Source: an uncultured Bifidobacteriaceae bacterium (GTDB taxonomy: Bacteria; Bacteroidota; Bacteroidia; UKL13-3). From it: 64,000 nucleotides of DNA. Made by a program: the position numbers and the translations under genes. The stretch spans positions 112,640 to 176,639 of the forward strand of contig CAZHTC010000003.1 of assembly GCA_964535575.1 (NCBI GenBank), in the 5' to 3' direction. The notes beneath the pieces are model-generated. The model was not told the origin of the DNA, ran no database searches, and worked only from the letters and a program-made list of their open reading frames with translations. Positions within the stretch are counted from its first letter, which is position 1. The number at the start of each line of letters is the position of its first letter. This document shows, piece after piece, positions 1-64,000 of the stretch.

Positions 1-950
1 AACATACTTTCGGCATAATAGGGAAGGTGCCCGCTTTTCAGGTACATGCTTTCTTTGGCAATATGCGGTGATTTTACTCTCACATATCCGGCAGCTTTTT
101 CGGTTTTTTTTGCAAAATCCTCGAGCAGTTCAATGATGGCCGCACCATTGGGTAACCATAGGGGTAATCCAGGTCCTACATCATCATCAAAGGTGAAAAT
201 ATCCAGTTCTTTACCCAATTTGCGGTGGTCGCGTTTTTTGGCTTCTTCCAGCATTTTCAGGTACTCCTCCAACTCACCTAGCTTGGGGAAAGTAATGCCA
301 TAAATCCGGGTTAGTTGTTTGTTTTTTTCATCCCCGCGCCAATAGGCTCCGGCAATATTCATAAGCTTCACGGCTTTTATAAAACCGGTATTGGGCAGAT
401 GCCCGCCACGGCATAAGTCAGTAAAGTTGCTGTGTTCGCAAAAAGTTATTTCACCGTCATTCAGGTTTTCAATCAGCTCAACCTTGAACTCGTTATTTCG
501 CTCTTTGTAATAGGCCAGCGCATCTGATTTGCTTACTTCTTTTTTATGGAACTCGGCTTTTTCTCTCGCCAGCTCTAATATTTTATCTTCAATCTTTTTG
601 AAATCCTTTTCCGACAGGGTTTCTTCTCCCAAATCAACATCGTAATAAAATCCGTTTTCGATAGCAGGGCCAATGGTGAGTTTTACCTTAGGGTAAAAAA
701 ACTCGAGCGCCTGAGCAAGTACGTGTGCCGAGGAGTGCCAGAAGGCTTGCTTGCCTTCTTTGTCGTTCCACGTAAACAAGGTCAATGAACCATCCTCTTG
801 CAAGGGCTCACTTACTTCAATAATGCGATTGTTGAATTTGGCAGAAAGCACATTTCGGGCTAATCCTTCACTGATACTTTTGGCAATTTCCAGAGCCGTG
901 GTGCCCCGTTCATACGATCGAACGGACCCGTCCGGGAGTGTAATATTCAT
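1..950 (-). CDS. thrS: Threonyl-tRNA synthetase, N-terminal part (3' end lies outside the window)
   Basis: The reverse-strand translation from the ATG at 948-950 reads MNITLPDGSVRSYERGTTALEIAKSIS (TGS domain), then HSSAHVLAQALE, GPAIENGFYYDVDL, CRGGHLP...AGAYWRGDEKNKQLTRIYG and KRDHRKLGKELD. These are collinear with the N-terminal and editing domains of E. coli ThrRS. The ORF-track hits 46..303+ and 751..1044+ are antisense artefacts. Confidence 0.85.
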   Translation of the reverse strand, partial: MNITLPDGSVRSYERGTTALEIAKSISEGLARNVLSAKFNNRIIEVSEPLQEDGSLTLFTWNDKEGKQAFWHSSAHVLAQALEFFYPKVKLTIGPAIENGFYYDVDLGEETLSEKDFKKIEDKILELAREKAEFHKKEVSKSDALAYYKERNNEFKVELIENLNDGEITFCEHSNFTDLCRGGHLPNTGFIKAVKLMNIAGAYWRGDEKNKQLTRIYGITFPKLGELEEYLKMLEEAKKRDHRKLGKELDIFTFDDDVGPGLPLWLPNGAAIIELLEDFAKKTEKAAGYVRVKSPHIAKESMYLKSGHLPYYAESM

Positions 951-1040
951 ATTTTTTTATCTTAAGAACGGCAAATATAACTTTTTCCCAGTGTCCTTTG
1001 CTATCAATTTAGGCCGAGTGGTAACTGCAAAGGAGAATGC

Positions 1041-1076
1041 ATAAAAAAAGCTTCCGGTAAAGGAAGCTTTTTTTAT
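1041..1076. terminator. Bidirectional hairpin terminator downstream of the BI-1-family gene
   Basis: aaagcttcc-ggtaaa-ggaagcttt forms a perfect 9-bp stem with a 6-nt loop. It is flanked by an A-run on one side and a T-run on the other. Confidence 0.5.
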
Positions 1077-1094
1077 AAAATGAATAAGGTATGG

Positions 1095-1826
1095 TTAGTC
1101 GCCTCTTCTTCCGCCAAATAAACGAAGAAGGAAAAGGAAAAGATTGATAAAATCGAGGTAGAGATTCAATGCACCCATTAAGGCAGTTTTGCCTGCAACT
1201 TCTTTGCCCTGCATGGCAATGCCGCTTCCAATTACTTTGAGTTTTTGAACATCGTAGGCGGTGAGGCCGGTAAACACCAGTACACCAATGAAGCTGATAA
1301 CATAATCCATTGCCTGGCTATGCATAAACATATTGATTAATGAGGCGATGATAATACCCACAAGACCCATCATCATAATGCTGCCAAAATTGGTAAGATC
1401 TTTTTGCGTAGTGTATCCTGCCACTGCCATTACCCCAAAAGTAAGGGATGTAACCAAAAAGGTAGTGGCAATAGAGCCAAGGCTATAGGCCAAAAATATA
1501 AAGCTCAAACTGATTCCATTTACCGCAGCATAAGCCAGAAACAAGGCTAACAGTACCGGATAGGAAAACCGTTGAAAACCCATTCCCATAGCCAGTACAA
1601 AAAGCAAAGGGGCAAACATTACCACGTAGGCAAAAATGTTCAATTTGCCGGTTTCCAGATTGACAAGAAGGCTTAGTAAATCCATTGATGTGCTGAACAG
1701 GTAAGCCATGCCGGCTGAAATAATTAATGCTACAAACATCCAACTGAAAACGGATGACATAAAAGTTTTAGATACGCTTAATTCCCGATCAGCGTAAAGA
1801 GACGGTTCAAAAGGATTATTTTCCAT
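1095..1826 (-). CDS. Bax-inhibitor-1/YccA (TMBIM) family inner-membrane protein
   Basis: 243 aa with about 7 hydrophobic helices. The C-terminus LYLDFINLFLFLLRLFGGRR is the characteristic BI-1/YccA ending. Confidence 0.75.
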   Translation of the reverse strand: MENNPFEPSLYADRELSVSKTFMSSVFSWMFVALIISAGMAYLFSTSMDLLSLLVNLETGKLNIFAYVVMFAPLLFVLAMGMGFQRFSYPVLLALFLAYAAVNGISLSFIFLAYSLGSIATTFLVTSLTFGVMAVAGYTTQKDLTNFGSIMMMGLVGIIIASLINMFMHSQAMDYVISFIGVLVFTGLTAYDVQKLKVIGSGIAMQGKEVAGKTALMGALNLYLDFINLFLFLLRLFGGRRGD

Positions 1827-1917
1827 TTATATTAAATTGTTTAATGTTTTTAAATTGCAGAGGCAACTATATCAAAAGTTATTCCGATTAACAAAGCACG
1901 GAATTTCTGCCAAATTT

Positions 1918-2142
1918 TCATACAACAGGTTTTGGAGGCAGGGCAAATGCCTGAGCTTCATGTGCAAATTCTCCCTTATGGGAGCCATCACAAAATGGTT
2001 TTTTTTGCGATAGTCCGCAGCGGCATAAGGAAATTACGGTACGTCCGGCTAAATCATAGATATTTCCTTCTGCGTCTACAATTTCAAAGTCGCCTTCAAT
2101 CTTGATGGCGCTGTTGCTTTTAATGGTTATACGGGTTGTCAT
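1918..2142 (-). CDS. CDGSH iron-sulfur domain protein
   Basis: The literal CRCGLSQKKPFCDGSHKGEF matches the C-x-C-x2-(S/T)-x2-P-x-C-D-G-(S/A/T)-H motif. The start was chosen at MTTRITIKS, where ATGA overlaps the upstream stop. Confidence 0.7.
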   Translation of the reverse strand: MTTRITIKSNSAIKIEGDFEIVDAEGNIYDLAGRTVISLCRCGLSQKKPFCDGSHKGEFAHEAQAFALPPKPVV

Positions 2143-2906
2143 ATATTTTTTGATGAATGAATTTGTGAGGAGGATTTTCGGGCCAAACACCAAGTGCTTA
2201 TTCCTACCGGATACCTCACTTTTCCAATAAGCTTGTTTTCAAGATTAAGCCAGCTGATTAAGAGGTGATTCATAAAGGATGTAGGCGCATGAATATTTTT
2301 ATGAACGTTCTTATTATAGTGGAATAACCTGTTTAAAAATTGAATTAATATGGCCGGGAAAAAAAGTGCCACATTCCAGTATCCGCTCTTTACCGGATCG
2401 AATCCTGCTTGCTGCAGTTTTTTTTTCAGTTCAATCCTGCTGTATCTTCGGTAATGGTGGTTCAGTTCATCATGTTTGCTCCATAGTGATGAAAAGGCAG
2501 GAACAAACACCAACACCATTCCTTCGGGTTGGAGCAATTGATACCAATTGGCTAGTGCGGTGCTGTCATCGGCAATATGTTCAAGGCAGTCCGAGGCAAT
2601 TAGGATATGGTAGTATGCCGGCTCCAACTCAGGTGTGGTTGCGTCCATACAATAAACCTGGGGAAGGCCTCTTTCTTTACATTTTTTAACAGCTTCTTCA
2701 CTCACATCTATACCATGTACCTCCACAAAGGAATACTTTGACTGCAGTTCTTTAATCAGAATTCCTCCTGAGCACCCTATATCCAACATACGCATGTTGG
2801 GTTTGATAAATGGTTTGAGCAATTGATGTATGGCTTTGCGCCTAGTTGTAAACCACCACTGTTTTTCCTCAAAATGGTGATACTCTTTTTCAAAGTCTTT
2901 ATCCAT
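2139..2906 (-). CDS. Class I SAM-dependent methyltransferase
   Basis: MLDIGCSGGILIKEL is a glycine-rich SAM-binding motif I, and ASDCLEHI lies in motif II. The length is 255 aa. Confidence 0.7.
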   Translation of the reverse strand: MDKDFEKEYHHFEEKQWWFTTRRKAIHQLLKPFIKPNMRMLDIGCSGGILIKELQSKYSFVEVHGIDVSEEAVKKCKERGLPQVYCMDATTPELEPAYYHILIASDCLEHIADDSTALANWYQLLQPEGMVLVFVPAFSSLWSKHDELNHHYRRYSRIELKKKLQQAGFDPVKSGYWNVALFFPAILIQFLNRLFHYNKNVHKNIHAPTSFMNHLLISWLNLENKLIGKVRYPVGISTWCLARKSSSQIHSSKNI

Positions 2907-2924
2907 GCTTCTGAAAGTTTCCGG

Positions 2925-3395
2925 TCAATCTTTCGGATCTCCTTTTTCAATACGTATGCCTGCAGCTGCAACAGCCGCAAGCGTGTCATCTCGCATGTTT
3001 TGTTCTATGCGGAAACGATAAATACCCCTTTGGGCAAGATTCGCATTTTTAACAACCAGAAATTGGTAGTCATACATATCTCCCAAACCACTTCCCAGCC
3101 ATTTTCCCAAATCGTCAGCCAACGGAATTTCAAACCGTTGTTTAAGGTCTTTTTTGTCGGGTAATTGTGTATGTAACAATACAAACATATTGTTGTATTT
3201 GTAATCGGAGCGAATGCGGGTGTTGAGGTAAATATTATAAAAATACCCTGTGTCTTCAACCATCACATCAAAACCAACCAAATCTTTATAGAACCAATTG
3301 TATCCCGGAATTTCTTTGTTTTCATCAATCACCCGGTTTGGGTCGCATGAGGTTAACCCGATGAGTAAACATAAAACACAAAACAGATTACGCAT
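2925..3395 (-). CDS. gldH: Gliding-motility lipoprotein GldH
   Basis: 156 aa with signal and lipobox MRNLFCVLCLLIGLTSC. Size and the conserved Bacteroidetes position downstream of a PSP1-domain gene and holB both fit GldH. Confidence 0.7.
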   Translation of the reverse strand: MRNLFCVLCLLIGLTSCDPNRVIDENKEIPGYNWFYKDLVGFDVMVEDTGYFYNIYLNTRIRSDYKYNNMFVLLHTQLPDKKDLKQRFEIPLADDLGKWLGSGLGDMYDYQFLVVKNANLAQRGIYRFRIEQNMRDDTLAAVAAAGIRIEKGDPKD

Positions 3396-4837
3396 TATTC
3401 AGCAGGCGGTTTTGGTGGATTGTTATCATTACGCTTCTGTGCATTGGGGTTGTTTCCCCGATTGTTTCGGTTTTGATTGTTCCGCTGGTTATTGTTTCGG
3501 TTATTATTTGGCCTGTTCTGGTTCTGTGGTGGACGCTCGTTTCGTGGTTTTTGCCCTTCTTTGTTTTGAGGAGGTGGTTCCTGACGATTCGGATTGTGCG
3601 AATGCGGAGTATTTGTTTTAGGTTTTTCCTGATTTCCTGTCTCTTTTCGCTGTTTGTTATCGCCACTCCGTGTCTCTCTTCTTTCGTTTTGATTGTTTCG
3701 ATGGGAGGAATTGCTGCGGTTGTTGTTTTGGCCTTTTTTCTTTTTTGGACGATCCAAACGGGTAATGCTGTCTTCGCCCACCATGTCTTTATAGTCGGGT
3801 TCTTCAATCACCACCTCTTTTTCGTTCGCATATTCTGAAAGCATAGCGGGTTTTTCGCCACGGGCATTCATTTCCATCAGCTCTTTTACCTTTTGTACTG
3901 GTAAACTAATCCAGCTATTGCTGTCTCCGCCAATTACGGTAAACAGCATGATTCGTCTTAAAATATCGGTTTTTTGCAGAATGGCCCTTCCTGTTTCAAG
4001 CTCAATGGTTAGTTTATCGTCTTTAGGAAACTCCTGAAGAGCCTCCACATAGGTATCGAGTTCGAAATTAAGACAGCACTTTAATCTTCCGCACTGACCT
4101 GAAAGTTTGAGCTGATTCAACGATAAATTCTGGTAACGCGCTGCCCCGGTATTTACCTGTTTAAAATCAGTGAGCCATGTACTGCAGCAAAGGGTACGTC
4201 CGCATGAACCGATTCCGCCCAAACGACCAGCTTCTTCCCGGTAACTTATCTGACGCATTTCAATTTTCACCTTGAAAGCCTCAGCCAGGCGTTTAATCAG
4301 TTCCCTGAAATCCACCCGTGCCTCGGCCGTGTAGAAAAATACGGCTTTACGCCTGTCGGCCTGATATTCCACATCGCTTAATTTCATATCCAGCCCTAAT
4401 TCAATGGCAAAACTACGTGCCTTGTACTGGGTAGGAATTTCAAGTTCCTTGCATTCCTGCCATTTAGCCAAATCGGCTTCGGTGGCTATGCGATATATTT
4501 TTTTGATGCGATCGTCATCTTCACTCACTCCGGCTTTTTTAAGCTGAAGTTTTACCAACTCTCCCTTCACTGAAACTCGGCCAATATCATATCCTCCGGT
4601 TTCAACTTCAACCACAATAGGCTCGTCTTTGTACAAATCAAGATGATGAACGTTCCGGTAAAACCCTTTCCGGCTTCCTTTAAAACTAACTTCCACCACA
4701 TCAAAAGGACGCATGGAAGGAGGCAACTCCATATCGGCAAGCCAATCGTAAACATTTAATTTATTGCAGCCACCCGTGCTGCACCCGCCCGAACTACATC
4801 CTCCGCCTTTTGTACCACAAGCTACTCCACATCCCAT
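3395..4837 (-). CDS. PSP1 C-terminal domain protein (YaaT-like) with an N/Q/R/P-rich disordered C-terminal tail
   Basis: The N-terminus is Gly/Cys-rich, followed by FDVVEVSFKGSRKGFY...GRLKCCLNFE, which are PSP1 hallmarks. The last ~130 aa are low complexity (NNNRNNNQRNNQNRNN...). The stop overlaps the gldH start by 1 nt. Confidence 0.8.
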   Translation of the reverse strand: MGCGVACGTKGGGCSSGGCSTGGCNKLNVYDWLADMELPPSMRPFDVVEVSFKGSRKGFYRNVHHLDLYKDEPIVVEVETGGYDIGRVSVKGELVKLQLKKAGVSEDDDRIKKIYRIATEADLAKWQECKELEIPTQYKARSFAIELGLDMKLSDVEYQADRRKAVFFYTAEARVDFRELIKRLAEAFKVKIEMRQISYREEAGRLGGIGSCGRTLCCSTWLTDFKQVNTGAARYQNLSLNQLKLSGQCGRLKCCLNFELDTYVEALQEFPKDDKLTIELETGRAILQKTDILRRIMLFTVIGGDSNSWISLPVQKVKELMEMNARGEKPAMLSEYANEKEVVIEEPDYKDMVGEDSITRLDRPKKKKGQNNNRSNSSHRNNQNERRETRSGDNKQRKETGNQEKPKTNTPHSHNPNRQEPPPQNKEGQKPRNERPPQNQNRPNNNRNNNQRNNQNRNNRGNNPNAQKRNDNNPPKPPAE

Positions 4838-4887
4838 ACGTTATATTTCTCTTTTCAATAAGGTTCAAAAAAAAATGAGTGCCTGAA

Positions 4888-6006
4888 TTAAGCCACCGGC
4901 TCCAATTTTATCAGACTCCTCTTAAGAAACAAAGATAGGTTCATCAAAATGATTTTTGGGTTGGCATTTCGCTCGATATATCCAATAGATGAGGTAAACT
5001 CCTGATTGATAGATTCTAAATTTTGTTCGTGAATGAATAAAGCAAATTTGGTTACAAAAGCTTCTTCGCTATCATCTACTCGCAGCAGTTCGTTAATCTG
5101 GTGCCGTTTCATAAATGCCTCGCGCATCATGTGCAGCCCGTAGCGCAAAAAGTTTTTAAGGTTTTCTCTTCCCATCCCACCGGCTTCGTCAATCCAGTCA
5201 ACAAGATCCTTTGCATTTTTTCCGATACACAGGTTCATCCACTTCTTGAATTGTTCAAGCAGGTCCTGCTCATCCTCATCTATATGCGAAATGGCTTCGC
5301 TAAAATTGCCTTCAGCCAATTTGGCAATGGTAGCTGCCCTGCTCATTTCGAGATTGTATTTTTCTGTGAGAAGTTGTTTCACTTCCTCATCACTGAAACG
5401 ATTTATTTTTATCATTTGCAAACGTGAAAGAATGGTAGGTAACATTTTTTCCGAATCGTTAGCTATAAGAATAATGAGTGTTTTTTCAGGGGGTTCTTCC
5501 AGCAGTTTAAGCAACATGTTTCCTTCATTGCCCAAGTATTCGGGCATCCACATCAGTTGCATTTTATATTCTGCTTCAAAACTTTTTAGCCCCAACCTGC
5601 GAATAATATCACGTGATTCTTCAGCGGTAATATTCCCCTGCTTGTTTTCAGCTTTTATGTGTTGCAGCCAGGTATAAACGCTCAGGTATGGGTTTTCCAA
5701 TAAAATTTCTTTCCACTCGGTAATCAATTCTTTACTTTGTTTGTGAGGGGAAATTGTTGGAAACGTAAAATGTAAATCGGGGTGAATCAGTTTGCTTATT
5801 TTAATACAGGAGGGGCAGGTGCCACAACTGTCATCGGCTTTTTTACTGGTGCAGTTTACAAATTGTACATATGCCCATGCCAGTGCCAGATTAGCACTCC
5901 CTTCAGGTCCCAAAAATAACTGGGCATGACTGATGCGCTGTTCTTTTACCGTTTGCAACAGATGCTGTTTTATTTTATCGTTTCCGGGTATGTCTTTGAA
6001 CTGCAT
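4888..6006 (-). CDS. holB: DNA polymerase III delta-prime subunit
   Basis: HAQLFLGPEGSANLALAWAYVQFVNC...CGTCPSCIKI is an AAA+ clamp-loader fold with a zinc module. The 372-aa length fits delta-prime. Confidence 0.8.
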   Translation of the reverse strand: MQFKDIPGNDKIKQHLLQTVKEQRISHAQLFLGPEGSANLALAWAYVQFVNCTSKKADDSCGTCPSCIKISKLIHPDLHFTFPTISPHKQSKELITEWKEILLENPYLSVYTWLQHIKAENKQGNITAEESRDIIRRLGLKSFEAEYKMQLMWMPEYLGNEGNMLLKLLEEPPEKTLIILIANDSEKMLPTILSRLQMIKINRFSDEEVKQLLTEKYNLEMSRAATIAKLAEGNFSEAISHIDEDEQDLLEQFKKWMNLCIGKNAKDLVDWIDEAGGMGRENLKNFLRYGLHMMREAFMKRHQINELLRVDDSEEAFVTKFALFIHEQNLESINQEFTSSIGYIERNANPKIILMNLSLFLKRSLIKLEPVA

Positions 6007-6044
6007 GCTTCGAAGTTAATGATTGTACACAGCAAAAATATCAA

Positions 6045-7514
6045 TTACTTTCTGCTGTAATTGGGAGCTTCTTTGGTAATGGTAATGTCGTGCGGATGAC
6101 TTTCTTTCATTCCTGAAGGGGTAACACGGGTAAATTTGGCTTTTTGCAAATCCTTTATGGTTTTAGCTCCGCAATAACCCATGCCTGCACGCAATCCTCC
6201 TACCATTTGGTAAACCACATCTTTTAAATTGCCTTTATAGGGAACAATGCCTACAATTCCTTCGGGAACTAATTTGGAAATCTCTTCTTCGGCATCCTGA
6301 AAATAACGGTCTTTGGAGCCTTCTTTCATGGCTTCAATAGATCCCATTCCCCGGTATGATTTAAACTGACGTCCTTCATAAATAATAGTTTCTCCTGGCG
6401 ATTCCTCAACACCGGCAAACATACTGCCTGCCATAATGGTGCTGGCACCTGCGGCAATGGCTTTAACCAAATCGCCACTGTAACGTATTCCTCCATCGGC
6501 AATAACAGGAACACCTGTATTTTTTAAGGCACTGGCTGCTGCATATATGGCAGAAAGCTGGGGTACGCCAATACCTGCAATAATACGGGTAGTACAAATA
6601 GAACCGGGACCCACTCCAACTTTTACTGCATCGGCTCCGGCTTTGGCCAAATCACGGGCGGCCTCTGCGGTAGCAATGTTTCCAACTACCACCTGCAAAT
6701 TGGAGAAAGTTTTTTTAACCAGTTTCAATTCCCCGATTACTCCTTTAGAGTGGCCGTGTGCCGTATCAATAATCACTAAATCAACTCCGGCTTTTACCAA
6801 AGCACTTACCCGGTCAATAGTGTCGGATGTTACCCCAACTGCGGCACCTACCAGCAAACGTCCGTGGTTGTCTTTGCATGCATTGGGATGGTCCTTAAGT
6901 TTCAGAATATCTTTATAGGTAATCAGTCCGGTGAGTTTACCTTTTTTATTCACCACCGGAAGTTTTTCAATCTTATATTTTTGCAAAATTCCCTCTGCTT
7001 TTTGTAAAGTAGTTCCCTCGGGAGCAGTAATGAGGCGGTCTTTTGTCATTATTTCGCTTACCTTTTTATTGAGGTTTTTTTCAAAGCGTAAATCACGGTT
7101 GGTTAAAATTCCTTTGAGCATATACCCCTTATCAACAATAGGAATTCCACCAATTTTGTTATCCTTCATGAGTTTGTGTGCGTCCTTCAGGGTGGCATCC
7201 TCAAACAGAGTTATCGGATCCATAATCATCCCGCTTTCGGAACGTTTAACCCTGCGCACTTCATCAGCCTGCCTTTCAATACTCATGTTTTTATGCAGAA
7301 TACCTATTCCTCCCTGTTGTGCCAGCGCAATGGCCAGCCGCGATTCAGTTACCGTATCCATAGCTGCCGATACCAGCGGGATATTAATGCGGATATTTCG
7401 GGTAAGCTGTGTGGAGGTATTTACCTCGCGCGGCAGGACTTCAGAATAAGATGGAAGGATTAAAACATCATCGAAGGTGAGACCATCACCGGTGAATTTT
7501 TTAGAATCGAGCAT
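6045..7514 (-). CDS. guaB: IMP dehydrogenase
   Basis: The 489-aa translation is collinear with GuaB: [10 protein letters not shown] at the N-terminus, a tandem CBS insert, and the active-site segment [20 protein letters not shown]. Confidence 0.95.
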
Positions 7515-7652
7515 GGCAAATAATTAGGATTGATTACTTGCCGGGCAAAAGTAGGGGAAAGATTTCAATAATTTGTTACCTGAACTAAATTATCCCACAT
7601 CCTGTGTATTTTTTATTCTTTAGTCATCTGCCTGGCGTATTACCTTTACCCC

Positions 7653-8672
7653 ATGATGCAGGAAGAATTTAGCATTTCCTTAAAACCATACAACACCTTT
7701 GGGATTGATGTGCAGGCTGATAAGTTGGTGCACATCCAAACACAGGAACAGTTAAAAGAACTTATTCGCAATGGGGCATTTACCACCGGCCCTTTTTTAA
7801 TTTTAGGAGGCGGAAGCAACGTGCTGTTTACAAAAGATGTGAACGGACTGGTTGTAAGAAACGAATTAAAAGGCATTGAGGTGATCAAGGAGGATGACAG
7901 CTATGTGTGGGTGAAAGCAATGGGCGGAGAAATATGGCATGAGTTTGTACTTTGGAGCATAGAACGGAATTTTGGCGGCATTGAGAATCTTTCACTCATT
8001 CCGGGTACTGTGGGTGCTGCACCCATGCAAAATATAGGCGCTTATGGAGTGGAGATTAAAGATACATTTGATAGTTTGGAGGCCTTCGATTTGAAAACCG
8101 GAGCATTAAAAGTTTTTTCTCAAGGCGATTGCAGGTTTGGATATAGGGAAAGCATATTTAAAAATGAGGCTAAAGGAAGCTATTTTATTGTTTCGGTTAC
8201 GTTCAAATTGAACAAACATCCGGTGTTTAATAATTCTTACGGAGCCATACAACAAGTGCTGGAACAAAACGGGGTGAAGGAATTATCCATTAAAGCAATA
8301 AGCGATGCGGTTATAGCAATCCGAAGCAGCAAATTGCCCAATCCTTCCGTAATTGGAAATGCCGGGAGTTTTTTCAAAAATCCCGAAATAGACATAACTC
8401 AGTTCAACACATTAAAGCAACAATATTCTTCTATTGTGGGGTATCCCACCTCGTCCGGTAAAATTAAAGTTGCGGCAGGGTGGCTTATTGAACAATGCGG
8501 GTGGAAGGGAAAGCGTGTTGGCAATACCGGTTCGCATAAAGATCAGGCATTGGTTCTGGTGAATTACGGAGGGGTAAAAGGAGAGGAAGTATATCAGTTA
8601 GCCGAAGCCATTAAAAAGTCGGTAGCTGATAAATTCGGGATTAACATACAAATGGAAGTGAATATTATCTGA
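7653..8672 (+). CDS. murB: UDP-N-acetylenolpyruvoylglucosamine reductase
   Basis: LKPYNTFGID...ILGGGSNVLF...IPGTVGAAPMQNIGAYGVE...CRFGYRESIFK...GNAGSFFKNP...KVAAGWLIEQCGWKG is collinear with E. coli MurB. Confidence 0.9.
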   Translation: MMQEEFSISLKPYNTFGIDVQADKLVHIQTQEQLKELIRNGAFTTGPFLILGGGSNVLFTKDVNGLVVRNELKGIEVIKEDDSYVWVKAMGGEIWHEFVLWSIERNFGGIENLSLIPGTVGAAPMQNIGAYGVEIKDTFDSLEAFDLKTGALKVFSQGDCRFGYRESIFKNEAKGSYFIVSVTFKLNKHPVFNNSYGAIQQVLEQNGVKELSIKAISDAVIAIRSSKLPNPSVIGNAGSFFKNPEIDITQFNTLKQQYSSIVGYPTSSGKIKVAAGWLIEQCGWKGKRVGNTGSHKDQALVLVNYGGVKGEEVYQLAEAIKKSVADKFGINIQMEVNII

Positions 8673-8739
8673 TAAGATTCATATTTCTTTAACGCATAAA
8701 AATTACCTGCCTCTTTTTATTTTCGTTGATATTTGTGAC

Positions 8740-9627
8740 ATGCCCCGTAAATGTTTCAGTATTATTGCGTGTAGCATTCTGTTGTGTTGCGAGATCGTTT
8801 GCACTCCTGCAACAAAGGATTCAAACGAAAAACCGTTAGAAAAAAAGCAAACGGAAGATTTAAATAAACCACCGGTTGATACTTTTTCTGCTCCGGTTGA
8901 GTTGGTAGGTTATCAATTGATACCTCATGATTCAGTAAACCTGAGCGATAGTTTAACCAAAGCAGTGATTTGTGCATTAAACCGCATGGATGCCTATCAT
9001 TTGGGCAGGGCTGATTCACTTGTTATACCCAATATAATTACAGAAGATTTTCTTCGTTACACTCCATTCCCAACTGAGTGCAGTTCATTGAAAGAAATTC
9101 CAAAATGTATTCTAATTTCTTACCCTTTACAGGCTTTTGCGGGTTACGAAAACGGGAAATTGATAAGGTGGGGGCCGGTAAGTTTGGGCAAACAATCTTC
9201 ACCCACACCACTCGGACTTTTTTACTGTAACTGGAAATCAAGGAAAACAGTAAGCACCATTAATCCAGAATGGATTATGGAGTGGTATATTAATCTCGAT
9301 AACCGTTTGGGTGTTTCCATGCACCAATATGATTTACCAGGTTATCCTGCTTCGCACGCCTGTGTAAGGTTGTTAAAACACGATGCTGTTTTTTTGTACC
9401 GATGGACGGATTCCTGGCAATTAAAAGATGATTGGAATATATTGCGTTACGGGACTCCTGTACTTATTTTTGGGTCTTATGTATTCAAAACTTCATCACC
9501 CTGGTTTAAAAACGGAGAAATGTTGACCATGCGGGAGGATGAACTTACCAAAGAAGTTTCACCCTATTATGCAGAATTGATGCAAAGGCTGCAACCCACC
9601 GGTGGTAGCATTGGACCTTCACCTTAA
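8740..9627 (+). CDS. L,D-transpeptidase (YkuD) domain protein
   Basis: The catalytic-type motif GYPASHACVRL resembles the SHGC(I/V)RL signature. A signal peptide with several Cys residues is present. Confidence 0.5.
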   Translation: MPRKCFSIIACSILLCCEIVCTPATKDSNEKPLEKKQTEDLNKPPVDTFSAPVELVGYQLIPHDSVNLSDSLTKAVICALNRMDAYHLGRADSLVIPNIITEDFLRYTPFPTECSSLKEIPKCILISYPLQAFAGYENGKLIRWGPVSLGKQSSPTPLGLFYCNWKSRKTVSTINPEWIMEWYINLDNRLGVSMHQYDLPGYPASHACVRLLKHDAVFLYRWTDSWQLKDDWNILRYGTPVLIFGSYVFKTSSPWFKNGEMLTMREDELTKEVSPYYAELMQRLQPTGGSIGPSP

Positions 9628-10094
9628 TAAATTTGGCTGATAGTTAATTTACGTCCGTTAAATTCAACAAAATCATTTTTTGTTTTTCCGGTTAATGAGC
9701 GGGCTAAGGGAGCCTTGGGAGAAAGAACAATAATTTTTTTATCAGCGAGATGAATAACACCAATACCCGCAGCAACAAACAGCAATTCCGATCCACAGTC
9801 AATTAATGCTCCGATCTCTGCCTGTTGGTGATGAACGGTTAAATCAATTTTCAGCAATTGGGTCAGTTCTTCTTTTGCTTCAGCCAGTTGTTTGGCATTC
9901 CGGTCCCGGTCTATCTGGCTCATCGCCCTTCCGGTTTCATACTTATCTCCGGCACTGCTTTTTTCTTCGCTGTTGGCACTTTCCTGAGCTGCTTTCATGG
10001 CGTGTTCTGCCACCTGCATTCTGTTTTGAATATATTTTTTGCAAGCGTCAACTATTTCTTCTTTAAATGCTTGTATCTCTTTGCCTGATTTCAT
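9624..10094 (-). CDS. GreA/GreB-family domain protein
   Basis: The C-terminus LSPKAPLARSLTGKTKNDFVEFNGRKLTISQIY resembles the GreA FKBP-like C-domain, preceded by a coiled-coil N-half. Confidence 0.5.
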   Translation of the reverse strand: MKSGKEIQAFKEEIVDACKKYIQNRMQVAEHAMKAAQESANSEEKSSAGDKYETGRAMSQIDRDRNAKQLAEAKEELTQLLKIDLTVHHQQAEIGALIDCGSELLFVAAGIGVIHLADKKIIVLSPKAPLARSLTGKTKNDFVEFNGRKLTISQIY

Positions 10095-10192
10095 TCGGAC
10101 GACAAAGGTACATTGATTACAATAGTTTCAGCACTATAAAAATCATGTAATCAATTCTTGTTACTCTTTCAGTTTATCAGCACCTTTGCACC

Positions 10193-11272
10193 ATGATCAC
10201 CGAAAAAGAAATACTTCAGGCCCTGAGCCACGTAGAGGAGCCCGATTTACACAAAGATCTGGTAATGCTGAATATGATTAAAGATATTCAGATTAATGAC
10301 CTCAATATTGAATTCACCATTGTATTAACAACCCCTGCTTGTCCGCTGAAAGAAAAAATTGAAAAAGATTGTGTAGCGGCCATTCATCAATATGTAAATG
10401 ATAAGGCCATTGTTAAAGTACATATGGCATCCAACGTAAGCAGCACCCGTCAGGATAAATTTGTGTTGCCCGGTGTACGCAATATTGTTGCAGTTATATC
10501 CGGAAAGGGAGGCGTTGGTAAATCTACCATTGCAAGTAATCTAGCTATGGCTCTTTCGTTGTCAGGGGCAAAAGTAGGGGTACTTGATGCCGATATTTAC
10601 GGCCCGTCTCAGGCATTAATGTTTGGCTTGCAGGGCGAGCAACCTTATATGGAGGAAGTAGATGGAAAATCTATGATGATCCCATTGGAGAAGCATGGAG
10701 TGAAAGTAATGTCGGTTGCATTCCTTTTAAAACCCGATCAGGCCGTTGCGTGGCGCGGGCCAATGGTTTCATCGGCCCTTAAGCAATTTGTGAGCGATGT
10801 AAGCTGGGGAGATCTGGATTACCTAATTCTGGATATGCCTCCGGGAACCGGAGATATTCATTTAACTCTATTGCAAACAACTCCACTTACCGGTGTGGTG
10901 GCTGTTACCACTCCACAGGAAGTGGCGCTGGCCGATGCACAAAAGGCTATTGCCATGCTTAGCATGGTTCCTGTTAAAATTCCTGTTTTGGGTGTGGTTG
11001 AAAATATGTCCTGGTTTACACCCGTTGAATTGCCGGAGAATAAATATTTCATTTTTGGTGAAGGTGGAGGGGAAAAACTTGCCTCACTTTCCTCAAGCCC
11101 CCTACTGGCAAAGATTCCGATTTATATGGGTATCATGAAGGGTGCTGATACAGGAGAACCAGCCGCTTTACAACAGGATTCACCTTATGGAAAAATCTAT
11201 AGTCAGTTGGCGCAGGCAGTTGCTCAGCAGGTGGCTATTGTAAACGGGAAAACCTCATCAGTTTCGGCATAA
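10193..11272 (+). CDS. apbC: Fe-S cluster carrier ATPase Mrp/ApbC (NBP35 family) with an N-terminal DUF59 (MIP18-like) domain
   Basis: A deviant Walker A, ISGKGGVGKSTIASNLA, is present. The N-terminal DUF59 region reads EEPDLHKDLVMLNMIK. Confidence 0.9.
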   Translation: MITEKEILQALSHVEEPDLHKDLVMLNMIKDIQINDLNIEFTIVLTTPACPLKEKIEKDCVAAIHQYVNDKAIVKVHMASNVSSTRQDKFVLPGVRNIVAVISGKGGVGKSTIASNLAMALSLSGAKVGVLDADIYGPSQALMFGLQGEQPYMEEVDGKSMMIPLEKHGVKVMSVAFLLKPDQAVAWRGPMVSSALKQFVSDVSWGDLDYLILDMPPGTGDIHLTLLQTTPLTGVVAVTTPQEVALADAQKAIAMLSMVPVKIPVLGVVENMSWFTPVELPENKYFIFGEGGGEKLASLSSSPLLAKIPIYMGIMKGADTGEPAALQQDSPYGKIYSQLAQAVAQQVAIVNGKTSSVSA

Positions 11273-11330
11273 AAAACATTAGCCCACGCTCTTTCACTTT
11301 TTCCATTATATTTGCCCTAAGTTTACACAT

Positions 11331-11576
11331 ATGTCAGTTACCGATAACATGCTTCATGAAAAAATAGAATTGGCACTTAATTCCATGCGTCCGTTTCTGC
11401 AGGCCGATGGAGGTGATGTGGAGTTTATAGAAGTAACTTCAGATATGGTGGTAAACCTTCGTTTATTGGGTGCATGTAGCAGTTGTGCGATGAGCCACAT
11501 GACCATGAAGGCAGGAATTGAAGAAGGACTAAAGCGGGCAATTCCCGAAATAACCGCGGTAGTTGCCGTTAATTAA
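11331..11576 (+). CDS. NifU-like C-terminal domain protein (Nfu)
   Basis: 81 aa. The CSSC in ...LLGACSSCAM... is the conserved Nfu-type Cys pair. Bacteroidetes commonly have this gene adjacent to mrp. Confidence 0.8.
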   Translation: MSVTDNMLHEKIELALNSMRPFLQADGGDVEFIEVTSDMVVNLRLLGACSSCAMSHMTMKAGIEEGLKRAIPEITAVVAVN

Positions 11577-11697
11577 ACCGCCTTCTCCGGTTTACCCTTC
11601 TATTTTACGTTTCATCCCCTTTTTCGTACACTTTGTCCTCTTTAATTTTTTCGTATTGTCAATAGTTTTAATCTTTGCCCCCAAGTTTGAATGACGT

Positions 11698-14070
11698 ATG
11701 AAATTAATTTTTACTATTAGTTCGCTGCTGTTTCTTTTCACCGGCACCCATGCCCAGAATTTTACTCAAACCGTACGTGGTATCGTTATCGATAAAGAGT
11801 CGAAAGAGCCATTAATTGGTGCCAGTGTTAGTCTGTTAAATTCCGACCCTGTAAAAGGAACTGCCACAGATATTAATGGAAATTTTCGTCTGGAGCAGAT
11901 ACCTGTGGGTCGCCAAAGTATTAAGGTTACTTATGTTGGGTACAAAGAAATAATATTGCCCGATGTTATTGTGAATTCAGCCAAAGAAGTGGTGCTAAAT
12001 ATTGAAATGGAAGAATTGGTGGTGATGAAACGGGAAGTGGTGGTTAAAGCTAAGGCCAAAAAGAATGAAACCAACAATGATTTAATCACAGTAAGTGGCC
12101 GTTCATTTACCATCGATCAAACGCAACGTTATGCGGGCAGTTTAGGAGATCCCTCGCGCATGGCATCAAATTTTGCAGGAGTGGCCGGTGGGGGCAGCGA
12201 CCAGCGAAATGATATTGTCATACGCGGAAATTCTCCTTTAGGCTTACTTTGGAGACTCGAAGGTGCTGATATACCCAATCCAAATCATTTCAGCAGTCAG
12301 GGAGCAAACGGAGGGCCTGTAAGTATACTAAATAATAATACGCTGGCTAATTCTGATTTTTTAACCGGAGCATTTCCGGCTGAATATGGCAACGCAAATT
12401 CTGGTGTGTTCGACTTAAAAATGCGTAACGGGAACAATGAAAAATTTGAATTTCTGGGTCAGATGGGTTTTAGCGGGGTGGAGTTAATGGGAGAAGGGCC
12501 CCTCAATAAAAAGAAAGGGTCTTCCTTTTTAGTAAGCTATCGCTACTCCACGCTGGCTGTGTTTGATGCAGTAGGATTCAAATTCGGGAATGCCGGTATT
12601 CCGCAATACCAGGATATTTCGTTTAAATTTAATTTCCCGCAAACAAAATTCGGAAGCATTGGCTTTTTTGGAATAGGGGGAAACAGTGCTACTCAATTAC
12701 TGGATAGTAAAAAGACTCCTTCAGAAATGGCGAAACTTGCTTTTCCGCTCGATATAGATTACTCGAGCAGCATGGGAGTAGCCGGAATTTCTCATTTGCT
12801 TCGTTTAGGTAAAACATCTTTTGTGAAAACGGTATTTACCGTTTCGGGGGAAGGCAATGATGTAGACATCGATTCGCTCAACTACCTGGACAACTACAAA
12901 GGGATACCCATTCAATACAGGCGAACGGCCACCACACGTGAATCGTTGCATACCTATTTCAGTAAAAAAATTAACTCCAGAAATGCGTTTAAGGTGGGAA
13001 TTATTGCTACCTCATTTCAGTTAGATATGAAAGACACTGCGTTTAATGCACGACTTGGGCGTTACAAGGTAAATTATGACATAAATGAAGGAACAGGTTT
13101 AGTGCAGGCCTATGCAAATTATAATTTTCATGTAAATGAAAAGATTACTCTTAATGCAGGGTTACACTACAATCGTTTTTTGCTGAATGCAAGTGAAGGC
13201 CTAGAACCCCGTGCCGGAATAAAATGGAAAGTAACCCAGAAGCAAACATGGGGTTTTGGTTTTGGGTCTCATGGGCAAAATCAACCCCTTCCGGTGTACT
13301 TCCAAAAAACATTGATTGATACGGTTACAGGAAGTTATATTTTCACCAATAAAGATTTAAAAATGAGTCGTAGTATGCATTACGTGCTGAGTTATGAAAA
13401 TCAACTCGGGGGAAATTTATATCTGAAGGCGGAAGTATATTATCAGCAACTTTCTAAAATTCCGGTGAGCAGTAATCCATCAGTTTTTTCTGTGGCAAAT
13501 TTTGGAGCCGACTTTGTTTTTCCCGATGCCGACAGTCTCATTAATAAGGGAAAAGGGAGAAACTACGGAGCCGAATTAACACTGGAACGTTTTTTTGCTG
13601 AAGGGTATTATTTTCTAATCACTGCTTCGGTTTTTAATTCGGAATATAAGGCCGGAGACGGAGTATGGCGAAATACAGCATTTAATGGGAATTATGTTTT
13701 TAACGCTCTGGCCGGACGAGAACTGAAATTGAAAAAAGGCGGCATTCTCACGTTTAGCCTTAAAGTTACCGATGCAGGCGGAAAACGTTACACTCCTGTT
13801 GATGTAGTCCGGTCCTCCATGGAGGGGAAAACGGTTTACATCGAATCGCGAACCAATGAATTAAAGTATAAAGATTATTTCCGTACAGATATACGGATAG
13901 GATTTAAAAAGAATGGCAAAAAAATCACACAGGAATGGGCTTTAGATATTCAAAACGTATTTAATACCCAAAATATACTCACCCAGCAATACAATATACG
14001 TACGGGTAAATTGGAAAAGCAATACCAGATAGGTATTTTCCCTGTACCTCTCTACAGGATTTATTTCTGA
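11698..14070 (+). CDS. TonB-dependent outer-membrane receptor-like protein with an N-terminal carboxypeptidase-regulatory-like domain
   Basis: A signal peptide is followed by VRGIVIDKESKEPLIGASVSL...GNFRL (CarboxypepD_reg-like). A plug-like region (DIVIRGNSPLG) and a long alternating beta-barrel follow, ending YRIYF. Confidence 0.6.
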   Translation: MKLIFTISSLLFLFTGTHAQNFTQTVRGIVIDKESKEPLIGASVSLLNSDPVKGTATDINGNFRLEQIPVGRQSIKVTYVGYKEIILPDVIVNSAKEVVLNIEMEELVVMKREVVVKAKAKKNETNNDLITVSGRSFTIDQTQRYAGSLGDPSRMASNFAGVAGGGSDQRNDIVIRGNSPLGLLWRLEGADIPNPNHFSSQGANGGPVSILNNNTLANSDFLTGAFPAEYGNANSGVFDLKMRNGNNEKFEFLGQMGFSGVELMGEGPLNKKKGSSFLVSYRYSTLAVFDAVGFKFGNAGIPQYQDISFKFNFPQTKFGSIGFFGIGGNSATQLLDSKKTPSEMAKLAFPLDIDYSSSMGVAGISHLLRLGKTSFVKTVFTVSGEGNDVDIDSLNYLDNYKGIPIQYRRTATTRESLHTYFSKKINSRNAFKVGIIATSFQLDMKDTAFNARLGRYKVNYDINEGTGLVQAYANYNFHVNEKITLNAGLHYNRFLLNASEGLEPRAGIKWKVTQKQTWGFGFGSHGQNQPLPVYFQKTLIDTVTGSYIFTNKDLKMSRSMHYVLSYENQLGGNLYLKAEVYYQQLSKIPVSSNPSVFSVANFGADFVFPDADSLINKGKGRNYGAELTLERFFAEGYYFLITASVFNSEYKAGDGVWRNTAFNGNYVFNALAGRELKLKKGGILTFSLKVTDAGGKRYTPVDVVRSSMEGKTVYIESRTNELKYKDYFRTDIRIGFKKNGKKITQEWALDIQNVFNTQNILTQQYNIRTGKLEKQYQIGIFPVPLYRIYF

Positions 14071-14167
14071 GGAAAAAGCGGTTAACGGATTTAATTAAAA
14101 ATTCGTCCGAAAAATAATTGTTGTATTTCCGTTCTTTTACTAATTTGTCAAAAAAAATATACGTGTT

Positions 14168-14923
14168 ATGAAAACAATTATTATAATGATTTGCGGGTGG
14201 TTCATGACCATTTCCGCTTTTGCGCAATCTGGTTATTACATGCAATACAGTGTGTCGGGTACCGATGGAAAACAAATGCATATGACCGGTTCAATGACCA
14301 TGTATCTTAAAGGAAACAGCAGCCGCACTGAAATGAACATGAACATTCCGGGAATGGGTGCGATGAAACAGGTTTATTTATGCAGGCAAAGTACCCCCAA
14401 TATTGTGTACATGATTAATGATGCCGATAAGTCGTTTTCTGAGGTGGCCACTATGACCAATGGCGGAAAATCAACCACCGAAGTGGTATCTGTAATAGGT
14501 ACTGAAAAAATAGGCAGTTTCAATTGTACCCATGTAAAAATAAAGCAGGAAGGAAAAGTAAACGATATGTGGGTGTCGAAAGACGTAACAGGTTATGCCT
14601 CCATGTCAGTAAAAAATGAATTCATGAAAAGCGATGAGTTAAATGCAGCACTGAAAGCTAAAAATGTTGAAGGTTTCCCTGTTAAGTTTACCTCAACTGA
14701 TAATAGAATGACAATGACTATGGTGCTCACCGAGGTGGTTGCAAAAACTTTAAGTGAGGATTTGTTTCAGATTCCGGCCGGCTATACCAAAAAGACCAAT
14801 GCCATGATGATGCCGGGAGGTCAGTCGGTTCCCGATATGCAAAAACTACAAAACATGAGTGAGGAGGAAAGGAAAAAATACATAGAACAAATGCGCAAAC
14901 AAATGGGCGTTAAAGAAGATTAA
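14168..14923 (+). CDS. Secreted hypothetical protein (DUF4412-like?)
   Basis: Signal peptide MKTIIIMICGWFMTISAFAQ. The body is Met/Gly-rich and the C-terminus is Lys/Glu-rich. Confidence 0.4.
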   Translation: MKTIIIMICGWFMTISAFAQSGYYMQYSVSGTDGKQMHMTGSMTMYLKGNSSRTEMNMNIPGMGAMKQVYLCRQSTPNIVYMINDADKSFSEVATMTNGGKSTTEVVSVIGTEKIGSFNCTHVKIKQEGKVNDMWVSKDVTGYASMSVKNEFMKSDELNAALKAKNVEGFPVKFTSTDNRMTMTMVLTEVVAKTLSEDLFQIPAGYTKKTNAMMMPGGQSVPDMQKLQNMSEEERKKYIEQMRKQMGVKED

Positions 14924-14970
14924 TCCTGCAGTTTCATTTTATTACCTAATTTTGCCGAAATATTTTTTTA

Positions 14971-15990
14971 ATGAAACTGGTAACATATACACACAATGGA
15001 ACTTCACCGCAATTGGGAGTTCTTATTTCTGATAGAGTTTATAACATACATCAATTACAATCTTCATTGCCCGATAACATGAAGGATTTTTTATGGGCCG
15101 GAGAAAAGGCAATGGAACAAGCCAAACAGGTGGATGCCGATCTGAAATCAGGAAAAAAAGATGCTCCTTCTCATCCGATCAGCGAAGTGCAATTGCTGGC
15201 ACCTGTTCCTGCACCCACTTCATGCCGCGATGGATATGCATTCCGTCAGCATGTGGCGGCTGCCCGAAGAAATCGTAAGGTTCCGATGATTGAAGAGTTT
15301 GATCAGTACCCCATTTTTTATTTCACCAATCACAATGCAGTGCAGGGTCCGGGCGAAATTTGGTGTATGCCCGATCATTTTCAAAAACTCGATTTTGAAC
15401 TCGAAGCAGCCGTGGTATTAGGTAAAAAAGGCAGAAATGTAAGGGCAAAGGATGCTGACCAGTATATTGCAGGTTACATGATCATGAATGATATGAGCGC
15501 ACGCACCCTGCAAATGGAAGAAATGCTACTCAATTTAGGCCCTGCCAAAGGAAAAGATTTTTCAACAGTTATCGGGCCGTATATGGTAACGCCTGATGAA
15601 CTGGAAACTTTTAAAGTACCTGCCAAGGCAGGTCATGAAGGAAATAATTATAACCTCAGAATGAAATGCTGGGTAAATGGTATTCAGGTATCAGATGGAA
15701 ACGTAGGTGATATGGACTGGACCTTTGCCGAAATCATTGAGCGTTGTGCCTATGGAGTAGATATTCTTCCGGGCGAGGTAATTGGCTCGGGAACGGTTGG
15801 AACCGGGTGTTTTCTGGAACTGAACGGAACCGGATTACTCAACAACCCTAATTACAAAGTGCAATGGTTGCAGGATGGCGATGAGGTGAAAATGGAAATT
15901 GACGGATTGGGAACTCTGGTAAATACCATCCGTAAAGAGCAAACAGATTATTCCATTCTTGGATTAAAGAAACATACCCAACCGGGTTAA
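14971..15990 (+). CDS. Fumarylacetoacetate hydrolase (FAH) family protein
   Basis: DFELEAAVVLGKKGRNV...GYMIMNDMSAR...GTGCFLELNG matches the FAH-fold metal-binding and substrate motifs. Confidence 0.8.
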   Translation: MKLVTYTHNGTSPQLGVLISDRVYNIHQLQSSLPDNMKDFLWAGEKAMEQAKQVDADLKSGKKDAPSHPISEVQLLAPVPAPTSCRDGYAFRQHVAAARRNRKVPMIEEFDQYPIFYFTNHNAVQGPGEIWCMPDHFQKLDFELEAAVVLGKKGRNVRAKDADQYIAGYMIMNDMSARTLQMEEMLLNLGPAKGKDFSTVIGPYMVTPDELETFKVPAKAGHEGNNYNLRMKCWVNGIQVSDGNVGDMDWTFAEIIERCAYGVDILPGEVIGSGTVGTGCFLELNGTGLLNNPNYKVQWLQDGDEVKMEIDGLGTLVNTIRKEQTDYSILGLKKHTQPG

Positions 15991-16015
15991 GATGAACAAG
16001 TCATTAACAAAAAAA

Positions 16016-16045
16016 GGTCGCTGCATAGGGCAGCGACCTTTTTTG
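16016..16045. terminator. Bidirectional rho-independent terminator between convergent genes
   Basis: ggtcgctgc-atag-ggcagcgacc is flanked by an A-run and TTTTTT. Confidence 0.55.
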
Positions 16046-16064
16046 TTGCAATTGATAATTGCTA

Positions 16065-16727
16065 TTAGTTCTTGGTAAATGTTTTGGTAATCACTTTACC
16101 GTTTTCAAACACTTTAATGATATACATACCGGCAGGTAAATCTTCAATAGAAATAGTGGTAGTGTATCCGGTATGATTAACGGTTTTTACTTTGTTGCCT
16201 ATAATATTAAAGATGTCAATACGGGCACCGCTTTTTGCATCATAACGGAAGGTAAGTACGTCCTGAGCCGGATTTGGATAAAATACAAACTCTTTTGAAG
16301 TGCTCATTTTAGGAGTTCCGTTGGCAAAAGCATTGGCATAGTAATATACCGTATCGCCACCTGCTCGGTTTCCTTTTTGATAAATGTAGAGTTTAACCAA
16401 CGTGTGCCCGGGGTTGTTATTCGGGCTAATGTTTACATCAATAATATTGGAATCGCCCGCAGCCATATAAAATGAACTGCTGTCCTTGGCATCTCCCCAG
16501 CAGGTAATCACATCGCATATTTGCGATGACCATCCCGAAGGTAAATTCTGAAAACGAACCCAGGTAAAACTATCACCTGTTAAAGCAGTATTTTTAAAAA
16601 ATGCTTTGCAAATTAATACGGTACTGGGGGCGCCACCGGTGTACACCGGATTTGGAGCAACAGTAAACTGAGCCTGAGCGGCACCGGTAAAAAGGAGGAT
16701 AGCTAAAACGGTAAAAATCTTTTTCAT
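16065..16727 (-). CDS. Secreted protein with a T9SS C-terminal sorting domain
   Basis: Signal peptide ...FTGAAQAQ. The C-terminus DLPAGMYIIKVFENGKVITKTFTKN is a Por-secretion CTD beta-sandwich signature. Confidence 0.6.
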   Translation of the reverse strand: MKKIFTVLAILLFTGAAQAQFTVAPNPVYTGGAPSTVLICKAFFKNTALTGDSFTWVRFQNLPSGWSSQICDVITCWGDAKDSSSFYMAAGDSNIIDVNISPNNNPGHTLVKLYIYQKGNRAGGDTVYYYANAFANGTPKMSTSKEFVFYPNPAQDVLTFRYDAKSGARIDIFNIIGNKVKTVNHTGYTTTISIEDLPAGMYIIKVFENGKVITKTFTKN

Positions 16728-16804
16728 GTAAAAGTTAATTTGTTACAAATTTAATCAATAAATCGAGTTCTTTGCAAAAGTCACAAAAATTATGCAGCTA
16801 TTGC

Positions 16805-18091
16805 ATGAATACAGTTTACACTACTTCGGTTTCTGAATATCAGCTAACTACACTTAAGTTGCAGGTGCTGCAACTGGCGAATCAAAGTGATTTCGGGGCT
16901 GTATATGTATCCAATGGTTTGCCGGCAGCCTGTGATTATAAAACCTATGAGTTGGTAGCCGGAATAGGGTGCAGGCAAAAACTGTTTTTGCCTGCAGGGC
17001 AGGTGTTTTCTTCCCTTCAATCTTTTGCGGCAAACGAATGGCTCTTTGGTTATCTGGGATACGATTGCAAAAACGAAGTAGAAAATCTTACTTCACAAAA
17101 CCGTGCGCATTTAGCAACTGATAACGCTGTTTTTTTTATTCCCGAAACCGTTATTGAGATTTTCCCAAACAGGCAGGTAAGTATTACCGGGAATAATCCT
17201 CAACGGGTATGGAATCAACTTTTGGCCATTGAACCATACAATGAAGCTTCATTTAGTATGGAAGGAAAGGTACATGCGGTAATGACCAAAGAAGATTACC
17301 TTTCTAAGGTGGAGCAGGTGCTGCATCATATTGAAGCGGGAGATGTGTACGAATTAAATCTTTGTCAGGAGTTTTATGGGACTGTAAAAGAAGGTGACCC
17401 TTTGGCCACTTTCCTTAAATTAAATGAGGTATCGCCTATGCCCTTTGCCGCTTTTCTTAAATTAGAAAATACCTGGGTGCTTGGAGCCAGTCCCGAAAGA
17501 TTTTTGTCGAAAACCGGAAATAAATTGGTTTCCCAACCAATAAAAGGAACCACCCGAAGAGGTAAAACTCCGGAAGAAGACAGGGAAAAAAGGGCCGGGT
17601 TACTCGCATCGGAAAAAGAGCGGGCCGAAAACCTGATGATAGTGGATTTGGTGAGAAATGACTTATCCCGCTCGTGCCTGCCGGGGACTGTACGTGTAGA
17701 AGAACTGTTCGGAGTGTACTCGTTTCAACGGGTGCACCAGATGATTTCAACCGTGAGCGGTGAGATAGAAAAGGAAACCACTTGGTGGCAAACGATTAAA
17801 AATGCTTTTCCCATGGGTTCCATGACCGGGGCCCCCAAGGTAATGGCCATGAAGTTGATTGAAGAGTATGAGCAAAGTAAACGGGGCATTTATTCAGGGG
17901 CTATCGGGTACATTACCCCCCATAAAGATTTTGATTTTAATGTAGTTATCCGAAGCATGGTGTACCATGCCGATACAAAAAAATTGTCCTTTCAGGTGGG
18001 TGGGGCTATCACCTGGGATTCGGTTCCTGAAGCTGAATATGAGGAATGTATGCTCAAGGCCCAGGCCATTCGCCAAGTGTTGGAAGCTTGA
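16805..18091 (+). CDS. pabB: Chorismate-utilising enzyme, aminodeoxychorismate synthase component I-like (PabB/TrpE family)
   Basis: The C-terminal GAPKVMAMKLIEEYEQSKRGIYSGAIGY...GGAITWDSVPEAEYEECMLKA matches the chorismate-binding domain. The ATG at 16805 is preferred over the TTG used by the ORF track at 16772. Confidence 0.7.
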   Translation: MNTVYTTSVSEYQLTTLKLQVLQLANQSDFGAVYVSNGLPAACDYKTYELVAGIGCRQKLFLPAGQVFSSLQSFAANEWLFGYLGYDCKNEVENLTSQNRAHLATDNAVFFIPETVIEIFPNRQVSITGNNPQRVWNQLLAIEPYNEASFSMEGKVHAVMTKEDYLSKVEQVLHHIEAGDVYELNLCQEFYGTVKEGDPLATFLKLNEVSPMPFAAFLKLENTWVLGASPERFLSKTGNKLVSQPIKGTTRRGKTPEEDREKRAGLLASEKERAENLMIVDLVRNDLSRSCLPGTVRVEELFGVYSFQRVHQMISTVSGEIEKETTWWQTIKNAFPMGSMTGAPKVMAMKLIEEYEQSKRGIYSGAIGYITPHKDFDFNVVIRSMVYHADTKKLSFQVGGAITWDSVPEAEYEECMLKAQAIRQVLEA

Positions 18092-18176
18092 AACTCAGTA
18101 AGTAATTTTTTGCCCTCAGGTTTGCCAAAGTGAAAATATATCGTACATTTGCACCTCATTTTACAGAACTGTCACC

Positions 18177-18524
18177 ATGGACTTAATTAAAATTGTAGAA
18201 AACGAATTTACCACGGGAAAAACATTTCCTGAGTTTAATGCAGGCGATACCGTTACCGTTCATTATAAAATTAAAGAAGGTAACAAAGAGCGTATACAGC
18301 AGTTTCAGGGCGTGGTATTGCAACGCAGAAATGCAGGTATATCGGCATCTTTTACGGTGCGCAAAGTATCAAACGGGGTAGGTGTGGAGCGTATATTCCC
18401 TCTTTTCAGCCCAAATATTGATAAGATTGAAGTCAATATGCGTGGTAAAGTCAGAAGGGCAAGGCTGTTTTACCTCCGCGAACTCACAGGCAAAAAAGCC
18501 CGTATCAAAGAGAAAAGAGGTTAA
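18177..18524 (+). CDS. rplS: 50S ribosomal protein L19
   Basis: [33 protein letters not shown]...[19 protein letters not shown] is a canonical L19 sequence. Confidence 0.95.
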
Positions 18525-18544
18525 TTTTTTTATAACACATAATC

Positions 18545-18576
18545 AGCCCCGGCCTTCAATCCGGGGCTTTTTTATT
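18545..18576 (+). terminator. Rho-independent terminator after rplS
   Basis: agccccgg-ccttcaat-ccggggct is followed by TTTTTTATTTATTTT. Confidence 0.65.
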
Positions 18577-18593
18577 TATTTTCGCAGCACAAT

Positions 18594-21230
18594 ATGGAAC
18601 TGGCAACAAAATATACTCCGCAAAACATTGAGGACAAATGGTACAGCTACTGGACGAAGCACCGGTATTTTCACTCGGAACCCGATAACAGGGAGCCTTT
18701 CACCATTGTCATTCCGCCACCCAATGTTACCGGAGTATTGCACATGGGCCATATGCTCAATAACACCATTCAGGATGTGCTTACCCGCAGGGCACGCATG
18801 CAGGGGAAAAATGCCTGTTGGGTACCGGGAACCGACCACGCCAGCATTGCTACCGAAGCCAAAGTGGTGCAGATGCTTCGTGAAAAAGGCATCAAAAAAT
18901 CTGACCTCTCTCGCGAAGACTTTTTGAAATATGCCTGGGAATGGAAGGAGAAATACGGGGGCATTATTTTAAAACAATTGGAAAAACTGGGCGCCAGTTG
19001 CGACTGGGAGCGTACCCGTTTTACCATGGAGCCCGAAATGAGTAATGCCGTTACCGATGTGTTTATAGACCTGTATACAAAAGGAATGATTTACCGCGGA
19101 CTGCGCATGGTGAACTGGGATCCGCAGGGCAAAACCGCGCTGAGTGATGAAGAGGTAATTTATAAGGAAGTAAACAGCAAACTCTATTACATCAATTACC
19201 AACTGGCTGATGGAAATGGAAATGTAACGATTGCCACCACTCGCCCCGAAACCATTTTGGCCGATACGGCTGTTTGTGTAAACCCCAATGATGTGCGATT
19301 CAAACACCTTATTGGGAAAAAAGCCCTGGTGCCCTTCATTAACCGGGAAATTCCAATTATTGCCGATGAATACGTGGCGATGGATTTTGGTACCGGATGT
19401 TTAAAAGTTACTCCGGCTCACGACCTCAACGATTATGAACTGGGCAAAAAACACGGACTTCCGGTAATTGATATTTTAACCGAAGAAGGTTTCTTAAACG
19501 AAAAGGCCGAAGACAAGCGCTATATAGGAAAAGACCGCTTTGCCGTGCGTAAACAAATTGCCCTTAACCTGGAAGAGGCCGGATACATTGCCAAAATTGA
19601 AGAATACAAAAACCAGGTGGGCACCAGCGAGCGCACCGGTGCCGTAATTGAACCACGGTTGAGTTTGCAATGGTGGGTGGATATGAAGAAGTTTGTGGCT
19701 AAAAATCCACAAGTATTGGATGCCGTGATGAGTAATGAAATTAAGTTTCATCCGGCCAAAATGAAAAATACCTATAAACACTGGATAGATAATATCAAAG
19801 ACTGGTGCATCTCACGCCAGTTGTGGTGGGGACAGCGCATCCCGGCATGGTATGATGAAAAGGGAAATTACGTGGTGGCTAAAACCCATGAAGCAGCGCT
19901 GGAAAAATACAGCGAGTTACATGGTAAAAAGGTGGAATCGTTACATCAGGATGAAGATGTGGTTGATACCTGGTTTAGTTCATGGCTCTGGCCCATCAGC
20001 GTGTTTGATGGGTTTAAAGACAAAAACAATGCTGATATCAAATATTATTATCCTACCAACGATCTGGTGACAGCACCTGAAATCATGTTTTTTTGGGTGG
20101 CACGTATGATCATGGCCGGTTACGAGTGGATGGGACAAAAACCGTTCAGCAATGTATATTATACTGGTATTGTTCGCGACAAACAACGCAGAAAAATGAG
20201 CAAAAGCCTGGGTAATTCTCCCGACCCGCTCGATTTAATTGCTGCCAATGGTGCCGATGCCGTGCGTATGGGTATGTTGTTGTGCTCACCTGCCGGAAAT
20301 GATATTTTGTTTGATGAATCGCTGATTGAACAGGGAAGGAATTTCAATAATAAAATTTGGAATGCCTTTAGGCTGATTAACGGATGGGAGGTAAAACCCG
20401 ACCATGCATTTGATGCAGAAATTTTAAAGTCAAATCAACTTTCGGCACAGTGGTTTGCAGGCAGAATGAATGAGGCCGTAAAGGATATTGAGGAGAAGTT
20501 TTCCGATTACAAGCTGAGCGAAGCATTGATGGCCATTTACAAACTCATATGGGACGATTACTGCTCGTGGTACCTGGAGATGGTAAAGCCAGGTTTTCAG
20601 CAACCCATTGATCAGACCACTTACAACAATACCATTTCCTTCTTTGACGAACTTATGCGGTTGCTGCATCCGTTTATGCCTTTTATCACCGAGGAAATAT
20701 GGCAGCAGATTAGTGAAAGAAAAGAAGGCGAAAGTGTTTGTCTGGCCGCTTATCCGCAAAGCAAACATACCGGCACAAAGGATATGGCACGGGTTTTTGA
20801 ATGCATTGCTCAGATTCGAAATTTGCGAAACTCAAAAGGACTAAGCCCTAAGGAAGCTTTTGCAATTGCGGTTAAAACAACACAGCAGCAGGCTTACAAT
20901 CCGTATTTTTTCCTGATTAAAAAACTGGCTAATGTGAGTGAAATATCATTTGTAGAGGTAAAACAAGAAGGTGCCATTTTGCTACCGGTTGATACAGATG
21001 AAATTTACGTTTATCTGCAACTGGAGGTAGATGCAGATGCCGAAAAAGAAAAACTCACTAAAGAAATAGAATACCTCAGTGGTTTTCTTAAATCAGTAGA
21101 GGCCAAGCTGAGCAACCAGAAATTTGTAGCCAACGCCAAACCTGAGTTGGTAGAAAAAGAACGTCAGAAAAAAGCAGATGCCGAAGCTAAGATGAAAGTA
21201 CTTGAGCAAAGCCTTGCCTCGCTGAAATAA
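18594..21230 (+). CDS. valS: Valyl-tRNA synthetase
   Basis: 878 aa with the HIGH motif PPPNVTGVLHMGH and the KMSKS motif KMSKSLGN. A C-terminal coiled coil is present. Confidence 0.97.
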   Translation: MELATKYTPQNIEDKWYSYWTKHRYFHSEPDNREPFTIVIPPPNVTGVLHMGHMLNNTIQDVLTRRARMQGKNACWVPGTDHASIATEAKVVQMLREKGIKKSDLSREDFLKYAWEWKEKYGGIILKQLEKLGASCDWERTRFTMEPEMSNAVTDVFIDLYTKGMIYRGLRMVNWDPQGKTALSDEEVIYKEVNSKLYYINYQLADGNGNVTIATTRPETILADTAVCVNPNDVRFKHLIGKKALVPFINREIPIIADEYVAMDFGTGCLKVTPAHDLNDYELGKKHGLPVIDILTEEGFLNEKAEDKRYIGKDRFAVRKQIALNLEEAGYIAKIEEYKNQVGTSERTGAVIEPRLSLQWWVDMKKFVAKNPQVLDAVMSNEIKFHPAKMKNTYKHWIDNIKDWCISRQLWWGQRIPAWYDEKGNYVVAKTHEAALEKYSELHGKKVESLHQDEDVVDTWFSSWLWPISVFDGFKDKNNADIKYYYPTNDLVTAPEIMFFWVARMIMAGYEWMGQKPFSNVYYTGIVRDKQRRKMSKSLGNSPDPLDLIAANGADAVRMGMLLCSPAGNDILFDESLIEQGRNFNNKIWNAFRLINGWEVKPDHAFDAEILKSNQLSAQWFAGRMNEAVKDIEEKFSDYKLSEALMAIYKLIWDDYCSWYLEMVKPGFQQPIDQTTYNNTISFFDELMRLLHPFMPFITEEIWQQISERKEGESVCLAAYPQSKHTGTKDMARVFECIAQIRNLRNSKGLSPKEAFAIAVKTTQQQAYNPYFFLIKKLANVSEISFVEVKQEGAILLPVDTDEIYVYLQLEVDADAEKEKLTKEIEYLSGFLKSVEAKLSNQKFVANAKPELVEKERQKKADAEAKMKVLEQSLASLK

Positions 21231-21279
21231 GGTTCGGGAAAAAATTGTAATTTACGCACTGGTAAAAAATTATCAGTAA

Positions 21280-23190
21280 GTGGGGGCTCCCGGCATATAT
21301 CAGGTTTTAAAACAATATTGGGGATATGAACAGTTTCGACCGTTGCAGGAAGAAATTATTCAATCGGTGCTTGCCGGAAAAGATACGTTGGCACTGTTGC
21401 CCACCGGTGGCGGAAAATCACTTTGCTTTCAGGTTCCTGCTTTAGTTTCTGAGGGTATTTGTGTGGTGGTTTCGCCACTTATCGCACTAATGAAAGATCA
21501 GGTGGAGAATTTGCGCGCACGTGGAATCAAAGCCGAAGCGGTTTATTCAGGCATGTCATCGAGAGAAATAGATCGTATACTCGATAATTGCGCTTATGGA
21601 GATATTCGTTTTCTTTATGTTTCGCCCGAGCGTTTATCAACCGATTTGTTTAAGGCCCGCGTGCAAAAAATGAAAGTAAATTTATTAGCGGTGGATGAAG
21701 CACATTGTATTTCGCAATGGGGATACGATTTCAGGCCCGAGTATTTGCAAATTGCCGAGATACGTCCTTTGCTCAAAGGGGTTCCCGTTTTAGCCTTAAC
21801 AGCGAGTGCTACAAAGCAGGTAGTAGAGGATATTCAACAGCGATTGCAATTCCCGAAATTGAATGTTTTCAGAAAAAGTTTTGAGCGCAAGAATCTTCAT
21901 TACCACGTCAGGACTGTTGAAGACAAAAATGCCAAAATGATTGACGTGTGCCGCAATGTAAAAGGCACTGGCATTGTGTATGTACGAAACCGCAGGTCCA
22001 CCAAAGAACTTGCAGCCCTGCTGGTAAAAAATAAAATCAGTGCCGATTTTTACCATGCCGGACTTACGCATAAAGAACGAGAACAGAAACAAAACAACTG
22101 GAAACAAAACAAAACAAGGGTAATGGTTTGTACTAATGCTTTTGGAATGGGCATAGATAAACCCGATGTGCGCTTTGTGGTGCATTACGAAATTCCGGAT
22201 GGCCCCGAAGCTTATTATCAGGAAGCAGGAAGGGCTGGCAGAGATGAAGAAAAGGCATTTGCGGTTTTACTCTTTAACAAGGCTGATAAAACTGAGGCCG
22301 AACTGAAACTTAAAAACAGCATTCCTAAGGAGGAAGATATAAAAAGAGTATACAATGCATTGGGAGCTTACCTTAATATAGCTATAGGTGCTGGCGAAAT
22401 GCAAACTTACCAGTTCGATTTGGCCCAGTTTGCACAACGGTTTAAAGTACCCGGGCCACTAGCCTACAACAGCCTTAAGATTTTGGAGCAGGAAGGTTTT
22501 ATTCGCCTTTCAGATGCTATCCATGAGCCGTCAAGAGTGATGTTTACCGTGAACAATGCCGAACTTTACCGCTTTCAGGTAGCTCATGCGCATTTCGACC
22601 CATTTGTTAAAATGATTCTCCGTTTATATGGCGGTATGTTCGATGAATATGTAATCATTCATGAAGAAGATATTGCTGCCAAGCTGAAAATAACGGCTGC
22701 TGAAGTAGTAACGTTTTTAGACCAGTTAAAACAATACAATCTTATTGATTATATAAAACAAACCGATAGCCCTAAAGTTACTTTTGTTAAAGAACGATTT
22801 AATTCTTCCAATTTACGCATCGATAAAAAACTTCTTCATTTCAGAGAAGAGGTTCAAACAACACGATTAAAAGCAGTGATTGGATATGCCGAACAATATA
22901 CGGTGTGCCGAAGCCGTTACCTGTTACATTATTTTGATGAGGTAAACACGGGCGACTGTGGAGTATGCGATGTGTGTTTATTGAAAAATGAACTCGACCT
23001 TACCGATAGAGAAATTGAAGAAATTTTTAAAGCTATACAGGCTGAGCTTAACAACGGGTTATGTGACACAAAAATGCTGGTAAAAGCTTTACGTTTGCAG
23101 GAGAAAAAAGTACTGGCCGTTTTGCAACTTGCGTTGGAACACGACCTTGTTTATACCGATAAAAAGGGGATGCTTAATTGGAAGAAATGA
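21280..23190 (+). CDS. recQ: ATP-dependent DNA helicase RecQ
   Basis: GYEQFRPLQEEII, LLPTGGGKSLCFQVPAL, DEAHCISQWGYDFRPEY, a zinc-binding Cys cluster and HRDC-like C-terminus are present. The start is a GTG directly after an in-frame stop. Confidence 0.9.
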   Translation: MGAPGIYQVLKQYWGYEQFRPLQEEIIQSVLAGKDTLALLPTGGGKSLCFQVPALVSEGICVVVSPLIALMKDQVENLRARGIKAEAVYSGMSSREIDRILDNCAYGDIRFLYVSPERLSTDLFKARVQKMKVNLLAVDEAHCISQWGYDFRPEYLQIAEIRPLLKGVPVLALTASATKQVVEDIQQRLQFPKLNVFRKSFERKNLHYHVRTVEDKNAKMIDVCRNVKGTGIVYVRNRRSTKELAALLVKNKISADFYHAGLTHKEREQKQNNWKQNKTRVMVCTNAFGMGIDKPDVRFVVHYEIPDGPEAYYQEAGRAGRDEEKAFAVLLFNKADKTEAELKLKNSIPKEEDIKRVYNALGAYLNIAIGAGEMQTYQFDLAQFAQRFKVPGPLAYNSLKILEQEGFIRLSDAIHEPSRVMFTVNNAELYRFQVAHAHFDPFVKMILRLYGGMFDEYVIIHEEDIAAKLKITAAEVVTFLDQLKQYNLIDYIKQTDSPKVTFVKERFNSSNLRIDKKLLHFREEVQTTRLKAVIGYAEQYTVCRSRYLLHYFDEVNTGDCGVCDVCLLKNELDLTDREIEEIFKAIQAELNNGLCDTKMLVKALRLQEKKVLAVLQLALEHDLVYTDKKGMLNWKK

Positions 23191-24269
23191 AAACCGTAAT
23201 ATTCACAGTAATCAATGACCTTACTTATGATCAGCGCATGCAGAAAATTTGCACCACGCTGGCCAAAAGCGGGTGGGAGGTTACTTTGGTAGGGAGAAAA
23301 CTACCGGCATCGGTTTCTTTAACTTCCCCAGGCTACTCTGAAAAGCGACTTTCCTGCCTTTTTCTTAAAGGCAAGTTGTTTTATGTTGAATACAATATCC
23401 GATTGTTTTTTTATTTGTTGTTCCGCTCAACTGAGGTGATAAGTGCAGTGGATGCCGACACGCTGCTTCCTTGTTTTCTGGTCTCAAAAATCAGGTCGCG
23501 CAAGTTGGTATTTGATGCACATGAATATTTTTCGGAAGTGCCCGAACTGGCAGAAAGACCAAAAACAAAAAAAGTGTGGCAATGGGTGGAACGAACTTTT
23601 ATTCCGGCTGTAAAAAATAAATATACGGTAAGTGAAAGTCTGGCCGAGGAGTTTACCAAAAAATTCAACACATCATTTGAAGTGATACGAAATATGCCGT
23701 TTAAAAGTGTGGCCAACCCAGAACTTTCAGACGAAAAGTTTATTCTTTATCAGGGAGCATTAAATGAAGGAAGGGCGTTGGAACAGTTAATTTTTGCCAT
23801 GCACCGTATTCCAATCAAACTGAAAATTGCCGGTGAGGGAGATTTAAGTATAACTTTAAGAGAACTTGTGCAGAAGGAAGGCCTTTCGGATAAAGTGGAG
23901 TTTTTGGGTTTTGTCTCTCCGCAGCAGTTGAGGGAACTTACTGCAAAGGCCTATCTAGGCTACAATTTATTAACCAATAAAGGACTGAGTTACTATTATT
24001 CGCTCAGCAATAAATTTTTTGATTACCTGCAGGCAGGTGTTCCTTCCATTAACCCCGATTTCCCTGAGTATAGAAAAATAATAGCACAACACAAGATCGG
24101 TATTACATGTCATCCTGATTCGGATATTATTGCCTCGGAGGTGAACCGTATTTTGGCAAATGAGCACTTTTATCATAATTTGCAAACTGAATGTATGCGC
24201 ACACGGCATCTTTTTACATGGGAAAACGAATCAAATAGGTTAATTAAATTGTATGAAGCACTCCGGTGA
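23187..24269 (+). CDS. Glycosyltransferase (GT4-like)
   Basis: The N-terminal Rossmann-like domain reads MKTVIFTVINDLTYDQRMQK. The C-terminal domain carries E-x7-E-like motifs. Its ATG overlaps the recQ stop as ATGA. Confidence 0.55.
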   Translation: MKTVIFTVINDLTYDQRMQKICTTLAKSGWEVTLVGRKLPASVSLTSPGYSEKRLSCLFLKGKLFYVEYNIRLFFYLLFRSTEVISAVDADTLLPCFLVSKIRSRKLVFDAHEYFSEVPELAERPKTKKVWQWVERTFIPAVKNKYTVSESLAEEFTKKFNTSFEVIRNMPFKSVANPELSDEKFILYQGALNEGRALEQLIFAMHRIPIKLKIAGEGDLSITLRELVQKEGLSDKVEFLGFVSPQQLRELTAKAYLGYNLLTNKGLSYYYSLSNKFFDYLQAGVPSINPDFPEYRKIIAQHKIGITCHPDSDIIASEVNRILANEHFYHNLQTECMRTRHLFTWENESNRLIKLYEALR

Positions 24270-25392
24270 GCATATTCATCTTATTTCGTTTGATGTACCA
24301 TTTCCTGCCGATTATGGGGGTGTGATCGATGTATTTTACAAAATCAAGGCACTTCATGAACTCGGAGTGAAAATTCATCTACACGCCTATCACTACGGTC
24401 GGAATGTGGCTCCGCAGCTGGAAGAATTATGCCATAAAGTTTACTACTATAAGCGCAAAACATATAAAAATCCGTTTATAAGCCGGGTGCCATACATTGT
24501 AAATAGCCGCAATGATGATAATTTATTAAGAAATCTTTTGTATGATGATCATCCCATTATTTTCGAAGGACTTCATACCACCTATCATTTATCGGATAAA
24601 TTGCTTCGCAAGCGATTAAAAATTGTGCGCATGCACAATATAGAGCATCATTACTACGCCAAACTGGAAGAGGCAGAGAAAAATTTTTTTAAAAAGTATT
24701 TCTTCAAAACGGAGTCGGAGAAACTAAGAATCTATGAACGAGTTTTAAATCAGGCTCAACTTATTGCGGCCATCTCACCTGCCGATTTTGGTTACTTTTC
24801 AAAAAAGTTTAAATCGGTTTTTTACCTGCCCGTTTTTCATTCCAATCAACAGGTAACTATTGATGGGAAAAGCGAACCATATGTGTTGTATCATGGCAAT
24901 TTGGCTGTAGGTGAAAATGATGTAGCCGCCTTATTTTTACTGCGCGAAATTTTTAATGATATTACCGATATAAAATTGGTTATTGCAGGCAACAATCCCT
25001 CTGCCGAATTACTGAATCAAGTGCAGGGGCGACCAAATGTTGAATTAATCACATCAGTTTCCACCGCAGGCATTGACGAACTTATTGCTAAAGCACATAT
25101 AAACTTACTTCCTACATTTCAGGATACGGGAATAAAACTGAAACTCATTAATGCGCTTTACAAAGGAAAATTTTGTATGGTAAACAGTATGATGGTTAAA
25201 AGTACAGGGCTCGAGAAATTGTGTATTATAAAAGATAAGCCCGATCAAATGAAAAATGAGATTAAACGATTAATGAAACAGGCTTTTGATTTGAATCAGA
25301 TTAACCAGCGAAAAGAATTACTTGAGAATAGTTTTTGCAACGAGAAAAATGCCGCTCTGCTTGTTTCGGAAATTGATAAACTCAGAACTTAA
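24253..25392 (+). CDS. Glycosyltransferase family 1-like protein
   Basis: 379 aa. The C-terminal region LVIAGNNPSAELL...LLPTFQDTGIKLKLINALYKG resembles a GT-B nucleotide-sugar-binding domain. It overlaps the upstream gene by 17 nt. Confidence 0.45.
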   Translation: MKHSGEHIHLISFDVPFPADYGGVIDVFYKIKALHELGVKIHLHAYHYGRNVAPQLEELCHKVYYYKRKTYKNPFISRVPYIVNSRNDDNLLRNLLYDDHPIIFEGLHTTYHLSDKLLRKRLKIVRMHNIEHHYYAKLEEAEKNFFKKYFFKTESEKLRIYERVLNQAQLIAAISPADFGYFSKKFKSVFYLPVFHSNQQVTIDGKSEPYVLYHGNLAVGENDVAALFLLREIFNDITDIKLVIAGNNPSAELLNQVQGRPNVELITSVSTAGIDELIAKAHINLLPTFQDTGIKLKLINALYKGKFCMVNSMMVKSTGLEKLCIIKDKPDQMKNEIKRLMKQAFDLNQINQRKELLENSFCNEKNAALLVSEIDKLRT

Positions 25393-26065
25393 AATTTTCT
25401 ATCAGACGCCCGTTTTCACATTTAAGAATTCGGCTGTTAAATTTATCAATCAGTCGGTAATCGTGGGTAGCCATTATAACAGCCGTACCGCCCGATGCAA
25501 TCTGGTGTAGCAGTTTCATAATTTCATCCGAAGTTTCCGGATCAAGATTTCCGGTTGGCTCATCGGCAAGTATCACTTCCGGGTTATTAAGCAAAGCACG
25601 GGCTATCACCACGCGTTGTTGCTCCCCGCCCGAAAGTTCATGCGGCATTTTAAAATCTTTGGTAGCCAGCCCCACTTTTTCCAGCACTTCTACAATTCGA
25701 TTTTTAATTTCATCGTCCTTTTTCCAACCGGTTGCCTTAAGTACAAATTCCAGATTTTTAAAAACACTTCTGTCGGTGAGTAATTGAAAATCCTGAAATA
25801 CGATTCCGAGTTTCCTTCTCAGATAAGGGATATCTTTTTTCTTCAGCTCCTTAAGTGCGGTTCCGGCAATAGTGGCTTCTCCATTGGTCACAGGTACTTC
25901 TCCATACAGGGTTTTGAGTAATGACGATTTTCCGCTTCCGGTTTTCCCTATCAGGTAGCAAAACTCCCCCTGAAATACCGAAAAAGTAACATCATCAAGA
26001 ATGAGATTCTTTTGCTGAAAGATATCTACTTTTTGAAAAGAAATAATTTGCGTTTTTTCAGTCAT
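25382..26065 (-). CDS. ftsE: Cell-division ABC ATPase FtsE
   Basis: Walker [16 protein letters not shown] signature [15 protein letters not shown] and Walker [12 protein letters not shown] are present. The length is 227 aa. Confidence 0.85.
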
Positions 26066-26267
26066 TCAAATTGATTTTGTGCATTTTGCCGAACGGAATT
26101 TTGGCTAATTCATCTAAAATAACCTGTTGTTTGTGCTCTAATCCGCATTTAGCCAGTGCCCTTTCCGGACGGTCGAGGCGAAAATAGGCAATCAGGGTGA
26201 ATTGTTCATCTCGCAGTTGAACGTAATCCGGAATCTTTGCTTTTCCTTTAATTTTAATTAGGTACAA
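26058..26267 (-). CDS. Small hypothetical protein upstream of ftsE (TTG start)
   Basis: 69-aa ORF overlapping the ftsE start by 8 nt, with no recognisable motif. It may not be expressed. Confidence 0.25.
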   Translation of the reverse strand: MYLIKIKGKAKIPDYVQLRDEQFTLIAYFRLDRPERALAKCGLEHKQQVILDELAKIPFGKMHKINLND

Positions 26268-26328
26268 GGGGATTTTTTCTTAACTTCGCCACAAATTTAA
26301 TAGTTAACATCCAATAATTTAATATTAT

Positions 26329-28095
26329 ATGAAATTCAAACAGACGTATTTAGCTGCGCTTATTACTTTAGGAATGGTGGTAGTGGCTGGTTGTAGCGTT
26401 AAGAACAACATGGGTAAAAACAGGTATCAGGTAGAACCTGAGGTGCTTGAGGTAAACGGGGATTCAGTTGCATTTACTGTTACTGCTATTGTTCCCGAAA
26501 AATCCATTAACCCAAAAGCTAATATCAAATTTGAGCCTGTGCTTAAAACGGATAAAGGCGAAACAGCACTGCGCACCCTCACTGTAGGTGGTGAAAGTGC
26601 CGAAGGAGTTGATGTGAAAATTAATTCTAAAACCGGAGGAAAGGTTTCGTACACAACTAAATTCAAGTATTCAGGAGACATGCGCAAAGCCAAAGTAATG
26701 TCGGGCTTTAGCGTGAAGGTTAAAGAAGACTACAAGTCGTTGAATGAATTGGAAGGTGTTGTAAAAGAAATTGCACAGGGAACCATCACCACTGCATATT
26801 TGGTCCGCACCAATGTAGCTCCAAAAGTTGCCGGAGATGCATATGCAGCTGAAATGTCAGGCAAATCGGTTGAAATTTATTTCCCTCAGGATAAGGCAAA
26901 ATTTGATCTTGCTTTCGGAATCAAGAAACTGAAAATTACCAATAAAGGTCAGGTTGAAGAGTTAAAAAAGATTCTTAAAAATGACCCTAAATTTGTACCG
27001 GGATATATCAAACTTACTTCGTTTGCTTCGCCTGACGGAGAATTGCAACGCAATGGTGGATTGGCAAAAAGCCGTTCTGAATCAAGTTATGCTTATTTCC
27101 AGAAAGAACTCAAAAAATTAGGTTTTGCTCAGGCCAATGACTCTAATTTTACCATGGGGTTTGAGGTAAGTGAGGATTGGGACGGAGTTAGAAAAGCTGT
27201 AGAAGCGTCTACACTTGCCGATAAAAACGAAATGCTCGTAATCATCAATAATAAAGGCATCAGTGATGACCAGCGTGAAGAGTCACTTCGTAACAACCAT
27301 CGCAAATCATACGACTGGTTAATCAGCGATGTATTTCCAAAACTGAGAAGATCTTCACTTACAGTAATGGGTTCTACTCCTTTGCGCACTGAAGCTGAAA
27401 TTATTGCTTTGGCCAAAGCAATGAAATTTGACAGTCTTAATGCTTCGGAATTATATCACCTCGGATACATTATGCCTGATGCAGACATGAAATTAAGAAT
27501 GGCCGATTATTATATTACCCGTTTTCCTGAAGACTGGAGAGCGTATAATGATAAAGCCGTATTGTTAATGTATCAGGCTAAATGGAATGATGCGTTAACC
27601 GAATTGATGAAGGCTAATAAACTGGCTGGCGCAAATGAGGCTATGTTGCAGCACAATGCGGGTATTTGTTTGTTGAACATGGGTAACCGTGCAAAAGCAG
27701 AAGAAATGTTTACCAAATCCAATGCTTCTTATGGATTAGGTGTAATTGCCATTCAAAAAGGAAACTATGCCGATGCCATTAACTACTTCAATAAATCCGG
27801 AGTAAAAGACGGAAACGTGGCTTTAGCTTATTTGCTCAACAAACAAACCAATGAGGCAAAAGCTGTATTGGAGTCAATGAAGCCAGAGCAAATGAACAGT
27901 TTCTCTTACTACCTGATGGCTATTGTAGGAGCCCGTACCGGTAACGTGGATATGTGTACCACCAACCTCAGCCGTTCGTTGGTTGAAGCGGGTAAAGAGG
28001 GAGTAGATTTAAATGCTGCAAAAAAATATGCAGCCGAAGATTTGGAATTCCGTGCCTTCTTCAGCAATCCTAATTTCCAGGCTGCTGTTAAATAA
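26329..28095 (+). CDS. Lipoprotein with C-terminal TPR-like repeats
   Basis: Lipobox VVAGCS. The C-terminal third has repeated A/Y/L-rich helical pairs (EAMLQHNAGICLLNMGNRAKAEEMF...) consistent with TPR repeats. Confidence 0.5.
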   Translation: MKFKQTYLAALITLGMVVVAGCSVKNNMGKNRYQVEPEVLEVNGDSVAFTVTAIVPEKSINPKANIKFEPVLKTDKGETALRTLTVGGESAEGVDVKINSKTGGKVSYTTKFKYSGDMRKAKVMSGFSVKVKEDYKSLNELEGVVKEIAQGTITTAYLVRTNVAPKVAGDAYAAEMSGKSVEIYFPQDKAKFDLAFGIKKLKITNKGQVEELKKILKNDPKFVPGYIKLTSFASPDGELQRNGGLAKSRSESSYAYFQKELKKLGFAQANDSNFTMGFEVSEDWDGVRKAVEASTLADKNEMLVIINNKGISDDQREESLRNNHRKSYDWLISDVFPKLRRSSLTVMGSTPLRTEAEIIALAKAMKFDSLNASELYHLGYIMPDADMKLRMADYYITRFPEDWRAYNDKAVLLMYQAKWNDALTELMKANKLAGANEAMLQHNAGICLLNMGNRAKAEEMFTKSNASYGLGVIAIQKGNYADAINYFNKSGVKDGNVALAYLLNKQTNEAKAVLESMKPEQMNSFSYYLMAIVGARTGNVDMCTTNLSRSLVEAGKEGVDLNAAKKYAAEDLEFRAFFSNPNFQAAVK

Positions 28096-28119
28096 GTATA
28101 ATAATAGCATATACTATAA

Positions 28120-28150
28120 TAAAAGGTCACCCCCGGGTGACCTTTTATGT
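28120..28150. terminator. Bidirectional terminator (perfect palindrome)
   Basis: aaaaggtcacc-cccg-ggtgacctttt lies between convergent genes. Confidence 0.55.
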
Positions 28151-28169
28151 TTAGGTAATATGCCGAAAT

Positions 28170-28535
28170 CTAATGTTGTTCCTCGTCTCTTTTTACCAGC
28201 ATATAATAGCTGCCATCCAGTGGCAGGTATCCATACTCGTAACAAAACATATAAACGTTTCCAGTTTTAGTACTGTATCGATGGGTGTGATAATAAAAAT
28301 TGAATCCCTTATCTGATAACCTTTGACCACTCACCTTAATTTTTCCTTCAGCAGCAGGTATCAGTTCTTTCATGATAAGCCGGTTTTTTCGAAGGATATT
28401 ATTTATGTTGCGCATATGGGTATCATCAGCCTTCAATCGGTTGTTGTAGGCGGTACGGCATTGGTCGTCACAAAATTTTTTGTCAATGCGGCCTTTTAAT
28501 TCGGCCTGGCAATACTGACAGGTGTTTAGCTTCAT
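28170..28535 (-). CDS. Hypothetical protein with an N-terminal C4 zinc ribbon
   Basis: CQYC-x12-CDDQC at the N-terminus. A basic region follows. Confidence 0.45.
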   Translation of the reverse strand: MKLNTCQYCQAELKGRIDKKFCDDQCRTAYNNRLKADDTHMRNINNILRKNRLIMKELIPAAEGKIKVSGQRLSDKGFNFYYHTHRYSTKTGNVYMFCYEYGYLPLDGSYYMLVKRDEEQH

Positions 28536-28574
28536 ATTATCTAAATTTCAGGCAATTTAATAAAAAATATTTCC

Positions 28575-28594
28575 GTGTACAAACGTGTACAAAC
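28575..28594. promoter_or_regulatory. Tandem direct repeat gtgtacaaac x2 in the divergent promoter region
   Basis: Exact 10-bp duplication, each copy containing the palindrome TGTACA. It sits 40 bp upstream of the zinc-ribbon gene and about 140 bp upstream of ssb. Confidence 0.5.
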
Positions 28595-28735
28595 GGGATT
28601 AGCCGATTCTAACCGGAAACTATACGGCTAACCTATTTAGCGCCCCCCACCTTTGTATCGTCAAATTGACAACAAGAGGCCATCGCGCAGCCTCACACGT
28701 TAAACAAATTATTAAACATTAAAAAAACACACGTT

Positions 28736-29080
28736 ATGAACAATTTAAGAAACAGCGTTCGCCTTATTGGCAATTTAGGAATGGATCCTGAAGTAAAAGA
28801 TTTAAACGGAGGCAAAAAACTGGCAAAATTCTCAGTTGCCACAAAAGAAACCTACAAAGATGAGCACGGGGAACGCATTACGGAAACCCAATGGCACAAC
28901 CTGATTGTATGGGGCAAGCAGGCCGAAATTGCTTCTAAATACCTTAAAAAAGGAAGTGAAGTGGTAATTGAAGGTAAGCTTACCAGCCGCAGCTACACCG
29001 ATAAAGAAGGGGTGAAGCGATATGTTACCGAAATTGTTGTGAATGAATTTCTGATGATGGGATCTAAGAAAGAAAACTAA
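28736..29080 (+). CDS. ssb: Single-stranded DNA-binding protein
   Basis: VRLIGNLGMDPEV...KFSVAT...TQWHNLIVWGKQAEIASKYLKKGSEVVIEGKLTSRSY is a typical SSB OB-fold sequence. Confidence 0.92.
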   Translation: MNNLRNSVRLIGNLGMDPEVKDLNGGKKLAKFSVATKETYKDEHGERITETQWHNLIVWGKQAEIASKYLKKGSEVVIEGKLTSRSYTDKEGVKRYVTEIVVNEFLMMGSKKEN

Positions 29081-29094
29081 TTTACTTTGATGAA

Positions 29095-29137
29095 AAAGGC
29101 GCCCTCATCCGGTCTTAATTTACCGGGGAGGGCGCTG
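29095..29137 (+). terminator. Rho-independent terminator after ssb
   Basis: ggcgccctc...gagggcgct stem followed by a T-rich tail. Confidence 0.55.
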
Positions 29138-29344
29138 ATTTATGAAAACGGGAGAAGTTATTTGCGCAAATAAAAACGGATAAACTGCCAGAGGCAATAA
29201 GGTAAATAAATGAGCCCTAGGAATAAAATTACTGCCTTAAGTTTCATACTGCTTTCGTTCTTATCAGACCCCACAACCAAAAAAAAGGTTGCATATAAAC
29301 CAAAACGGGCTTCAGGGAGTTACATTGTAGGTGTGAATAAATAA

Positions 29345-30415
29345 ATGGAATCGCAGGAAGAATATATTAAGGGTCGGGGGGCACAGTTTAAAAGTGCTAA
29401 TCCGTTTTCGCGACTGAATATAGTTCAGGAATTTTTAGAAGGTATTGATGAATCACAATTTTATAATGAAACAACTACTCAGATAATCTATGATTATCCT
29501 AAAACGATTGTGAACAAAGTTGAGAGCCCTGATGTAGGTATGCGCTGGTCACTTAACCCCTATCAGGGTTGCGAACACGGATGCATTTATTGTTATGCCC
29601 GCAATTCGCATCAGTACTGGGGCTATAGTGCCGGATTGGATTTTGAAAGTAAAATAATAGCCAAACCCGAAGCGCCAGGATTACTCCGGGACTGGTTTAA
29701 TAAAAAAAGCTGGGAGCCCGAAACAATTTCTTTATCGGGTAATACCGATTGTTACCAACCGACTGAACGTAAATTAAAGTTAACCCGACAGCTTCTGGAG
29801 GTGTTTCGGGAGTACAAAAATCCGGTAAGTATTATTACCAAAAATCAATTAATTCTGAGAGATATCGATTTATTGCAGGACCTGTCAAAAGAGAATTTAA
29901 CAGCAGTTGTAATGAGTATTACTTCATTAAATGAAGACCTTCGATTGAAACTGGAGCCAAGAACAGCATCGTATAAAAGCAGGATCAAAGTAATTGAAGA
30001 GTTGGCCCGTCAAAACATTCCCGTGGGAGTAATGGCAGCACCGATAATTCCCGGTTTAAATATTTATGATATACCTAAAGTAATTAAAGCAGCGGCCGAG
30101 GCGGGGGCCACATTTGCAGGATACACGTTTGTGCGTTTAAACGGTAGTGTGGCCGATTTGTTCAAAGACTGGCTTTTTAAAAATTATCCCGACACATATA
30201 ATAAGGTATTGCATCAGATTGCGGGTGCTCATGGAGGTTCGGTCAACGACAGCCAGTTTAAAAGGAGGATGAAGGGAGAAGGGCAGATTGCTGATACCGT
30301 TGCTCAGCTTTTTAAAATAGCCCGCAATAAATATATGCCAGGCCACGGTTTTCCAAATCTGGATACCGGCAAATTTCAGCGACCACACGATAATGGCCAG
30401 ATCCGGCTTTTTTAA
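29345..30415 (+). CDS. Radical SAM protein of the SplB-like / PA0069 / Rv2578c family (COG1533, putative DNA-repair lyase)
   Basis: The cluster motif YQGCEHGCIYCYARNSH is the variant typical of this family. A TIM-barrel-length body follows. Confidence 0.7.
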   Translation: MESQEEYIKGRGAQFKSANPFSRLNIVQEFLEGIDESQFYNETTTQIIYDYPKTIVNKVESPDVGMRWSLNPYQGCEHGCIYCYARNSHQYWGYSAGLDFESKIIAKPEAPGLLRDWFNKKSWEPETISLSGNTDCYQPTERKLKLTRQLLEVFREYKNPVSIITKNQLILRDIDLLQDLSKENLTAVVMSITSLNEDLRLKLEPRTASYKSRIKVIEELARQNIPVGVMAAPIIPGLNIYDIPKVIKAAAEAGATFAGYTFVRLNGSVADLFKDWLFKNYPDTYNKVLHQIAGAHGGSVNDSQFKRRMKGEGQIADTVAQLFKIARNKYMPGHGFPNLDTGKFQRPHDNGQIRLF

Positions 30416-30702
30416 ATTCGACAATTGTTATTTTTTAGATGAATTTTAAATTTATTTTTTAATATAATTATAAATATTTGTTTTACAAGCATTTATTTTT
30501 TTATAAATTTTAATTATTTTAGACAAATAATTTTGTTTTATGAAAAAATGTGTACATTTGTGTCCGAACAAACGAAAAAATGAGTACAAAACTTAACCAA
30601 TTAATTACATCCGTTACGAATTGCCTTGATGAGGTGATCTGGTTACTCATACCCGGACAAAAAATGACTTACCAATTTTATAAACCTTTAAAAATTAATG
30701 TT

Positions 30703-31473
30703 ATGAATGCACTTAAAAAATTATCTCTGGCTGCACTTCTTATGTCGGCACTTCCGTCTTTTGCGCAATTGCAGGACGAAAAAAATGTTACTATCACCAT
30801 GGATCTTCAACCCATTCTTCAGTTAAACATGACAACTGCTGATCAGGTGAATTTTGTATTTGACGATATTGCCAGCTACTATGGTGGGTTGGTTCGTTAC
30901 GGGGCTACCACCCTTAAAGTATCAGCTTCTGTAACCTGGGATTTATATGCCGTGGGAACATCAACAAATGGTACAAGCTGGGACCAACAGGTGAAATATG
31001 GTACAGCGGCTAATCCAAATGCAATTGGAGCACTTCCTTTATCTGCACTTGAATTACACCAAAGAGGGGCTAACAACTATGATGCGAATGCTACCGGGGC
31101 ACAAACCGATTACAGTGCTCAGTTTTCTCCGGCTCAAACAGCTGCCGTGGGTGTAAATTGTATTTATACAAATGCAAATCCATATATCGCACCTACCGCT
31201 GCCGATAAATACATTCAGGGCCATAAAGGAACTGTTGCCGCACAGGATGGAGCACCTGGAGGAAGTTACCTAACAGCTACCACTTCGGCCGGTAGCGGTA
31301 ACATAAGTGATTATATGTTTATCATTGACTATCGTATTTTGCCCGGATTACCAGCAGTATTTCCGAATGCTGGAGATAATGCAGGAACGTCTCAATCCCT
31401 CACTGCGGGGCAGTATGCTCAACCCGGTGTGTATACTATGAATGTTAAATATGTATTACTCGAGGATCAATAG
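30703..31473 (+). CDS. Secreted subunit-like protein A (paralogue of 32512..33153), candidate fibre subunit
   Basis: SPI-type signal ...ALPSFAQ. The mature N-terminus has an alternating hydrophobic strand (VTITMDLQPILQLNM). The C-terminal motif DYMFIIDYRILPGL...GVYTMNVKYVLLEDQ is shared with the second copy. There is no T9SS CTD. Confidence 0.5.
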   Translation: MNALKKLSLAALLMSALPSFAQLQDEKNVTITMDLQPILQLNMTTADQVNFVFDDIASYYGGLVRYGATTLKVSASVTWDLYAVGTSTNGTSWDQQVKYGTAANPNAIGALPLSALELHQRGANNYDANATGAQTDYSAQFSPAQTAAVGVNCIYTNANPYIAPTAADKYIQGHKGTVAAQDGAPGGSYLTATTSAGSGNISDYMFIIDYRILPGLPAVFPNAGDNAGTSQSLTAGQYAQPGVYTMNVKYVLLEDQ

Positions 31474-31605
31474 GTTGATTGTTTTTTCATATGCCCAAAT
31501 TCGTAGTCGGTCCGAAAGGATCGGCTGCGTTTTTTTATCGGGCGGAAAACACAATTCCAATAATAAGAACGAGGACTAAGTTATCAGACCTAAACAAAAG
31601 GGCAG

Positions 31606-32484
31606 ATGAAAAACAACAAACCAAATTTATTTTTATTCCTATTCTTTTTCGGAATAATCGGCACGTTAAAGTCGCAGGTAATTTCAACAAGTGATTTGAA
31701 ATCGGATACAACTACAATTGCCGATGAAGGGGTTGCGGTAACTCCGTCCAGCATCAGATTATTTCTTAGACCTGGCGAAACAATTACTAGGGAAATAAAG
31801 GTTACCAACAAAACAAAAAGGGCCTATTCCTTTAGTGTGGCTTTTAATGATTTTAATATGGGCGAAAATGGAAAACCTCAAAACATGGACAGTGCTTTTC
31901 ATAAGTTCTCTCTGTCGAAGTGGGCCGTTGCATCGCCTATGTTTTTTGAGGTTCAGCCTGGTCAGGTACAAAAAGTTCAACTTACTATCACTATTCCGGC
32001 TGATGAGTCGGGGAAAGTGGCTGCCTGGACAATTATGAGTATTGATCAGGTGGCTAAAAGAGAACAGGTGGTAACAGCAAGCAGTGATGCCAAATCGGTT
32101 GCACTGGGAGTAATTCCTAGTTTTGGCTTTGGGATTTATGTGTATCAAAACCCACCTGATGCCGGTGTACCAAAACTTGAAATTGACAAATTTGAAAAAA
32201 CCACTGATGGGAAAGATAAAGAGAAAAGATTATTGCTCCATGTAAAGTCGGAAGGCAATGCCATAGGTTTTTGTCATTCGTATATTGAACTTACTAATAC
32301 TTCAACAGGGGAGTTAATCAAATTGCCGGTGCGCCACTTTACTATTCTCCCGGGTTTTGAACGGGCCATCTATTTCAGTTTACCTGCACAACTTTCAAAA
32401 GGAAAATATTCTGTCATGGCAGTGATAGATTACGGAAGTAAGGAAGATATAAAGGCAGCCGAACTTGAGTTGCAGGTAGAATAA
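31606..32484 (+). CDS. Periplasmic protein with a PapD/FimC-like pilus-chaperone signature
   Basis: After the signal peptide, VAVTPSSIRLFLRPGETITREIKVTNKTKRAYSFSVAFND aligns by eye with FimC GVALGATRVIYPAGQKQEQLAVTNNDENSTYLIQSWVEN. Shared positions are the invariant Arg, P-G, VTN and the trailing aromatic. Further Ig-like segments follow. Confidence 0.45.
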   Translation: MKNNKPNLFLFLFFFGIIGTLKSQVISTSDLKSDTTTIADEGVAVTPSSIRLFLRPGETITREIKVTNKTKRAYSFSVAFNDFNMGENGKPQNMDSAFHKFSLSKWAVASPMFFEVQPGQVQKVQLTITIPADESGKVAAWTIMSIDQVAKREQVVTASSDAKSVALGVIPSFGFGIYVYQNPPDAGVPKLEIDKFEKTTDGKDKEKRLLLHVKSEGNAIGFCHSYIELTNTSTGELIKLPVRHFTILPGFERAIYFSLPAQLSKGKYSVMAVIDYGSKEDIKAAELELQVE

Positions 32485-32511
32485 TGTTCAATATAATTTC
32501 CGGTACTACCA

Positions 32512-33153
32512 ATGGAAATACAAAAACAATATTTCGTTCTTTTAGGCACATTGTTGCTATGTGCCGCCACTACACAGGTGAATGCCCAGTGCGGGCCACC
32601 GGCAGCAAGCAATTGTCAGGCAGTTCCTGCCAGCAATATGTTTATTACCGGAAACACTAATCTTGACTTTATTTTCGATTCATTCGGCAAATATAGCAGT
32701 GGTATTACCATAAGCGGGGCCACACAGTTACGCCTCACAGTTTTGCCAAATAATGCTTCCTGTAAATGGAAATTAAGGGTGTATATCGACAACAATCCTT
32801 CAGCCCCTACACCGTTAAATGAATGGGAAACACTTTCAGGCTATGGAGGAACAGGAAATATTCCGCAAATAGATCTAATGGAGGTTAGAATTTATAACGG
32901 ATGCAATACCCCTATCAACAGCGGAATTTATCAAAATTTCACCCCACTAAATGGTTCTTATATCGATATCATAAATGATATAGTGCTTAATCCTGCAGGT
33001 TCTTGTGTTTCCAATGTAAATGGTGCCGGAAGTTATCTCACCAATTACAAGGAGTACAGTTTTACCATCGACTACCGCCTGCAGCCCGGATTGCTTTATA
33101 AGGCTGGGGCTTACCAATTAACACTAAGGTTTTGTCTGGTAGAAGATGTATAG
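32512..33153 (+). CDS. Secreted subunit-like protein B (paralogue of 30703..31473)
   Basis: Signal peptide ...TQVNAQ. Cys pairs are present. The C-terminus YSFTIDYRLQPGLLYKAGAYQLTLRFCLVEDV shares the IDYR-x-x-PGL ... aromatic/hydrophobic ... L-x-ED motif with protein A. Confidence 0.5.
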   Translation: MEIQKQYFVLLGTLLLCAATTQVNAQCGPPAASNCQAVPASNMFITGNTNLDFIFDSFGKYSSGITISGATQLRLTVLPNNASCKWKLRVYIDNNPSAPTPLNEWETLSGYGGTGNIPQIDLMEVRIYNGCNTPINSGIYQNFTPLNGSYIDIINDIVLNPAGSCVSNVNGAGSYLTNYKEYSFTIDYRLQPGLLYKAGAYQLTLRFCLVEDV

Positions 33154-36097
33154 CCGCAAAACGATAGCAGGGATTAAGGTCGAACCAAAAAGAAAAATAT
33201 TCTTTTGTTTCCACCTTTTTTTGTTTCTTCTTGTTTTTACCTATTCAATAAGTTTTGCTCAAAATAACCCAGCGCAGCTTCTTATTTTTCCAAAGCAAAA
33301 GATAATACGCATTGAAGAAATGGCAATAGTAAGCAATGTAGTACTTATAAGAAACAATTCAAACGCGGAGGTAAGGTTTTCGATAGAAGCAACCATGCCC
33401 AAAGGATGGAAGCTGTTAAATACAAAAGCTGTTTATACGGTGAATGGAAACGATTCGCTTTTTGTTCCGGTAAGAATTATTCCGACAGGTCCTCTTAAGG
33501 GAAATACCGAGTATATTATTGACCTTATTGTTTATAATACATCAAAAGTAAGGTTAAACTCGGCCTCTTTCTCACTGCTTATATTGAAGAAAACAAACTG
33601 GACCCTTGGGGTTGAACCATCAAATAAAATTTACTTTCTTAACAATTCAACTAAAACCAATTTTACGGTTCGCTATTCTAACAATGGAGATGACGATGAA
33701 CCGGTGCTTACTACTTTCAAACAAACAGATAAAAAAATTTCCATCACTGATAGTTCGGGTAATGTAATAGAGAATTACAAAGATATTTTTACTTTACGGT
33801 CGAGGCAGGATACACAGGTAACTTTTAATGTTTCGTTTGCCGAAAATACGCATAATATTAAGCGGGTTGATTTGGATAACCATCTCCCAAATTCAACGGA
33901 TGAAGAGCGAAAATTCTTGCTTTTTCTTCAATCGGCTGAGGCAAACAGCAAAGACAATAATAGTACATTCAGAAAGAGCGAGAAAATTGAATTTATTAAA
34001 CTGTCAAACCGCAAAAAAATTAATCCATATGCCTCAGATGCACTGCCGTTGGTAATGGAAAATAATATTTTTAACGTTATGGGAATACAACCGGTAATGT
34101 ACCTTAATCTGCGAGGGAATACATTACTTGAAAATAATTCCAATCTGTTTTATTATGCCCAAACAAGCTACTCCAGTTATTTCACAACTCCCGATTTTGC
34201 CCGAAATATTGCTTATTACGCGGGTTACTTTCATGAAAAGGGAGATATTCAGATAGGAGATATGAGCGGTTCAGGTACAATAGGTTTTCAAAGTTTCGGA
34301 CGCGGGATTAAAGGAAGTTATAATTTTACCAAGCGTCACAATGTTGGTGGTTTTTTGCTAAAGTCTCCCCGGTTGTCTGATCCCAATGGAAGCGTTTCGT
34401 ACGGGGCCAATTATAAGTTTTCATTCAACCGCTCTGATTATGCATCTGCACAGGTAAGCCGATCTGAAAATTTGTTGCATCATACTTCAAGTAATTTTGT
34501 AACTGCCACTACACGGATGAATTTATTCAAAAATCACGGGGTAACGCTTGGAGGAGGAATAAGTTCAAGAAACCATCCCGTGAGTAATCTGAAAAAGAAC
34601 GGAACATATGTTAACTTTAACTATTCGGGATTGTTTCTGCAAAATCGGCTTTCGGCTGTATTGCGTATAAGTAATTTGTCAAAGTCATTTGGTGAAAGTG
34701 GCTCGGGGCGTTTTTATGTGTATCACCAAACCGGGTTTACTGTTTCAAAAAAATTAATGCTCATGATGCAAAATAATTATACCACCATGACTACAGTCGG
34801 CAATGCCGGGTATAATTACTTTAACAATCAACTGTTTTTTAATATTAAACAGCAAAGAGGTGCAGTAGTGCCAAGCCTTTTATTCAACACTCAAAATACG
34901 TTTGGTTTGAGAAGACACTTTAAAGGAGTGGGTTTTGATTATAATTATTATCATATACTCTCAAATATTAAAGTCTCTACTTCTCTCAGAGCGGGCTACA
35001 ATAAACTGATTGATTATCGTGATGTATCTTCATTTTTTTCAGCTAACGCCAATCTGCTTACACAGTTCAGAACGTTAAGTTTTACCATGCGGTATTTCTA
35101 CGGACCTACCGTGGTGAGAAATGCCGATGATATAAAAAATCTGCGCAGGTATCCGCAAACTTTTTTCACCTCCCTTCAGCATCAGCTAATTTTTAAAAAG
35201 GAATATTTTGTTTTGCAAAACAACCTCAATTATTCTTACTATAATCAGTTTTTCAGCCACACGTTCGGGTATTTTCCCGAACTTTATCTGTTTACACAAA
35301 ATGGTTGGCGTTTCAGAGCGGGGGTTGGTGTTTCAATGAATGTAAGTAATCCGCGAAAAGCGCTCGAAATGCAAAACCCCGGACAAATTCCAGGTAGCAA
35401 TGGCGTGAGCACCAATATTCTTACAACCAACCTGAATGTTCAGTTTGGGGTGCGTAAACAATTTGGAATACCTGTGCCTGCACAATTTACTCATCGCAGG
35501 TTTGTTACCATTAATTATTTATGCTTTATGGATTTAAACGGAAACAGGATTAAAGATAAAGCCGAACCCGAGCTTGAAAACATTGTTATAAGAACCGGGG
35601 ATGAAGAACTGATGACAGATTTAAACGGGCAGGCCGAACTCATTAATCTGGAGGCGGGGCGCTACAAAGTGAGTCTGATAAATCTTAGTGAATCTAAAAC
35701 ATGGTTTCCGGTTATTGGGGATAGTGTATTAATGGATCGGTCTAAAACCATAATGGTTCCTTTTGTTAAAGGATCAAAAATTACCGGACAAATATACCTG
35801 CAGCGCGAAAGATATGCGGTAGATGAGGAAATAAGTCTCGACTTATCGCGTATAGTGGTTACTGCCGAGGATTCGATGGGGAATAAATACCGAACCATTA
35901 CACGAATGGATGGTACTTTTGAGTTGTTTGTACCAAATGCCCGCTATATCCTTAATTTAGATGCCGGAGTTTGGGGCGATCAGTTTACGGTTGTCAACAA
36001 TAACATGATTGTTGAGCTCAATCTTAAAACGGAAAATACGTTTGTTTCTTTTCAGGTAGTGGAGCGGCAGAGAAAACTACAGATAAAAAAATTCTGA
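33146..36097 (+). CDS. Large outer-membrane protein, candidate usher-like assembly platform
   Basis: 983 aa. A signal peptide is followed by an Ig-like N-terminal region and a roughly 500-aa N/S/Y/F/G-rich region with alternating beta-strand pattern. Two Cna-B/CarboxypepD_reg-like C-terminal domains follow (DLNGNRIKDKAEPELENIVIRTGDEE...). The terminal Phe is typical of an outer-membrane barrel. The start overlaps the stop of subunit B. Confidence 0.4.
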   Translation: MYSRKTIAGIKVEPKRKIFFCFHLFLFLLVFTYSISFAQNNPAQLLIFPKQKIIRIEEMAIVSNVVLIRNNSNAEVRFSIEATMPKGWKLLNTKAVYTVNGNDSLFVPVRIIPTGPLKGNTEYIIDLIVYNTSKVRLNSASFSLLILKKTNWTLGVEPSNKIYFLNNSTKTNFTVRYSNNGDDDEPVLTTFKQTDKKISITDSSGNVIENYKDIFTLRSRQDTQVTFNVSFAENTHNIKRVDLDNHLPNSTDEERKFLLFLQSAEANSKDNNSTFRKSEKIEFIKLSNRKKINPYASDALPLVMENNIFNVMGIQPVMYLNLRGNTLLENNSNLFYYAQTSYSSYFTTPDFARNIAYYAGYFHEKGDIQIGDMSGSGTIGFQSFGRGIKGSYNFTKRHNVGGFLLKSPRLSDPNGSVSYGANYKFSFNRSDYASAQVSRSENLLHHTSSNFVTATTRMNLFKNHGVTLGGGISSRNHPVSNLKKNGTYVNFNYSGLFLQNRLSAVLRISNLSKSFGESGSGRFYVYHQTGFTVSKKLMLMMQNNYTTMTTVGNAGYNYFNNQLFFNIKQQRGAVVPSLLFNTQNTFGLRRHFKGVGFDYNYYHILSNIKVSTSLRAGYNKLIDYRDVSSFFSANANLLTQFRTLSFTMRYFYGPTVVRNADDIKNLRRYPQTFFTSLQHQLIFKKEYFVLQNNLNYSYYNQFFSHTFGYFPELYLFTQNGWRFRAGVGVSMNVSNPRKALEMQNPGQIPGSNGVSTNILTTNLNVQFGVRKQFGIPVPAQFTHRRFVTINYLCFMDLNGNRIKDKAEPELENIVIRTGDEELMTDLNGQAELINLEAGRYKVSLINLSESKTWFPVIGDSVLMDRSKTIMVPFVKGSKITGQIYLQRERYAVDEEISLDLSRIVVTAEDSMGNKYRTITRMDGTFELFVPNARYILNLDAGVWGDQFTVVNNNMIVELNLKTENTFVSFQVVERQRKLQIKKF

Positions 36098-36267
36098 GCC
36101 GTTTTTGATTTTTGCTACTGTATTTCCAGGGTAATGAACCAGTTGCCAGATGACAATTCTGGTCCGAAGTGTATAGTACATGCGTCATATGTTGATGATA
36201 AATTGAGGTAAATATTTTTAAAATCAATACTTTATCCTAATTTTAAGAAATCATTTTATAAACTATT

Positions 36268-36672
36268 ATGAAAGTAGTACCCTTATTTCTCCTGCTTACA
36301 TTCCTTTGCTTTCAGAAGGCGAAGGCCCAATCAACGTGGCAAAACCTTGATACAGTAAAGGCTCCTGCGGTGTACGATCATGTGCATTCGGTAAGGTTGT
36401 ATGGTGATACACTGGTCACCAGTTTTTTACTTTTCATTAAAGATGAGGTCAAAAACCACTTTCATGATGAGCACAGTGAGCATATTTATGTGTTATCAGG
36501 CACTGCACTTATGACACTTGACGGGAAAACATTTCCAATTAAAAAAGGCGATTTCATTTTTGTGCCTATGCAAAAAAGGCATAGTGTGAAAGTAACCTCT
36601 ACCGTTCCACTCAAAGTTATTTCCATACAAGCCCCTTGGTTTGACGGGAAAGACCGGTTGGTTGTGAAGTAA
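36268..36672 (+). CDS. Cupin-domain protein (secreted)
   Basis: Signal peptide. Cupin motifs HFHDEHSEHIYVLSGTA...GDFIFVPMQKRH. Confidence 0.6.
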   Translation: MKVVPLFLLLTFLCFQKAKAQSTWQNLDTVKAPAVYDHVHSVRLYGDTLVTSFLLFIKDEVKNHFHDEHSEHIYVLSGTALMTLDGKTFPIKKGDFIFVPMQKRHSVKVTSTVPLKVISIQAPWFDGKDRLVVK

Positions 36673-36824
36673 TTACCCGGGTTCTGAGCATAATAAAGCA
36701 GGGCTAACTTCTTTTTAGTCCGAAAGATGTGAAGAATTCGCTTGGCCTCTGTTTTCATAGTTCGGTTTAACGTTTTACCTTTGGAGCCTGAGAATAGTTG
36801 TTTTCAGCTTCAATAAAGTTAATG

Positions 36825-37505
36825 ATGAAATTTGGCGTAGTAATTTTTCCCGGCTCTAATTGTGATCAGGATGCCATCAACGTATTACAGGAGTATAGCA
36901 ACCAGCCTGTTGAAAAGCTTTGGCATAAAGATACCGATCTTAAAAAAAGTGATTTTATTTTACTCCCCGGTGGATTTTCCTATGGAGATTACCTACGCTC
37001 GGGAGCTATTGCCCGCTTATCGCCCATTATGCAAAGCGTAATTGAATTTGCAGGCAATGGGGGGTATGTAATGGGCATTTGTAATGGGTTCCAAATTTTG
37101 TGTGAAGCAGGTTTATTACCGGGGGCATTGCTTAGAAACGATCATACACGCTTTTTATGCAGCAATGTGTATCTGAAATGTGAAAATAACGACCTGCTCA
37201 TCACCCGAAATATTAATCCCGATAAAGCGCTTAAAATTCCTATTGCACACGGAGAAGGCAGGTATTATGCCGATGCCCCTACCATGAAAAAACTGAATGA
37301 AAACCGTCAGGTTATTTTCAGGTATTGCGATGAAAGTGGAAATATCTCAGCCGGTGCCAATCCTAATGGCTCATTAGAAAATATAGCCGGAGTTTGCAAT
37401 GAAGGCCGTAACGTATTCGGGATGATGCCACATCCGGAGAGGGCAGCTTCTGAATTACTTTATAATTTTGACGGAGCCGCTTTGTTTGAGAGTATTATTG
37501 CCTGA
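36825..37505 (+). CDS. purQ: Phosphoribosylformylglycinamidine synthase glutaminase subunit PurQ
   Basis: [16 protein letters not shown] plus the catalytic GICNGFQIL and HPER. Confidence 0.9.
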
Positions 37506-37625
37506 CCGGTGATTACCGGCAAATTCCGGTTTATAATCTCCCGCTTAATCAAACAGTAATTTGCTTCTATCTCCGAAGCTTTTTCACACTTAACTTTCAA
37601 CCAGAATATTATCTTTGCGCCTGTT

Positions 37626-39164
37626 ATGACAGACAGGAGAGTTAGAGTACGTTTTGCCCCAAGCCCCACAGGCCCACTGCATATTGGCGGAGTGCGCACT
37701 GCATTATATAATTATTTATTTGCCCGCAAACACGGAGGTGACTTTATTCTTCGTATTGAAGATACTGACCAAACACGTTATGTGCCGGGAGCCGAAAGTT
37801 ACATTATAGAAGCCCTGAAATGGGTAGGCATTGAACCTAATGAAGGTGTGGGATTTGGCGATGGGCCATATGCCCCATATCGTCAAAGTGAACGCAAGCA
37901 TTTGTACCGCGAATATGCTGATAAATTACTTTCTTCGGGTCATGCCTATTACGCTTTTGATACAGCGGAGGAATTGGACGCTATGCGTGAACGGTTAAAA
38001 GCATCCAATATAGCTTCGCAATACGATGCCATCACCCGGATGGCGATGAAAAATTCACTTACTCTCAGTGAAGATGAAGTAACCAAACGCTTAAGCAGTG
38101 GGGAACCCTATGTTATCCGAATAAAACTTCCGAAAAAGGAAGAAGTGAAATTTCAGGATATGATACGCGGATGGGTGAGTGTAAGTACTTCTCAAATGGA
38201 CGATAAGGTACTGTACAAAAGTGACGGAATGCCTACCTACCATTTGGCAAATGTGGTTGATGATTACCTGATGCAAACCACTCATGTGATTCGCGGGGAA
38301 GAGTGGCTGCCAAGTGCACCTTTGCATGTATTGCTTTATCGTTATCTTGGATGGGAAGAGGTAATGCCTCAGTTTGCCCATTTACCACTTTTGCTAAAAC
38401 CTGAAGGAAACGGCAAATTAAGTAAACGTGATGGCGACCGACTGGGCTTTCCGGTTTTTCCGCTTGAATGGAAAGACCCTTCAACAGGAGAGATTTCATC
38501 AGGATACCGCGAAACAGGTTATTTTAGCGAAGCAGTTGTAAATATGTTGGCTTTGTTGGGTTGGAACGGAGGCACTACGCAAGAAGTATTCACCAAAGAG
38601 GAACTCATACAGGCATTTTCAATAGAGCGGGTTAGTAAACACGGGGCTAAATTTGATCAAAACAAAGCACGATGGTTCAACCAGCAATACCTTCGTCAAC
38701 GCAATAATAACGATATAGCCCTACGACTTAAACCGGTTTTGCTGGCACAAAATGTACAAGCCGATGATGAATACATAGCAAAAGTTTGCGGGCTGATGAA
38801 GGAGAAAGTAAATTTTCCGAAAGAAATCTGGGAATTGGGCTCCTACTTTTTTGTTGAACCACAAAAATTTGATGAGGAGGTAGCGAAGAAAAGATGGAAG
38901 GATTTTGTTCCGGCTTTCATCAGCAATTTGAAAGAGAAATTTAATCAATCAGCCATATTTACAGCGGCTGAAACTGAGAAATTATTTAATGAAACACTTA
39001 CCGAACAAAATCTTCAAAGCAAAGATGTGTTGCAGGTTTTCCGATTGAGTGTTACGGGTGTGGGGGCAGGGGCTCCTGTTTTTGAAACGGTGGAGTTGCT
39101 TGGAAAAGATCGGGTGGTGAACCGAATGGAACGTGCATTAAATGAAATTCAGATTCATGCGTAA
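37626..39164 (+). CDS. gltX: Glutamyl-tRNA synthetase
   Basis: RFAPSPTGPLHIGGVRTALYNYLFA contains the HIGH motif. KLSKRDG is the KMSKS motif. Confidence 0.95.
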   Translation: MTDRRVRVRFAPSPTGPLHIGGVRTALYNYLFARKHGGDFILRIEDTDQTRYVPGAESYIIEALKWVGIEPNEGVGFGDGPYAPYRQSERKHLYREYADKLLSSGHAYYAFDTAEELDAMRERLKASNIASQYDAITRMAMKNSLTLSEDEVTKRLSSGEPYVIRIKLPKKEEVKFQDMIRGWVSVSTSQMDDKVLYKSDGMPTYHLANVVDDYLMQTTHVIRGEEWLPSAPLHVLLYRYLGWEEVMPQFAHLPLLLKPEGNGKLSKRDGDRLGFPVFPLEWKDPSTGEISSGYRETGYFSEAVVNMLALLGWNGGTTQEVFTKEELIQAFSIERVSKHGAKFDQNKARWFNQQYLRQRNNNDIALRLKPVLLAQNVQADDEYIAKVCGLMKEKVNFPKEIWELGSYFFVEPQKFDEEVAKKRWKDFVPAFISNLKEKFNQSAIFTAAETEKLFNETLTEQNLQSKDVLQVFRLSVTGVGAGAPVFETVELLGKDRVVNRMERALNEIQIHA

Positions 39165-39681
39165 TAAGGGATTGTTTTTGTTTCTGATCACCTTGTTAAG
39201 TGCTTGCTCGCTGGCAAAATTTGATCGTTTTCCCGGAGTAAAATTAAATGAAATTCCGGGCGAATTTCAGGGTTATTACAAGCAGGTAGTTCCTGAAAAA
39301 TTACTTGACAGGGAAGATTCAACCGGATTACGGATTGGCTCTACCTGGTGGGAAATGGTAAAGCCCGAGGGCACCACGCGCACCAATATGGGCGATAGCG
39401 TAATTTTAAGTCAGTACAATGGACATTATTTTATTTCTGTCACCAACTCATATGTTAAGTATTGGTATGTATTTGTTGCTGAACCTGACGGGAGGGGAAC
39501 CATTACAACCCGTCCGATTGTAGCCAATGGACGTAAATTGCCTTTACGAAAATACATGGAGCGAATGCCGGTAAATGACAGCGATATTGTTTACAAAATG
39601 AATGAGGAGCAATTGCTCAGATATTATGTAAAGGTTATCAGAAAACGTCAAGGGATTGAAATTAAAAAAGTAAGCCAATGA
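39157..39681 (+). CDS. Hypothetical lipoprotein
   Basis: Lipobox LLSAC. There is no recognisable domain. ATGA overlap with the downstream gene. Confidence 0.4.
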
Positions 39682-40085
39682 ACCGACCCATACGTGTTTT
39701 AGTAGCCAAGGTAGGACTAGATGGTCACGACCGCGGGGCAAAGGTAATTGCCACCGCTTTGCGCGATGCGGGAATGGAAGTAATTTATACAGGCCTGCGG
39801 CAAACCCCAGAAATGGTGGTAAATGCAGCTTTGCAGGAAGATGTTGATGCTATTGGGATAAGTATTTTATCAGGGGCACACAATACGGTTTTCCCTAAAG
39901 TGCTCGATTTGATGAAGCAAAGGCAATTAGATGACGTATTATTGACCGGTGGAGGAATTATTCCGGACGAGGATATGGAAGAATTGAGCAAATCAGGTGT
40001 GGGTAAGTTATTTGCTCCGGGAGCCAATACCCATGAAATTGCGGATTATATACGCGAATGGGTGACTGTGCACAGAAAGTTCTGA
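39678..40085 (+). CDS. Stand-alone cobalamin-binding domain protein (methylmalonyl-CoA mutase C-terminal domain-like)
   Basis: [33 protein letters not shown]...[12 protein letters not shown] is a B12-binding Rossmann domain with the DxHxxG motif. Confidence 0.8.
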
Positions 40086-40150
40086 TTTTATTTTCTTTTT
40101 TATTGCGCTTACTCTAAAGTTGCGCTGATTTTTAACAAACTTCCATTCAA

Positions 40151-40942
40151 ATGAGCACACAAACCATGTACGAAACAATTTTAACAGAAATCCGAAATCA
40201 GATTTTTTATGTTACCATTAACAGAGAAAGTCGGATGAATGCACTCAATATTCAAACGCTGACCGATATAAAAAATGCGGTGCTAAGTATTTATGATAAT
40301 GCAGGGGTAAAAGGTGTAATTATTACCGGATCAGGGCCAAAAGCATTTGCAGCAGGTGCTGATATTGCCGAGTTCGCTAATTTTACCGTTGAAAAGGGAA
40401 CCCGTATGAGCGAAGAAGGCCATGCTGTACTAAATGCCCTGGAGAATTGCCCTAAACCTGTTATTGCAGCTGTAAACGGATTTGCTTTAGGAGGAGGTTG
40501 CGAACTGGCTATGGCCTGCCATATGCGCGTGGCTTCTGAAAATGCCAAATTTGGCCAACCAGAAGTAAACCTTGGTATCACTCCGGGTTATGCCGGAACC
40601 CAACGCCTCACGTTGCTGGTGGGTAAAGGTCGCGCAATGGAATTATTAATGACTGGTGATATTATTGATGCGAAAGAGGCGCATCGCATTGGTTTGGTAA
40701 ATCATGTAGTACCATTGGATCAGTTGATAACCAAAAGTGAAGAGATTATTGCCAAAATAGCGGCAAAAGCTCCATTGGCAATTGCCAGCGTGATTAAATG
40801 TGTAAATGCATTTTTCGAAAAAAGAGTAGATGGAAATAATCTCGAAATAAATGAATTCGGACATTTCTTCGGCACTCAGGATTTTATTGAAGGCACCACT
40901 GCGTTTCTCGAAAAACGGAAGGCCAATTTTCAGGGGAAATAA
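40151..40942 (+). CDS. Enoyl-CoA hydratase/isomerase (crotonase) family protein
   Basis: AFAAGADIAEF...VIAAVNGFALGGGCELAMACHMRVAS is the crotonase-fold oxyanion hole. Confidence 0.85.
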   Translation: MSTQTMYETILTEIRNQIFYVTINRESRMNALNIQTLTDIKNAVLSIYDNAGVKGVIITGSGPKAFAAGADIAEFANFTVEKGTRMSEEGHAVLNALENCPKPVIAAVNGFALGGGCELAMACHMRVASENAKFGQPEVNLGITPGYAGTQRLTLLVGKGRAMELLMTGDIIDAKEAHRIGLVNHVVPLDQLITKSEEIIAKIAAKAPLAIASVIKCVNAFFEKRVDGNNLEINEFGHFFGTQDFIEGTTAFLEKRKANFQGK

Positions 40943-41015
40943 ATTTACTCTCCTATAAAACTAAAACAGCCCGACATGTGTTTGTGCCGGGCTGTTTTAG
41001 TTTTATAGCATCAAG

Positions 41016-41927
41016 TTATACTGCCAGTAAAATTTTCCAGGCTTCGGATACTTTACCTTCATCCAGATACTTTTTAGCAAGCATATGAGCCCGATGTTCA
41101 ATTTGTTCATGAGGAATTTGTTCCCTGAGTAAAGAGGCAAGTTCAAGATTTATTTTTTTGTAAATTTCAACATCATCCCTGTCTGGCAATACCTCAACAT
41201 TGCCAAGTTGCCCCAGATTATTCCCGGTTAAAAAATGGCTGTAGCGAATTCGTTCGGGTATCCGGTCAACGCCCATGCCTTTTGTTCGTAAAGGTTTTTC
41301 TACTTCAAATAAAGCAGATCCAGAGGCACGGCAATACCAATCGCCACCCAGCCGGGCCACCAGATCAATTTTGTGCTGATTAATATGTCCGCGTTCATCA
41401 AGTACGCTTTCGTTGACATGCATGCGCAGCAGTTCGCAAATAATCAGGTTCCCGGCTCCGGGGGTATGCCCAAGTTCAATAACCTGTTTCACCTTGCACT
41501 CCATTTGCACAGGAGATTCTTTAACCCGATACGGTTTAATTAATTCGGAAGGAATGGGTGTAAGTCCGGCTTTTTCAAATTCATTCACTCCTTTTTCATA
41601 TTCGGTACTGCTGAGGGAACATTGTTGAACCAAATCGTAGTTTACCACATTAATTACCACCTCAGCCACTTCATAAACGTTTTCTAGGGTATGTTTAATG
41701 GTATTATCGCGCACTCTGCGGGCCGGAGAAAAAACAAAAACCGGTGGGTTGGTGCTGAACATATTGAAAAAGCTAAACGGGCTTAGATTGGGGATTCCGT
41801 TTTTATCAATGGTGCTGGCAAAACAAATTGGACGTGGGGCAATAGCTGTTTGCAGCAATGTTTGCAATTCAGCTACCGGAATTTCCTTCGGATCAATGCT
41901 TCTTATGGGTTTGTGTTGCGTTTCCAT
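41016..41927 (-). CDS. Flavin-reductase-like domain protein (hypothetical)
   Basis: The N-terminal half resembles a flavin reductase-like FMN-binding split barrel. The C-terminal half is helical. Low-confidence call. Confidence 0.4.
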   Translation of the reverse strand: METQHKPIRSIDPKEIPVAELQTLLQTAIAPRPICFASTIDKNGIPNLSPFSFFNMFSTNPPVFVFSPARRVRDNTIKHTLENVYEVAEVVINVVNYDLVQQCSLSSTEYEKGVNEFEKAGLTPIPSELIKPYRVKESPVQMECKVKQVIELGHTPGAGNLIICELLRMHVNESVLDERGHINQHKIDLVARLGGDWYCRASGSALFEVEKPLRTKGMGVDRIPERIRYSHFLTGNNLGQLGNVEVLPDRDDVEIYKKINLELASLLREQIPHEQIEHRAHMLAKKYLDEGKVSEAWKILLAV

Positions 41928-41939
41928 ACACGTGATGTT

Positions 41940-43232
41940 TTACGATGCAATAATCAGAAAATAATTCTTTTTACCCTTTTGTACCAGCAGGTATTTACCA
42001 TTAATCAGTTGCGAACGGGTTACCGGCAATTCGGTGTCTCCAATTTTGAATTTATTAATACTTACTCCTCCTCCCTGAATCATTTTTCGGGCTTCTCCTT
42101 TTGAAGGGAAAATTTTGGTTTTTTCAGCAAGTAAATCAATGATGGGAATGCCATTTTCTATAACCGAAAGGGGTACCTCAAACTGAGGTAATCCGTCAAA
42201 AATATCAAGTAAGGTAGATTCGTTAAAAACTTTTAAGGCTTCGGTGGTGGCATTACCGAATAAAATATTTGTGGCTTCTACCGCCAATTTATATTCATGT
42301 TCGCCATGCACCCTTGTGGTAATCTCGGCCGCTAAGGCTTTTTGCATGGTACGCAGATGCGGGGCTGCATCCTGTTCGGTTTCCATTGCTTCAATTTCTT
42401 CCTTTGATTTAAGGGAAAAAATGCGCATATATGTTTTAATATCGGCATCGCTCGCATTGAGCCAGAACTGATAAAACCGGTAAGGGGAAGTTTTTTTAGG
42501 ATCGAGCCATATATTGCCGCTTTCTGTTTTTCCGAATTTCGTTCCGTCAGCTTTTTTTATAAGAGGAGTGGTAAGGGCAAACGCATCTTCACTGCTGCTT
42601 TTTCGTCTCAGTAATTCAGTACCGGTTACAATATTTCCCCATTGGTCGCTTCCGCCCATTTGTAGTCGTACTCCGTGATGGTGGTACAGGTAGTAAAAAT
42701 CGTATCCCTGCACCAGCTGATAGCTGAATTCGGTAAACGACATTCCGTTTTCAAGCCTGTTTTTTACCGAATCCTTTGCAAGCATATAATTAATGGAAAT
42801 ATGCTTGCCTACCTCTCTGATAAAATCTAAAAATTTAAATTCCTTAAACCAGTCATAGTTATTTACTATCAGGGCAGCGTTTTCTCCGCAGTTAAAGTCG
42901 AGAAATTTTTCCAGTTGTTTTTTCTGTGAACTTAGGTTGTGTTGAAGTAATTCCTCAGAAAGGAGGTTTCTTTCGGCACTTTTGCCTGAGGGGTCACCTA
43001 CCATTCCGGTTGCCCCCCCCACAAGTGCCACGGGTTTATGCCCTGCTCGCTGAAAATGGAGCAGGGTCATTATCTGTACCAGATTTCCCACCCCCAGTGA
43101 GTCAGAAGTGGGGTCGAACCCGATATATCCGGTACACATGCCTTTATTAAGCATATCCTCGGTGCCCGGTACCATATCGTGGAGCATTCCTCTCCAGCGT
43201 AATTCTTCTATGAAATTTTTCACCTTATTCAT
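41940..43232 (-). CDS. tyrS: Tyrosyl-tRNA synthetase
   Basis: [17 protein letters not shown] (HIGH region), KFGKTESG (KMSKS) and a C-terminal S4-like domain. The ATG at 43232 is preferred over the upstream TTG. Confidence 0.93.
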
Positions 43233-43337
43233 ACCGGGCAAAGATAGGTTTTAACCCTTATGCGATGAAACAGAAAACAAAGAATATTTATGCCACTTGT
43301 TTCGTTCTATAAATAATAATATTGAAGCCCTTGTGGT

Positions 43338-43697
43338 CTATTCGTCTTTCTTTAAATCCCTGAACTGATGCTTTACCTTATGCCACCACTCCATGCCGTG
43401 GGTTTGTTTAAGGTAACTTATCATGGTTTTATTATAGATATTGATGCCGTTGTTCTCGCCTATAGAAGGAATTTTGCCCGTTTTTTCAAAGGTAAAACCA
43501 AAGGCTTTGGCAAGAGAATCCCTTCCGGTATCGGCAGGCGGATTACCAAATTCAATTATCCGTATCTTACCTTTATCCTGATCTATCATTGCAGTAATGT
43601 AATTGTACCGGCAAAAAAAGCCAAGGTAGTAGGCCATATACCCAAATACCCCCAAAATAATAATGGTGATAAAATGAGCGGGCTTTATTTTATTCAT
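43338..43697 (-). CDS. Hypothetical membrane-anchored protein
   Basis: Single N-terminal transmembrane helix. No recognisable motif. Confidence 0.35.
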   Translation of the reverse strand: MNKIKPAHFITIIILGVFGYMAYYLGFFCRYNYITAMIDQDKGKIRIIEFGNPPADTGRDSLAKAFGFTFEKTGKIPSIGENNGINIYNKTMISYLKQTHGMEWWHKVKHQFRDLKKDE

Positions 43698-44347
43698 ATG
43701 AAGTAATTATTCAGGTCAAAGTAACATACTTTTTTTCAAATTGCGACAGTTACTCCTATATATATAAGGTAAAACAGCAGTTTTTCATTGCTGATTCTGC
43801 GGGTTTCACTCCGAAATACCTTTGTTCTGGGTGTATTTTCATTGCAGAAGTTGAATCCTGACCCGTTTTTCCCTGTCGATAACTGGTGTTTTTAGAGGGA
43901 AAAGAGGGTTTTTAAAGAAAAAAACAACTTTTTTTAGTTGGGCGTATAGGCTGTTGCCAATGAAAATTCTGCGCGGTAAAGCGAATTTACCAATGAAAAA
44001 AATATGCAGACAAAATATGCAGAAATAAGTTTTTACGAAAGAATCGTTTGCGTATTATCAATTCGCTGAAACTATTGAAAACACAGGCTTCTTCAAGGAT
44101 TTGCAAAAAGGCTATTGTTTGTTTGTTTTCGCAATTCATCAATGGAAAAACAGGCTAAAAAATCACATTTAGCAGGGAAAATAGCCTTAATTAAACCAAT
44201 TCTCATTGGATATTGCAATAGGGGAGTGTACGATTTTAATAACATTTATTTTAAGAAATGTGGAAACTGTTTTGTTGCAACCGCTATGAAATTTGCAATG
44301 AAGATGTATTTTTGACTATCAGATCAACTGAATAAAAGTTTAAACCC

Positions 44348-44746
44348 ATGGCAAAAAAAGTAGTAAAAGCAAAAAAAGCTGCTAAAAAAGCAGCTCCAAA
44401 AAAGGCTGCTAAAAAAGCAGCTCCAAAAAAGGCTGCTAAAAAAGCGGCTCCAAAGAAAGCAGCTAAGAAAGCAGCTCCTAAAAAGAAAACTGCAAGAAAA
44501 CCAAACGCAGCTTTCATGGCTCCATTAACTCCAAGCGCTACGCTTGCTGATGTAATCGGAACCAAAGCCCTTCCAAGGACTGAGATCGTTAAACAAATTT
44601 GGAACTACATTAAGAAAAACGGTCTTCAGGACAAGAAGAACAGAAGAATGATTAATGCCGATGCAAAACTGAAAGTTCTTTTCGGTGGCAAAGGACAGAT
44701 TTCTATGTTCGAGCTTGCTAAGATTGTTTCTAAGCATGTAAAGTAA
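44348..44746 (+). CDS. Histone-H1-like Lys/Ala-rich protein fused to a SWIB/MDM2 domain
   Basis: The N-terminus has (AAKKAAPKK)x4. The C-terminus VKQIWNYIKKNGLQDKKNRRMINADAKLKVLFG is a SWIB fold. Confidence 0.8.
   Translation: MAKKVVKAKKAAKKAAPKKAAKKAAPKKAAKKAAPKKAAKKAAPKKKTARKPNAAFMAPLTPSATLADVIGTKALPRTEIVKQIWNYIKKNGLQDKKNRRMINADAKLKVLFGGKGQISMFELAKIVSKHVK
44372..44479 (+). repeat. Four tandem 27-nt coding repeats (aaaaaggctgctaaaaaagcagctcca) inside the H1-like gene
   Basis: Directly visible. Copies 1-3 are near-identical and copy 4 is diverged. Confidence 0.9.
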
Positions 44747-44765
44747 TTTAGCATTTCATGCAATA

Positions 44766-44796
44766 AAGAGAGGGCAGCAATGCCCTTTCTTTATTT
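44766..44796 (+). terminator. Putative terminator after the H1-like gene
   Basis: agagggca-gcaa-tgcccttt imperfect hairpin followed by CTTTATTT. Confidence 0.4.
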
Positions 44797-44840
44797 ACAG
44801 CGATTTCTATAACCGGGATAATACCTATCTTTACTGCTTC

Positions 44841-45515
44841 ATGAATTTTATTGCGCATTATCATTTTACTCATAAACCCGGCAATGCTTACCATAATCTG
44901 GGTATAGTTTTGCCCGACCTTACCCGTAATTTTATTCCCTCAAAGCGAATTAAACCCGAAACGCTGCGCAGCATATTGGAATTAGATGCTCATCACCAGC
45001 TGAACGAAGGGGCAAGGCAGCATTATGCCCTCGACCGATTTTTCCATAATTCGCCCTTTTTTATAAATGGATATACTTTTGTCAAAAACTGTACAGCGAA
45101 TGCTCAATTTGATGATACCTTCAGCAGGTACTTTTTCCTGAACCATATTTTTCTGGAATTAATGCTCGACCGATACATTATAAGTCGGCACACGCCATCT
45201 ATTGATGGGTTTTATCAGTCTTTAACAGAGGTAGAGAGCGAAGTTTTGGGAAGCTATCTTGATTTGAACGGTATAGAAACCAAAGAATTATTTCTTGAAC
45301 GCTTTCATCAATTCAGGGAAATACGATATTTGTATCATTACACCGATAATGAAAAGCTGATTTATTCGTTAAACCGGATAATGATGCAGGTGGGGCTTTA
45401 CGGACTTAGTGCCAATAATCAGCAACAGTTATTACCGTGTATTGCAGAGACAGAATTATGGATTGATTCAGAATTTCCTTCTTTGCTGCAGCAATTCAGT
45501 GAACATAATTTATAA
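44841..45515 (+). CDS. Acyl carrier protein phosphodiesterase-like (AcpH family)
   Basis: The N-terminus MNFIAHYHFTHKPG resembles E. coli AcpH MNFLAHLHLAH. The size is similar. Confidence 0.5.
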   Translation: MNFIAHYHFTHKPGNAYHNLGIVLPDLTRNFIPSKRIKPETLRSILELDAHHQLNEGARQHYALDRFFHNSPFFINGYTFVKNCTANAQFDDTFSRYFFLNHIFLELMLDRYIISRHTPSIDGFYQSLTEVESEVLGSYLDLNGIETKELFLERFHQFREIRYLYHYTDNEKLIYSLNRIMMQVGLYGLSANNQQQLLPCIAETELWIDSEFPSLLQQFSEHNL

Positions 45516-46600
45516 TGAAGAAAAATATTTTTGCCTTTGTTTTACTGCTTACCGCCCATTGGGCTTACAGCCAAAAGTACAGCAATGAGTTTATGAATAT
45601 AGGAGTGGGTGCAAGGGCTTTTGGGATGGGCGGGGCGGTTATAGCCACCACAAACGATGTAACTTCCGGCTACTGGAATCCGGCCGGGTTGTTACAAATA
45701 ACAGACAATATGCAATTATCCCTGATGCATGCCGAGTATTTTGCCGGTATTGCCAATTATGATTACGGGGCCATCGGATTTAAAAACGGAGATAAAAGCG
45801 CTATGGGATTTTCTATTGTGCGCTTTGGGATAGATGATATCCCCAATACCATCGACTTATATAAAAACGGACAGATTAATTACAACAATATTAAAAGTTT
45901 TTCGGCTGTTGATTATGCCTTTATGGGATCATATGCCCGCAAAACCAAAATAGAAGGATTGATATTGGCAGGGAATGCCAAAATTATCAGACGTAAGGTT
46001 GGATCTTTTGCCAGTGCCTGGGGCTTTGGGCTCGATTTTGGGGCACAGTACACCCGCAAGAAATGGCATTTTGGCGCCATGCTGCGCGATGTAACTTCTA
46101 CTTTTAATGCCTGGACTTACACGTTTACCAATGACGAGAAACAGGTACTTCAGGCTACGGGCAATGCCATTCCTTCCAATACACTTGAAGTAACCCGCCC
46201 GCGCATTATACTTGCTGCCGGAAGGAAATTTGAAGTTTATAAAAAAATTAGCTGTCTGGCAGAAACCAATTTCAATTTTACCACCGATGGGCAGCGGAAT
46301 GTTTTGGTGAGCAGTACCATCTTTAATATGGATGCTGTGGCCGGAGTAGAATTTGCCTGGGACAATTTTGTTTTTTTACGCGGGGGAGCAAGTAATTTTC
46401 AGCACCAAACCGATATTAACGGGAAGCGGAGATTGCACTTTCAGCCCAGCGTGGGAGCAGGTTTGCGCTTTAAGGGCCTCACTATCGATTACGCATTTAC
46501 CACCATCACCGGGCAATCATCGGCCTTGTATTCCAATATATTCTCTCTTAAACTGGGCATCAATAAATCGGCTGCCCCTGCAACGAACACGGCACAGTAA
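45515..46600 (+). CDS. FadL/TodX-family outer-membrane beta-barrel protein (PorV-like)
   Basis: Signal peptide. NEFMNIGVGARAFGMGGAVIATTNDVTSGYWNPAGL parallels the FadL N-terminus [31 protein letters not shown]. The protein ends ...FSLKLGINKSAAPATNTAQ, with a barrel-type terminal strand FSLKLGI preceding a short tail. Confidence 0.5.
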   Translation: MKKNIFAFVLLLTAHWAYSQKYSNEFMNIGVGARAFGMGGAVIATTNDVTSGYWNPAGLLQITDNMQLSLMHAEYFAGIANYDYGAIGFKNGDKSAMGFSIVRFGIDDIPNTIDLYKNGQINYNNIKSFSAVDYAFMGSYARKTKIEGLILAGNAKIIRRKVGSFASAWGFGLDFGAQYTRKKWHFGAMLRDVTSTFNAWTYTFTNDEKQVLQATGNAIPSNTLEVTRPRIILAAGRKFEVYKKISCLAETNFNFTTDGQRNVLVSSTIFNMDAVAGVEFAWDNFVFLRGGASNFQHQTDINGKRRLHFQPSVGAGLRFKGLTIDYAFTTITGQSSALYSNIFSLKLGINKSAAPATNTAQ

Positions 46601-46621
46601 TCTTTCGTATATTTGCCCCTT

Positions 46622-47575
46622 ATGAAGATTGTTGACATCATCCGTAACAGTAAAGGAACTGAGTTTTCATTTGAAATTTTACCTCCTCTTAAAGGGAAGG
46701 GGATTAAATCTATTTTTGAAGGGATTGACCCATTGATGGAGTTTAATCCGCGCTTTATAGATGTAACCTATCATCGGGAAGAGTATGTGCTTCGCAAAAG
46801 GGCTGACGGTGGGTTTGATAAGGTTTCAACCCGTAAGCGTCCGGGAACGGTAGCTATTTGTGCGGCTATTATGAATAAGTACAAGGTAGAAGCGGTGCCG
46901 CACCTTATTTGCGGAGGATTTACCAAAGAAGAAACCGAAAACGCCTTGATTGATTTAAACTTTTTGGGTATTCAAAATGTGTTGTTATTGCGGGGCGACA
47001 GCATTAAATCGGAGCCCAATTTTGTACCCGAACCTGACGGAAACCGCAATTCCCTTGATTTAATTCATCAGGTAGTGAACCTTAATAACGGCATTTACCT
47101 CGATGATGAACTTGCCGGTGCTAATGCTACCGATTTTTGTATTGGGGTGGCTGCTTACCCCGAAAAACATTTTGAAGCACCCAATATGCTCTCCGATTTG
47201 AATTTTTTAAAACGTAAGGCAGAATCAGGAGCTAATTACATCGTAACTCAGATGTTTTTTAATAACAGCAAATTTTTTGAGTTTACCGAACAATGCAAAA
47301 AAATGGGGATTAATATTCCGATTATTCCGGGTATAAAACCAATTACCAAAAAAAATCAGCTCACTGTTTTGCCTAAAATTTTCCATATTGATATTCCATT
47401 CGAACTATCGGATGCAATAGAGAAATGCAAGGATGATAAAGCGGTTCGTCAGGTAGGAATTGAATGGGCAATTCAGCAATCCAAAGAGCTAAAGGATGCA
47501 GGAGTGCCGGTATTGCATTATTATACTATGGGATTGAGCGAGGCTACCAAACAAATTGTAACCGCAGTTTTTTAA
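46622..47575 (+). CDS. metF: 5,10-methylenetetrahydrofolate reductase
   Basis: FSFEILPP...FIDVTYH...PHLIC...LLLRGD...AAYPEKH...GANYIVTQMFF...IIPGI is collinear with MetF. An alternative ATG lies at 46613. Confidence 0.9.
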   Translation: MKIVDIIRNSKGTEFSFEILPPLKGKGIKSIFEGIDPLMEFNPRFIDVTYHREEYVLRKRADGGFDKVSTRKRPGTVAICAAIMNKYKVEAVPHLICGGFTKEETENALIDLNFLGIQNVLLLRGDSIKSEPNFVPEPDGNRNSLDLIHQVVNLNNGIYLDDELAGANATDFCIGVAAYPEKHFEAPNMLSDLNFLKRKAESGANYIVTQMFFNNSKFFEFTEQCKKMGINIPIIPGIKPITKKNQLTVLPKIFHIDIPFELSDAIEKCKDDKAVRQVGIEWAIQQSKELKDAGVPVLHYYTMGLSEATKQIVTAVF

Positions 47576-47605
47576 CAGAATCAATCAAGCAGTAATGCAT
47601 ATATC

Positions 47606-48862
47606 ATGAAACGATTTTTACTGCTTCTTTTCAGTATTTCATGGGTGAGCTTAAAAGCCAATTATGTTTTTATTCCCATGGACGAAAGCCAGAAAAATCA
47701 TTTAAAATCATATGGTGTGGCTTATTGGGTGCTGGGTAAAGATGCTGAGGTGGAGTGGTTGCTTAATTACAGGGGCGGCAGTTTCGCTTTTATTTATACT
47801 CCCACTTTCGAGAAGGAATGTCTGGTGCGTGGCATAACTTATCAGGTAATAAATGATAGTAAAATGCAAAGCATTCGCAATGAAATTGCCCTTCCTGAAG
47901 TAAATATGGAAGTAGTAAAATTGCAAAAGGCTCCCAAAATTGCCGTGTATTCCCCAAAAACCAAACAACCCTGGGACGATGCCGTTACCCTGGTACTTAC
48001 CTATGCCGAAATTCCGTACGAAGTGGTTTTTGATGATGAAGTGCTGAGTGGCAAGCTACCCACTTACGATTGGCTTCATCTCCATCACGAGGATTTTACC
48101 GGGCAATATGGAAAATTCTGGAGTGCCTTTCAAAATGCGGCCTGGTATAAAGCCGAAGTGCGTGAATCGGAAAACATGGCAGCCAAATATGGGTTTGCCA
48201 AGGTATCGGAAATGAAATTGGCCGTAGCCAAAAAAATTAAAGAGTATACCATAGGCGGAGGTTTTTTGTTTGCCATGTGTTCGGCAACCGACACCTATGA
48301 TATTTCACTTGCAGCTGATGGAACGGATATTTGCGATGTGCCTTTTGATAACGATCCACCCGACCCGAATGCGCTGGGTAAATTAAACTACGATAATTGT
48401 TTTGCCTTTAAAAATTTTGCCATCACCACCAATCCGTATGAGTACGAACATTCCAATATTGACATGACTTACCAGCGGGGAATGGTGGGAGAGGAGAATG
48501 ATATGTTTGTTTTATTTGATTTCTCGGCCAAGTGGGATGTGGTGCCCACCATGCTTTGTCAGGATCATACCCGGGTGGTAAAAGGATTTATGGGGCAAAC
48601 CACTTCTTTCAATAAAAAAACAATTAAAAGCGAGGTGCTCATTATGGGAGAAAATAAAGGATTAGGCGAGGCTCGTTACATTCACGGTACTTACGGCAAA
48701 GGCACCTGGACTTTTTTTGGCGGCCACGATCCAGAGGATTATGAACATCGGGTGGGCGAACCCCCAACCGATTTGGCATTGCATCCAAACTCTCCCGGTT
48801 ACAGATTAATTCTGAATAATATTTTGTTCCCTTCGGCAAAAAAGAAAAAGCTGAAAACCTAA
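47606..48862 (+). CDS. Secreted hypothetical protein
   Basis: Signal peptide, 418 aa. No confident motif, though a class-I glutamine-amidotransferase-like fold is possible. Confidence 0.35.
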   Translation: MKRFLLLLFSISWVSLKANYVFIPMDESQKNHLKSYGVAYWVLGKDAEVEWLLNYRGGSFAFIYTPTFEKECLVRGITYQVINDSKMQSIRNEIALPEVNMEVVKLQKAPKIAVYSPKTKQPWDDAVTLVLTYAEIPYEVVFDDEVLSGKLPTYDWLHLHHEDFTGQYGKFWSAFQNAAWYKAEVRESENMAAKYGFAKVSEMKLAVAKKIKEYTIGGGFLFAMCSATDTYDISLAADGTDICDVPFDNDPPDPNALGKLNYDNCFAFKNFAITTNPYEYEHSNIDMTYQRGMVGEENDMFVLFDFSAKWDVVPTMLCQDHTRVVKGFMGQTTSFNKKTIKSEVLIMGENKGLGEARYIHGTYGKGTWTFFGGHDPEDYEHRVGEPPTDLALHPNSPGYRLILNNILFPSAKKKKLKT

Positions 48863-50754
48863 TCAAACATCCTCCATCGAATTCCCAAACGGAAGGAACG
48901 ATAGGGCAAAGGTTGGTGAGGGCTGCTGTAAGAGTTGTTCCCGCTTAAATCGGCATTTGCATGATCAAATTTAAAAAACAGGATGGCCCGTTTTAACTGC
49001 ATATTGAAAAACACATCTACAATGGGGTAATTTCCGGTTTTTACTGAATTTTGTAATTGAAACTGCCGGGTAACCGGATTAAATTCTTTAGCATAATAAG
49101 CCGTAAAAAATGAAACATCTACGCCAAGCTGAGCCAGTAATACTTTTTTAAACAAGCGTTTTTCATAATAGAACCGTTCAAAAATTCCAAACTCGGGTAA
49201 ACGCATCACCTCTTTATTGTCGGTGTGCTGATACCAAAGCTGGTTGTGCAAAAAGAAATGGCCGAATTGAAAACTTTTGGCAAGTGAAATCCCTATAATT
49301 TGTACTGCTTTAGCCGATTGGAATGGCAATGCGGTAGTATCAAAATAAACTAAACGGTTGAGTGAAGTGAGTGAGCCACTCAGTTTCCATCCGCTCTTTT
49401 TTTGTTCAGAAACAGTTGCCGATAAATGCATGGTTTGGGTTTTCTTAAACTGATTGTCCCAAACATAATGATTCGATAAAAAGTGATTGGTTAAGTAATC
49501 CTGTTCTTTTTGCTGAAAGAGTGTATTCAGGGAGAATAAGAATTTACTGAGGTTGTAATATAGAACAGGATTAACATAATAATCTCCCTTATTGTACCCG
49601 GTGAGGCAATACGATGCATCGATAGAAGGGAAAAATTTGCCCGGCACCGTGTTTAACCACGGAAGAATACTCACGGCTGCTAGTACATTATTTATTTTTA
49701 CATTATTTACCCGCTGGGCAATTTCAATGTATTGGTGCCTTAACGTGAAATAGGAAGTGTATTTTTCGCTGATAGAATCTTTAGTGAACAACCCTTTAAA
49801 CAACGTTACACTATTTTGCAGCATAAACTGGTGTAGCGAATCGTACGTTTGAGTTGTATCGAAATAAAAGGCCGGATAGAAATCTTTATTCAGCAAATTT
49901 TTGTCTTTGTACAAAAAGGAAAATCGCTCTACATCTACCGTGTGTTTAATACCTGCCCGTTGTGTAAATTGCTTTGAAGTATCATTTCCGATTATTATGG
50001 TCCGGTATTTCCCAAAGTACCAGTATTGGGCTAGGTGAAAAGAGGTATTGCGAAATAAGTTTCTCGGGCCCCCGCTGCCATCAGTGCCGTTTCCCAGCAG
50101 GTTTACGCCCACCTGTTTGTTGGCTCCGGATAATGCCTCGTATGAGGAATCCTGAATAAGGCCTCCGTTCATTTCTGCATATCCCTTGTTCCAGATAAGG
50201 CTATTGAGCAGTACATACCGTTCGTTTTTCGATTCGTAGCTGCTGAACACCCTGGTGCTCCATATGCTCGTCTTTTGATTTACGTAATAACCCAGTGAGC
50301 TTATTCTTCTGAAATCAACACCAATATTCCAGCGTTTTGAAACATTTTTGGTAAGTAACAAATCAAGAAATAACAATTCTTTACTTCCCTGAACATACTG
50401 TATATCGGTATAAGGTTTTTGGGCTTTATAAAAACGGGTATCTTCACTGCGTTTGTAGTACTGTTGCATGGCACCGGTACCCAATTGAAAACCATTATCG
50501 GCAGTTGGATTAAAAAGGAGTGGTTGCGCAGGCGAACCAATATTGCCAAGGTCCTGATACAGCCGGTATTTCTTTACCATCGGGTTGTAAAGTTCGGCTT
50601 CAAACAGTGATGTGTCTATACTGCGATGCCGGAACCCGGTTAAGAAGTCGTGTTCCATTTTGTACTGTGGGGCAGCCCGGCCCGATAAACTGTCTTGAGC
50701 CAGCACAGGTGCTGCACTCAGGAAAAAGATAAAAAGAAGGGTAACTAAACGCAT
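48859..50754 (-). CDS. Putative outer-membrane porin-like beta-barrel protein
   Basis: Signal peptide. 631 aa, rich in Y/N/F with alternating strands. It ends in Phe (RWRMFD-like barrel closure). Confidence 0.4.
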   Translation of the reverse strand: MRLVTLLFIFFLSAAPVLAQDSLSGRAAPQYKMEHDFLTGFRHRSIDTSLFEAELYNPMVKKYRLYQDLGNIGSPAQPLLFNPTADNGFQLGTGAMQQYYKRSEDTRFYKAQKPYTDIQYVQGSKELLFLDLLLTKNVSKRWNIGVDFRRISSLGYYVNQKTSIWSTRVFSSYESKNERYVLLNSLIWNKGYAEMNGGLIQDSSYEALSGANKQVGVNLLGNGTDGSGGPRNLFRNTSFHLAQYWYFGKYRTIIIGNDTSKQFTQRAGIKHTVDVERFSFLYKDKNLLNKDFYPAFYFDTTQTYDSLHQFMLQNSVTLFKGLFTKDSISEKYTSYFTLRHQYIEIAQRVNNVKINNVLAAVSILPWLNTVPGKFFPSIDASYCLTGYNKGDYYVNPVLYYNLSKFLFSLNTLFQQKEQDYLTNHFLSNHYVWDNQFKKTQTMHLSATVSEQKKSGWKLSGSLTSLNRLVYFDTTALPFQSAKAVQIIGISLAKSFQFGHFFLHNQLWYQHTDNKEVMRLPEFGIFERFYYEKRLFKKVLLAQLGVDVSFFTAYYAKEFNPVTRQFQLQNSVKTGNYPIVDVFFNMQLKRAILFFKFDHANADLSGNNSYSSPHQPLPYRSFRLGIRWRMFD

Positions 50755-50797
50755 GCCTTTACCGCAAATATGCTGATAAAGGCTGAGACCAGAAAAT

Positions 50798-52156
50798 CTA
50801 ACGCTTGAGGAGTTTCAGTGTTTGGCTTCCGTTTTCATTCTCAATACGTAAAAAATAAAACCCGGAAGAAAGGAAATCTAATAGAAGCTCACTTTGGACA
50901 GGTAATTCATAAGCCGACCGATAAACTACCTGTCCGGAAATATTGGATATGGAAACAAACGAAGGGTAATTGCTGACAAGTGTTATTTGGCTGGTAAAAG
51001 GATTGGGAAATACTGAAGCAGTTTGCGTTTTTACTTTAGCCACAGCCGTATTGGTATCAACTTTAAGAATGAATAAACCATTGGCCATATCTGATGCCAG
51101 CACATTTCCCGATGGCAGGTAAGGATATACTCCCCAACAACCGAAAAGGCCACTGTAATCTCCGTTATTGTTGTAGGTATCAAACCATGCAGCTGCTTTT
51201 ACCGAATCGGGGTTGCTTACATCAAATGCATATACTCCATCGTGGTAATACGAAACCCAAAGAAACGGGAAGGTAAAATATGGCTTGTGCGCTACGGCCG
51301 GTGTTGACGAACGAAATATATCGGTTATTGAAAGATTGGTTACACCTTTTATGGCAGCCAGTTTTACTCCGCTCCCCGAACTTTCATCGGTAAAACTTAA
51401 CAGGCGGTGCACCGGGTCGAAAGCAGCTGAGTGATTAAATCCTTTTTCAGGGTAATCGGCCAGGGCTTTTATTAAAACCGGAGCCGATGCATTCTGGTAG
51501 TTAAAAATATAAAGTCCGCTGGTTCCGGTGCTGCAATAAAGCGTATCCCGCCATGAAAACGCATAATGTACAAAAGTAAATGATGATGGCGGAGGAGTAA
51601 GGTTACCCAGCCATTGGGGAACTTCGGGGTTGCCAAGTGAAAGTACTGTGGCGGCATACATAACCACCTGATTCAGGTCATTGTCCATTCGCTCGGTATT
51701 GCACAGGTAAAGTCTTTTCGAAAAAGTATCGATACACAGGGTATGTGCGCGAATACAGAGGCTGTCATGATCGTAAACTTTGTGAACCGAATCGGGGAGG
51801 TATTGCAAATCAAAAATCTGAAGTGAAGAATTTCCCTGTCCGGCTGCAGCATATGCATAATGACCGAACGTAACTATATCCCTGTTTCGGCAACCAGCCA
51901 TTTTGCCTGCTTCAGCATCGCATACCACCGGAGCAGTTGGGTTAGTTACATCAATAAAATAAACCGAATCGATGCTGCAAAGCAGGGCATATTCTTTATG
52001 TTTCACTTCATCGTAGTAGCCATAAACTTCGTTGTACTGTTGGTTGCCCTGCACATTCAGGTTATCATTATCCCATCGGGCCAGTTGCACCATTCTAAAC
52101 GATGACTGCCCGAAGAGGCCAAAAGGAATCAACAGAAGTACCCAAACCCGAATCAC
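50798..52156 (-). CDS. LVIVD-repeat (choice-of-anchor-B-like) beta-propeller protein with a T9SS C-terminal domain
   Basis: Repeated motifs ...SLQIFDL, ...VVMYAAT, ...GVYAFDVSNP, ...GLFILKVD. The C-terminal CTD reads SGFYFLRIENENGSQTLKLLKR. GTG start. Confidence 0.5.
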   Translation of the reverse strand: MIRVWVLLLIPFGLFGQSSFRMVQLARWDNDNLNVQGNQQYNEVYGYYDEVKHKEYALLCSIDSVYFIDVTNPTAPVVCDAEAGKMAGCRNRDIVTFGHYAYAAAGQGNSSLQIFDLQYLPDSVHKVYDHDSLCIRAHTLCIDTFSKRLYLCNTERMDNDLNQVVMYAATVLSLGNPEVPQWLGNLTPPPSSFTFVHYAFSWRDTLYCSTGTSGLYIFNYQNASAPVLIKALADYPEKGFNHSAAFDPVHRLLSFTDESSGSGVKLAAIKGVTNLSITDIFRSSTPAVAHKPYFTFPFLWVSYYHDGVYAFDVSNPDSVKAAAWFDTYNNNGDYSGLFGCWGVYPYLPSGNVLASDMANGLFILKVDTNTAVAKVKTQTASVFPNPFTSQITLVSNYPSFVSISNISGQVVYRSAYELPVQSELLLDFLSSGFYFLRIENENGSQTLKLLKR

Positions 52157-52317
52157 TACACTAAGGTACGGAATTTTTCAGGAACTGCAGTGCAGCATGA
52201 CTGAAACAATTTTTAATGACTGATGAATTACGTTGGTTCCGGATTTTAAACGGTTATTTTTTATGTAAAAAATTGTTGTGCGAAGTATTAAATCTTTTCG
52301 CACATTTGCACCCGCTT

Positions 52318-52719
52318 ATGTTATACGTTAAAAAATCAAAGATACCTAAATCGGGCAAGGGCCTTTTCACTGATGCTCTTATTAAACGCGGGGAGATAGT
52401 TTGTGAGTATGAGGGCGAAAAACTCACTTGGAAAGAATGTGAGGCACGCAATGCAACTATGCCCGGCAAACAGAAGGGCGCTTACTATTTTTTCATCAAC
52501 AATAAAAATTGTGTGGATGCCGCTGCGGCAATTGATACTTTTGGTCGCTATGCCAATGATGCTGCCGGGCCAAGCCGTATTTCGGGGATACGTAATAATG
52601 CCCGTTATGAAGTGATAAAAGGCAAACCCTATATTGTTGCGAGCCGCACCATTAGGCCGGGAGAAGAAATTCTGGTTGGTTACGGAAAGGATTACTGGGA
52701 AACCATGCTCGAAAATTAA
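52318..52719 (+). CDS. SET-domain protein (putative protein-lysine methyltransferase)
   Basis: KSGKGLFTDALIKRGEIVCEYEGEKLT is the SET N-region with a GxG-like start. GRYANDAAGPS sits in the NHS position. GEEILVGYGKDYW resembles the GEELT-DY C-terminal motif. The start was chosen at the internal ATG at 52318. Confidence 0.55.
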   Translation: MLYVKKSKIPKSGKGLFTDALIKRGEIVCEYEGEKLTWKECEARNATMPGKQKGAYYFFINNKNCVDAAAAIDTFGRYANDAAGPSRISGIRNNARYEVIKGKPYIVASRTIRPGEEILVGYGKDYWETMLEN

Positions 52720-53384
52720 TTTCCGCTTAGGGAAATTTTCCGGCACGCTATTAATTGGGTTCCTGCCGACACCCGTACAATATACACTCCGTTAAACAAC
52801 AGAGTTAAATCAATTACCTGCGTTCCACGGTCAAGGGCTGCCTCAAAAACCCTGCGTCCGGTGAGGTCGAAAACCTGAACCGTAGCGGCTGGTGTATTGG
52901 GTTGAATAATTAGTTTGTTTCCTGCCTGTACAAACCCGTTGATTGATGCAATGGCAGGTGCCGAAACTCCGGCTGCAATATTACAAACCAGTTCAAACGT
53001 CACGGTATCGGCATGTTCAGGATCTCCAACGGCATAAATGCGGTATTTTATTATTGAAGTTCCTTCTATTTTATTGGTGAGCGTATGTATTTTAATAAAT
53101 GCCTCTTCGTTTATCTGTAGGTTTTTCCATTCGCCTGAATCCGGCAGGCCGGGCATGCAATTTCCGTTATTGCAAAAATTAAGTTCCCAACCCGGATAAA
53201 TGGTTTCACTTAATTTTTGCCATTTTACATTTACCGGCAGGGTAGTATTGTTTTTATAGTAAATGGGCACATCATTAAATACCCCCGGAATCACATCATG
53301 TTTTACTTTCCCATACGGAAAACTAAGACTTTGCGCCTGAACCATGCTTGTGAGGGCGATAAAAATGAAGAGTACCTTTTTCAT
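52716..53384 (-). CDS. Small secreted protein with a T9SS C-terminal domain
   Basis: Signal peptide. The C-terminal region FNGVYIVRVSAGTQLIACRKISL is CTD-like. Confidence 0.45.
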   Translation of the reverse strand: MKKVLFIFIALTSMVQAQSLSFPYGKVKHDVIPGVFNDVPIYYKNNTTLPVNVKWQKLSETIYPGWELNFCNNGNCMPGLPDSGEWKNLQINEEAFIKIHTLTNKIEGTSIIKYRIYAVGDPEHADTVTFELVCNIAAGVSAPAIASINGFVQAGNKLIIQPNTPAATVQVFDLTGRRVFEAALDRGTQVIDLTLLFNGVYIVRVSAGTQLIACRKISLSGN

Positions 53385-53459
53385 GACCTATGCTTTCGTT
53401 CAACAAAATTAAGTGAATAAATAGGAAAGCACAGCTATAATTTGATTTTATTTGCATCA

Positions 53460-55382
53460 ATGAAACAAAAAGCGTGGTTGTTGTTGTGGTTTATTCCATT
53501 GGCCATTAGGGCTCAGGTGGGGCAACAACTCATTGAGCTCACAGAAACCGAATCCAAACAATTGGTCTATACAACCGCTTACAAAACCAATGCGGCCTCC
53601 CAAAATTACGATGTGCACTATTACCGCCTGCATGTTTACCTCGACCCCCGTGTATGGTATATAAAAGGAAATATGGCTTTGCATTTCAGTACCGGTCAGA
53701 GTTCTTTTCAGCAACTGGAATTGGATTATGCCTTAGCCATGCTTATTGATTCGGTGCATTACCACGGATCGGCCTGTACCTACACCCATGCAGGAGATGT
53801 GATTACCATCACTCTTCCGACTGCGTTAAATAAGGGAATTAACGACTCGGTGCAGGTTTTTTTCAGGGGAATTCCGGCCAACACAGGTCTGGGTTCGTTT
53901 TCGGCTGCCCCGCATAGCAGTGGTGACGTGATATGGACTTTGTCGCAACCCTATGGTTCACGAGAGTGGTGGCCGAATAAAATGACATTAGACGACAAAG
54001 CCGATTCACTTGATGTGTACATTACCTCTCCTCAACAATACCGCGGTGCTTCTAACGGACTGTTGGTGATGGATACGGTTGTCGACACCCTGCGTACAGT
54101 ACACTGGAGACACCGTTACCCCATTGCGGCATATCTTATTGCAGTAGCAGCAAGTAATTATGCCGTGTACCGCGATTATTGGGTGCACAATAACGACAGT
54201 CTGGAAATTCTCAATTATGTGTACCCGCATTCGCTAGCCCAGGCACAGCAGCAAACGCCTTATACAGCTACCTGCATGGAGTTATACAATAACCTGTTTG
54301 AGGACTATCCTTTCCGAAAGGAGAAATACGGACATGCACAGTTTGGCCGCGGGGGTGGAATGGAACATCAAACCATGAGTTTTATGGGTGGTTTTGGCGA
54401 AGACCTTATTGCTCATGAACTCGCCCATCAGTGGTTTGGAGATAAACTAACCTGCGGCTCATGGCGCGATATATGGCTAAACGAAGGTTTTGCTACTTAC
54501 CTTACCGGGCTCACGTATGAAAATCTGAAACACGATTCTTTATGGATGAAATGGAAACGTACCGTGATAGACAATGTGTGCAGTCAGACGTATGGTTCGG
54601 TTTATCCCGATGATACCACTGCTCCGTTTGTGTTATTCGATAGCAGGCTCACTTATAACAAAGGCGCTTTTGTGTTGCATATGCTCCGGCAAAATATGGG
54701 CGATGCCGATTTTTTTGCAGGAGTAAAAAATTATTTGAAAGACACAGTAATGGCTTATGGCTTCAGCTCAACGGCCAGGTTCAAACAGCATTTGGAGCAG
54801 GCAGGTGGTAAAACCCTCACTGCTTTTTTCGATCAGTGGTATTATAAGGAAGGTTACCCTTCCTACACAACTACGTGGCTGCAAGGTGATGATAAAGTTT
54901 ACCTAAAGGTAAATCAGGTAACCTCGCATCCATCGGTATCCTTTTTTACCGCTCCGTTGCAATATTTGCTAATTGGTGCAAATGATACAATGTTGGTTAC
55001 CGCACAATCCACTGAAAATAATCAGGTATTTGTGTTTACGGTACCTTTTGTAGTGGATACAGTGGTATTTGACCCGAAGCTTAATCTGCTGTCGAAAGGA
55101 AATAAAGTTATAAGCAAAAAAGCGTTAACAGCACTGGCCGGTGGTATCATGATTTATCCCAATCCGGCCAGGGAAACGGTACGGATTGTATTTAGAAATG
55201 CACGTTTAAAGGAACCCCTGCTGGAAATTATTGATGCCACAGGAAAACAAGTGATGACCATGCAGCTTGGCAATACCCCGTTGGTATATGACCTGGATGT
55301 ACGCAACCTGGCAGCAGGCTATTATACTTTGCGGGTAAGGGCTAATGGCGAAGAACAATTGCTGCCACTGGTTAAACAATAG
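53460..55382 (+). CDS. M1-family zinc aminopeptidase with a T9SS C-terminal sorting domain
   Basis: The translation contains the gluzincin motif HELAHQWFG-x18-NEGFATY and the upstream GAMEN-like GGMEHQ. The C-terminus IYPNPARETVRI...GYYTLRVRANGEEQ is a T9SS CTD. The ATG at 53460 is preferred over the upstream TTG. Confidence 0.8.
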   Translation: MKQKAWLLLWFIPLAIRAQVGQQLIELTETESKQLVYTTAYKTNAASQNYDVHYYRLHVYLDPRVWYIKGNMALHFSTGQSSFQQLELDYALAMLIDSVHYHGSACTYTHAGDVITITLPTALNKGINDSVQVFFRGIPANTGLGSFSAAPHSSGDVIWTLSQPYGSREWWPNKMTLDDKADSLDVYITSPQQYRGASNGLLVMDTVVDTLRTVHWRHRYPIAAYLIAVAASNYAVYRDYWVHNNDSLEILNYVYPHSLAQAQQQTPYTATCMELYNNLFEDYPFRKEKYGHAQFGRGGGMEHQTMSFMGGFGEDLIAHELAHQWFGDKLTCGSWRDIWLNEGFATYLTGLTYENLKHDSLWMKWKRTVIDNVCSQTYGSVYPDDTTAPFVLFDSRLTYNKGAFVLHMLRQNMGDADFFAGVKNYLKDTVMAYGFSSTARFKQHLEQAGGKTLTAFFDQWYYKEGYPSYTTTWLQGDDKVYLKVNQVTSHPSVSFFTAPLQYLLIGANDTMLVTAQSTENNQVFVFTVPFVVDTVVFDPKLNLLSKGNKVISKKALTALAGGIMIYPNPARETVRIVFRNARLKEPLLEIIDATGKQVMTMQLGNTPLVYDLDVRNLAAGYYTLRVRANGEEQLLPLVKQ

Positions 55383-55491
55383 TTTTTCTGTTCATCTATT
55401 CAGAAGTTATTCCTTGCATAAAAATTATTTATCTTTGAGGTGGGGTGTTATGAAACGGGGATTTAAAACTGCAACGCACAATACCACTTGA

Positions 55492-56919
55492 ATGAAAATA
55501 TTACTTACTACTTGTATCGTTTGCCTGACATCATTTTTTGTACATGCCCAACTGCAGGTTTTTCATGAAGACGGCAAATACGTGTACGGCCTGAAGGACA
55601 ATAATGGAAAAGTGGTTGTTGAGCCCAAGTACGATTACCACGAGTTTATCGGAGATGGATTGATAAAATTAAGATATGAATACAACTGGACTCTGTTTGA
55701 CAGTACCGGAAAAGAAATCAATCAGTACGACAAAATTTATGATTTTGAGTACGTCAGTGATCTGGGCTGTGAATGCGCACGTGTAGATAAAAACAATAAA
55801 TCGGGGTATATAGATAAATCTGGTAAGGAAATAATAAAACCGATTTATACTATAGGGTATTTTTCCGAGGGACTTGCGGTTGTGAGTGCAGTTCATCATT
55901 TCGGGTACATCAATATCCATGGTAAACTTGTTATTGACACAATTCTTAATTACATGATGGTAGGTAATTTTAAGAATGGAATGGCGGAGGTTTTTGTGTT
56001 TGGTGTTCTATGGGATTCCAATGGTAATATTTTATCAGATGAAGCTAAAATATTCGGGTATATTGACCGGACAGGAAAAGAAGTAGTGCCTGTGAAATAT
56101 CAATCCGCTCAGGGCTACTTTAAAGATGCCGGAGACAGGTTATACATTAATGCAGGCGGGTTGCAACAGGTCTATGCCGGCTTTAAGCCTGCACAGCAGT
56201 CAGTATCTTCTTTCCGAGACGAAAACAATAAGTATGGCTTCAGGAAACAACAATTTCAGGAACAATATGGAATGTATAAAATCACTGATACTATTGTGAT
56301 CGCTGCAAAATATGATGCAGTAGAACAGAAGGTATATGATGATTTGGGAAATGAACTATTGAAGAGCGGATATTTTTTGGTGGACATCTCAGGGAAAAAA
56401 GGACTGGTTGATTCGTTGGGTAAAGAAATCACTCCTGCCAAATATGAATGGATTGATTACGGTGCCTGTGGAAATGATTATGTAAAAGTAAAACTTAACG
56501 GCAAAACAGGTTTGATTGATCAATCGGGTAAAGAGGTGATTTTGCCTGCCTATTTTGATGTGGGGATATTTTCTGAAGGGCTTGCGTGGGTGCAGCCGGA
56601 ACAAGGAGGTCATTTCGCATACGTTGACATAAAAGCCAAATTAGTTATCGACACCATTTTAAATTATGCCAGTGTACATAACTTTTCTGACGGTTTGGCC
56701 ATGGTTGAAAAAAGCGGCTTTACGGATGTAAATGGCAACTCATATTCTTTATTCGGGTATATTGATAAAACAGGAAAAGAAGTAATTCCATTAAAATATA
56801 CTTCGGCAGAAGATTTTAAAAACGGGAAAGCCAAAGTCCGGCTATTGGTAGTGGAAGGAAAGAGTGGAGAACCACCCATTGAAATGTACATAGGCAAAAA
56901 TGGGGAAGAAGTAAAATGA
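55492..56919 (+). CDS. WG-containing repeat protein (KWG/WG_beta-repeat family)
   Basis: About 9 repeats of roughly 40 aa with the pattern GKYGYID.xGKEVIPxKYD...FSEGLA.V. Confidence 0.6.
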   Translation: MKILLTTCIVCLTSFFVHAQLQVFHEDGKYVYGLKDNNGKVVVEPKYDYHEFIGDGLIKLRYEYNWTLFDSTGKEINQYDKIYDFEYVSDLGCECARVDKNNKSGYIDKSGKEIIKPIYTIGYFSEGLAVVSAVHHFGYINIHGKLVIDTILNYMMVGNFKNGMAEVFVFGVLWDSNGNILSDEAKIFGYIDRTGKEVVPVKYQSAQGYFKDAGDRLYINAGGLQQVYAGFKPAQQSVSSFRDENNKYGFRKQQFQEQYGMYKITDTIVIAAKYDAVEQKVYDDLGNELLKSGYFLVDISGKKGLVDSLGKEITPAKYEWIDYGACGNDYVKVKLNGKTGLIDQSGKEVILPAYFDVGIFSEGLAWVQPEQGGHFAYVDIKAKLVIDTILNYASVHNFSDGLAMVEKSGFTDVNGNSYSLFGYIDKTGKEVIPLKYTSAEDFKNGKAKVRLLVVEGKSGEPPIEMYIGKNGEEVK

Positions 56920-56994
56920 CACAGGAGGGCATTCTCCCTGTTATACTGAGTTTATTCGCTTTGTTGGAGGCACTGCACATCACAAACACATGCT

Positions 56995-57430
56995 GAAAAT
57001 GATCCCGTACGTACGGGAGAAGCAGTTTCTCCAAAGGAGAGCAGATGGTTTCAAACAAGGAGATCGCCACGCCATGAGTACATGGCTCGCGATGACGGTG
57101 TGTTTGGTGTTAAAAAAGAAGCGTCACTGCGAGGCACGAAGCAGTCTCCAAAGGTGAGCAGTGGTTTCAAACAAGGAGGTTGCTTCGTCATGAGTACATT
57201 CCTCGCAAAGACGGTGTGTTTTATATTTCGCAGTCCCCCAAAGAAGAGCACATGGTTTCAAACAAGGAGATCGCCACGCCATGAGTACATGGCTCCCCGA
57301 ATAAGTCGGGGCACGCGCGATGACGGTGTGTTTTGAGTTTCGTTGTTAAAAAAGGAATCGTCACTGCGAGGTACGTGGTACATCCCGTCAGTACGGGGAA
57401 GCAGTCTCCCAAACATAGCAGGTTATCACA
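56995..57430. repeat. Degenerate tandem repeat array (units of about 90-170 bp, roughly 3.5 copies) rich in perfect palindromes
   Basis: Recurring blocks are tctccaaagg, tggtttcaaacaaggag, gccatgagtacatggc, gacggtgtgtt, cgtcactgcgagg and cccgt(N4)acggg+gaagcag. Palindromes lie at 57004-57017, 57071-57086, 57278-57293, 57295-57311 and 57384-57397. Confidence 0.8.
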
Positions 57431-57505
57431 AATGGGAGAAGTTATATCGTTTTGAAACTAAAAATTAACCTGTAACTTTGATTAAACGAAAAGCAGCCCG
57501 CTGCT

Positions 57506-58027
57506 ATGAGCCAAATAAAACCCCTTTTACTCCTTACCGCAATTAGCTGCCTTAGCCTGCATTGCCGGCACGAGAGTGAATTGGATAAACTGCCCCCTGC
57601 TACCATGGTGGGAGCCCAAACCATAGGCTGCCTGATGAATGGCCATGCATGGCCAAGCGAGAGTGTTGATTTTTTGGGAAGCGGGTATGCAAAAGGAATT
57701 TTTGAAATAGACTGTGCAGTGTTATATCCGGGAACAGCCGCCACAAAAACCGGAGTTTACATGCGGGTTGAATATAAAATATTCGGGCCCGGGTATTATG
57801 TCATCCCGTTTGACGGAGGAGGAATGAATGATGAGTTTAAGGCCTTGTATAGAGATGTTCCATACGACTCTTATTTTACTCAAGGAGGGTATGCCATTCT
57901 TAATATTACCCGGCTTGATACCATTAACCATTATATGGCCGGAACCTTTGAGTACAATGTTTATGCCTTTACCAAAACAGATTTGTTGAGAGTAACCAAT
58001 GGCCGTTTTGATTATAAGTACAATTAA
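57506..58027 (+). CDS. Hypothetical lipoprotein
   Basis: Lipobox LTAISC. 173 aa with no recognisable motif. Confidence 0.4.
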   Translation: MSQIKPLLLLTAISCLSLHCRHESELDKLPPATMVGAQTIGCLMNGHAWPSESVDFLGSGYAKGIFEIDCAVLYPGTAATKTGVYMRVEYKIFGPGYYVIPFDGGGMNDEFKALYRDVPYDSYFTQGGYAILNITRLDTINHYMAGTFEYNVYAFTKTDLLRVTNGRFDYKYN

Positions 58028-58052
58028 TTTGTACCAATCAATTCCTCATTTC

Positions 58053-58865
58053 CTACAGCGAGCGAATCAGTTCTTTAATGATGAGGGTCATATTGGGTTC
58101 GGCTTTTTTAGCCGCGTTTATCACATCTTCCAGGCTCACTACTTTTACCATTTCCGGTATGCCCATATCGGTAATAACGGAAATAGCAAAACACGGAATG
58201 CCCATATGTCGGGCAACAATAATCTCGGGTACTGTTGACATGCCTACCACATCGGCACCAATGGTACGTATGTACCGATACTCGGCTTTGGTTTCGAGGG
58301 TGGGACCCTGTACGGCAGCATACACTCCCTGGTGGCAACTTATTTTGTTTGCTTTGGCTATTTCAAGGGCTTTATCAATAAGTTTAGCATCGTAGGGTGC
58401 ACTCATATCCGGAAAACGTGGTCCCAGTTCTTCCACATTTCTTCCTCTTAAGGGATGTTCAGGAAGTAAATTAATATGGTCATTCAGCACCATCAGGTCG
58501 GTTACCTTATAATCGGGATTTAAGCCCCCGCAGGCATTGGAAACAAATAGTTTTTCTATTCCCAGACTTTTCATTACGCGTACAGGGAAAGTAATCTCCT
58601 TCATATTATAACCTTCATAATAATGAAAGCGCCCCTGCATGGCAATAATATTTTTTCCGCCCAGTTTGCCAAATATCAGTTTACCCGCATGGCTTTCAAC
58701 CGTAGAAACCGGAAAATTAGGAATGCCGCGGTAGTTAAGTGTATGAGTGATTTCTATTTCATCTACCAGTCCGCCTAAGCCGGTGCCCAGTATAATTCCA
58801 AATTGGGGTTGCAGGTCTACACGTGCTTTAATAAAATCAGTGGTCTCTTTTATTTGATCTAACAT
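58053..58865 (-). CDS. Purine nucleoside phosphorylase (PNP/MTAP type-2 family)
   Basis: GIILGTGLGGL...STVESHAGKLIFG...IAMQGRFHYYEGY...SNACGGLNP...GPTLETKAE are trimeric PNP motifs. Confidence 0.9.
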   Translation of the reverse strand: MLDQIKETTDFIKARVDLQPQFGIILGTGLGGLVDEIEITHTLNYRGIPNFPVSTVESHAGKLIFGKLGGKNIIAMQGRFHYYEGYNMKEITFPVRVMKSLGIEKLFVSNACGGLNPDYKVTDLMVLNDHINLLPEHPLRGRNVEELGPRFPDMSAPYDAKLIDKALEIAKANKISCHQGVYAAVQGPTLETKAEYRYIRTIGADVVGMSTVPEIIVARHMGIPCFAISVITDMGIPEMVKVVSLEDVINAAKKAEPNMTLIIKELIRSL

Positions 58866-59889
58866 ATTTTTTTATCTGTTCGTTAAAAATGGTTTCTTTA
58901 TCCAGAAACCGAATGGAAATGGGGATATAATACAAAGGTAAGTTTTTTACATAGGGTTGCAGTGCTTTAGCCCTAAGCCTCATGGAATCCTTTTCGGTGG
59001 TGAGAATAAATTTTTCTTTTCCGGGCATGGCATCCAGTTTTTTTCTGATAAGTTCTATATCGTATTTACTAAACGCATGATGATCGCTGAATCCGTAATG
59101 CATTACCTCTTTAAATTGAGTTTTGCATTCCCTGATCAACGATTGTGGATTAGCAATACCGGTTACTACCAGGCACGAAGCATCGGCCGAGGGTAACATC
59201 ATCGGGGTGGAGTAAAGCGGAGTTAATTTGCCGTACTCAATGGCAGTAAAATAAACTTGCTGATGTGGCAGTGGCTGCAATTGCGCTATGATGGTTGCTT
59301 TGCCTGCCTCGTCCAATTCTTTCGGACATTTGCTTACAATAAGTATATCGGCCCGTTTGGCACCGCTCACCGGCTCACGCAAATTGCCGGCAGGCAATAA
59401 AAAATCATTTACATACAAGTTGCCATACGATGTGATAAGTATTGTTAAACCTGCCTGCACATACCGGTGCTGAAAGGCATCATCCAGTAAAATAACCTCG
59501 GTGTTTTTTTCGGCAATTAAATGCGTAATGCCCAACACCCGGTCCTTATCAACCGCCACAGCAATATCCTGAAATTTTTTACTGAATTGCAGTGGCTCGT
59601 CACCAATATCACCGGCCTCGCTATCGGAGGTTGCCAGTTGAAATCCTTTTGTTTTTCGCTTATACCCCCGGCTCAGGGTTCCAGTTTTAAATTCATCTTT
59701 CAGCAAAGAAATCAGGTATTCGATATGCGGACTTTTACCTTCACCGCCCACCCGCAGATTTCCCACACAAATTACAGGAGTGTCGAACGATACAGATTTG
59801 AGGACACGTAAGTCAAAAAGTTTATTACGTAAAAACACCACTGTACCATACAGCCACGAAAACGGAAATAACAACCAGCGCCAATTCAT
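58837..59889 (-). CDS. lpxK: Tetraacyldisaccharide 4'-kinase
   Basis: VICVGNLRVGGEGKSP is the LpxK P-loop. The length is 350 aa. Confidence 0.85.
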   Translation of the reverse strand: MNWRWLLFPFSWLYGTVVFLRNKLFDLRVLKSVSFDTPVICVGNLRVGGEGKSPHIEYLISLLKDEFKTGTLSRGYKRKTKGFQLATSDSEAGDIGDEPLQFSKKFQDIAVAVDKDRVLGITHLIAEKNTEVILLDDAFQHRYVQAGLTILITSYGNLYVNDFLLPAGNLREPVSGAKRADILIVSKCPKELDEAGKATIIAQLQPLPHQQVYFTAIEYGKLTPLYSTPMMLPSADASCLVVTGIANPQSLIRECKTQFKEVMHYGFSDHHAFSKYDIELIRKKLDAMPGKEKFILTTEKDSMRLRAKALQPYVKNLPLYYIPISIRFLDKETIFNEQIKKYVRSNKRDH

Positions 59890-59920
59890 CTTATATTGCG
59901 GCTAAATTACAGCGATCGTT

Positions 59921-61018
59921 ATGAAAATAAAAACGGTAACCGATGCACTCGAGTTTTTTGCTCCGCTTGCCTGGCAGGAATCGTATGATAATGCAGGGCT
60001 TATCACCGGGAATAAAGAATGGGAACTTACGGGGGCACTGCTTTGCCTCGACTCAACCGAGGCGGTGGTGGATGAAGCCATTGCCAAAAAATGCAACCTC
60101 ATTGTGGCGCACCATCCCATTGTATTTTCCGGATTAAAAAAGTTGAGCAACAACTCCTATATCGAGCGCACACTTATTAAAGCCATTAAAAACGATATTG
60201 CCATTTATGCCATGCACACTAATCTGGATAATGTATATGAAGGGGTAAACCGCAAAATGGCTGAAAAAATAGGTTTGGTAAATCTCTCGGTACTATTGCC
60301 CAAAGGCGGTACATTAAAAAAACTGGTTACTTTTTGTCCGGCAGCTCAGGCCGAAGCCGTACGTAAGGCTTTATGCGATGCCGGTGCCGGTACCATTGGA
60401 AATTACGACCAATGCAGTTTTAATTTGGAAGGTATGGGAACTTTCAGAGCAGGAGCGGGAAGTAACCCTTTTATTGGAACCATTGGAGAACTGCACAAAG
60501 AACCTGAAACACGTATAGAGGTTATTTTTCCATCACCACTTCAAAGCAGTGTATTGAAAGCACTTCACGCTGCCCATCCTTATGAGGAAGTGGCCTATGA
60601 TATTTATGCGCTCGAAAACACCAACCCAATGGTGGGGGCAGGAATGGTAGGCGAACTGGAACAGGCGCTTGAGGAGGACGAGTTTCTAAAACAGCTCAAG
60701 AAAAACCTTAATCTGTCGTGTATCCGGCATACTTCGTTAAACGGCCAGAAAGTGAAGCGGGTAGCAGTTTGTGGAGGGGCAGGTAGTTTTTTATTGAATC
60801 AGGCTATTGGAGCGGAAGCCCAGTTTTTTATCACAGCCGATTTTAAATACCATCAATTCTTTGATGCTGATAACAAGATAGTTATTGCGGATGTGGGACA
60901 CTATGAAAGTGAAATATACACCGTAGAACTTCTGGCTCAACTTATTCAGAAAAAAATACCTACTTTTGTACCCGTTTTTTCCGAAACGAATACGAATCCT
61001 GTAAATTACTATTGCTGA
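59921..61018 (+). CDS. Nif3-like dinuclear-metal-centre protein (YqfO/YbgI family)
   Basis: AHHPIVFSGLKKL...AIYAMHTNLD... and a PII-like insert. The length is 365 aa. Confidence 0.9.
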   Translation: MKIKTVTDALEFFAPLAWQESYDNAGLITGNKEWELTGALLCLDSTEAVVDEAIAKKCNLIVAHHPIVFSGLKKLSNNSYIERTLIKAIKNDIAIYAMHTNLDNVYEGVNRKMAEKIGLVNLSVLLPKGGTLKKLVTFCPAAQAEAVRKALCDAGAGTIGNYDQCSFNLEGMGTFRAGAGSNPFIGTIGELHKEPETRIEVIFPSPLQSSVLKALHAAHPYEEVAYDIYALENTNPMVGAGMVGELEQALEEDEFLKQLKKNLNLSCIRHTSLNGQKVKRVAVCGGAGSFLLNQAIGAEAQFFITADFKYHQFFDADNKIVIADVGHYESEIYTVELLAQLIQKKIPTFVPVFSETNTNPVNYYC

Positions 61019-61021
61019 TAT

Positions 61022-61768
61022 ATGGAAGTAACTGTAGAACAAAAACTGAAAGCGCTGTACAATCTTCAACGAATTGATACAGCCATCAATCAATTAAAAT
61101 CGGTTAGAGGGGAACTCCCTATGGAAGTTTCTGATTTGGAAGATGAAATCGCCCGGTTAGAAACCCGCCTGCAGAAAATGAATGATGAGGTGAAGGAGTA
61201 TCAGACTGAAATAAGCGATAATAAAATTCGCATTAAAGAGGCCCAAACTCAGATTAAAAAATACGATGCTCAGTTGTCGAATGTAAAAAACAACCGCGAG
61301 TACGATGCACTCACCAAAGAAATGGAATTGCAGAATCTCGAGATTCAGGCTGCTGAAAAACGCATTAAAGAATACAATTGGGAAATCGACCAGAAGTCGA
61401 AACTGATTGAAGTAGCCAAAGTGGAATTAGACGGACGCAAGCAGGATTTGGCCAACAAAAATGCCGAGCTTGCCGTGATTGTAGAAGAGACTGAAAAAGA
61501 AGAAGCCGGATTGAATAAGGAACGCGAAAAGGCCGTAAAGGTAATTGAAGATCGTTTGCTGTTCTCCTACAATAAAATCCGCACCAATGTAAAAAACGGG
61601 ATTGCCGTTGCCGGCATTATGCGTGACGCCTGTGGAGGTTGTTTCGCTAAAATCCCACCTCAGCGTCAGGCTGATATTCGTCAGCGTAAGAAGATCCTCG
61701 TATGCGAACATTGCGGCCGTATTTTAACCGATTCCGAGATGGCCAATCAGGAAGCAGTTACTGCTTAA
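61022..61768 (+). CDS. Zinc-ribbon coiled-coil protein (COG1579 family), the usual partner of nif3
   Basis: Long coiled coil, then CGGC-x19-CEHCGRIL. Conserved adjacency to the Nif3-family gene. Confidence 0.8.
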   Translation: MEVTVEQKLKALYNLQRIDTAINQLKSVRGELPMEVSDLEDEIARLETRLQKMNDEVKEYQTEISDNKIRIKEAQTQIKKYDAQLSNVKNNREYDALTKEMELQNLEIQAAEKRIKEYNWEIDQKSKLIEVAKVELDGRKQDLANKNAELAVIVEETEKEEAGLNKEREKAVKVIEDRLLFSYNKIRTNVKNGIAVAGIMRDACGGCFAKIPPQRQADIRQRKKILVCEHCGRILTDSEMANQEAVTA

Positions 61769-61803
61769 GTAAATTGTTATTTCTTTCGCTTAACTTAGTG
61801 CCA

Positions 61804-63297
61804 ATGAAAAAGTTCTTTTCATTGGCATTTTTGTTTTTATTGCAGTCAGGCAATTTATTTGCCCACTACACCTTTACGCCTAATTTGGTAAAAGCACAAC
61901 AGGCGGTTTTTGAATTCCGCTTGTATGATGCGTATCCGCTTATTGAGGCCGAACGAAAGGCCAACCCCGATAACCGTCTTATTGATTTGGTAGAAACCTA
62001 TGCCGACTGCGCTAAACTTTCTATTGACGAAAACCGCACCGAATACAAAAACCTGTTATTGAAACGCGAAAAGCTGGAAGACAACGAGGCCGGACTTGAT
62101 TCAAAATCGCCTTATGAGTTATTTGTAAAAGGAGAAATTGCGCTGCAATGGGCATTGGTTAAATTGAAATACCAGGATTATGTAAGTGCGGTGCTTGATG
62201 TGCGCTCGGCATACAACAGTTTAGATGATAATATGGCTTTGTTTCCCAAATTCAGTTACAACTACAAAACCATGGGATCTCTGAAAACCATTATAGGCAC
62301 CGTGCCCGATCAATACCATTGGGTAATACGAATAGTGGGGCTTGACGGAAGTATTGAAGAAGGAACCGGTTTATTGCAAAAATTTATCTCTGCCAACCTG
62401 AATGAAGCAGTTTATCCTTTGTTTCGCATGAATGCAAAAATGCAGATTGCCTATATCACTTATTTTATTCTCAAAAATAAATCCGAGTGCTGGAAACAGG
62501 TAGATGAGCTCACAAAAGATTACAAGACCAATTTGTTTCATGCATGGAACCGGGCTGCTTTTGCCATGAAATGCGGACATACCGATGAGGCTATTGAAAC
62601 CCTGCAGCACGCTCCCGATCAAAAAAAGTTTTACCGGTTTGATTACCTTACTTACCTGCTTGGGTTGGCTAAATTACATCGCTTAGATGCGGATGCCGAT
62701 GTGTACCTGAAAAAATACGTGGCCGAATTTAAAGGAGAAAATTATTTAAAAGATGCCTGTTTTAAGTTGTATTGGTTTTACCTCATTCAGGGAAATGCCT
62801 CACAGGCTTCGGCATTTAAAAAAATGATTGCTACTACCGGAAAAGCTTATCTTGACGAAGATAAACATGCACTTAAAGCAGCCGTTGAAGAGCAGGATAT
62901 TACGTTACTGCGATGCAGGCTTTTATTTGATGGCGGCTATTACGACCGCGCACTTCAGGAACTTAAAACAAAACGCTCTAAAGATTTCAGTTCACCTAAA
63001 TTAAAAACCGAATTTGAGTATCGCTTTGCCCGCATTATGCACGAGAAGGGAGATTTTCAAAAGGCTATTCCCGTTTATCTGAATTGCATACTTATCGGAG
63101 AAAAACTGCCCTACTATTACGCAGCCAACTCGTGTCTGCAGCTGGGGTATATTTACGAGCAGCAACATGATTATCCCAAAGCGGTGTATTACTATAAAAA
63201 ATGCATGACCTATTCTAACCACGAGTATAAAAACTCGCTGGCACAAAAAGCCAAAACAGGTTTGAAACGAATAGAAGAGCGGCAGAAAGGGAACTAA
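61804..63297 (+). CDS. Secreted tetratricopeptide-repeat protein
   Basis: A signal peptide begins at the internal ATG at 61804. The body is helical-repeat rich (W/Y/A/L patterns). Confidence 0.5.
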   Translation: MKKFFSLAFLFLLQSGNLFAHYTFTPNLVKAQQAVFEFRLYDAYPLIEAERKANPDNRLIDLVETYADCAKLSIDENRTEYKNLLLKREKLEDNEAGLDSKSPYELFVKGEIALQWALVKLKYQDYVSAVLDVRSAYNSLDDNMALFPKFSYNYKTMGSLKTIIGTVPDQYHWVIRIVGLDGSIEEGTGLLQKFISANLNEAVYPLFRMNAKMQIAYITYFILKNKSECWKQVDELTKDYKTNLFHAWNRAAFAMKCGHTDEAIETLQHAPDQKKFYRFDYLTYLLGLAKLHRLDADADVYLKKYVAEFKGENYLKDACFKLYWFYLIQGNASQASAFKKMIATTGKAYLDEDKHALKAAVEEQDITLLRCRLLFDGGYYDRALQELKTKRSKDFSSPKLKTEFEYRFARIMHEKGDFQKAIPVYLNCILIGEKLPYYYAANSCLQLGYIYEQQHDYPKAVYYYKKCMTYSNHEYKNSLAQKAKTGLKRIEERQKGN

Positions 63298-63352
63298 AAC
63301 CTGCGCTTTATCATTTTTTGTTTTTGGAAGAATACAGACCTTTGTCTCTGCA

Positions 63353-64000
63353 ATGAAAAAGACACTTAATTATATTTCTGCCGAAGCGGCAGTAAGTCAT
63401 GTACGCTCGGGATATAAGGTATTTTTACATGGAAGTGCAGCCACACCGGTTCATCTTATCAAAAAACTGATTGAACGCAAAGAATCGCTTGAACGGGTGG
63501 AGCTGATGAGTATTAGCCTCTATGGCATTGATCTGAATGACCCTGCCCTTCAAGACCATTTTTTTATGAACACACTCTTTGTCTCAGCCAATGTACGTCA
63601 GGCGGTGAACAGCGGGAGAGGAGATTATATACCGGTTTTTCTGAGTGAGATTCCAAAACTTTTTAAAGAAGAGATTTTACCCATTGATGTAGCCATGATT
63701 CACGTGTCGGAGCCCGATCGTCACGGATATTGTTCACTGGGCACTTCGGTGGATGTGGCCCGTGCAGCGGTAAGCAAAGCAAAATTTGTCATCGCTCAGG
63801 TAAATCCGCATATGCCCCGCCTGCATGGTGACGGCTTTATTCATGTAAGCGAAATTGACGCAGCGGTGCTAGTCAACGAGCAATTACCCGAGTTGAGTTA
63901 TGCTGCAGAATGTACTGCGGTAACAGATAAAATTGGAGCACAGGTGGCCGAGCTGGTAGAGGACGGCAGTACGCTGCAATTAGGTATAGGATGTATTCCT
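63353..64000 (+). CDS. Acetyl-CoA hydrolase/transferase family protein (4-hydroxybutyrate/succinyl-CoA:acetate CoA-transferase-like), 5' part
   Basis: MKKTLNYISAEAAVSHVRSGYKVFLHGSAATP...SEPDRHGYCSLGTSVDVARAAVSKAKFVIAQVNPHMPR is the N-domain of the Cat1/ScpC family. The ORF runs off the window end. Confidence 0.8.
   Translation, partial: MKKTLNYISAEAAVSHVRSGYKVFLHGSAATPVHLIKKLIERKESLERVELMSISLYGIDLNDPALQDHFFMNTLFVSANVRQAVNSGRGDYIPVFLSEIPKLFKEEILPIDVAMIHVSEPDRHGYCSLGTSVDVARAAVSKAKFVIAQVNPHMPRLHGDGFIHVSEIDAAVLVNEQLPELSYAAECTAVTDKIGAQVAELVEDGSTLQLGIGCIP

Follow-up and report, generated by a model that had tools for sequence, protein, structure and literature searches.

The closest structurally characterized relatives of the system described here are two fibrils, TLP-1a and TLP-1b (PDB 9IKJ/9IKK), determined by cryo-EM directly from pond water (CryoSeek; Wang et al., PNAS 2024, PMC11494351). 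TLP-1a/b polymerize via donor-strand exchange from the mature N-terminus, with the donor strand supplied by protomer n+4 (PMC11494351), which we read as a tubule of four separately linked protofilaments. The fibers occur free in filtered pond water, and their sequences were derived from the cryo-EM density; genes, organism and assembly machinery were not identified, and the authors, who found no match in metagenome or mass-spectrometry data, left species and identity to be determined (PMC11494351). In the literature searched, we found neither a later identification of the TLP-1 genes nor a Bacteroidota chaperone-usher system; in that literature, type V pili and T9SS adhesins alone were linked to Bacteroidota.

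Chaperone-usher pili, whether classical (Fim/Pap), alternate (CFA/I-CS1) or archaic (Csu/CupE), share with the present locus an operon logic of major subunit, chaperone, minor subunit and usher. Type V pilins (FimA/Mfa1) are lipoproteins that reach the outer membrane via Lol and are activated proteolytically, each donating a C-terminal strand with no chaperone or usher known to take part. In Firmicutes, WxL clusters encode a WxLIP protein (DUF916 plus DUF3324) together with two WxL proteins, one small and one large, and AF2 predicts that a strand of WxLIP inserts into its partner (PMC10599100, PMC9772566).

We analyzed a 64,000-nucleotide stretch of DNA (the window) from an uncultured Bacteroidia bacterium. 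According to the ORF list, it contains a cluster of four co-oriented plus-strand genes, A, C, B and U, with the following features:

30416–30702, + strand: leader/promoter region upstream of gene A, 287 bp, AT-rich
30703–31473, + strand: gene A, TLP-1-type major pilin, 256 aa (start ATG, MNALKK...)
31502–31539, + strand: terminator-like hairpin, 29 nt past the gene A stop
31606–32484, + strand: gene C, periplasmic two-lobed Ig-like protein and candidate chaperone, 292 aa
32512–33153, + strand: gene B, minor A paralog, 213 aa
33146–36097, + strand: gene U, usher-like outer-membrane protein, 983 aa

This layout bears out the original prediction of four co-oriented, tightly packed genes behind a 290-bp AT-rich leader, with the start of U overlapping the stop of B. 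The GC content of the leader is 0.25–0.27, compared to ~0.40 in the flanks; the U/B overlap spans 8 nt (GAAGATGTATAG), and the intergenic gaps measure 27 nt (C–B) and 132 nt (A–C). The ORF list begins gene A at GTG 30550, but all homologs begin ~21 residues ahead of a conserved AQL motif, placing the real start at ATG 30703. The leader contains the Bacteroidetes −7 consensus TAnnTTTG twice (30528–30535 and 30553–30560); since the window shows no enrichment of this motif (77 occurrences versus 79 expected), both matches are candidates only and not evidence. The window contains no tRNA genes.

Gene A matches the TLP-1 chains over its full length (phmmer E = 6.7e-45 against PDB 9ikk_A and 5e-44 against 9ikj_A), with residues 25–255 aligned to chain residues 3–236; over 235 aa, the identity is 39.5%. 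The A family profile reaches E = 1.6e-59 against 9IKJ/9IKK. The signal peptide of A comprises residues 1–21, and its cut falls at the same position as in TLP-1. Both proteins share the N-terminal donor strand, LISEQNVTVTMDLQPVLQL in TLP-1 and QLQDEKNVTITMDLQPILQL in A (nt 30766–30831, aligned with chain residues 2–20), as well as the C-terminal strand, PGVYTLNVKFVMVE in TLP-1 and PGVYTMNVKYVLLE in A. The mature N-terminal 20 residues form the best-conserved block of A, with a mean column conservation of 0.89 across the donor strand. Judged by this homology, A is the building block of a TLP-1-type tubular pilus, and its subunits would polymerize by donor-strand exchange as in the solved fibrils; the 8-nm tubule is that of the solved TLP-1 fibrils, and a fiber of A may differ from it in helical parameters. 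A has 886 homologs; of those collected, none exceeds ~44% identity to the TLP-1 sequences.

The predicted paralogy of B to A was confirmed by BLASTP (E = 4e-7, 23% identity, full length) and by HMM cross-matches of 3e-9 and 2e-12. With A a full-length homolog of a solved donor-strand-exchange fiber subunit, the two proteins are not enzymes. B retains the acceptor-side motifs (F.FD..Y..G, W.L, GSYLT, EY.F.IDYR..PG and G.Y.L...F.L.E) and carries three near-invariant Cys, but lacks the conserved N-terminal donor strand, in place of which it has a Cys/Pro-rich N-terminus (QCGPPAASNCQ). We regard B as a candidate tip, cap or nucleator subunit. Searched alone against PDB sequences, it gave no match.

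All four proteins carry signal peptides that read as Sec/SPI type without a lipobox, and the predicted +1 residue is Gln in each (SFA/QLQ, LKS/QVI, VNA/QCG and SFA/QNN). Pfam and NCBIfam scans of the four proteins returned nothing significant, with no match to the T9SS C-terminal domain, FimA/Mfa, TonB-receptor, PapD or usher families; absence of FimA/Mfa and of the T9SS C-terminal domain was judged at E ≤ 1. The expectation of SPI signals lacking a lipobox, and of proteins lacking a T9SS C-terminal domain, was thus upheld. Type V pili are likewise strand-exchange polymers of Bacteroidota, from which this locus differs in having no lipobox, no FimA/Mfa match and an N-terminal donor strand.

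In its structure model, C is boomerang-shaped with two Ig-like lobes, the PapD-like chaperone fold. The 292-aa protein had been described as a periplasmic protein with a PapD/FimC-like N-domain signature; this holds for the fold but not at the family level, since neither Pfam nor NCBIfam matched it to PF00345 or PF02753. Alignment of the C family with the E. coli chaperones FimC, EcpB, EcpE, YadV and YehC by hhalign gave a probability of 78.6% with signal peptides included, a value we discount because the aligned signal peptides inflated the score, and 11.8% (E = 0.0025) after their removal. Lobe 1 ends with a conserved hydrophobic strand (residues 165–184; family consensus VALGIIPTFxFGVYIYQNPP), preceded by a low-confidence loop of ~25 aa. 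On the basis of its modeled fold, C is a candidate donor-strand-complementing chaperone, and residues 165–184 are the candidate strand that it would donate to the subunit cleft. PDB sequence searches with both the single sequence and the profile retrieved nothing but noise (synaptotagmin C2, E = 0.008).

The model of U is of moderate quality (pLDDT 72, pTM 0.43, 13 sequences) and comprises a signal peptide, two Ig-like domains (aa 45–231, nt 33278–33838), a ~26-strand barrel (aa 299–776, nt 34040–35473) and two prealbumin-like β-sandwich domains (aa 786–973, nt 35501–36064). It thereby follows the usher architecture of periplasmic N-domain, large barrel and C-terminal β-sandwich domains. In a Foldseek search against the PDB, FimD and PapC ushers filled the ten top ranks (E 1e-14 to 4e-9), with alignments of ~800 columns and a lead of at least five orders of magnitude over other barrels. 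At the sequence level, the proposed relation of the 983-aa protein to the usher barrel family failed to appear: Pfam gave no match to PF00577, the family profile and the single sequence retrieved nothing from PDB sequences, and hhalign returned a probability of 0.2% against the E. coli ushers FimD, EcpC, HtrE and YehB. A profile search of 1.84 billion representatives provided no bridge to ushers, because only full-length family members were among the 150 matches listed, and the extra segments of longer U homologs contain no Pfam domain. The DSSP strand list of this moderate-quality model has no ~80-aa insert within residues 299–776; in the model, the low-confidence segment 232–298 ahead of the barrel could gate the pore. 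A chaperone-like nature of the U N-terminal domains found no support, with hhalign assigning 0.2% probability to the match between the C and U families.

We surveyed the locus in 80 species-level Bacteroidota genomes (GTDB) and in metagenomic contigs. In every locus whose flanks were long enough, the four families lay side by side in one orientation, in orders CABU (68 loci), ABUC (6), ACBU (3) and CAABU (1), and incomplete gene sets were mostly due to contig ends. This clustering is far beyond chance and answers in the affirmative whether the neighborhood is conserved in related genomes. There is no fifth conserved neighbor gene, the best flanking family occurring in 12 of 82 loci. The hairpin past gene A, which has a 12-bp stem with 7 G-C pairs and a T7 tail, has counterparts (hairpin plus T-run no more than 130 nt beyond the A stop) in 85% of loci (75 of 88), whereas comparable hairpins follow C in 15/86, B in 28/84 and U in 9/73. 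It is probably an intra-operon attenuator or an mRNA-stabilizing stem that keeps subunit levels high relative to the machinery; a stem-loop past the major-subunit gene is likewise found in chaperone-usher pili.

The reading we favor, and consider reasonably probable, is that these genes make up a self-contained operon for a TLP-1-type tubular surface pilus, built by donor-strand exchange with chaperone-usher-like machinery that has no recognizable sequence homology to chaperone-usher proteins; C and U most likely assemble the A pilus. The original prediction of a divergent chaperone-usher-type system accordingly survives in the layout, the folds and the homology of A to a donor-strand-exchange fiber, but not in family membership by sequence. 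Each of the three outcomes named beforehand as refuting it was checked, and none speaks against it. Following Sec export, signal peptidase I would leave an N-terminal Gln on each of the four products. A, the abundant subunit, would have an incomplete Ig-like fold whose cleft is filled in the fiber by the N-terminal strand of another A, as shown for TLP-1a/b. Its fold and strict co-occurrence suggest that C caps this cleft in the periplasm by donating a strand, probably the hydrophobic segment ending lobe 1, and so blocks polymerization. The usher-like architecture of U is consistent with C:A complexes docking on its periplasmic β-sandwich domains, where the chaperone strand would be swapped for the N-terminal strand of an incoming A, and with the polymer leaving through the ~26-strand barrel. 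Able to accept but not to give a strand, B would enter first; its missing donor strand and translational coupling to U point to a place at the distal tip, or to a role in capping or nucleating the fiber. The conserved hairpin after A would yield an excess of subunit over machinery.

Beyond operon logic, the locus shares with chaperone-usher pili N-terminal donor-strand exchange, as in the TLP-1 homologs of A, the two-lobed fold of C, and periplasmic β-sandwich domains flanking a large barrel in U, for which FimD/PapC are the best Foldseek matches. It differs in its host phylum, Bacteroidota, and in that C and U have no detectable homology to PF00345, PF02753 or PF00577. Usher barrels have 24 strands, compared to ~26 in the U model, and in U no barrel-inserted plug is visible, the N-terminal domains number two instead of one, and the C-terminal domains resemble CarboxypepD_reg/SdrD_B. 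At 235 aa in its mature form, the A subunit is larger and has long outer loops, and TLP-1 links strand n+4 to n in four protofilaments around a 15-Å lumen, as opposed to a single n+1 chain. The missing sequence homology of C and U to PapD and usher, and the lack of an ~80-aa plug in the modeled barrel, speak against the favored model. So does geometry, as it is not obvious how one usher pore would yield four separately linked protofilaments.

A bolder version, which we consider possible but doubtful, holds that this is a separate chaperone/usher-type lineage, widespread among environmental Bacteroidota and extremely diverged or convergent, whose hollow four-protofilament pilus needs a new mechanism. 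If true, the geometry would lie beyond any known single-usher mechanism, and several U pores in register, a B cap templating four strands, or surface nucleation would be options. The fold link between C and WxLIP would then suggest that strand-complementing two-Ig holders, acting on surface proteins with an incomplete β-sandwich, already existed before the two cell-envelope types parted.

Assembly could alternatively resemble that of curli: U would serve only as an export pore and C as a holdase, while A polymerizes outside, chaperone-free, on cell-bound B, with growth at the distal end. We consider this unlikely; B would here be a nucleator paralog, as CsgB is for CsgA. A subunit that accepts but cannot donate a strand suits a cell-proximal nucleator as well as a tip, and the n+4, four-protofilament build of TLP-1 (PMC11494351), whose fibers were recovered free from filtered pond water, would be easier to reach from free monomers than through one pore. 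Chaperone-free donor-strand polymers are described for TasA and archaeal cannulae (PMC12518558), and an usher plug is not visible in the U model. However, U has the usher N- and C-terminal β-sandwich domains and architecture, the sites that handle chaperone-subunit complexes; C has the fold of a two-lobed chaperone, not a CsgC/E-like one; and a monomeric ~26-strand barrel would have the width to let folded subunits through, as in ushers.

Far less likely is a Gram-negative counterpart of the WxL clusters, in which C would be a WxLIP-like anchor of A and B in a non-filamentous surface complex and U a translocator. WxL clusters also encode one two-Ig-domain protein with two paralogous secreted partners, and C, which counts WxLIP among its best structural matches, has a weak Pfam match to WxLIP_PGBD/DUF916 (E = 0.003); several C homologs carry precomputed PF06030, one is named DUF916 by NCBI, and an invariant W-x-L motif (WDL, WKL) is present in both A and B. 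Conversely, the C family profile does not retrieve 9i1y by sequence, no WxL/WxLIP match (PF06030, DUF3324, PF13731) reaches threshold in A, B or C, and Pfam, even with the cutoff relaxed to E ≤ 10, gave only scattered noise and no WxL, SCPU or fimbrial family across 31 members of the A/B family. WxL clusters are Gram-positive, without a barrel protein, and their WxLIP is membrane-anchored by a defining C-terminal transmembrane helix that C, ending ...AAELELQVE, lacks. A homolog of A is a solved filament, whereas WxL proteins are, to our knowledge, not filament formers.

A nutrient-uptake or transport locus, with U TonB-dependent-like or porin-like and A, B and C as surface or periplasmic binding proteins, is already disfavored and scarcely credible: Pfam and NCBIfam matched neither the PF07715 plug nor the PF00593 TonB-dependent receptor barrel in U, the model shows two Ig-like N-terminal domains and a ~26-strand barrel without an N-terminal plug, Foldseek ranks ushers first and far ahead, A is by homology a fiber subunit, and no SusD-like or enzyme genes are linked to the locus.

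Read as a TLP-1-type pilus operon, the cluster would give an orphan experimental structure its genes, hosts and taxonomic home, and would add the missing half of TLP-1 biology in the form of a candidate chaperone, a minor subunit and a pore resembling that of ushers. It would extend chaperone-usher-like pilus assembly by donor-strand exchange to Bacteroidota, and the four-protofilament geometry confronts the usher paradigm with a concrete mechanistic problem. The cultured carriers Pseudotenacibaculum haliotis KCTC 52127 and Pseudotenacibaculum sp. MALMAid0570 make the model directly testable. In all, the module occurs in at least 191 species-level genomes; the carriers belong to Bacteroidales, Flavobacteriales, Chitinophagales and Sphingobacteriales, and their habitats are freshwater, groundwater and marine as well as engineered.

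The cluster consists of four tightly packed genes on the + strand which, in the ORF list, lie between a radical-SAM gene and a cupin gene, with the housekeeping genes SSB, PurQ and GltX flanking it. We refer to them as A (major pilin), C (chaperone-like), B (minor paralogue of A) and U (usher-like outer-membrane protein):

29345-30415, radical-SAM gene, upstream neighbour of the cluster (ORF list)
30703-31473, + strand, gene A, 256 aa (start set from homologue N-termini)
31502-31529, strong terminator-like hairpin, 12-bp stem with 7 G-C pairs and a T7 tail, 29 nt past the A stop
31606-32484, + strand, gene C, 292 aa (ORF list)
32512-33153, + strand, gene B, 213 aa (ORF list)
33146-36097, + strand, gene U, 983 aa (ORF list)
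36268-36672, cupin gene, downstream neighbour of the cluster (ORF list)

This layout bears out the original prediction of co-oriented, tightly packed genes behind an AT-rich leader (287 bp, GC 25-27% versus ~40% in the surroundings), as well as the overlap of the U start with the B stop, which measures 8 nt. The ORF finder placed the start of A at GTG 30550, adding 51 residues (30550-30702) common to no homologue; because all homologues start ~21 residues ahead of a conserved AQL motif, we assigned the true start to ATG 30703. The 51-residue extension of the mechanical ORF falls within the AT-rich leader. The SPI-type signal peptides without a lipobox that had been described for A and B are present in all four products, each with Gln at the predicted +1 position (SFA↓Q, LKS↓Q, VNA↓Q, SFA↓Q), which fits the ‘Q-rule’ for Bacteroidetes signal-peptidase-I substrates (N-terminal pyroglutamate). 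Pfam and NCBIfam scans recognised none of the four proteins, returning only sub-threshold Ig-like matches for C (WxLIP_PGBD/DUF916, E 0.003) and a weak SdrD_B match for U.

Searched against PDB sequences, the A/B family profile matched 9ikk_A (E 1.6e-59) and 9ikj_A (E 1.3e-56) over the whole chain, with no other notable match. A alone matched the same chains at E 6.7e-45 and 5e-44, respectively, and BLASTP gave 39.5% identity over 235 residues to the TLP-1 chain. Both entries represent the TLP-1a/b fibrils described by CryoSeek, a study that imaged filtered pond water directly; they are 8-nm tubules with a 15-Å lumen, whose protomer sequences were derived from cryo-EM density (PMC11494351). 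Assembly proceeds by donor-strand exchange, the mature N-terminal β1 of protomer n+4 lying between β2 and β7 of protomer n; the authors, who found no match in their own metagenome or mass-spectrometry data, left the organism unnamed, did not consider gene neighbourhoods and proposed the fibrils as ‘uncategorized bacterial pili’ (PMC11494351). In A, the counterpart of the TLP-1 donor strand is QLQDEKNVTITMDLQPILQL, directly after the signal peptide, and this segment is the best-conserved block of the protein (mean column conservation 0.89 across 88 A sequences). At the sequence level, A is a homologue of a donor-strand-exchange fibre subunit.

Comparison of A with B by BLASTP (E 4e-7, 23% identity end to end) and by reciprocal HMM matches (E 3e-9 and 2e-12) identifies B as a paralogue of A, in agreement with the original prediction. 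B retains the acceptor-side motifs and the C-terminal strand and carries three near-invariant cysteines. Conservation does not extend to its Cys- and Pro-rich N-terminus (QCGPPAASNCQ). Because the acceptor motifs are kept and the N-terminus is unconserved, B is plausibly able to accept a strand but not to donate one.

With each GTDB species represented by a single genome, relatives of A were found encoded in 191 genomes, and the A family comprises 886 clusters at 90% identity. The closest relative, 99% identical, belongs to the MAG ‘Bacteroidia bacterium SSF48’ (JAIBAK010000034.1), presumably the same species as the window. Using an HMM for each of the four proteins against six-frame ORFs of 80 listed loci (from the 191 genomes with A) and 7 metagenomic loci, we found the neighbourhood conserved in relatives: the four genes occur together, co-oriented without exception, and their linkage is obligate, incomplete sets being mostly accounted for by contig ends. 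The commonest order is CABU (68 loci), followed by ABUC (6 loci) and ACBU, the order seen in the window and its two nearest relatives (3 loci); a single Bacteroidales MAG has CAABU, with the major subunit gene in tandem duplicate (L063:6911-8567), and one further metagenomic contig has U-C-A-B. Flanking genes vary from locus to locus and no linked fifth gene family emerged, the commonest flanking family, RecG helicase-like, being present in 12 of 82 loci. The radical-SAM gene (~355 aa) that adjoins the cluster in the window is also found no more than 3 kb away from it in several relatives (7 loci, including L004:15126-16187 and L006:15273-16349), which looks like residual synteny more than linkage.

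By name, the carriers include Bacteroidales, Lentimicrobiaceae, Chitinophagaceae and Sphingobacterium and, within Flavobacteriales, Crocinitomicaceae, Vicingus, Salibacteraceae, Parvicella and Flavobacteriaceae; two Pseudotenacibaculum strains, one of them P. haliotis KCTC 52127 (L070), are cultured. Complete C-A-B-U clusters are found in Flavobacteriales bacterium CG_4_9_14_3_um_filter_32_8 (L052) and CG_4_10_14_0_2_um_filter_35_18 (L066); we take Crystal Geyser MAGs of this type to be the probable origin of the CryoSeek reference model A0A2M8AA21 (‘Flavobacteriales bacterium’). The sole carrier labelled outside Bacteroidota among the 80 listed loci, L091 (JAADJA010000056.1, labelled Chlorobiota), has an insertion of ~1.3 kb separating A from B, and its U is broken into two ORFs, oddities that could reflect horizontal transfer, mis-binning or decay.

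For C, 45 homologues were detected, three of them named ‘P pilus assembly chaperone PapD’ (JGI) and one ‘DUF916’ (NCBI), the latter a Gram-positive WxL-cluster anchor family. Its AlphaFold model (32 sequences, pLDDT 84.7) comprises two β-sandwich lobes, residues 43-148 plus 174-181 and residues 191-291, with a ~25-residue low-confidence loop followed by a conserved hydrophobic strand closing lobe 1; SafB, FimC, YadV, CupB2 and EcpB are the chaperones listed beside it. The predicted PapD/FimC likeness is thus recovered in the two lobes of the model but not in sequence-level tests, which were negative or weak: C has no PapD Pfam match, and hhalign of the C family against five E. coli chaperones gave 11.8% probability with signal peptides removed.

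The U model (13 sequences) is of moderate quality, with a pLDDT of 72 overall and ~80-90 in the barrel, and shows the following organization:

aa 45-231, two Ig-like domains, after the signal peptide
aa 232-298, poorly defined segment
aa 299-776, ~26 consecutive transmembrane-length strands without an inserted domain
aa 786-973, two β-sandwich domains with weak CarboxypepD_reg / SdrD_B matches

In a Foldseek search of this model against 350,542 PDB chains, ranks 1-10 were all full-length ushers, aligned over ~780-835 columns (FimD, E 9e-15 to 1e-12; PapC, E 1e-9 to 3.5e-9), whereas among other barrels the top scorers, Cir, LptD and MtrB, reached only 3e-6 to 2e-5. The TM-scores were low (~0.3), as expected if the domain arrangement differs. 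Sequence profiles revealed no homology to ushers (hhalign probability 0.2%), and a plug domain was not evident in the moderate-quality model. Of the proposed usher identity, U therefore shows the architecture and not membership of the usher family. At this level of modelling, we regard the folds of both C and U as shown. The U family comprises 328 representatives of 50%-identity clusters (E<=1e-30). Some homologues (P0187, P0209, P0211, P0191, P0202, P0212) are longer, at 1,300-1,560 aa, with 350-610 extra N- or C-terminal residues in which no Pfam family was matched.

The best-supported reading of the four-gene cluster is a chaperone-usher-like pathway, for which we infer who binds whom and the site of strand exchange. 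C would cap A and B in the periplasm, and U would serve as platform and pore; B, without a donor strand and translationally coupled to U, would go in first, and A would then join by strand exchange. By our reading, an n+4 donor makes the TLP-1 tubule four independent strand-linked protofilaments, an arrangement not obviously produced by a single usher pore. On this ground, a curli-like model, in which subunits are exported through U and then nucleate on B at the surface, is a serious rival to the chaperone-usher-like pathway.

The fibre was already known, solely as an anonymous structure (TLP-1a/b), and no later paper naming the TLP-1 genes was found in the non-subscription literature searched. 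Relative to that literature, the fibre's gene, operon and host phylum are new, as is the dedicated chaperone-like and usher-like pair, which has no sequence similarity to classical, alternate or archaic chaperone-usher families.

Among non-coding features, a 1.6-kb stretch of the window (43242-44840) contains no ORF >=150 aa and no tRNA gene. The leader of the cluster holds two TAnnTTTG motifs, which are promoter candidates only, since the window as a whole shows no enrichment of this motif. The hairpin after A recurs: by a simple hairpin-plus-T-run rule, 75 of 88 loci have one <=130 nt past the A stop, compared with 15/86 after C, 28/84 after B and 9/73 after U, and this enrichment is independent of which gene comes next. 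The pap and fim operons likewise have a stem-loop downstream of the gene for the major subunit, through which subunit is made in excess of machinery.

Follow-up and report, generated by a model that had tools for sequence, protein, structure and literature searches.

The closest described system to the locus studied here is the TLP-1 fibril from pond water, the structure of which, determined in 2024, revealed donor-strand-exchange assembly of a new mode (PMC11494351). The N-terminal strand of one TLP-1 protomer completes the Ig-like fold of another: strand β1, which lies in the N-terminal stretch, is inserted from protomer n+4 into protomer n, where strands β2a and β2b and the C-terminal strand β7 form the acceptor cleft. 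The n+4 donation yields four parallel strand-linked chains in a tubule 8 nm wide. The paper names only the protomer, and gives no source species, matching gene or locus, second subunit or assembly proteins (PMC11494351). In literature searches on TLP-1 genetics, we found no later paper giving an organism, gene or assembly machinery.

We analyzed a 64,000-nucleotide stretch of DNA (the window) in which two secreted proteins, A and B, had been predicted to be paralogues with a common C-terminal motif, either as subunits of a polymerising fibre or as bearers of a targeting signal for an adjacent outer membrane protein. In our main reading, to which we give a probability of about 70%, positions 30703-36097 form a self-contained cassette of four genes that encodes a Bacteroidota tubular pilus of the TLP-1 type, with A as the shaft subunit, B as a cap or initiator, P2 as a periplasmic chaperone and P4 as the outer membrane pore and assembly platform (Table 1).

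Table 1. Features of the four-gene locus, with positions numbered along the window.
Feature	Residues	Positions	Strand	Description or basis
Candidate Bacteroidota-type promoter		30532..30560	+	TTTG 30532-30535, TAcaTTTG 30553-30560; upstream of gene A; low weight
Gene A	256 aa	30703..31473	+	Likely the main (shaft) subunit of a tubular pilus of the TLP-1 type, built by donor-strand exchange
A signal peptide	1-21	30703..30765	+	From sequence; cleavage predicted between ..SFA and Q, giving an N-terminal Gln
A donor strand, QLQDEKNVTITMDLQP	22-37	30766..30813	+	Alignment with TLP-1b residues 2-16, LISEQNVTVTMDLQP
A motif, YMFIIDYRILPGLP	204-217	31312..31353	+	Second-to-last β-strand, common to B; strand E205-212 in model
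A C-terminal strand, PGVYTMNVKYVLLEDQ	241-256	31423..31470	+	Strand E242-254 in model
Terminator-like hairpin		31502..31536	+	12-bp stem, 7 G-C pairs, then T7; directly after gene A
Gene P2	292 aa	31606..32484	+	Secreted two-domain β-sandwich protein, no membrane anchor; putative periplasmic chaperone
P2 alternating-hydrophobic strand, VALGVIPSFGFGIYVYQNPP	165-184	32098..32157	+	Candidate complementing (G1-like) strand
Gene B	213 aa	32512..33153	+	Minor subunit, A paralogue; C-terminal motif kept, no donor strand; putative cap/initiator
B C-terminal motif, YSFTIDYRLQPGL ... AGAYQLTLRFCLVEDV	182-213	33055..33150	+	Sequence, family conservation, TLP-1b alignment
Gene P4	983 aa	33146..36097	+	Outer membrane protein; putative export/assembly pore (usher analogue)
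P4 two N-terminal β-sandwich domains, P2-like	40-235	33263..33850	+	Model; hhalign
P4 barrel, about 26-28 β-strands	255-776	33908..35473	+	
P4 two C-terminal prealbumin-like β-sandwich domains, probably periplasmic	786-973	35501..36064	+	Model

Pfam and NCBIfam searches of A and B gave no match, and the more than 1000 homologues of A are, every one, unannotated. Searched against the PDB, a profile of the A family matched 9IKK (E 1.9e-65) and 9IKJ (E 3.5e-64), with profile positions 22-253 covering residues 2-236 of the TLP-1 chain. A Foldseek comparison of A with TLP-1 gave E 1e-14 and TM 0.73-0.79; the AF2 model of A has a pLDDT of 81 and a pTM of 0.80, and the fold matches that of TLP-1, with a β-sandwich head and long outer loops. 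Identity between the two is 32-38%, and thus A is another member of the TLP-1 family, not the TLP-1 gene. From the published alignment, we reconstructed the density-derived TLP-1b sequence and used it to scan metagenomes. The TLP-1 gene was not found in the scanned metagenomes, where the best match to TLP-1b had 52-55% identity; the closest metagenomic relatives of TLP-1 carry the same cassette.

The signal peptide of A, MNALKKLSLAALLMSALPSFA, is followed by QLQDEKNVTITMDLQPILQL, and TLP-1 chains begin at the position aligned with the predicted A cleavage site. An alternating-hydrophobic strand at the N terminus of mature A had been described as reminiscent of a donor strand. It is exact as quoted and aligns with the donor strand of TLP-1, residue for residue over VTITMDLQP; the two donor strands are almost identical (NVTITMDLQP in A, NVTVTMDLQP in TLP-1). 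The strand is nearly invariant among the 81 family members, in which no other part is conserved as well. Homology to the TLP-1 protomer and the aligned donor strand bear out the view of polymerising fibre subunits, and A is, by homology to this solved structure, very likely the shaft subunit of a TLP-1-type pilus.

Pairwise comparison upheld the paralogy of A and B, which align over their whole length by BLASTP (E 4e-7) and as families of 81 and 78 sequences by hhalign (probability 99.8%, E 9.4e-28). Both open reading frames quoted in the original prediction are present, and the quoted C termini are exact. The shared C-terminal motif extends to families well beyond the two genes of the window (81 A and 78 B sequences) and is conserved in about 80 genomes. 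In A, YMFIIDYRILPGLP aligns with TLP-1 FYFTISFRVVPALP, and the C-terminal strand PGVYTMNVKYVLLEDQ aligns with PGVYTLNVKFVMVE; by position, the latter strand should be the counterpart of β7, which lines the acceptor cleft on one side. Among 68 A sequences, D209, Y210, R211, I212, P214, L216, P217, Y250, L252, E254 and Q256 are invariant, as are F184, D187, P192, G199 and E211 among 72 B sequences, in which R189, F207 and L209 reach 90% conservation or more. The motif is family-wide, but one detail of the skeleton first drawn from the two proteins is not: the Cys of "RFCLVED" in B is not conserved. As in classical pilins, the C-terminal motif may play a dual role, as a structural strand and as a chaperone docking site.

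The B profile matches TLP-1b (E 1.2e-7), with the alignment starting only at TLP residue 16. In all family members, the mature B N terminus consists of Q-x(0-2)-C and a short variable stretch, with no strand; C27, C84, C131 and C165 are invariant. The donor-strand-like N terminus expected of fibre subunits is therefore found in A but not in B. Without a donor strand, B would accept a strand but could not give one, and its sequence makes it a putative cap or initiator. Support for this role comes from natural B::A fusions, 420-457 aa long and falling into 14-15 clusters at 50% identity, which retain the donor strand between both domains. At one locus (L118), a fusion occupies the slot of B in the cassette.

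P2, judged from sequence comparisons, is a putative two-domain periplasmic chaperone of the PapD-like kind. Pfam PapD domains had no match in the P2 of the window, and PapD_N matched 5 of 44 P2 homologues (best 6e-4); three homologues are named PapD by JGI. The Pfam family WxLIP_PGBD/DUF916 matched 25 of the 44 family members at E <=0.01 (best 6e-7) and P2 itself at E 0.0031 with 18 bits, short of the 27.3-bit threshold, and DUF3324 matched none of the 44. Alignment with eight E. coli PapD-like chaperones by hhalign was weak, with a probability of 30% and P 5e-4, and ran collinearly for 198 columns through both domains, with matching TPPLF..L, G1-strand and INDYG motifs. The trimmed score of 29.4 was higher than in all 220 shuffles (maximum 23.4 with column shuffles, 28.8 with block shuffles). 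A PDB sequence search returned noise plus EfmWxLIP1 at E 0.2-0.3; matches to synaptotagmin C2 were taken as β-sandwich noise.

In classical chaperones, Arg8 and Lys112 anchor the subunit C terminus by its carboxylate. In the hhalign alignment, we found no conserved basic residues at the equivalent positions of P2, where Lys112 aligns with the invariant Phe175. The neighbouring protein had been called PapD-like in the original prediction: the similarity is indeed collinear with PapD-family chaperones, but it is weak, and the Arg8/Lys112 pair is absent. F175 belongs to the alternating-hydrophobic strand, in which Q181 and P183 are also invariant and P184 is at least 90% conserved (78 sequences). 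Residues 170-184, IPSFGFGIYVYQNPP, align with the G1 strand region of the FimC family (..RIKLFYRP), which makes this strand a candidate donor strand. P2 and its homologues end in ..AAELEF.. with no hydrophobic segment; having a signal peptide and no membrane anchor, P2 is predicted to be soluble, either periplasmic or secreted.

P4 is modelled as a barrel flanked by β-sandwich domains (AF2 pLDDT 72, pTM 0.43; built on 13 sequences), which suggests a putative outer membrane pore and assembly platform. Its residues 40-235 align with P2 residues 38-265 in hhalign (probability 66%, P 5.7e-5), at a trimmed score of 28.5 versus a mean of 18.1 and a maximum of 27.1 in block shuffles. The C-terminal domains are matched by SdrD_B in 9 of 13 members, CarboxypepD_reg in 8 and SpaA in 6. 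One clade (that of L118) carries an extra C-terminal LysM domain, from which we infer that these domains are probably periplasmic. TonB-dependent receptors and ushers matched the barrel equally well, and no plug domain is evident in the model. At the available sensitivity, we rejected P4 as an usher homologue by Pfam, hhalign and barrel comparison: Usher (PF00577) matched neither P4 nor 12 homologues, and hhalign against seven E. coli ushers gave a probability of 0.5%. Pfam and NCBIfam searches of P4 returned only a weak SdrD_B match, and a PDB sequence search returned none. By a rough geometric estimate, the lumen of a ~28-strand barrel is near 4 nm and would pass only one chain.

About 110 loci are related to that of the window. 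A, B, P2 and P4 occur in one copy each in about 75 of 80 species-level genomes, with exactly one B per locus, P2 at 77 of 80 loci and P4 at 75; no further conserved family was found near these loci. The first 8 nt of P4 are also the last 8 nt of B, and the median spacing of the two genes across related loci is 5 nt. All four proteins have a signal peptide with Gln immediately past the hydrophobic stretch (for the Bacteroidetes Q-rule of signal-peptide cleavage, see PMC5837995). The family is placed in Bacteroidota, one of the 80 genome loci coming from a MAG labelled Chlorobiota.

Rfam and tRNA scans of the whole window were both empty. The Bacteroidota promoter consensus is TTTG / TAnnTTTG, and a candidate of this type, to which we give low weight, precedes gene A. 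A hairpin of -8 kcal/mol or stronger with a T-run follows A in 49 of 79 related loci, with differing sequences. The hairpin after A is probably a partial terminator, acting as an attenuator that would give surplus shaft-subunit mRNA.

Together, these parts suggest how the pilus would be assembled. Cleavage before Gln22 would free the N-terminal strand of A, QLQDEKNVTITMDLQP, to slot into a second A subunit, in the cleft alongside its C-terminal strand ..VYTMNVKYVLLEDQ; the incomplete Ig-like fold would thus be completed in trans, as donor-strand exchange. Since B can only accept a strand, its place as a cap or initiator would be at that end of each donor-strand-linked chain where strands are only received. 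P2 would keep hold of A and B through an alternating-hydrophobic strand of its own, ..IPSFGFGIYVYQNPP, until strand exchange. P4, with its large barrel and periplasmic β-sandwich modules on both sides, would be used in the manner of an usher without detectable usher homology, and the hairpin would keep A above the other three products. The usher analogy leaves the co-assembly of four chains unexplained.

An unlikely alternative is that the fibre forms without a chaperone. A and B would be exported and polymerise by donor strands outside the cell, with no strand complementation in the periplasm, in the manner of TasA fibres, archaeal bundling pili and cannulae; P2 would be a structural or anchoring partner, in the way suggested for WxLIP of Firmicutes, P4 no more than a secretion channel or anchor, and B a cell-proximal nucleator, like CsgB for curli. 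Chaperone-free donor-strand polymers are known (10.1101/2024.12.30.630787), a four-chain, 8-nm geometry is hard to fit through a single pore, and P4 is not an usher homologue. The missing Arg8 and Lys112 equivalents of P2 point the same way, as do its best Pfam match, which is DUF916/WxLIP_PGBD and not PapD_N, and its sole pilus-related PDB sequence match, EfmWxLIP1 (E 0.2). However, P2 is predicted to be soluble, can be aligned collinearly with PapD-like chaperones across their two domains and the G1 strand region, and is linked to A and B as strictly as P4. WxLIP itself, moreover, is predicted by AlphaFold to complete the β-sandwich of its partner with a strand, much as a chaperone does (PMC10599100).

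We consider it very improbable that the C-terminal motif is a targeting or sorting signal, read by the outer membrane protein or by the T9SS, instead of a structural strand. The motif is common to both paralogues, and in 79 of 81 A sequences and 63 of 78 B sequences the chain stops exactly two residues past the conserved Glu, which would fit recognition of a free C terminus. Yet its aligned counterpart in the mature TLP-1 protomer is the final pair of strands, which places the motif in the fibre, uncleaved, with the last strand, β7, belonging to the cleft; in B::A fusions, the B-type C terminus is internal. A and B were rejected as T9SS cargo, as no NCBIfam model of T9SS C-terminal domains (Por_Secre_tail and relatives) matches either protein and the homologous C terminus is found in the mature TLP-1 fibre. 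A cleavable sorting signal, the second option of the original prediction, is thus unsupported. Just as hard to credit is the view that A and B are not fibre subunits here, but an S-layer-like coat or monomeric surface proteins merely sharing the TLP-1 fold. Identity to TLP-1 is only 32-38%, and in this genome A and B are known from genes alone, which would leave room for it; against this, the part that the A family conserves best is the donor strand, almost identical to that of TLP-1, and the whole cassette also surrounds the closest TLP-1 relatives.

In our main reading, the four genes appear to encode a new, chaperone-usher-like variant found in Bacteroidota. The loci add a shaft subunit that is always accompanied by a strand-less paralogue, a chaperone-like protein and a large outer membrane barrel. 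We would lay even odds on the wider claim that the cassette represents the previously unidentified genes and assembly machinery of the orphan TLP-1 fibrils and a new pathway of the chaperone-usher-like kind, apparently confined for the most part to Bacteroidota. Such a pathway would combine a remote PapD/DUF916-like chaperone, an outer membrane platform without detectable usher homology and with its own chaperone-like module, a strand-less cap and a hollow four-chain (n+4) tubule instead of a single-chain fibre. To our knowledge, no chaperone-usher system has been described in Bacteroidota. If the roles are true, the cassette would be a third route to surface fibres in this phylum, beside type V pili and T9SS adhesins; the chaperone-usher principle would have arisen, or diverged beyond recognition, in Bacteroidota; and the four-chain geometry would raise a new question of assembly. 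Cultured carriers, Pseudotenacibaculum haliotis KCTC 52127 (L059) among them, would permit deletion and imaging.

Among known systems, TLP-1 resembles A in full-length homology, fold, N-terminal donor strand, C-terminal strands and a signal-peptide-processed N terminus; B, P2 and P4 are additions from the window locus. The WxL/WxLIP (DUF916-DUF3324) clusters of Firmicutes (PMC10599100; PDB 9I1Y, 9I25) provide the best Pfam match of the first P2 domain, WxLIP_PGBD/DUF916, and have a similar content, with a two-domain Ig-like protein and two small paralogous secreted proteins. Unlike these clusters, however, the P2 of the window has neither a DUF3324 match nor a C-terminal transmembrane helix, and A and B contain no WxL domain; the clusters, in turn, have no outer membrane protein. 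Literature searches on DUF916 in Bacteroidota found nothing relevant, and we treat the relationship of P2 to WxLIP, drawn from sequence, as a lead and not a finding.

Type V pili (FimA/Mfa) are likewise found in Bacteroidota and are built of Ig-like subunits that exchange strands. Their pilins are lipoproteins from which a protease removes the N-terminal strand, and the C-terminal strand is donated. In contrast, A has a signal-peptidase-I-type signal with Gln at +1 and is predicted to donate its N-terminal strand. With no Cys at the cleavage site, no FimA/Mfa match in Pfam or NCBIfam and an N-terminal donor, A was rejected as a type V pilin.

The chaperone-usher pili of Proteobacteria (classical Fim/Pap, alternate Ecp/CFA-I and archaic Csu) follow the same logic: their subunits are exported by Sec, have an Ig-like fold that is incomplete and bring a donor strand at the N terminus. 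They include subunits without a donor strand (tip adhesins), which resemble B; a periplasmic protein of two domains, one strand of which is conserved and alternating-hydrophobic, as predicted for P2; a large outer membrane barrel with periplasmic β-sandwich domains on both sides, as predicted for P4; and a terminator after the major-subunit gene, comparable to the hairpin after A. The sequences, however, set the two apart. A and B have no sequence similarity to classical pilins, and neither sequence nor close structural homology to the pilins of Pfam Fimbrial and its relatives was found; P2 is only marginally similar to the chaperones and does not have the Arg8/Lys112 pair, and P4 has no similarity to ushers. 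In ushers, a 24-strand barrel that holds a plug follows one periplasmic domain and precedes two more at the C terminus; the P4 barrel appears larger (~26-28 versus 24 strands), has no visible plug and is preceded by a chaperone-like tandem module at the N terminus. Finally, the donor in TLP-1 is protomer n+4, not n+1, and the host phylum is Bacteroidota.

The cassette comprises four tightly packed genes on the plus strand and is the only one found in the window searched. They encode two small secreted paralogues (A and B), a putative periplasmic chaperone (P2), and a large outer membrane protein (P4). A strong hairpin followed by a T-run lies 3' of A, and such elements, with sequences unrelated to one another, were present in 49 of the 79 A-downstream spacers of the best-scoring related loci (L001-L080). 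About 140 nt upstream of the A start is a pair of elements resembling the Bacteroidetes promoter consensus. A small ORF with a Cys-rich, zinc-ribbon-like N terminus (CQYCQ...CDDQC) is found immediately upstream of two genes before the cassette, one ssb-like and one radical-SAM-like, both labels being read from translations. In all four products, Gln lies just past the hydrophobic stretch of the signal sequence (SFA/Q, LKS/Q, VNA/Q, and SFA/Q, the slash marking predicted cleavage), as predicted by the Bacteroidetes Q-rule, in which signal peptidase I exposes Gln (PMC5837995).

Features of the cassette and of related loci (window nucleotides unless a locus or residues are named)
Feature	Position	Strand	Detail
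Small ORF	28170-28535	-	121 aa
Promoter-like elements	30532-30560		TTTG - 17 nt - TAcaTTTG
Gene A	30703-31473	+	256 aa
Hairpin and T-run	31502-31536
Gene P2	31606-32484	+	292 aa
Gene B	32512-33153	+	213 aa
Gene P4	33146-36097	+	983 aa; start overlaps B end by 8 nt
First codon after predicted signal peptide, A	30766		Gln
First codon after predicted signal peptide, P2	31675		Gln
First codon after predicted signal peptide, B	32587		Gln
First codon after predicted signal peptide, P4	33260		Gln
Trp-x-Leu segment, A residues 77-84	30931-30954		VTWDLYAV
Trp-x-Leu segment, B residues 84-90	32761-32781		CKWKLRV
P4 signal peptide			model
P4 N-terminal β-sandwiches	residues 45-231		two; model
P4 module aligned with P2, residues 40-235	33263-33850
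P4 barrel region	residues 255-776		~26-28 β-strands; model
P4 C-terminal end	residues 786-973		two prealbumin-like sandwiches; model
B::A fusion, locus L118	3572-4837
Other B::A fusions			P0216-P0218, P0226, P0229-P0232, P0234, P0236, P0239, P0240, P0243, P0246
P4 with LysM, locus L118	4958-8653		1231 aa
P4 with LysM, locus L119	1416-5111		1231 aa
Other long P4 proteins			L029, L032, L049, L075; 1180-1325 aa

Searches of Pfam and NCBIfam returned no model for A or B, and the more than 1000 relatives of A are all named hypothetical and belong to Bacteroidota wherever an organism is named. An AlphaFold2 model of A (pLDDT 81, pTM 0.80) had one strong Foldseek match among solved structures (E 1e-14, TM 0.73-0.79), namely, TLP-1, the protomer of a tubular fibril from pond water (PDB 9IKJ and 9IKK). 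The sequence profile of A matched these entries over its whole length (E 1.9e-65 and 3.5e-64). TLP-1 forms 8-nm helical tubules with a 15-Å channel, in which N-terminal β1 of protomer n+4 enters the cleft of protomer n, formed by β2a, β2b, and β7, and completes its Ig-like domain by donor-strand exchange (PMC11494351). The protein was missed by the authors' own metagenome and mass spectrometry, and they named no species and described no genes or assembly factors (PMC11494351).

In the profile alignment, residues 22-37 of A (QLQDEKNVTITMDLQP) pair with residues 2-16 of the TLP-1b chain (LISEQNVTVTMDLQP); thus, the N-terminal strand that the original prediction likened to a donor-strand extension lines up with the TLP-1 donor strand. 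It is almost invariant in 81 A proteins. The predicted cleavage of A (..SFA/Q), which fits the Q-rule (PMC5837995), leaves a mature N terminus at the start point of the TLP-1 fibre protomer. These results establish what A is, along with the donor strand and cleft that it has, and the polymerising fibre subunit proposed from raw sequence proved to be right: A is a homologue of the TLP-1 fibre protomer.

The A and B sequences quoted in that prediction agree exactly with the ORFs in the window, and the proposed paralogy held. Similarity between the two proteins is weak but spans their full length (BLASTP E 4e-7, 23% identity), and comparison of the two family profiles by hhalign (probability 99.8%, E 9.4e-28) places the relationship beyond doubt at the family level. 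Of the parts that the two families have in common, the C-terminal skeleton, [FY]-x-I-D-Y-R-[IL]-x-P-G ... G-x-Y ... [YF]-x-L-x-E-x-x-end, is the best conserved; in 79 of the 81 A sequences and 63 of the 78 B sequences, the protein stops exactly two residues past its Glu. The skeleton pairs in the profile alignment with two TLP-1 segments, FYFTISFRVVPALP and PGVYTLNVKFVMVE, which should be the final two strands judging by their position; the last strand, β7, is named as a wall of the acceptor cleft (PMC11494351). The motif is thus structural and retained in the mature fibre, which counts against a cleaved sorting signal.

B has the same body and C-terminal motif as A but a different mature N terminus, in which Gln is separated by at most two residues from an invariant Cys and a short variable stretch follows. 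The NVT.TMDLQP strand was absent from all members of the B family, and the match of the B profile to TLP-1b (E 1.2e-7) starts only at residue 16, past the donor strand; as read from its sequence, B therefore lacks this strand. Four Cys are invariant in the family, and each of the best 80 of 184 related loci has exactly one B. A subunit that accepts a strand but gives none must occupy the acceptor-only end of a strand-linked chain, and so we infer that B is a cap or initiator. Independent support comes from natural B::A fusions (357-457 aa overall). Among 213 superfamily representatives, 14-15 clusters are such proteins of 420-457 aa, in which a complete B-type domain leads, by way of about 10 residues, into the donor strand and then an entire A-type domain, as expected if A's strand fills B's cleft. 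In related locus L118, the fusion stands in the place of B, with a separate A gene on one side and P4 on the other.

P2 carries a signal peptide and two β-sandwich regions and lacks a membrane anchor. The first domain had sub-threshold WxLIP_PGBD/DUF916 matches in 25 of 44 homologues; homologues also matched other PapD-like Ig families, including PapD_N in 5 of 44, and three are named PapD by JGI. Against a profile built from eight E. coli K-12 chaperones, the P2 family gave a collinear alignment that spans both domains (probability 30%, P 5e-4, 198 columns) and outscored every one of 120 column shuffles and 100 block shuffles. This alignment places SPSFFEL.PGE..KV with chaperone TPPLF.L, IALGIIPTF.FGVYIYQNPP with the G1 strand region ..RIKLFYRP, and FTILPG and V.DYGS with their PapD_C equivalents; it shows no conservation of the Arg8/Lys112 pair found in classical chaperones. 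P2 probably belongs, as a remote member, to the PapD-like chaperone superfamily, with residues 170-184 as a candidate complementing strand, and would act on A and B by strand complementation.

P4 is an outer membrane barrel, and the layout predicted by a model from 13 sequences (pLDDT 72, pTM 0.43) is usher-like; Pfam matches to SdrD_B, CarboxypepD_reg, and SpaA in homologues back the C-terminal sandwiches. Usher ancestry could not be demonstrated, and P4 has no detectable usher homology. By hhalign, its N-terminal module and P2 align collinearly, domain for domain (probability 66%, P 5.7e-5), and no shuffle control scored as high. A chaperone-like module seems to be built into the pore itself. 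In one P4 clade, the C terminus is extended and bears a LysM peptidoglycan-binding domain, an indication that the C-terminal end is periplasmic.

When one genome per species was scanned, relatives turned up in 184 stretches, among them a Bacteroidia MAG with a 99% match to the window itself, and we compared the best 80. These are almost all from Bacteroidia, Bacteroidales, Flavobacteriales, Chitinophagaceae, and Sphingobacterium, and one belongs to a cultured organism, Pseudotenacibaculum haliotis KCTC 52127. The four genes are strictly linked: of the 80 loci, 77 contain P2 and 75 contain P4, with absences falling at contig ends, and no further gene family is common to more than 12 of them. 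The genes are arranged P2-A-B-P4 in 62 loci and A-B-P4-P2 in 6 others; the arrangement in the window, A-P2-B-P4, is rare (2 of 80, L001 and L002). B is almost always coupled to P4 (median gap, 5 nt). On JGI metagenome contigs, the same cassette surrounds the nearest TLP-1b relatives (52-55% identity). One locus (L052) has two tandem A genes. Another (L080; JAADJA010000056.1) is a complete cassette in a Chlorobiota-labelled MAG, reflecting either wider distribution or a binning error.

The best-supported picture for the cassette is a chaperone-usher-like pathway. Sec would export all four products, and in the periplasm P2 would cap both A and B at their clefts. Each A arriving at P4 would use its donor strand to displace P2 from the previous subunit, beginning with B, and the fibre would grow outward through the P4 pore. 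By rough geometric estimate, this pore is about 4 nm wide inside. The picture leaves unexplained how such a pore yields an 8-nm tubule in which four strand-linked chains run in parallel (n+4 to n), and it would require several pores of P4 or a set of B caps in register. Chaperone-free polymerisation outside the cell is a serious rival, if an unlikely one.

How the shaft subunit folds and assembles was published in 2024, and A is a new member of that known family. In the literature searched, we found no description of the cassette itself, the strand-less paralogue and B::A fusions, the remote PapD/DUF916-like protein, a usher-like barrel without detectable usher homology, or Bacteroidota as the phylogenetic home of the TLP-1 family. 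Through the cassette, direct tests can be made of where an orphan environmental fibre originates and how it is built.

Firmicutes WxL clusters, in which a DUF916 protein is predicted to supply its small secreted partner with a strand (PMC10599100), are a second lead on P2. They differ in that A and B, searched for WxL-domain similarity, have none detectable. A Trp-x-Leu tripeptide is invariant in both paralogues and, beside a DUF916-like partner, recalls the WxL proteins. Tip subunits of chaperone-usher pili also lack an N-terminal extension, and the proposed cap role of B is comparable to theirs. The layout of the B::A fusions is that of engineered self-complemented pilins.

Follow-up and report, generated by a model that had tools for sequence, protein, structure and literature searches.

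A 292-residue protein encoded in the window, the whole stretch of 64,000 nucleotides that was analysed, is likely to act in the periplasm as the assembly chaperone for a pilus operon of four genes with which uncultured Bacteroidota would build tubular fibrils of the TLP-1 type, and the operon probably provides both the missing assembly machinery and the producer for TLP-1 fibrils. The best reading of the data is a previously undescribed, chaperone-usher-like pathway in uncultured Bacteroidota. As a kind of system it is already known, namely a donor-strand-exchange pilus system with a chaperone of the PapD superfamily; new are the phylum, a barrel protein that is not an usher, the absence of the canonical cleft residues and the tie to a structurally characterised orphan fibre. 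Otherwise the pili for which Bacteroidota are known are those of type V, based on lipoproteins, and, to our knowledge, no chaperone-usher system is known from the phylum. None was described in the literature searched either, according to which this would be the first chaperone-usher-like pathway in Bacteroidota. The features of the operon are collected in Table 1.

Table 1. Features of the pilus operon and of its chaperone-like protein; coordinates refer to the window, residue numbers to the precursor.
Feature	Position	Strand	Details
Major pilin subA, TLP-1a/1b protomer homologue	30703..31473	+	256 aa
Intrinsic-terminator-like hairpin between pilin and chaperone-like genes	31502..31539	+	12-bp stem, 7 G-C pairs, T7 tail; consensus scan
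Putative pilus assembly chaperone, periplasmic two-domain protein of the PapD-like superfamily	31606..32484	+	292 aa
Signal peptide of the chaperone-like protein	residues 1-23		followed by invariant Q24; alignment and AF2
N-terminal Ig-like domain, nearest WxLIP_PGBD/DUF916	31732..32163	+	residues 43-186; holds invariant N68 (V-T-N) and D82
Candidate donor (G1-like) strand and end of the preceding loop	32098..32157	+	residues 165-184 (VALGVIPSFGFGIYVYQNPP); hhalign with FimC G1 strand LQLAIISRIKLYYRP
C-terminal Ig-like domain	32164..32481	+	residues 187-292; R253 (ILPGxxR), D275-Y-G motif
Minor subunit subB, subA paralogue	32512..33153	+	213 aa; BLASTP and hhalign
Putative secretion/assembly platform (usher analogue), outer-membrane protein	33146..36097	+	983 aa

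TLP-1 fibrils were imaged in pond water in 2024 as 8-nm tubules, and cryo-EM showed that protomer n+4 lends its N-terminal strand to protomer n, whose Ig-like fold is thereby completed, which is donor-strand exchange (PMC11494351). The authors spoke of 'uncharacterized proteins of unknown species' that 'may represent uncharacterized bacterial pili', modelled the fibres from water as homopolymers without a second protein and gave no gene cluster, chaperones and ushers appearing in their reference list only (PMC11494351). No paper giving the operon, chaperone or usher of TLP-1 was found in the literature searched.

SubA is clearly related to this fibre. A phmmer search of the PDB aligned its residues 25-255 with residues 3-236 of the 237 of 9ikk (E 6.7e-45) and also found 9ikj (E 5e-44), the subA family profile matched 9ikj and 9ikk ('TLP-1', 'TLP-2') with an E-value of 1.3e-65, and BLASTP gave 39.5% identity across the whole fibre protomer (E 5e-49 to 7e-45 for the full-length match by phmmer and BLASTP), identities being approximate because the PDB sequence was built from density. 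According to the family alignment the signal peptide is cleaved before an invariant Q23, after which comes a near-invariant N-terminal donor strand, QLxDEKNVTxTMDLQP; the C-terminal strand (PGVYTMNVKYVLLEDQ) is near-invariant as well, with GVYTxNVK[YF]V kept in the family. Residue 2 of the TLP-1 fibre aligns with residue 24 of the subA precursor and the first modelled residues come directly after the conserved Gln23. Its homology extends over the full length, from the donor strand at the N-terminus to the last strand at the C-terminus, so that subA belongs to the TLP-1 protomer family. By analogy with the TLP-1 structure (PMC11494351), its N-terminal strand would act in donor-strand exchange. 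Since identity is only about 40%, the imaged fibres, as judged by sequence, were not made by the organism of the window.

A relation of subA to the known pili of the phylum was not detected: the pilins of the operon gave no Pfam match, nor did 33 subA relatives at E<=10, hence no fimbrillin/Mfa family match. Type V pili (FimA/Mfa1) occur in the same phylum and are likewise fibres joined by strand exchange of Ig-like subunits. Their pilins are lipoprotein precursors that mature by proteolysis, and neither a periplasmic chaperone nor an usher is known for them. In contrast, the operon described here includes a gene for a barrel and a dedicated one for a chaperone-like protein of two domains, and neither subA nor the chaperone-like protein has a lipobox.

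Of 81 related loci, 73 carry all four genes on one strand; of the remaining eight, seven are truncated at contig ends and the last has the chaperone-like gene alone. The order chaperone-A-B-barrel is found in 62 loci, A-B-barrel-chaperone in six and A-chaperone-B-barrel, the arrangement of this window, in two, besides rare variants. Because the linkage survives these rearrangements of gene order, it argues for the four genes forming a functional module. The solitary chaperone-like gene stands in a locus of 16.7 kb (L078:7674-8765) and encodes 363 residues, among which a repeat rich in Thr and Ser follows the signal peptide. No pilin or barrel genes were recognisable near it in that locus; the gene may be an orphan, or it may have partners encoded elsewhere.

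The reading frame on which the preliminary description was based could be confirmed, as it encodes 292 residues on the forward strand, and the peptides quoted from it, VTPSSIRLFLRPGETITREIKVTNKTKRAYSFSVAFND, FFEVQPGQVQKVQLTI and VRHFTILPGFERAIYFSL, correspond to residues 45-82, 112-127 and 242-259. A word-indexed search identified 45 close homologues and an exhaustive profile search 6219 cluster representatives (50% identity) at E<=1e-3, the best 150 of which were inspected. Relatives are present in 177 species-level genomes; the best 80 of these are all metagenome-assembled and nearly all carry a Bacteroidota label. The frame is a real, conserved and widespread gene.

The AF2 model of the chaperone-like protein, made with a 40-sequence alignment, has a pLDDT of 86 and shows two Ig-like beta-sandwich domains that form a single L-shaped unit, as in PapD-like chaperones. 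Strands are found at residues 43-148 and 174-181 in the N-domain and at 191-291 in the C-domain. The sole helix (residues 5-18) is the signal peptide, and the protein ends as a beta strand at residue 291, with no C-terminal helix in the model. A periplasmic location is indicated because there is a signal peptide but neither a lipobox Cys nor a C-terminal helix. The mature N-terminus following Gln24 is variable among 40 close relatives and of low confidence in the model. A 25-residue loop of lower confidence (pLDDT 65-67 for residues 150-170) precedes the last N-domain strand, and the segment that comes after it, SFGFGIYVYQNPP, is conserved and pairs with the FimC G1 strand in hhalign. Within this candidate strand F175, V/I177, V/I179, Y180, Q181 and P183 are conserved and the hydrophobic residues alternate. 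In the C-domain R253, part of ILPGxxR, is the only strongly conserved basic residue in the 171-sequence family alignment, and D275-Y-G aligns with the N-D-Y-G of PapD-type C-domains.

Remote homology was studied by hhalign with comparison sets drawn from annotated records: four WxLIPs and three small WxL proteins came from Firmicute plasmids, and E. coli K-12 supplied six chaperones, five ushers and 14 fimbrial subunits. The required sensitivity was reached only with the 171-sequence family and multi-sequence targets: the first 40-sequence alignment gave 0.4% against FimC alone, and a PDB search with the single 292-aa sequence returned noise only. The 171-member family matches WxLIP with 98.5% (E 1.5e-15, 229 columns) and the six E. 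coli chaperones with 94.6% (E 7e-8, 206 columns covering both domains), whereas reversed and column-shuffled targets gave at most 2.6%. E. coli chaperones and WxLIP compared directly reach 2.4% (E 0.02, 85 columns). Since the family matches both significantly while these two do not match each other, it behaves as a bridge between PapD-type chaperones and WxLIP, which cannot be linked directly in the same test. The N-domain alone is far closer to WxLIP (97.8%, versus 45.7% for the PapD family) and the C-domain alone slightly closer to the PapD family (49%, E 1.7e-4, versus 15% for WxLIP); the last N-domain strand and the C-terminal D-Y-G align with their FimC counterparts.

An hmmsearch with a profile of divergent family members found EfmWxLIP1 (9i1y, 9i25) across both domains with an E-value of 5e-8; among classical chaperones FaeE came out best, with E 1.1. 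Foldseek with the AF2 model likewise ranked WxLIP first (9i25_C, 5.6e-12; also 9i1y), and below it pilus chaperones make up most of the top 50, with CfaA at 6.9e-10, CsuC at 2.5e-9, Caf1M at 7.5e-9, FimC at about 2e-8 and PapD at 7e-8. The model also matches EfmWxLIP1 (12.7) and, with single domains, MSP, ASH and the 'PapD-like' domains of Hydin. Among Pfam families the window protein itself reaches PF06030 (WxLIP_PGBD) with E 0.0031 and 18 bits, under the cut-off of 27.3, and other sub-threshold matches are fn3_5, FixG_C and NPCBM_assoc. Its relatives, scanned as sets of 40 and 43 sequences, match WxLIP_PGBD in 31 cases each (best E 1e-7) and PF11797 (WxLIP_HBD) in two of the 43, while PapD_N is sub-threshold in 10 of 40 and 4 of 43 (best E 6e-4) and PapD_C is absent among the 25 most-matched families of either scan.

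The preliminary description had derived a PapD/FimC-like chaperone from N-domain hallmarks. Of these, V-T-N with its invariant N68 and the aromatic residue after D82 do align with V-T-N and S-W of FimC in hhalign, and the Arg does not. The residue that was taken for the conserved carboxylate-binding Arg, R51, is Arg in 12% of the 171 family members, and both its conservation and the alignment register rule it out as the equivalent of Arg8: FimC Arg8 pairs with Ser49, a position with 42% K/R in the family. Lys112, the second cleft residue that was to be checked, pairs with Tyr178, where 8% of the family has K/R. The profile search that had been proposed as a check came out negative, the window protein matching neither PF00345 nor PF02753 even at E<=10. 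With these profiles unmatched and Arg8 and Lys112 replaced by Ser49 and Tyr178, the implied membership in the classical PapD/FimC family has to be abandoned. The putative chaperone role itself is supported by profile-profile homology, gene linkage and the identity of the pilin, and not by the motif reasoning from which it was deduced. The fold class and likely job were right and the residues largely wrong; the observation is confirmed in part and its interpretation partly supported. It also missed the closest family (WxLIP), the identity of the pilus and the fact that the cluster's 'usher' is not PF00577.

Several differences separate the protein from known pilus chaperones, whether classical (PapD, FimC), alternate (CfaA) or archaic (CsuC). 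These are 50-70 residues shorter, lack the long loop before the last N-domain strand and have a PF00577 usher as partner barrel, whereas the partner barrel here is of another kind. In its 983-residue sequence a signal peptide is followed by a pair of N-terminal beta-sandwich domains (about residues 45-231), some 24-28 long beta strands (255-776) and two prealbumin-like beta-sandwich domains at the C-terminus (786-973), the latter being matched by Pfam in nine or ten of 14 barrel relatives. None of these 14 matched the PF00577 usher, and hhalign comparison with five E. coli ushers gave background, both for the whole protein (0.3%) and domain by domain. A proposal that it is an usher homologue was rejected on these results. 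Its fold match is non-discriminating, as TonB-dependent transporters score as high as FimD. Ig-like domains lie on either side of its barrel, as in an usher, but the usher architecture of a 24-stranded barrel, plug, N-terminal chaperone-binding domain and two C-terminal Ig-like domains is not recognisable in its sequence. The protein is predicted to be an outer-membrane barrel with flanking Ig-like domains, the layout of which is reminiscent of an usher although it cannot be called one. Synteny and the need to cross the outer membrane suggest that it may serve as the export platform. Its first N-terminal domain shows a weak match to the N-domain of the chaperone-like protein (42%, E 2.6e-4; hhalign), and the start of its gene overlaps the subB stop by 8 nt. 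Several barrel homologues (L031, L039, L050, L052, L062, L066, L068 and L079) are 1176-1325 residues long. By eye, an extension of about 200 residues at the C-terminus of the L079 barrel resembled SPOR, but Pfam did not match it at E<=0.01.

SubB is paralogous to subA (BLASTP E 4e-7; hhalign of the two families 99.6%), and its profile matches TLP-1 with an E-value of 3e-9, weaker than subA. It has four invariant Cys and, in the alignment, no counterpart of the N-terminal donor-strand segment. This makes it a putative acceptor-only tip or initiator subunit. In two loci from Flavobacteriales or Bacteroidia MAGs (L064:9988-11325 and L079:10174-11535) the second subunit gene is a fusion that encodes 445-453 residues, consisting of a subB-like domain (about 43-218), a donor-strand-like linker (…SLNIEIQPILQL…) and a subA-like domain (about 231-452). 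By its sequence the fusion product looks like a self-complemented two-domain tip subunit, and such natural subB-subA fusions are what one would expect of a subB that receives a strand from subA and lies distal to it.

A conserved Gln follows the signal peptide in all four proteins (30769-30771, 31675-31677, 32587-32589 and approximately 33260-33262). Q23 of subA, Q24 of the chaperone-like protein and Q26 of subB are invariant in the alignments and Q39 of the barrel protein is nearly so. Bacteroidota signal peptidase I substrates typically have Gln at the first mature position (pyroglutamate), and it is at the conserved-Gln position that the TLP-1 fibre model begins. The hairpin of Table 1, a strong one, lies directly after the pilin gene, 67 nt ahead of the chaperone-like gene, in a region where the total of terminator-like sites is not above shuffle expectation. 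In classical fimbrial operons stem-loops after the major-subunit gene set a high ratio of pilin to machinery; by analogy, the hairpin may attenuate read-through and yield more pilin transcript than machinery transcript.

In the assembly mechanism that we propose, Sec would export all four proteins, with cleavage before the conserved Gln. The pilin would then fold as an Ig-like domain short of one strand, and the chaperone would cap the resulting groove in the periplasm by donor-strand complementation. The donated strand would probably be the end of the chaperone N-domain, residues ~165-181, behind the flexible loop, a role that we infer from the pairing of this segment with the FimC G1 strand. 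The chaperone would hand the subunit to the 983-aa barrel protein, where the N-terminal strand of the next pilin would displace the chaperone strand by donor-strand exchange while the fibre is extruded. SubB, without a donor strand, would go in first and come to lie at the distal tip. As to how the subunit C-terminus could be anchored without Arg8 and Lys112, candidates are Arg253 of the chaperone and a Glu near the C-termini of both subunits, which is invariant (E255 in subA, E211 in subB). The absence of Arg8 and Lys112 counts against the chaperone reading, since these residues define the classical chaperone mechanism, as do the lack of detectable usher homology in the barrel protein and the fact that the closest relatives of the chaperone-like protein are WxLIPs, for which stable binding and not transient chaperoning has been proposed. 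Furthermore, the four TLP-1 protofilaments linked by donor strands (n to n+4) have no obvious explanation in a single usher-like pore.

The main rival to a transient chaperone is a stable, WxLIP-like partner or anchor that stays on the subunits or the fibre base and, for example, tethers the pilus base to peptidoglycan or the envelope. WxLIPs (DUF916/PF06030 plus DUF3324/PF11797; EfmWxLIP1 in 9i1y and 9i25, with long WxL) have two tandem Ig-like domains in the same order as here and are the strongest relatives in sequence as well as structure, by hmmsearch, hhalign, Foldseek and the WxLIP_PGBD matches of 31 of 40 relatives. In their clusters one WxLIP is encoded alongside two secreted paralogues (PMC10599100), beta-rich as in this operon and mirrored by its one chaperone-like and two subunit genes. 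WxLIPs have been proposed to bind and stabilise WxL proteins at the cell wall, and AlphaFold work predicts a DUF916 strand of WxLIP to insert into WxL (PMC10599100); no paper describing the 9i1y and 9i25 structures was found in the literature searched. The C-terminal transmembrane helix of WxLIPs is, however, missing from the chaperone-like protein, and its partners are TLP-1-type pilins without a detectable WxL domain instead of WxL proteins (PF13731). Motifs resembling WxL in the subunits (W80-D-L and Y-V-L in subA, W-K-L and F-C-L in subB) were considered and dismissed, as there is no Pfam match, hhalign against the three small WxL proteins stays below 1% (subA 0.9%, subB 0.5%) and the motifs lack the D-x-R context published for WxL motif 1. 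Moreover, WxLIP hosts are Bacillota and the operon here belongs to diderm Bacteroidota, with an extra gene for an outer-membrane barrel of ~1000 residues and no LPXTG protein. A fibre that crosses the outer membrane cannot keep a periplasmic Ig protein bound along its length, and the TLP-1 fibres were modelled as homopolymers. Taken together, we consider a stable partner unlikely.

The protein could also be a minor structural component of the pilus (adaptor, terminator or base subunit), given that it is Ig-like, crosses the inner membrane and is encoded in a pilus operon. Both its domains are nevertheless predicted to be complete sandwiches unrelated to the pilin fold, and hhalign detects no similarity of the family to subA or subB, whereas these two are clearly paralogous. 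A conserved N-terminal segment resembling a donor strand is lacking, the mature N-terminus being variable and of low confidence, and the structural neighbours are chaperones instead of pilins, which makes incorporation into the fibre very unlikely. Least credible, and hardly worth entertaining, is a generic periplasmic Ig-fold protein, such as a carbohydrate-binding or scaffold module, that stands beside pilin genes by chance. The window protein alone does give only sub-threshold Ig families that look unrelated (fn3_5, FixG_C, NPCBM_assoc), but chance does not fit a near-complete linkage to the same three genes in some 80 divergent genomes with rearranged gene order, nor significant homology to two families that bind strand-deficient partners.

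A broader interpretation is also conceivable, which we put forward tentatively: a phylum-wide, unrecognised pilus pathway that makes TLP-1 fibrils, with a chaperone family that forms an evolutionary bridge from PapD to WxLIP and a new family of non-usher barrels that exports four linked protofilaments. In that case WxL clusters too would work by donor-strand complementation, and the similarity to both families suggests in concrete terms how these Gram-positive surface clusters might work. TLP-1 fibrils were published without a known producer, gene context or assembly route. For each of these the window and the approximately 80 related loci supply a candidate: the producers would be uncultured Bacteroidota, the gene context an operon of four genes, and the assembly route would involve the putative chaperone, tip and outer-membrane proteins. 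How an abundant environmental fibre is made can thereby be tested directly.

All related loci are from Bacteroidota MAGs, except for three bins the labels of which are discordant. A few loci, such as L026 and L032, are in bins labelled Comamonas sp., Bifidobacteriaceae or Chitinophaga pinensis. These labels are probably errors of binning or naming and not signs of a wider host range, since in sequence the operons of these loci are like those of the Bacteroidia set. Upstream of the operon (23178-25392 and 26329-28095) two ORFs resemble glycosyltransferases by eye, and there is a secreted protein of 588 residues with an OmpA-like region and TPR-like repeats; the minus strand at 25382-26065 has an ORF that, also by eye, resembles an ABC ATPase of the FtsE type. 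Since the flanks differ in related loci, these ORFs are probably unrelated to the pilus operon.

Follow-up and report, generated by a model that had tools for sequence, protein, structure and literature searches.

Ushers such as FimD and PapC form a 24-strand barrel with a plug domain of about 80 residues between barrel strands 6 and 7, and in classical PapD-like chaperones an Arg8/Lys112 pair anchors the C-terminus of the subunit. To our knowledge, no classical chaperone-usher system has been described in Bacteroidota, and the literature searched held nothing relevant on such systems in this phylum or on the four-gene operon considered here. Type V (Mfa/FimA) pili share with this operon both the phylum and polymerisation by strand exchange; their pilins are protease-matured lipoproteins, made without a PapD-like chaperone or a dedicated barrel, and we found no Pfam similarity for either pilin subunit (A or B) of the operon. 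Donor-strand exchange has also been demonstrated in the TLP-1a/b fibrils (9IKJ/9IKK), which were obtained from pond water by CryoSeek cryo-EM (Wang et al., PNAS 2024; PMC11494351). The TLP-1 fibril consists of four parallel donor-strand-linked protofilaments in which subunit n+4 donates to subunit n; its gene, organism and function were identified neither by mass spectrometry nor by metagenomics, and the paper identified no assembly machinery and mentioned no gene cluster (PMC11494351). No later paper giving the source or machinery of TLP-1 was found in the literature searched. We know of no single usher that reaches a four-protofilament n+4 architecture of this kind.

Here, we describe a module of four genes encoding a chaperone-like protein, subunit A, subunit B and a large outer-membrane protein (OMP), located in a 64,000-nucleotide stretch of DNA that was analyzed as a whole (the window). 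OMP probably serves as the platform for export and assembly at the outer membrane in a self-contained pilus system that uncultured Bacteroidota encode in four genes. In this system it would fill the role of an usher, and it is best seen as a divergent, perhaps independently evolved, usher-like platform. The evidence for this reading comes from gene context, the match of subunit A to TLP-1, domain layout, structural ranking in Foldseek, the topology indicated by SPOR domains and a hairpin after the gene for A (Table 1). Counted against it are the missing sequence similarity to ushers, low TM-scores, the lack of a plug, a structural model of moderate confidence, the four-protofilament n+4 architecture of TLP-1, and the Arg8/Lys112 positions of the chaperone, which are not conserved in a low-confidence profile alignment.

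Table 1. Features of the four-gene module, in coordinates of the window.
Feature	Position	Strand	Basis
Subunit A, major pilin, 256 aa, TLP-1a/b protomer homologue	30703..31473	+	Profile match to 9IKJ/9IKK
Terminator-like hairpin, 12-bp stem with 7 G-C pairs, then T7 run	31502..31539	+	Directly after A
PapD-like periplasmic chaperone candidate, two domains, 292 aa, signal peptide	31606..32484	+	PapD-like fold
Subunit B, minor pilin, 213 aa, paralogue of A, conserved cysteines	32512..33153	+	hhalign against A
Usher-like OMP, 983 aa	33146..36097	+	ATG start; ORF, relatives, AF2, Foldseek, covariation
OMP signal peptide, aa 1-39, ending in SFA before Q	33146..33262	+	Sequence reading; predicted helix at aa 18-38
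Two N-terminal beta-sandwich domains of OMP, aa 45-146 and 152-285	33278..34000	+	AF2 DSSP
Transmembrane beta-barrel of OMP, 26 strands, aa 299-776, without inserted plug domain	34040..35473	+	AF2 and covariation
Two C-terminal prealbumin/Cna-B/CarboxypepD_reg-like beta-sandwiches of OMP, aa 786-886 and 904-973	35501..36064	+	AF2, Pfam

The OMP reading frame is a real gene and not a chance one, since its family profile picks up 330 clusters (at 50% identity) at E < 1e-30 and relatives are encoded in 105 genome stretches. Its start (ATG at 33146) and the end of the preceding subunit B gene (TAG stop) share 8 nt (ATGTATAG), in agreement with the initial annotation, which had taken this overlap to imply translational coupling. 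An overlap of this type recurs only in the closest relatives (loci L001, L002 and L004), and at most loci B and OMP are separated by a gap of 50-400 nt, so coupling is not a trait of the family. The association of the genes themselves is conserved: 69 of 80 loci from Bacteroidota metagenome-assembled genomes carry at least one subunit gene beside that for OMP, and the great majority of the 80 hold chaperone, A, B and OMP together, in at least four gene orders. Among the OMP loci there were no further conserved neighbors such as regulators, glycosyltransferases or proteases; small recurrent neighbor "families" were rejected as antisense shadow ORFs. At 37 of 62 loci, a T-run preceded by a hairpin (-10 kcal/mol or stronger) lies within 120 nt after gene A, compared with 2 of 64 after B and none of 58 after the chaperone gene; this element may serve to keep the ratio of A to the machinery high.

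Subunit A provides the direct connection to TLP-1. The profile of its family matches 9IKK and 9IKJ at E 4e-72 and 2.5e-71, respectively, over the whole mature protein (residues 24-260 against 2-236 of the TLP-1 protomer, donor strand included), and the single sequence alone reaches E 7e-45 at about 40% identity, with the nearly identical donor strands NVTITMDLQPILQL and NVTVTMDLQPVLQL aligned to each other; the best of the related loci (L051) attains 48% identity to the protomer. Conservation within the subunit is highest in the N-terminal strand, and cleavage of the signal peptide after FAQ would leave this strand as the mature N-terminus (DEKNVTITMDLQPILQLNM). The mechanical reading frame begins at a GTG at 30550, while the ATG at 30703 precedes the signal peptide. 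Subunit A is thus a full-length homologue of TLP-1a/b, with the difference that the solved structure is that of the filament alone, and OMP is not part of 9IKJ/9IKK.

Subunit B is related both to A (hhalign probability 99.8%, E 7e-29) and to the TLP-1 protomer (profile match to 9IKK at E 4.5e-10), and four of its cysteines are invariant (C35, C84, C131 and C165). Where A has the conserved donor strand, B has a Cys-bounded, Pro-containing N-terminus, and the B family shows no conserved N-terminal strand. The 292-aa neighbor has two Ig-like domains in the arrangement of PapD, and the best two-domain structural matches of its model are the chaperones CsuC, CfaA and EcpB; its profile gave only weak C2/MSP-domain matches against PDB sequences. 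In a low-confidence hhalign alignment, the positions of the Arg8/Lys112 pair are occupied by Ser49 and Asp147. An invariant arginine, Arg253, lies elsewhere in the protein. Signal peptides are present in all four module proteins, and an AQ cleavage context is common to OMP, subunit A and subunit B.

The architecture of OMP was examined in an AF2 model built on an alignment of 14 sequences (mean pLDDT 67, pTM 0.41, moderate confidence), in which aa 18-38 form a signal or transmembrane helix and aa 288-390 have pLDDT below 50. The Ig-like N-terminus claimed from the sequence is present as a beta-sandwich, although the model contains two such domains rather than one. The tandem Cna-B-like domains proposed for the C-terminus are also borne out, as two beta-sandwiches that resemble each other (hhalign probability 70%); in the window protein, SdrD_B (Cna-B-like) matches aa 793-846 at a sub-threshold E of 0.024, and OMP homologues match the CarboxypepD_reg, SdrD_B and SpaA prealbumin-like models of Pfam, one of them above the cut-off. 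In 19 of 80 orthologues, the sandwiches are followed by a C-terminal SPOR domain, a peptidoglycan-binding module (matched by the Pfam SPOR model in 10 of 14, with E 1.3e-8 at best; PDB 1x60 at E 4e-6), which locates the C-terminus on the periplasmic side. With an even number of barrel strands, the N-terminus lies there too, and we infer that the N-terminal sandwiches are periplasmic as well. OMP thus has the periplasmic N-terminal region and two periplasmic C-terminal sandwiches of an usher, with two N-terminal domains.

These N-terminal domains have ASH/PapD-like repeat proteins and a WxLIP as secondary matches in Foldseek, and their profile shows weak colinear similarity to the adjoining chaperone (hhalign probability 15-57%), extending over both domains at aa 45-250 (E 1e-4 to 2e-3). 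They might be a PapD-like chaperone tethered to the pore by fusion, so that OMP would combine the functions of chaperone and usher, keeping hold of one subunit end as the free chaperone brings in the next subunit. We consider this improbable, as the hhalign probabilities are below any accepted threshold and Ig-like sandwiches of the N-x-S/T...P-x-G-W type are very common.

Between the sandwiches lies a predicted closed barrel; the initial annotation had proposed a barrel and had named its absence as a refuting outcome. The barrel has 26 strands, joined by connections of 2-23 residues, and the model contains neither the 24 strands nor the inserted plug suggested by analogy with ushers. Covariation among 192 OMP relatives, calculated without the gap state and with masking of gappy columns because gap artefacts otherwise dominated, independently supports closure between the first and last strands: strand 1 against strand 26 scores 2.42, about 5.5 SD above the 299 non-adjacent strand pairs, whose maximum is 1.86, and the coupling between residues 303 and 772 ranks second in the whole analysis. 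A 20-strand barrel with aa 299-395 as its N-terminal plug was rejected as an alternative, the score for strands 7 and 26 being 1.17. A conserved Gly-rich stretch at aa 356-393 has low model confidence and is too short for a plug domain.

In a Foldseek search of the PDB, FimD accounts for each of the top eight matches of OMP (E 1e-12), PapC comes next (E 2e-9), and the usher match spans about 800 alignment columns. The layout indeed parallels that of ushers, with periplasmic sandwich, very large barrel and two periplasmic C-terminal sandwiches in the same order; the TM-scores are low (0.24-0.37), so the match reflects domain order rather than rigid superposition. As with ushers, the gene for OMP stands beside genes for a PapD-like chaperone and for pilins of the donor-strand-exchange type, and a hairpin follows the gene of the major pilin. 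No similarity to ushers is detectable at the level of sequences or profiles. Usher families gave no Pfam match to OMP at E <= 1 and none in NCBIfam, scans of OMP and subunits A and B against Pfam and NCBIfam produced nothing above threshold, phmmer and profile searches of OMP against PDB sequences returned no match at E <= 10, and hhalign of the OMP family against six ushers of E. coli K-12 gave a probability of 0.2% (at most 1.5% domain by domain). OMP further differs from FimD/PapC in its 26 strands, its lack of a barrel plug and its two N-terminal domains, as well as in C-terminal domains that score against prealbumin, Cna-B and CarboxypepD_reg models and that carry SPOR in some members. 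OMP is therefore usher-like by context and layout, yet not assignable to the usher family.

The same data bear on whether OMP could be a nutrient transporter of the TonB-dependent-like or SusC-like kind, or a different barrel of solute or LPS type, that just happens to adjoin pilin genes. A 22-strand barrel with an N-terminal plug and a TonB box, the outcome that the initial annotation had set against its own proposal, was not found: there are 26 strands, no Plug or TonB_dep_Rec match in Pfam at E <= 1 and no TonB box. Moreover, the prealbumin-like domains are C-terminal rather than N-terminal, linkage to the chaperone and pilin genes holds across many lineages and several gene orders, and TonB-dependent barrels appear in Foldseek at about 1e-6, six orders of magnitude behind ushers. 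This reading is largely refuted, and we regard it as very improbable.

A more serious alternative, though still a rather unlikely one, is that OMP acts as a passive secretion channel, through which chaperoned or unfolded A and B subunits would pass, or as a surface or wall anchor, with donor-strand polymerisation proceeding spontaneously outside the cell and no usher-like catalysis. Precedents for passive channels are CsgG for curli and FapF for Fap amyloid. The absence of usher homology and of a plug fits such a channel, and SPOR domains suggest wall tethering. The four protofilaments of TLP-1 (PMC11494351) fit surface self-assembly more easily, the TasA donor-strand fiber is described as forming without an usher (PMC9674648, as cited in PMC11494351), and archaeal cannulae, also donor-strand fibers, are described in the same way. 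However, four conserved periplasmic sandwiches flank the barrel, colinear with the domains of ushers, a dedicated and strictly co-inherited PapD-like chaperone would be needless if subunits crossed the membrane unfolded, and a 26-strand pore is probably wide enough for folded Ig-like subunits.

Under the preferred reading of OMP as an assembly platform, all four proteins would be exported by Sec, and the OMP barrel would insert in the outer membrane. In the periplasm, the chaperone would cap the open groove of A and B, and the chaperone-subunit complexes would then dock on the N- and C-terminal sandwiches of OMP. Subunit B, which lacks a conserved donor strand of its own and so would only accept one, may enter first and become the tip, after which A subunits would be added, each using its conserved N-terminal strand for donor-strand exchange. 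The chain would exit through the plugless barrel and pack outside as an 8-nm tubule; a 26-strand barrel, wider than the 24-strand barrel of ushers, would suit a pilin that, at about 235 residues, exceeds the classical ones in size.

In its composition, this module resembles the small operons of Csu (Acinetobacter), CupE, CFA/I and ECP, which encode two subunits, one major and the other minor or at the tip, together with a chaperone and a pore. Those archaic and alternate chaperone-usher systems have recognizable ushers and build a single chain by n+1 exchange, whereas TLP-1-type fibrils use n+4 exchange among four protofilaments that form a tubule (PMC11494351). The barrel size of OMP is shared with LptD and MtrB, also 26-strand barrels, which show no sequence similarity to OMP and have different flanking domains. 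The LptD and MtrB barrels are filled by the partner proteins LptE and MtrA; OMP loci, in contrast, have no conserved partner gene. WxLIPs of Firmicutes (DUF916/DUF3324) are membrane-anchored wall proteins of Gram-positives without an outer-membrane partner, a comparison that concerns the neighboring chaperone gene and not OMP.

Collectively, the window and some 70 loci related to it assign the TLP-1 fibril family to uncultured Bacteroidota and supply a candidate complete TLP-1 assembly pathway, with chaperone, tip subunit and outer-membrane pore, so that the question of TLP-1 origin becomes directly testable through four genes. They also extend chaperone-usher-like systems to a phylum that is not known to have them, with a pore that has no detectable usher homology and another barrel size, and with a four-protofilament tubule as product that tests the generality of the usher mechanism. 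It is conceivable, if doubtful, that OMP founds a second, independent class of pilus "usher", defined by a plugless 26-strand barrel, a chaperone-like N-terminal module and multi-protofilament assembly; OMP, either as an oligomer (four pores, for instance) or together with a cap made of subunit B, could then give rise to four donor-strand-linked protofilaments at once, with the hollow 8-nm TLP-1 tubule as product. Were this the case, the assembly logic would be new among chaperone-usher systems, and it would explain abundant environmental fibrils from uncultured freshwater Bacteroidota.

The 983-aa candidate outer-membrane protein (OMP) belongs to a sizeable, unannotated family. Its open reading frame, which starts at an ATG, is as the initial annotation proposed, and the claimed overlap with the upstream 213-aa gene is confirmed as well (8 nt across the stop and start codons, ATGTATAG), an arrangement retained in the closest relatives only, with an intergenic gap in most related loci. 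The sole Pfam match of the OMP is sub-threshold, to the Cna-B-like model SdrD_B (aa 793-846), and searches of NCBIfam and of PDB sequences gave no match. A word-indexed search returned 13 relatives, an exhaustive profile search 330 clusters at 50% identity (E < 1e-30), and a scan of one genome per species 105 stretches encoding a relative. The best 80 of these 105 loci (L001-L080) are all from metagenome-assembled Bacteroidota, with bins assigned to Bacteroidia, Flavobacteriales, Chitinophagales, Bacteroidales, Sphingobacteriales and Saprospira-like organisms; 80/80 are metagenome bins and none is an isolate genome, the set including MAG-marked records titled with species names (e.g., Chitinophaga pinensis, Saprospira grandis).

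When conserved neighbors were sought by tblastn and clustering of all ORFs across the 80 loci, only four genes proved conserved, encoding the OMP, the candidate major (A) and minor (B) pilin subunits and a candidate chaperone. The full set is present in every locus with a long enough contig, the OMP gene being accompanied by A or B in 69 of the 80 loci and by the chaperone gene in 59. The order of the genes takes at least four forms, most commonly chaperone-A-B-OMP, along with A-chaperone-B-OMP (the window, L001, L002), OMP-chaperone-A-B (L062, L063, L070, L076) and A-B-OMP-chaperone (L068, L075, L077), and the flanking genes differ and are unrelated among loci. The four genes are a self-contained module. 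A radical-SAM gene upstream of the window module recurs beside it in six loci (L001-L005 and L057), and a secreted cupin gene downstream in four (L001-L004); we take these adjacencies as shared ancestry and not as part of the system.

Features of the four-gene module, its surroundings and the OMP
Feature	Window position (nt)	OMP position (aa)	Strand	Length	Source
Radical-SAM gene	29345-30415
AT-rich region upstream of A	30416-30702			~290 nt
Subunit A	30703..31473		+	256 aa
Terminator-like hairpin	31502-31539
Secreted two-domain protein (chaperone candidate)	31606..32484		+	292 aa
Subunit B	32512..33153		+	213 aa
OMP	33146..36097		+	983 aa
Signal helix		18-38			AlphaFold2 model
Two N-terminal beta-sandwich domains	33278-34000	45-146, 152-285			AlphaFold2 model
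26 consecutive beta-strands		299-776			AlphaFold2 model
Gly-rich motif	34211-34324	356-393
Two C-terminal beta-sandwiches		786-886, 904-973			AlphaFold2 model
Secreted cupin gene	36268-36672

The mechanical ORF of A, from a GTG at 30550, is too long; the signal peptide (MNALKKLSLAALLMSALPSFAQ) starts at ATG 30703, homologues align from there, and the AT-rich region upstream probably holds the promoter. The gene for A is directly followed by a strong hairpin and T-run resembling a terminator. Of 62 loci, 37 have an equivalent no more than 120 nt beyond A, whereas such a hairpin follows B in 2 of 64 loci and the chaperone gene in none of 58; this fits A as the highly expressed major subunit. The position is mid-operon in the common gene order, which suggests attenuation or mRNA stabilization setting subunit stoichiometry.

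The A-family profile matches PDB entries 9IKK (E 4e-72) and 9IKJ (E 2.5e-71) over the entire mature protein, and that of B, a paralogue of A (hhalign probability 99.8%), matches both at E 4.5e-10. Both entries come from the CryoSeek study and represent the TLP-1a/b fibrils, 8-nm tubules with a 15-Å lumen from filtered pond water, in which the Ig-like fold of protomer n is completed by the N-terminal strand of n+4; the authors found no sequence match, organism or function and did not discuss genes or machinery (PMC11494351). No later paper on TLP-1 genes, organism or machinery was found in the literature searched. The window A shares ~40% identity with the TLP-1 sequence derived from the density (48% in the best locus, L051), with a nearly identical donor strand (NVTITMDLQPILQL vs NVTVTMDLQPVLQL). 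At this position B instead carries a stretch containing Cys and Pro that is poorly conserved, and it has no conserved N-terminal strand, so that, judging from sequence, it can accept a strand but probably not donate one; we infer that it behaves as a tip or initiator subunit would. The B-family alignment (A4) also contains four invariant cysteines (C35, C84, C131, C165) and further conserved ones that A lacks, a pattern that suggests disulfide stabilization of the minor subunit only.

The AlphaFold2 model of the OMP (14 sequences; mean pLDDT 67, pTM 0.41) departs from the single Ig-like N-terminus, 24-strand barrel and plug of the initial annotation, as it has two N-terminal beta-sandwich domains and 26 strands, and the connections between strands are of 2-23 residues, leaving therefore no inserted plug domain. 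Since confidence is low over aa 288-390, the strand count was tested independently by mean-field direct-coupling analysis of 192 family sequences (Neff 168), with gap artefacts removed. Over the whole region analyzed, only one coupling is stronger than that of residue pair 303-772, and strand 1/strand 26 scores 2.42, against a mean of 1.15 (SD 0.23, maximum 1.86) for all 299 non-adjacent strand pairs and 1.97 for adjacent hairpins, the positive control; pairing strand 7 with strand 26 instead scores only 1.17. The barrel therefore closes between predicted strands 1 and 26. No feature that would keep a plugless 26-strand pore shut was found in the OMP sequence. The Gly-rich motif GDIQIG...GTIGFQSFGRGIKG (invariant G360, Y361, Q369, G371, G380, G385 and G387) ranks with the best-conserved stretches of the family; it lies at strands 4-6, has pLDDT below 50 despite its conservation and is topologically close to the usher plug site. 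Speculatively, it may lie in the lumen or act as a gate instead of forming ordinary barrel wall.

The C-terminal domains, alike each other, are Cna-B- or carboxypeptidase-regulatory-like as first described, with homologues matching CarboxypepD_reg, SdrD_B and SpaA prealbumin-type models. In 19 of the 80 orthologues (L024, L025, L045, L046, L049, L058, L061 and others), and in library homologues P0061, P0067, P0072 and P0081, they are followed by a 150-550-aa extension comprising a low-complexity linker and, last, a SPOR peptidoglycan-binding domain. Pfam SPOR is matched by 10 of 14 tested sequences (best E 1.3e-8), and the profile matches the CwlC SPOR structure 1x60 (E 4e-6). The window OMP lacks this extension; its C-terminus is a conserved basic tail (...KKF). 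The SPOR domains of orthologues place the OMP C-terminus in the periplasm and, because the strand number is even, the N-terminal domains are periplasmic too. Profile comparison aligns these two domains colinearly, but weakly, with the two domains of the chaperone candidate (hhalign probability 15-57%), and the two proteins have one set of structural neighbors in common (ASH/PapD-like repeats, WxLIP, RbmA); we regard the profile likeness as a lead only. Two homologues, P0089 and P0090, carry N-terminal extensions of 470-610 aa, with Lys/Gln-rich, coiled-coil-looking repeats, after the signal peptide and ahead of the first beta-sandwich domain.

The chaperone candidate is shown to have a PapD-like fold, with its family aligning to eight E. 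coli K-12 fimbrial chaperones over both domains (hhalign probability 77%, E 1.9e-5, 202 columns) and a few homologues labeled 'P pilus assembly chaperone PapD' by JGI. Ushers such as FimD and PapC are defined by 24 strands, an internal plug, periplasmic terminal domains, genetic partnership and family-level sequence similarity. The initial usher analogy is partly supported: the OMP agrees with ushers in its periplasmic terminal domains, partner genes and layout, but differs in strand count, plug and family-level sequence similarity, and therefore cannot be filed in the usher family. When aligned with six E. coli ushers (FimD, EcpC, HtrE, SfmD, YehB, ElfC), the family profile gave an hhalign probability of 0.2%, and domain-by-domain comparison was also negative. 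Foldseek (3Di string alignment) placed FimD in the top eight places (E 1e-12, ~800 columns) and PapC next (2e-9 to 2e-8), with TonB-dependent barrels only at ~1e-6; TM-scores to all matches are low (0.24-0.37). We read the likeness of the predicted structure as one of domain order and type (sandwich, big barrel, sandwich, sandwich), not of barrel geometry. The OMP is not the TonB-type barrel of 22 strands, plug and TonB box that was set beforehand as an alternative, and a barrel is present; the usher-like reading therefore survives both the TonB-type and the no-barrel alternatives. That the OMP may work like an usher stands on context and layout.

All four proteins carry signal peptides. In the proposed assembly, the chaperone would cap the groove of A and B, and the complexes would dock on the periplasmic domains of the OMP pore; B would enter first, A would then polymerize by donor-strand exchange, and the chain would exit via the barrel, whose extra strands would suit a pilin of ~235 residues, the tubule forming outside the cell. 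Donor-strand exchange itself is shown in the solved TLP-1 fiber, to which A is homologous. Because strands pass from n+4 to n in TLP-1, four separate protofilaments, each linked by donor strands, make up the tubule, and a single pore handling one chain, one subunit at a time, cannot produce this. Several cooperating pores, a B-templated four-chain cap or extracellular polymerization is needed; the last, in which subunits would polymerize outside the cell rather than at the pore, is the main rival to assembly at the OMP and one way out of this constraint.

Taken together, these results fit the OMP best as an usher-like platform, divergent and possibly convergent, that serves a chaperone-usher-like pathway in Bacteroidota; the pathway would make TLP-1-type pili. 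The main value of the finding is that this locus gives a solved but orphan environmental fiber a lineage and a complete candidate assembly system of four genes that can be tested.
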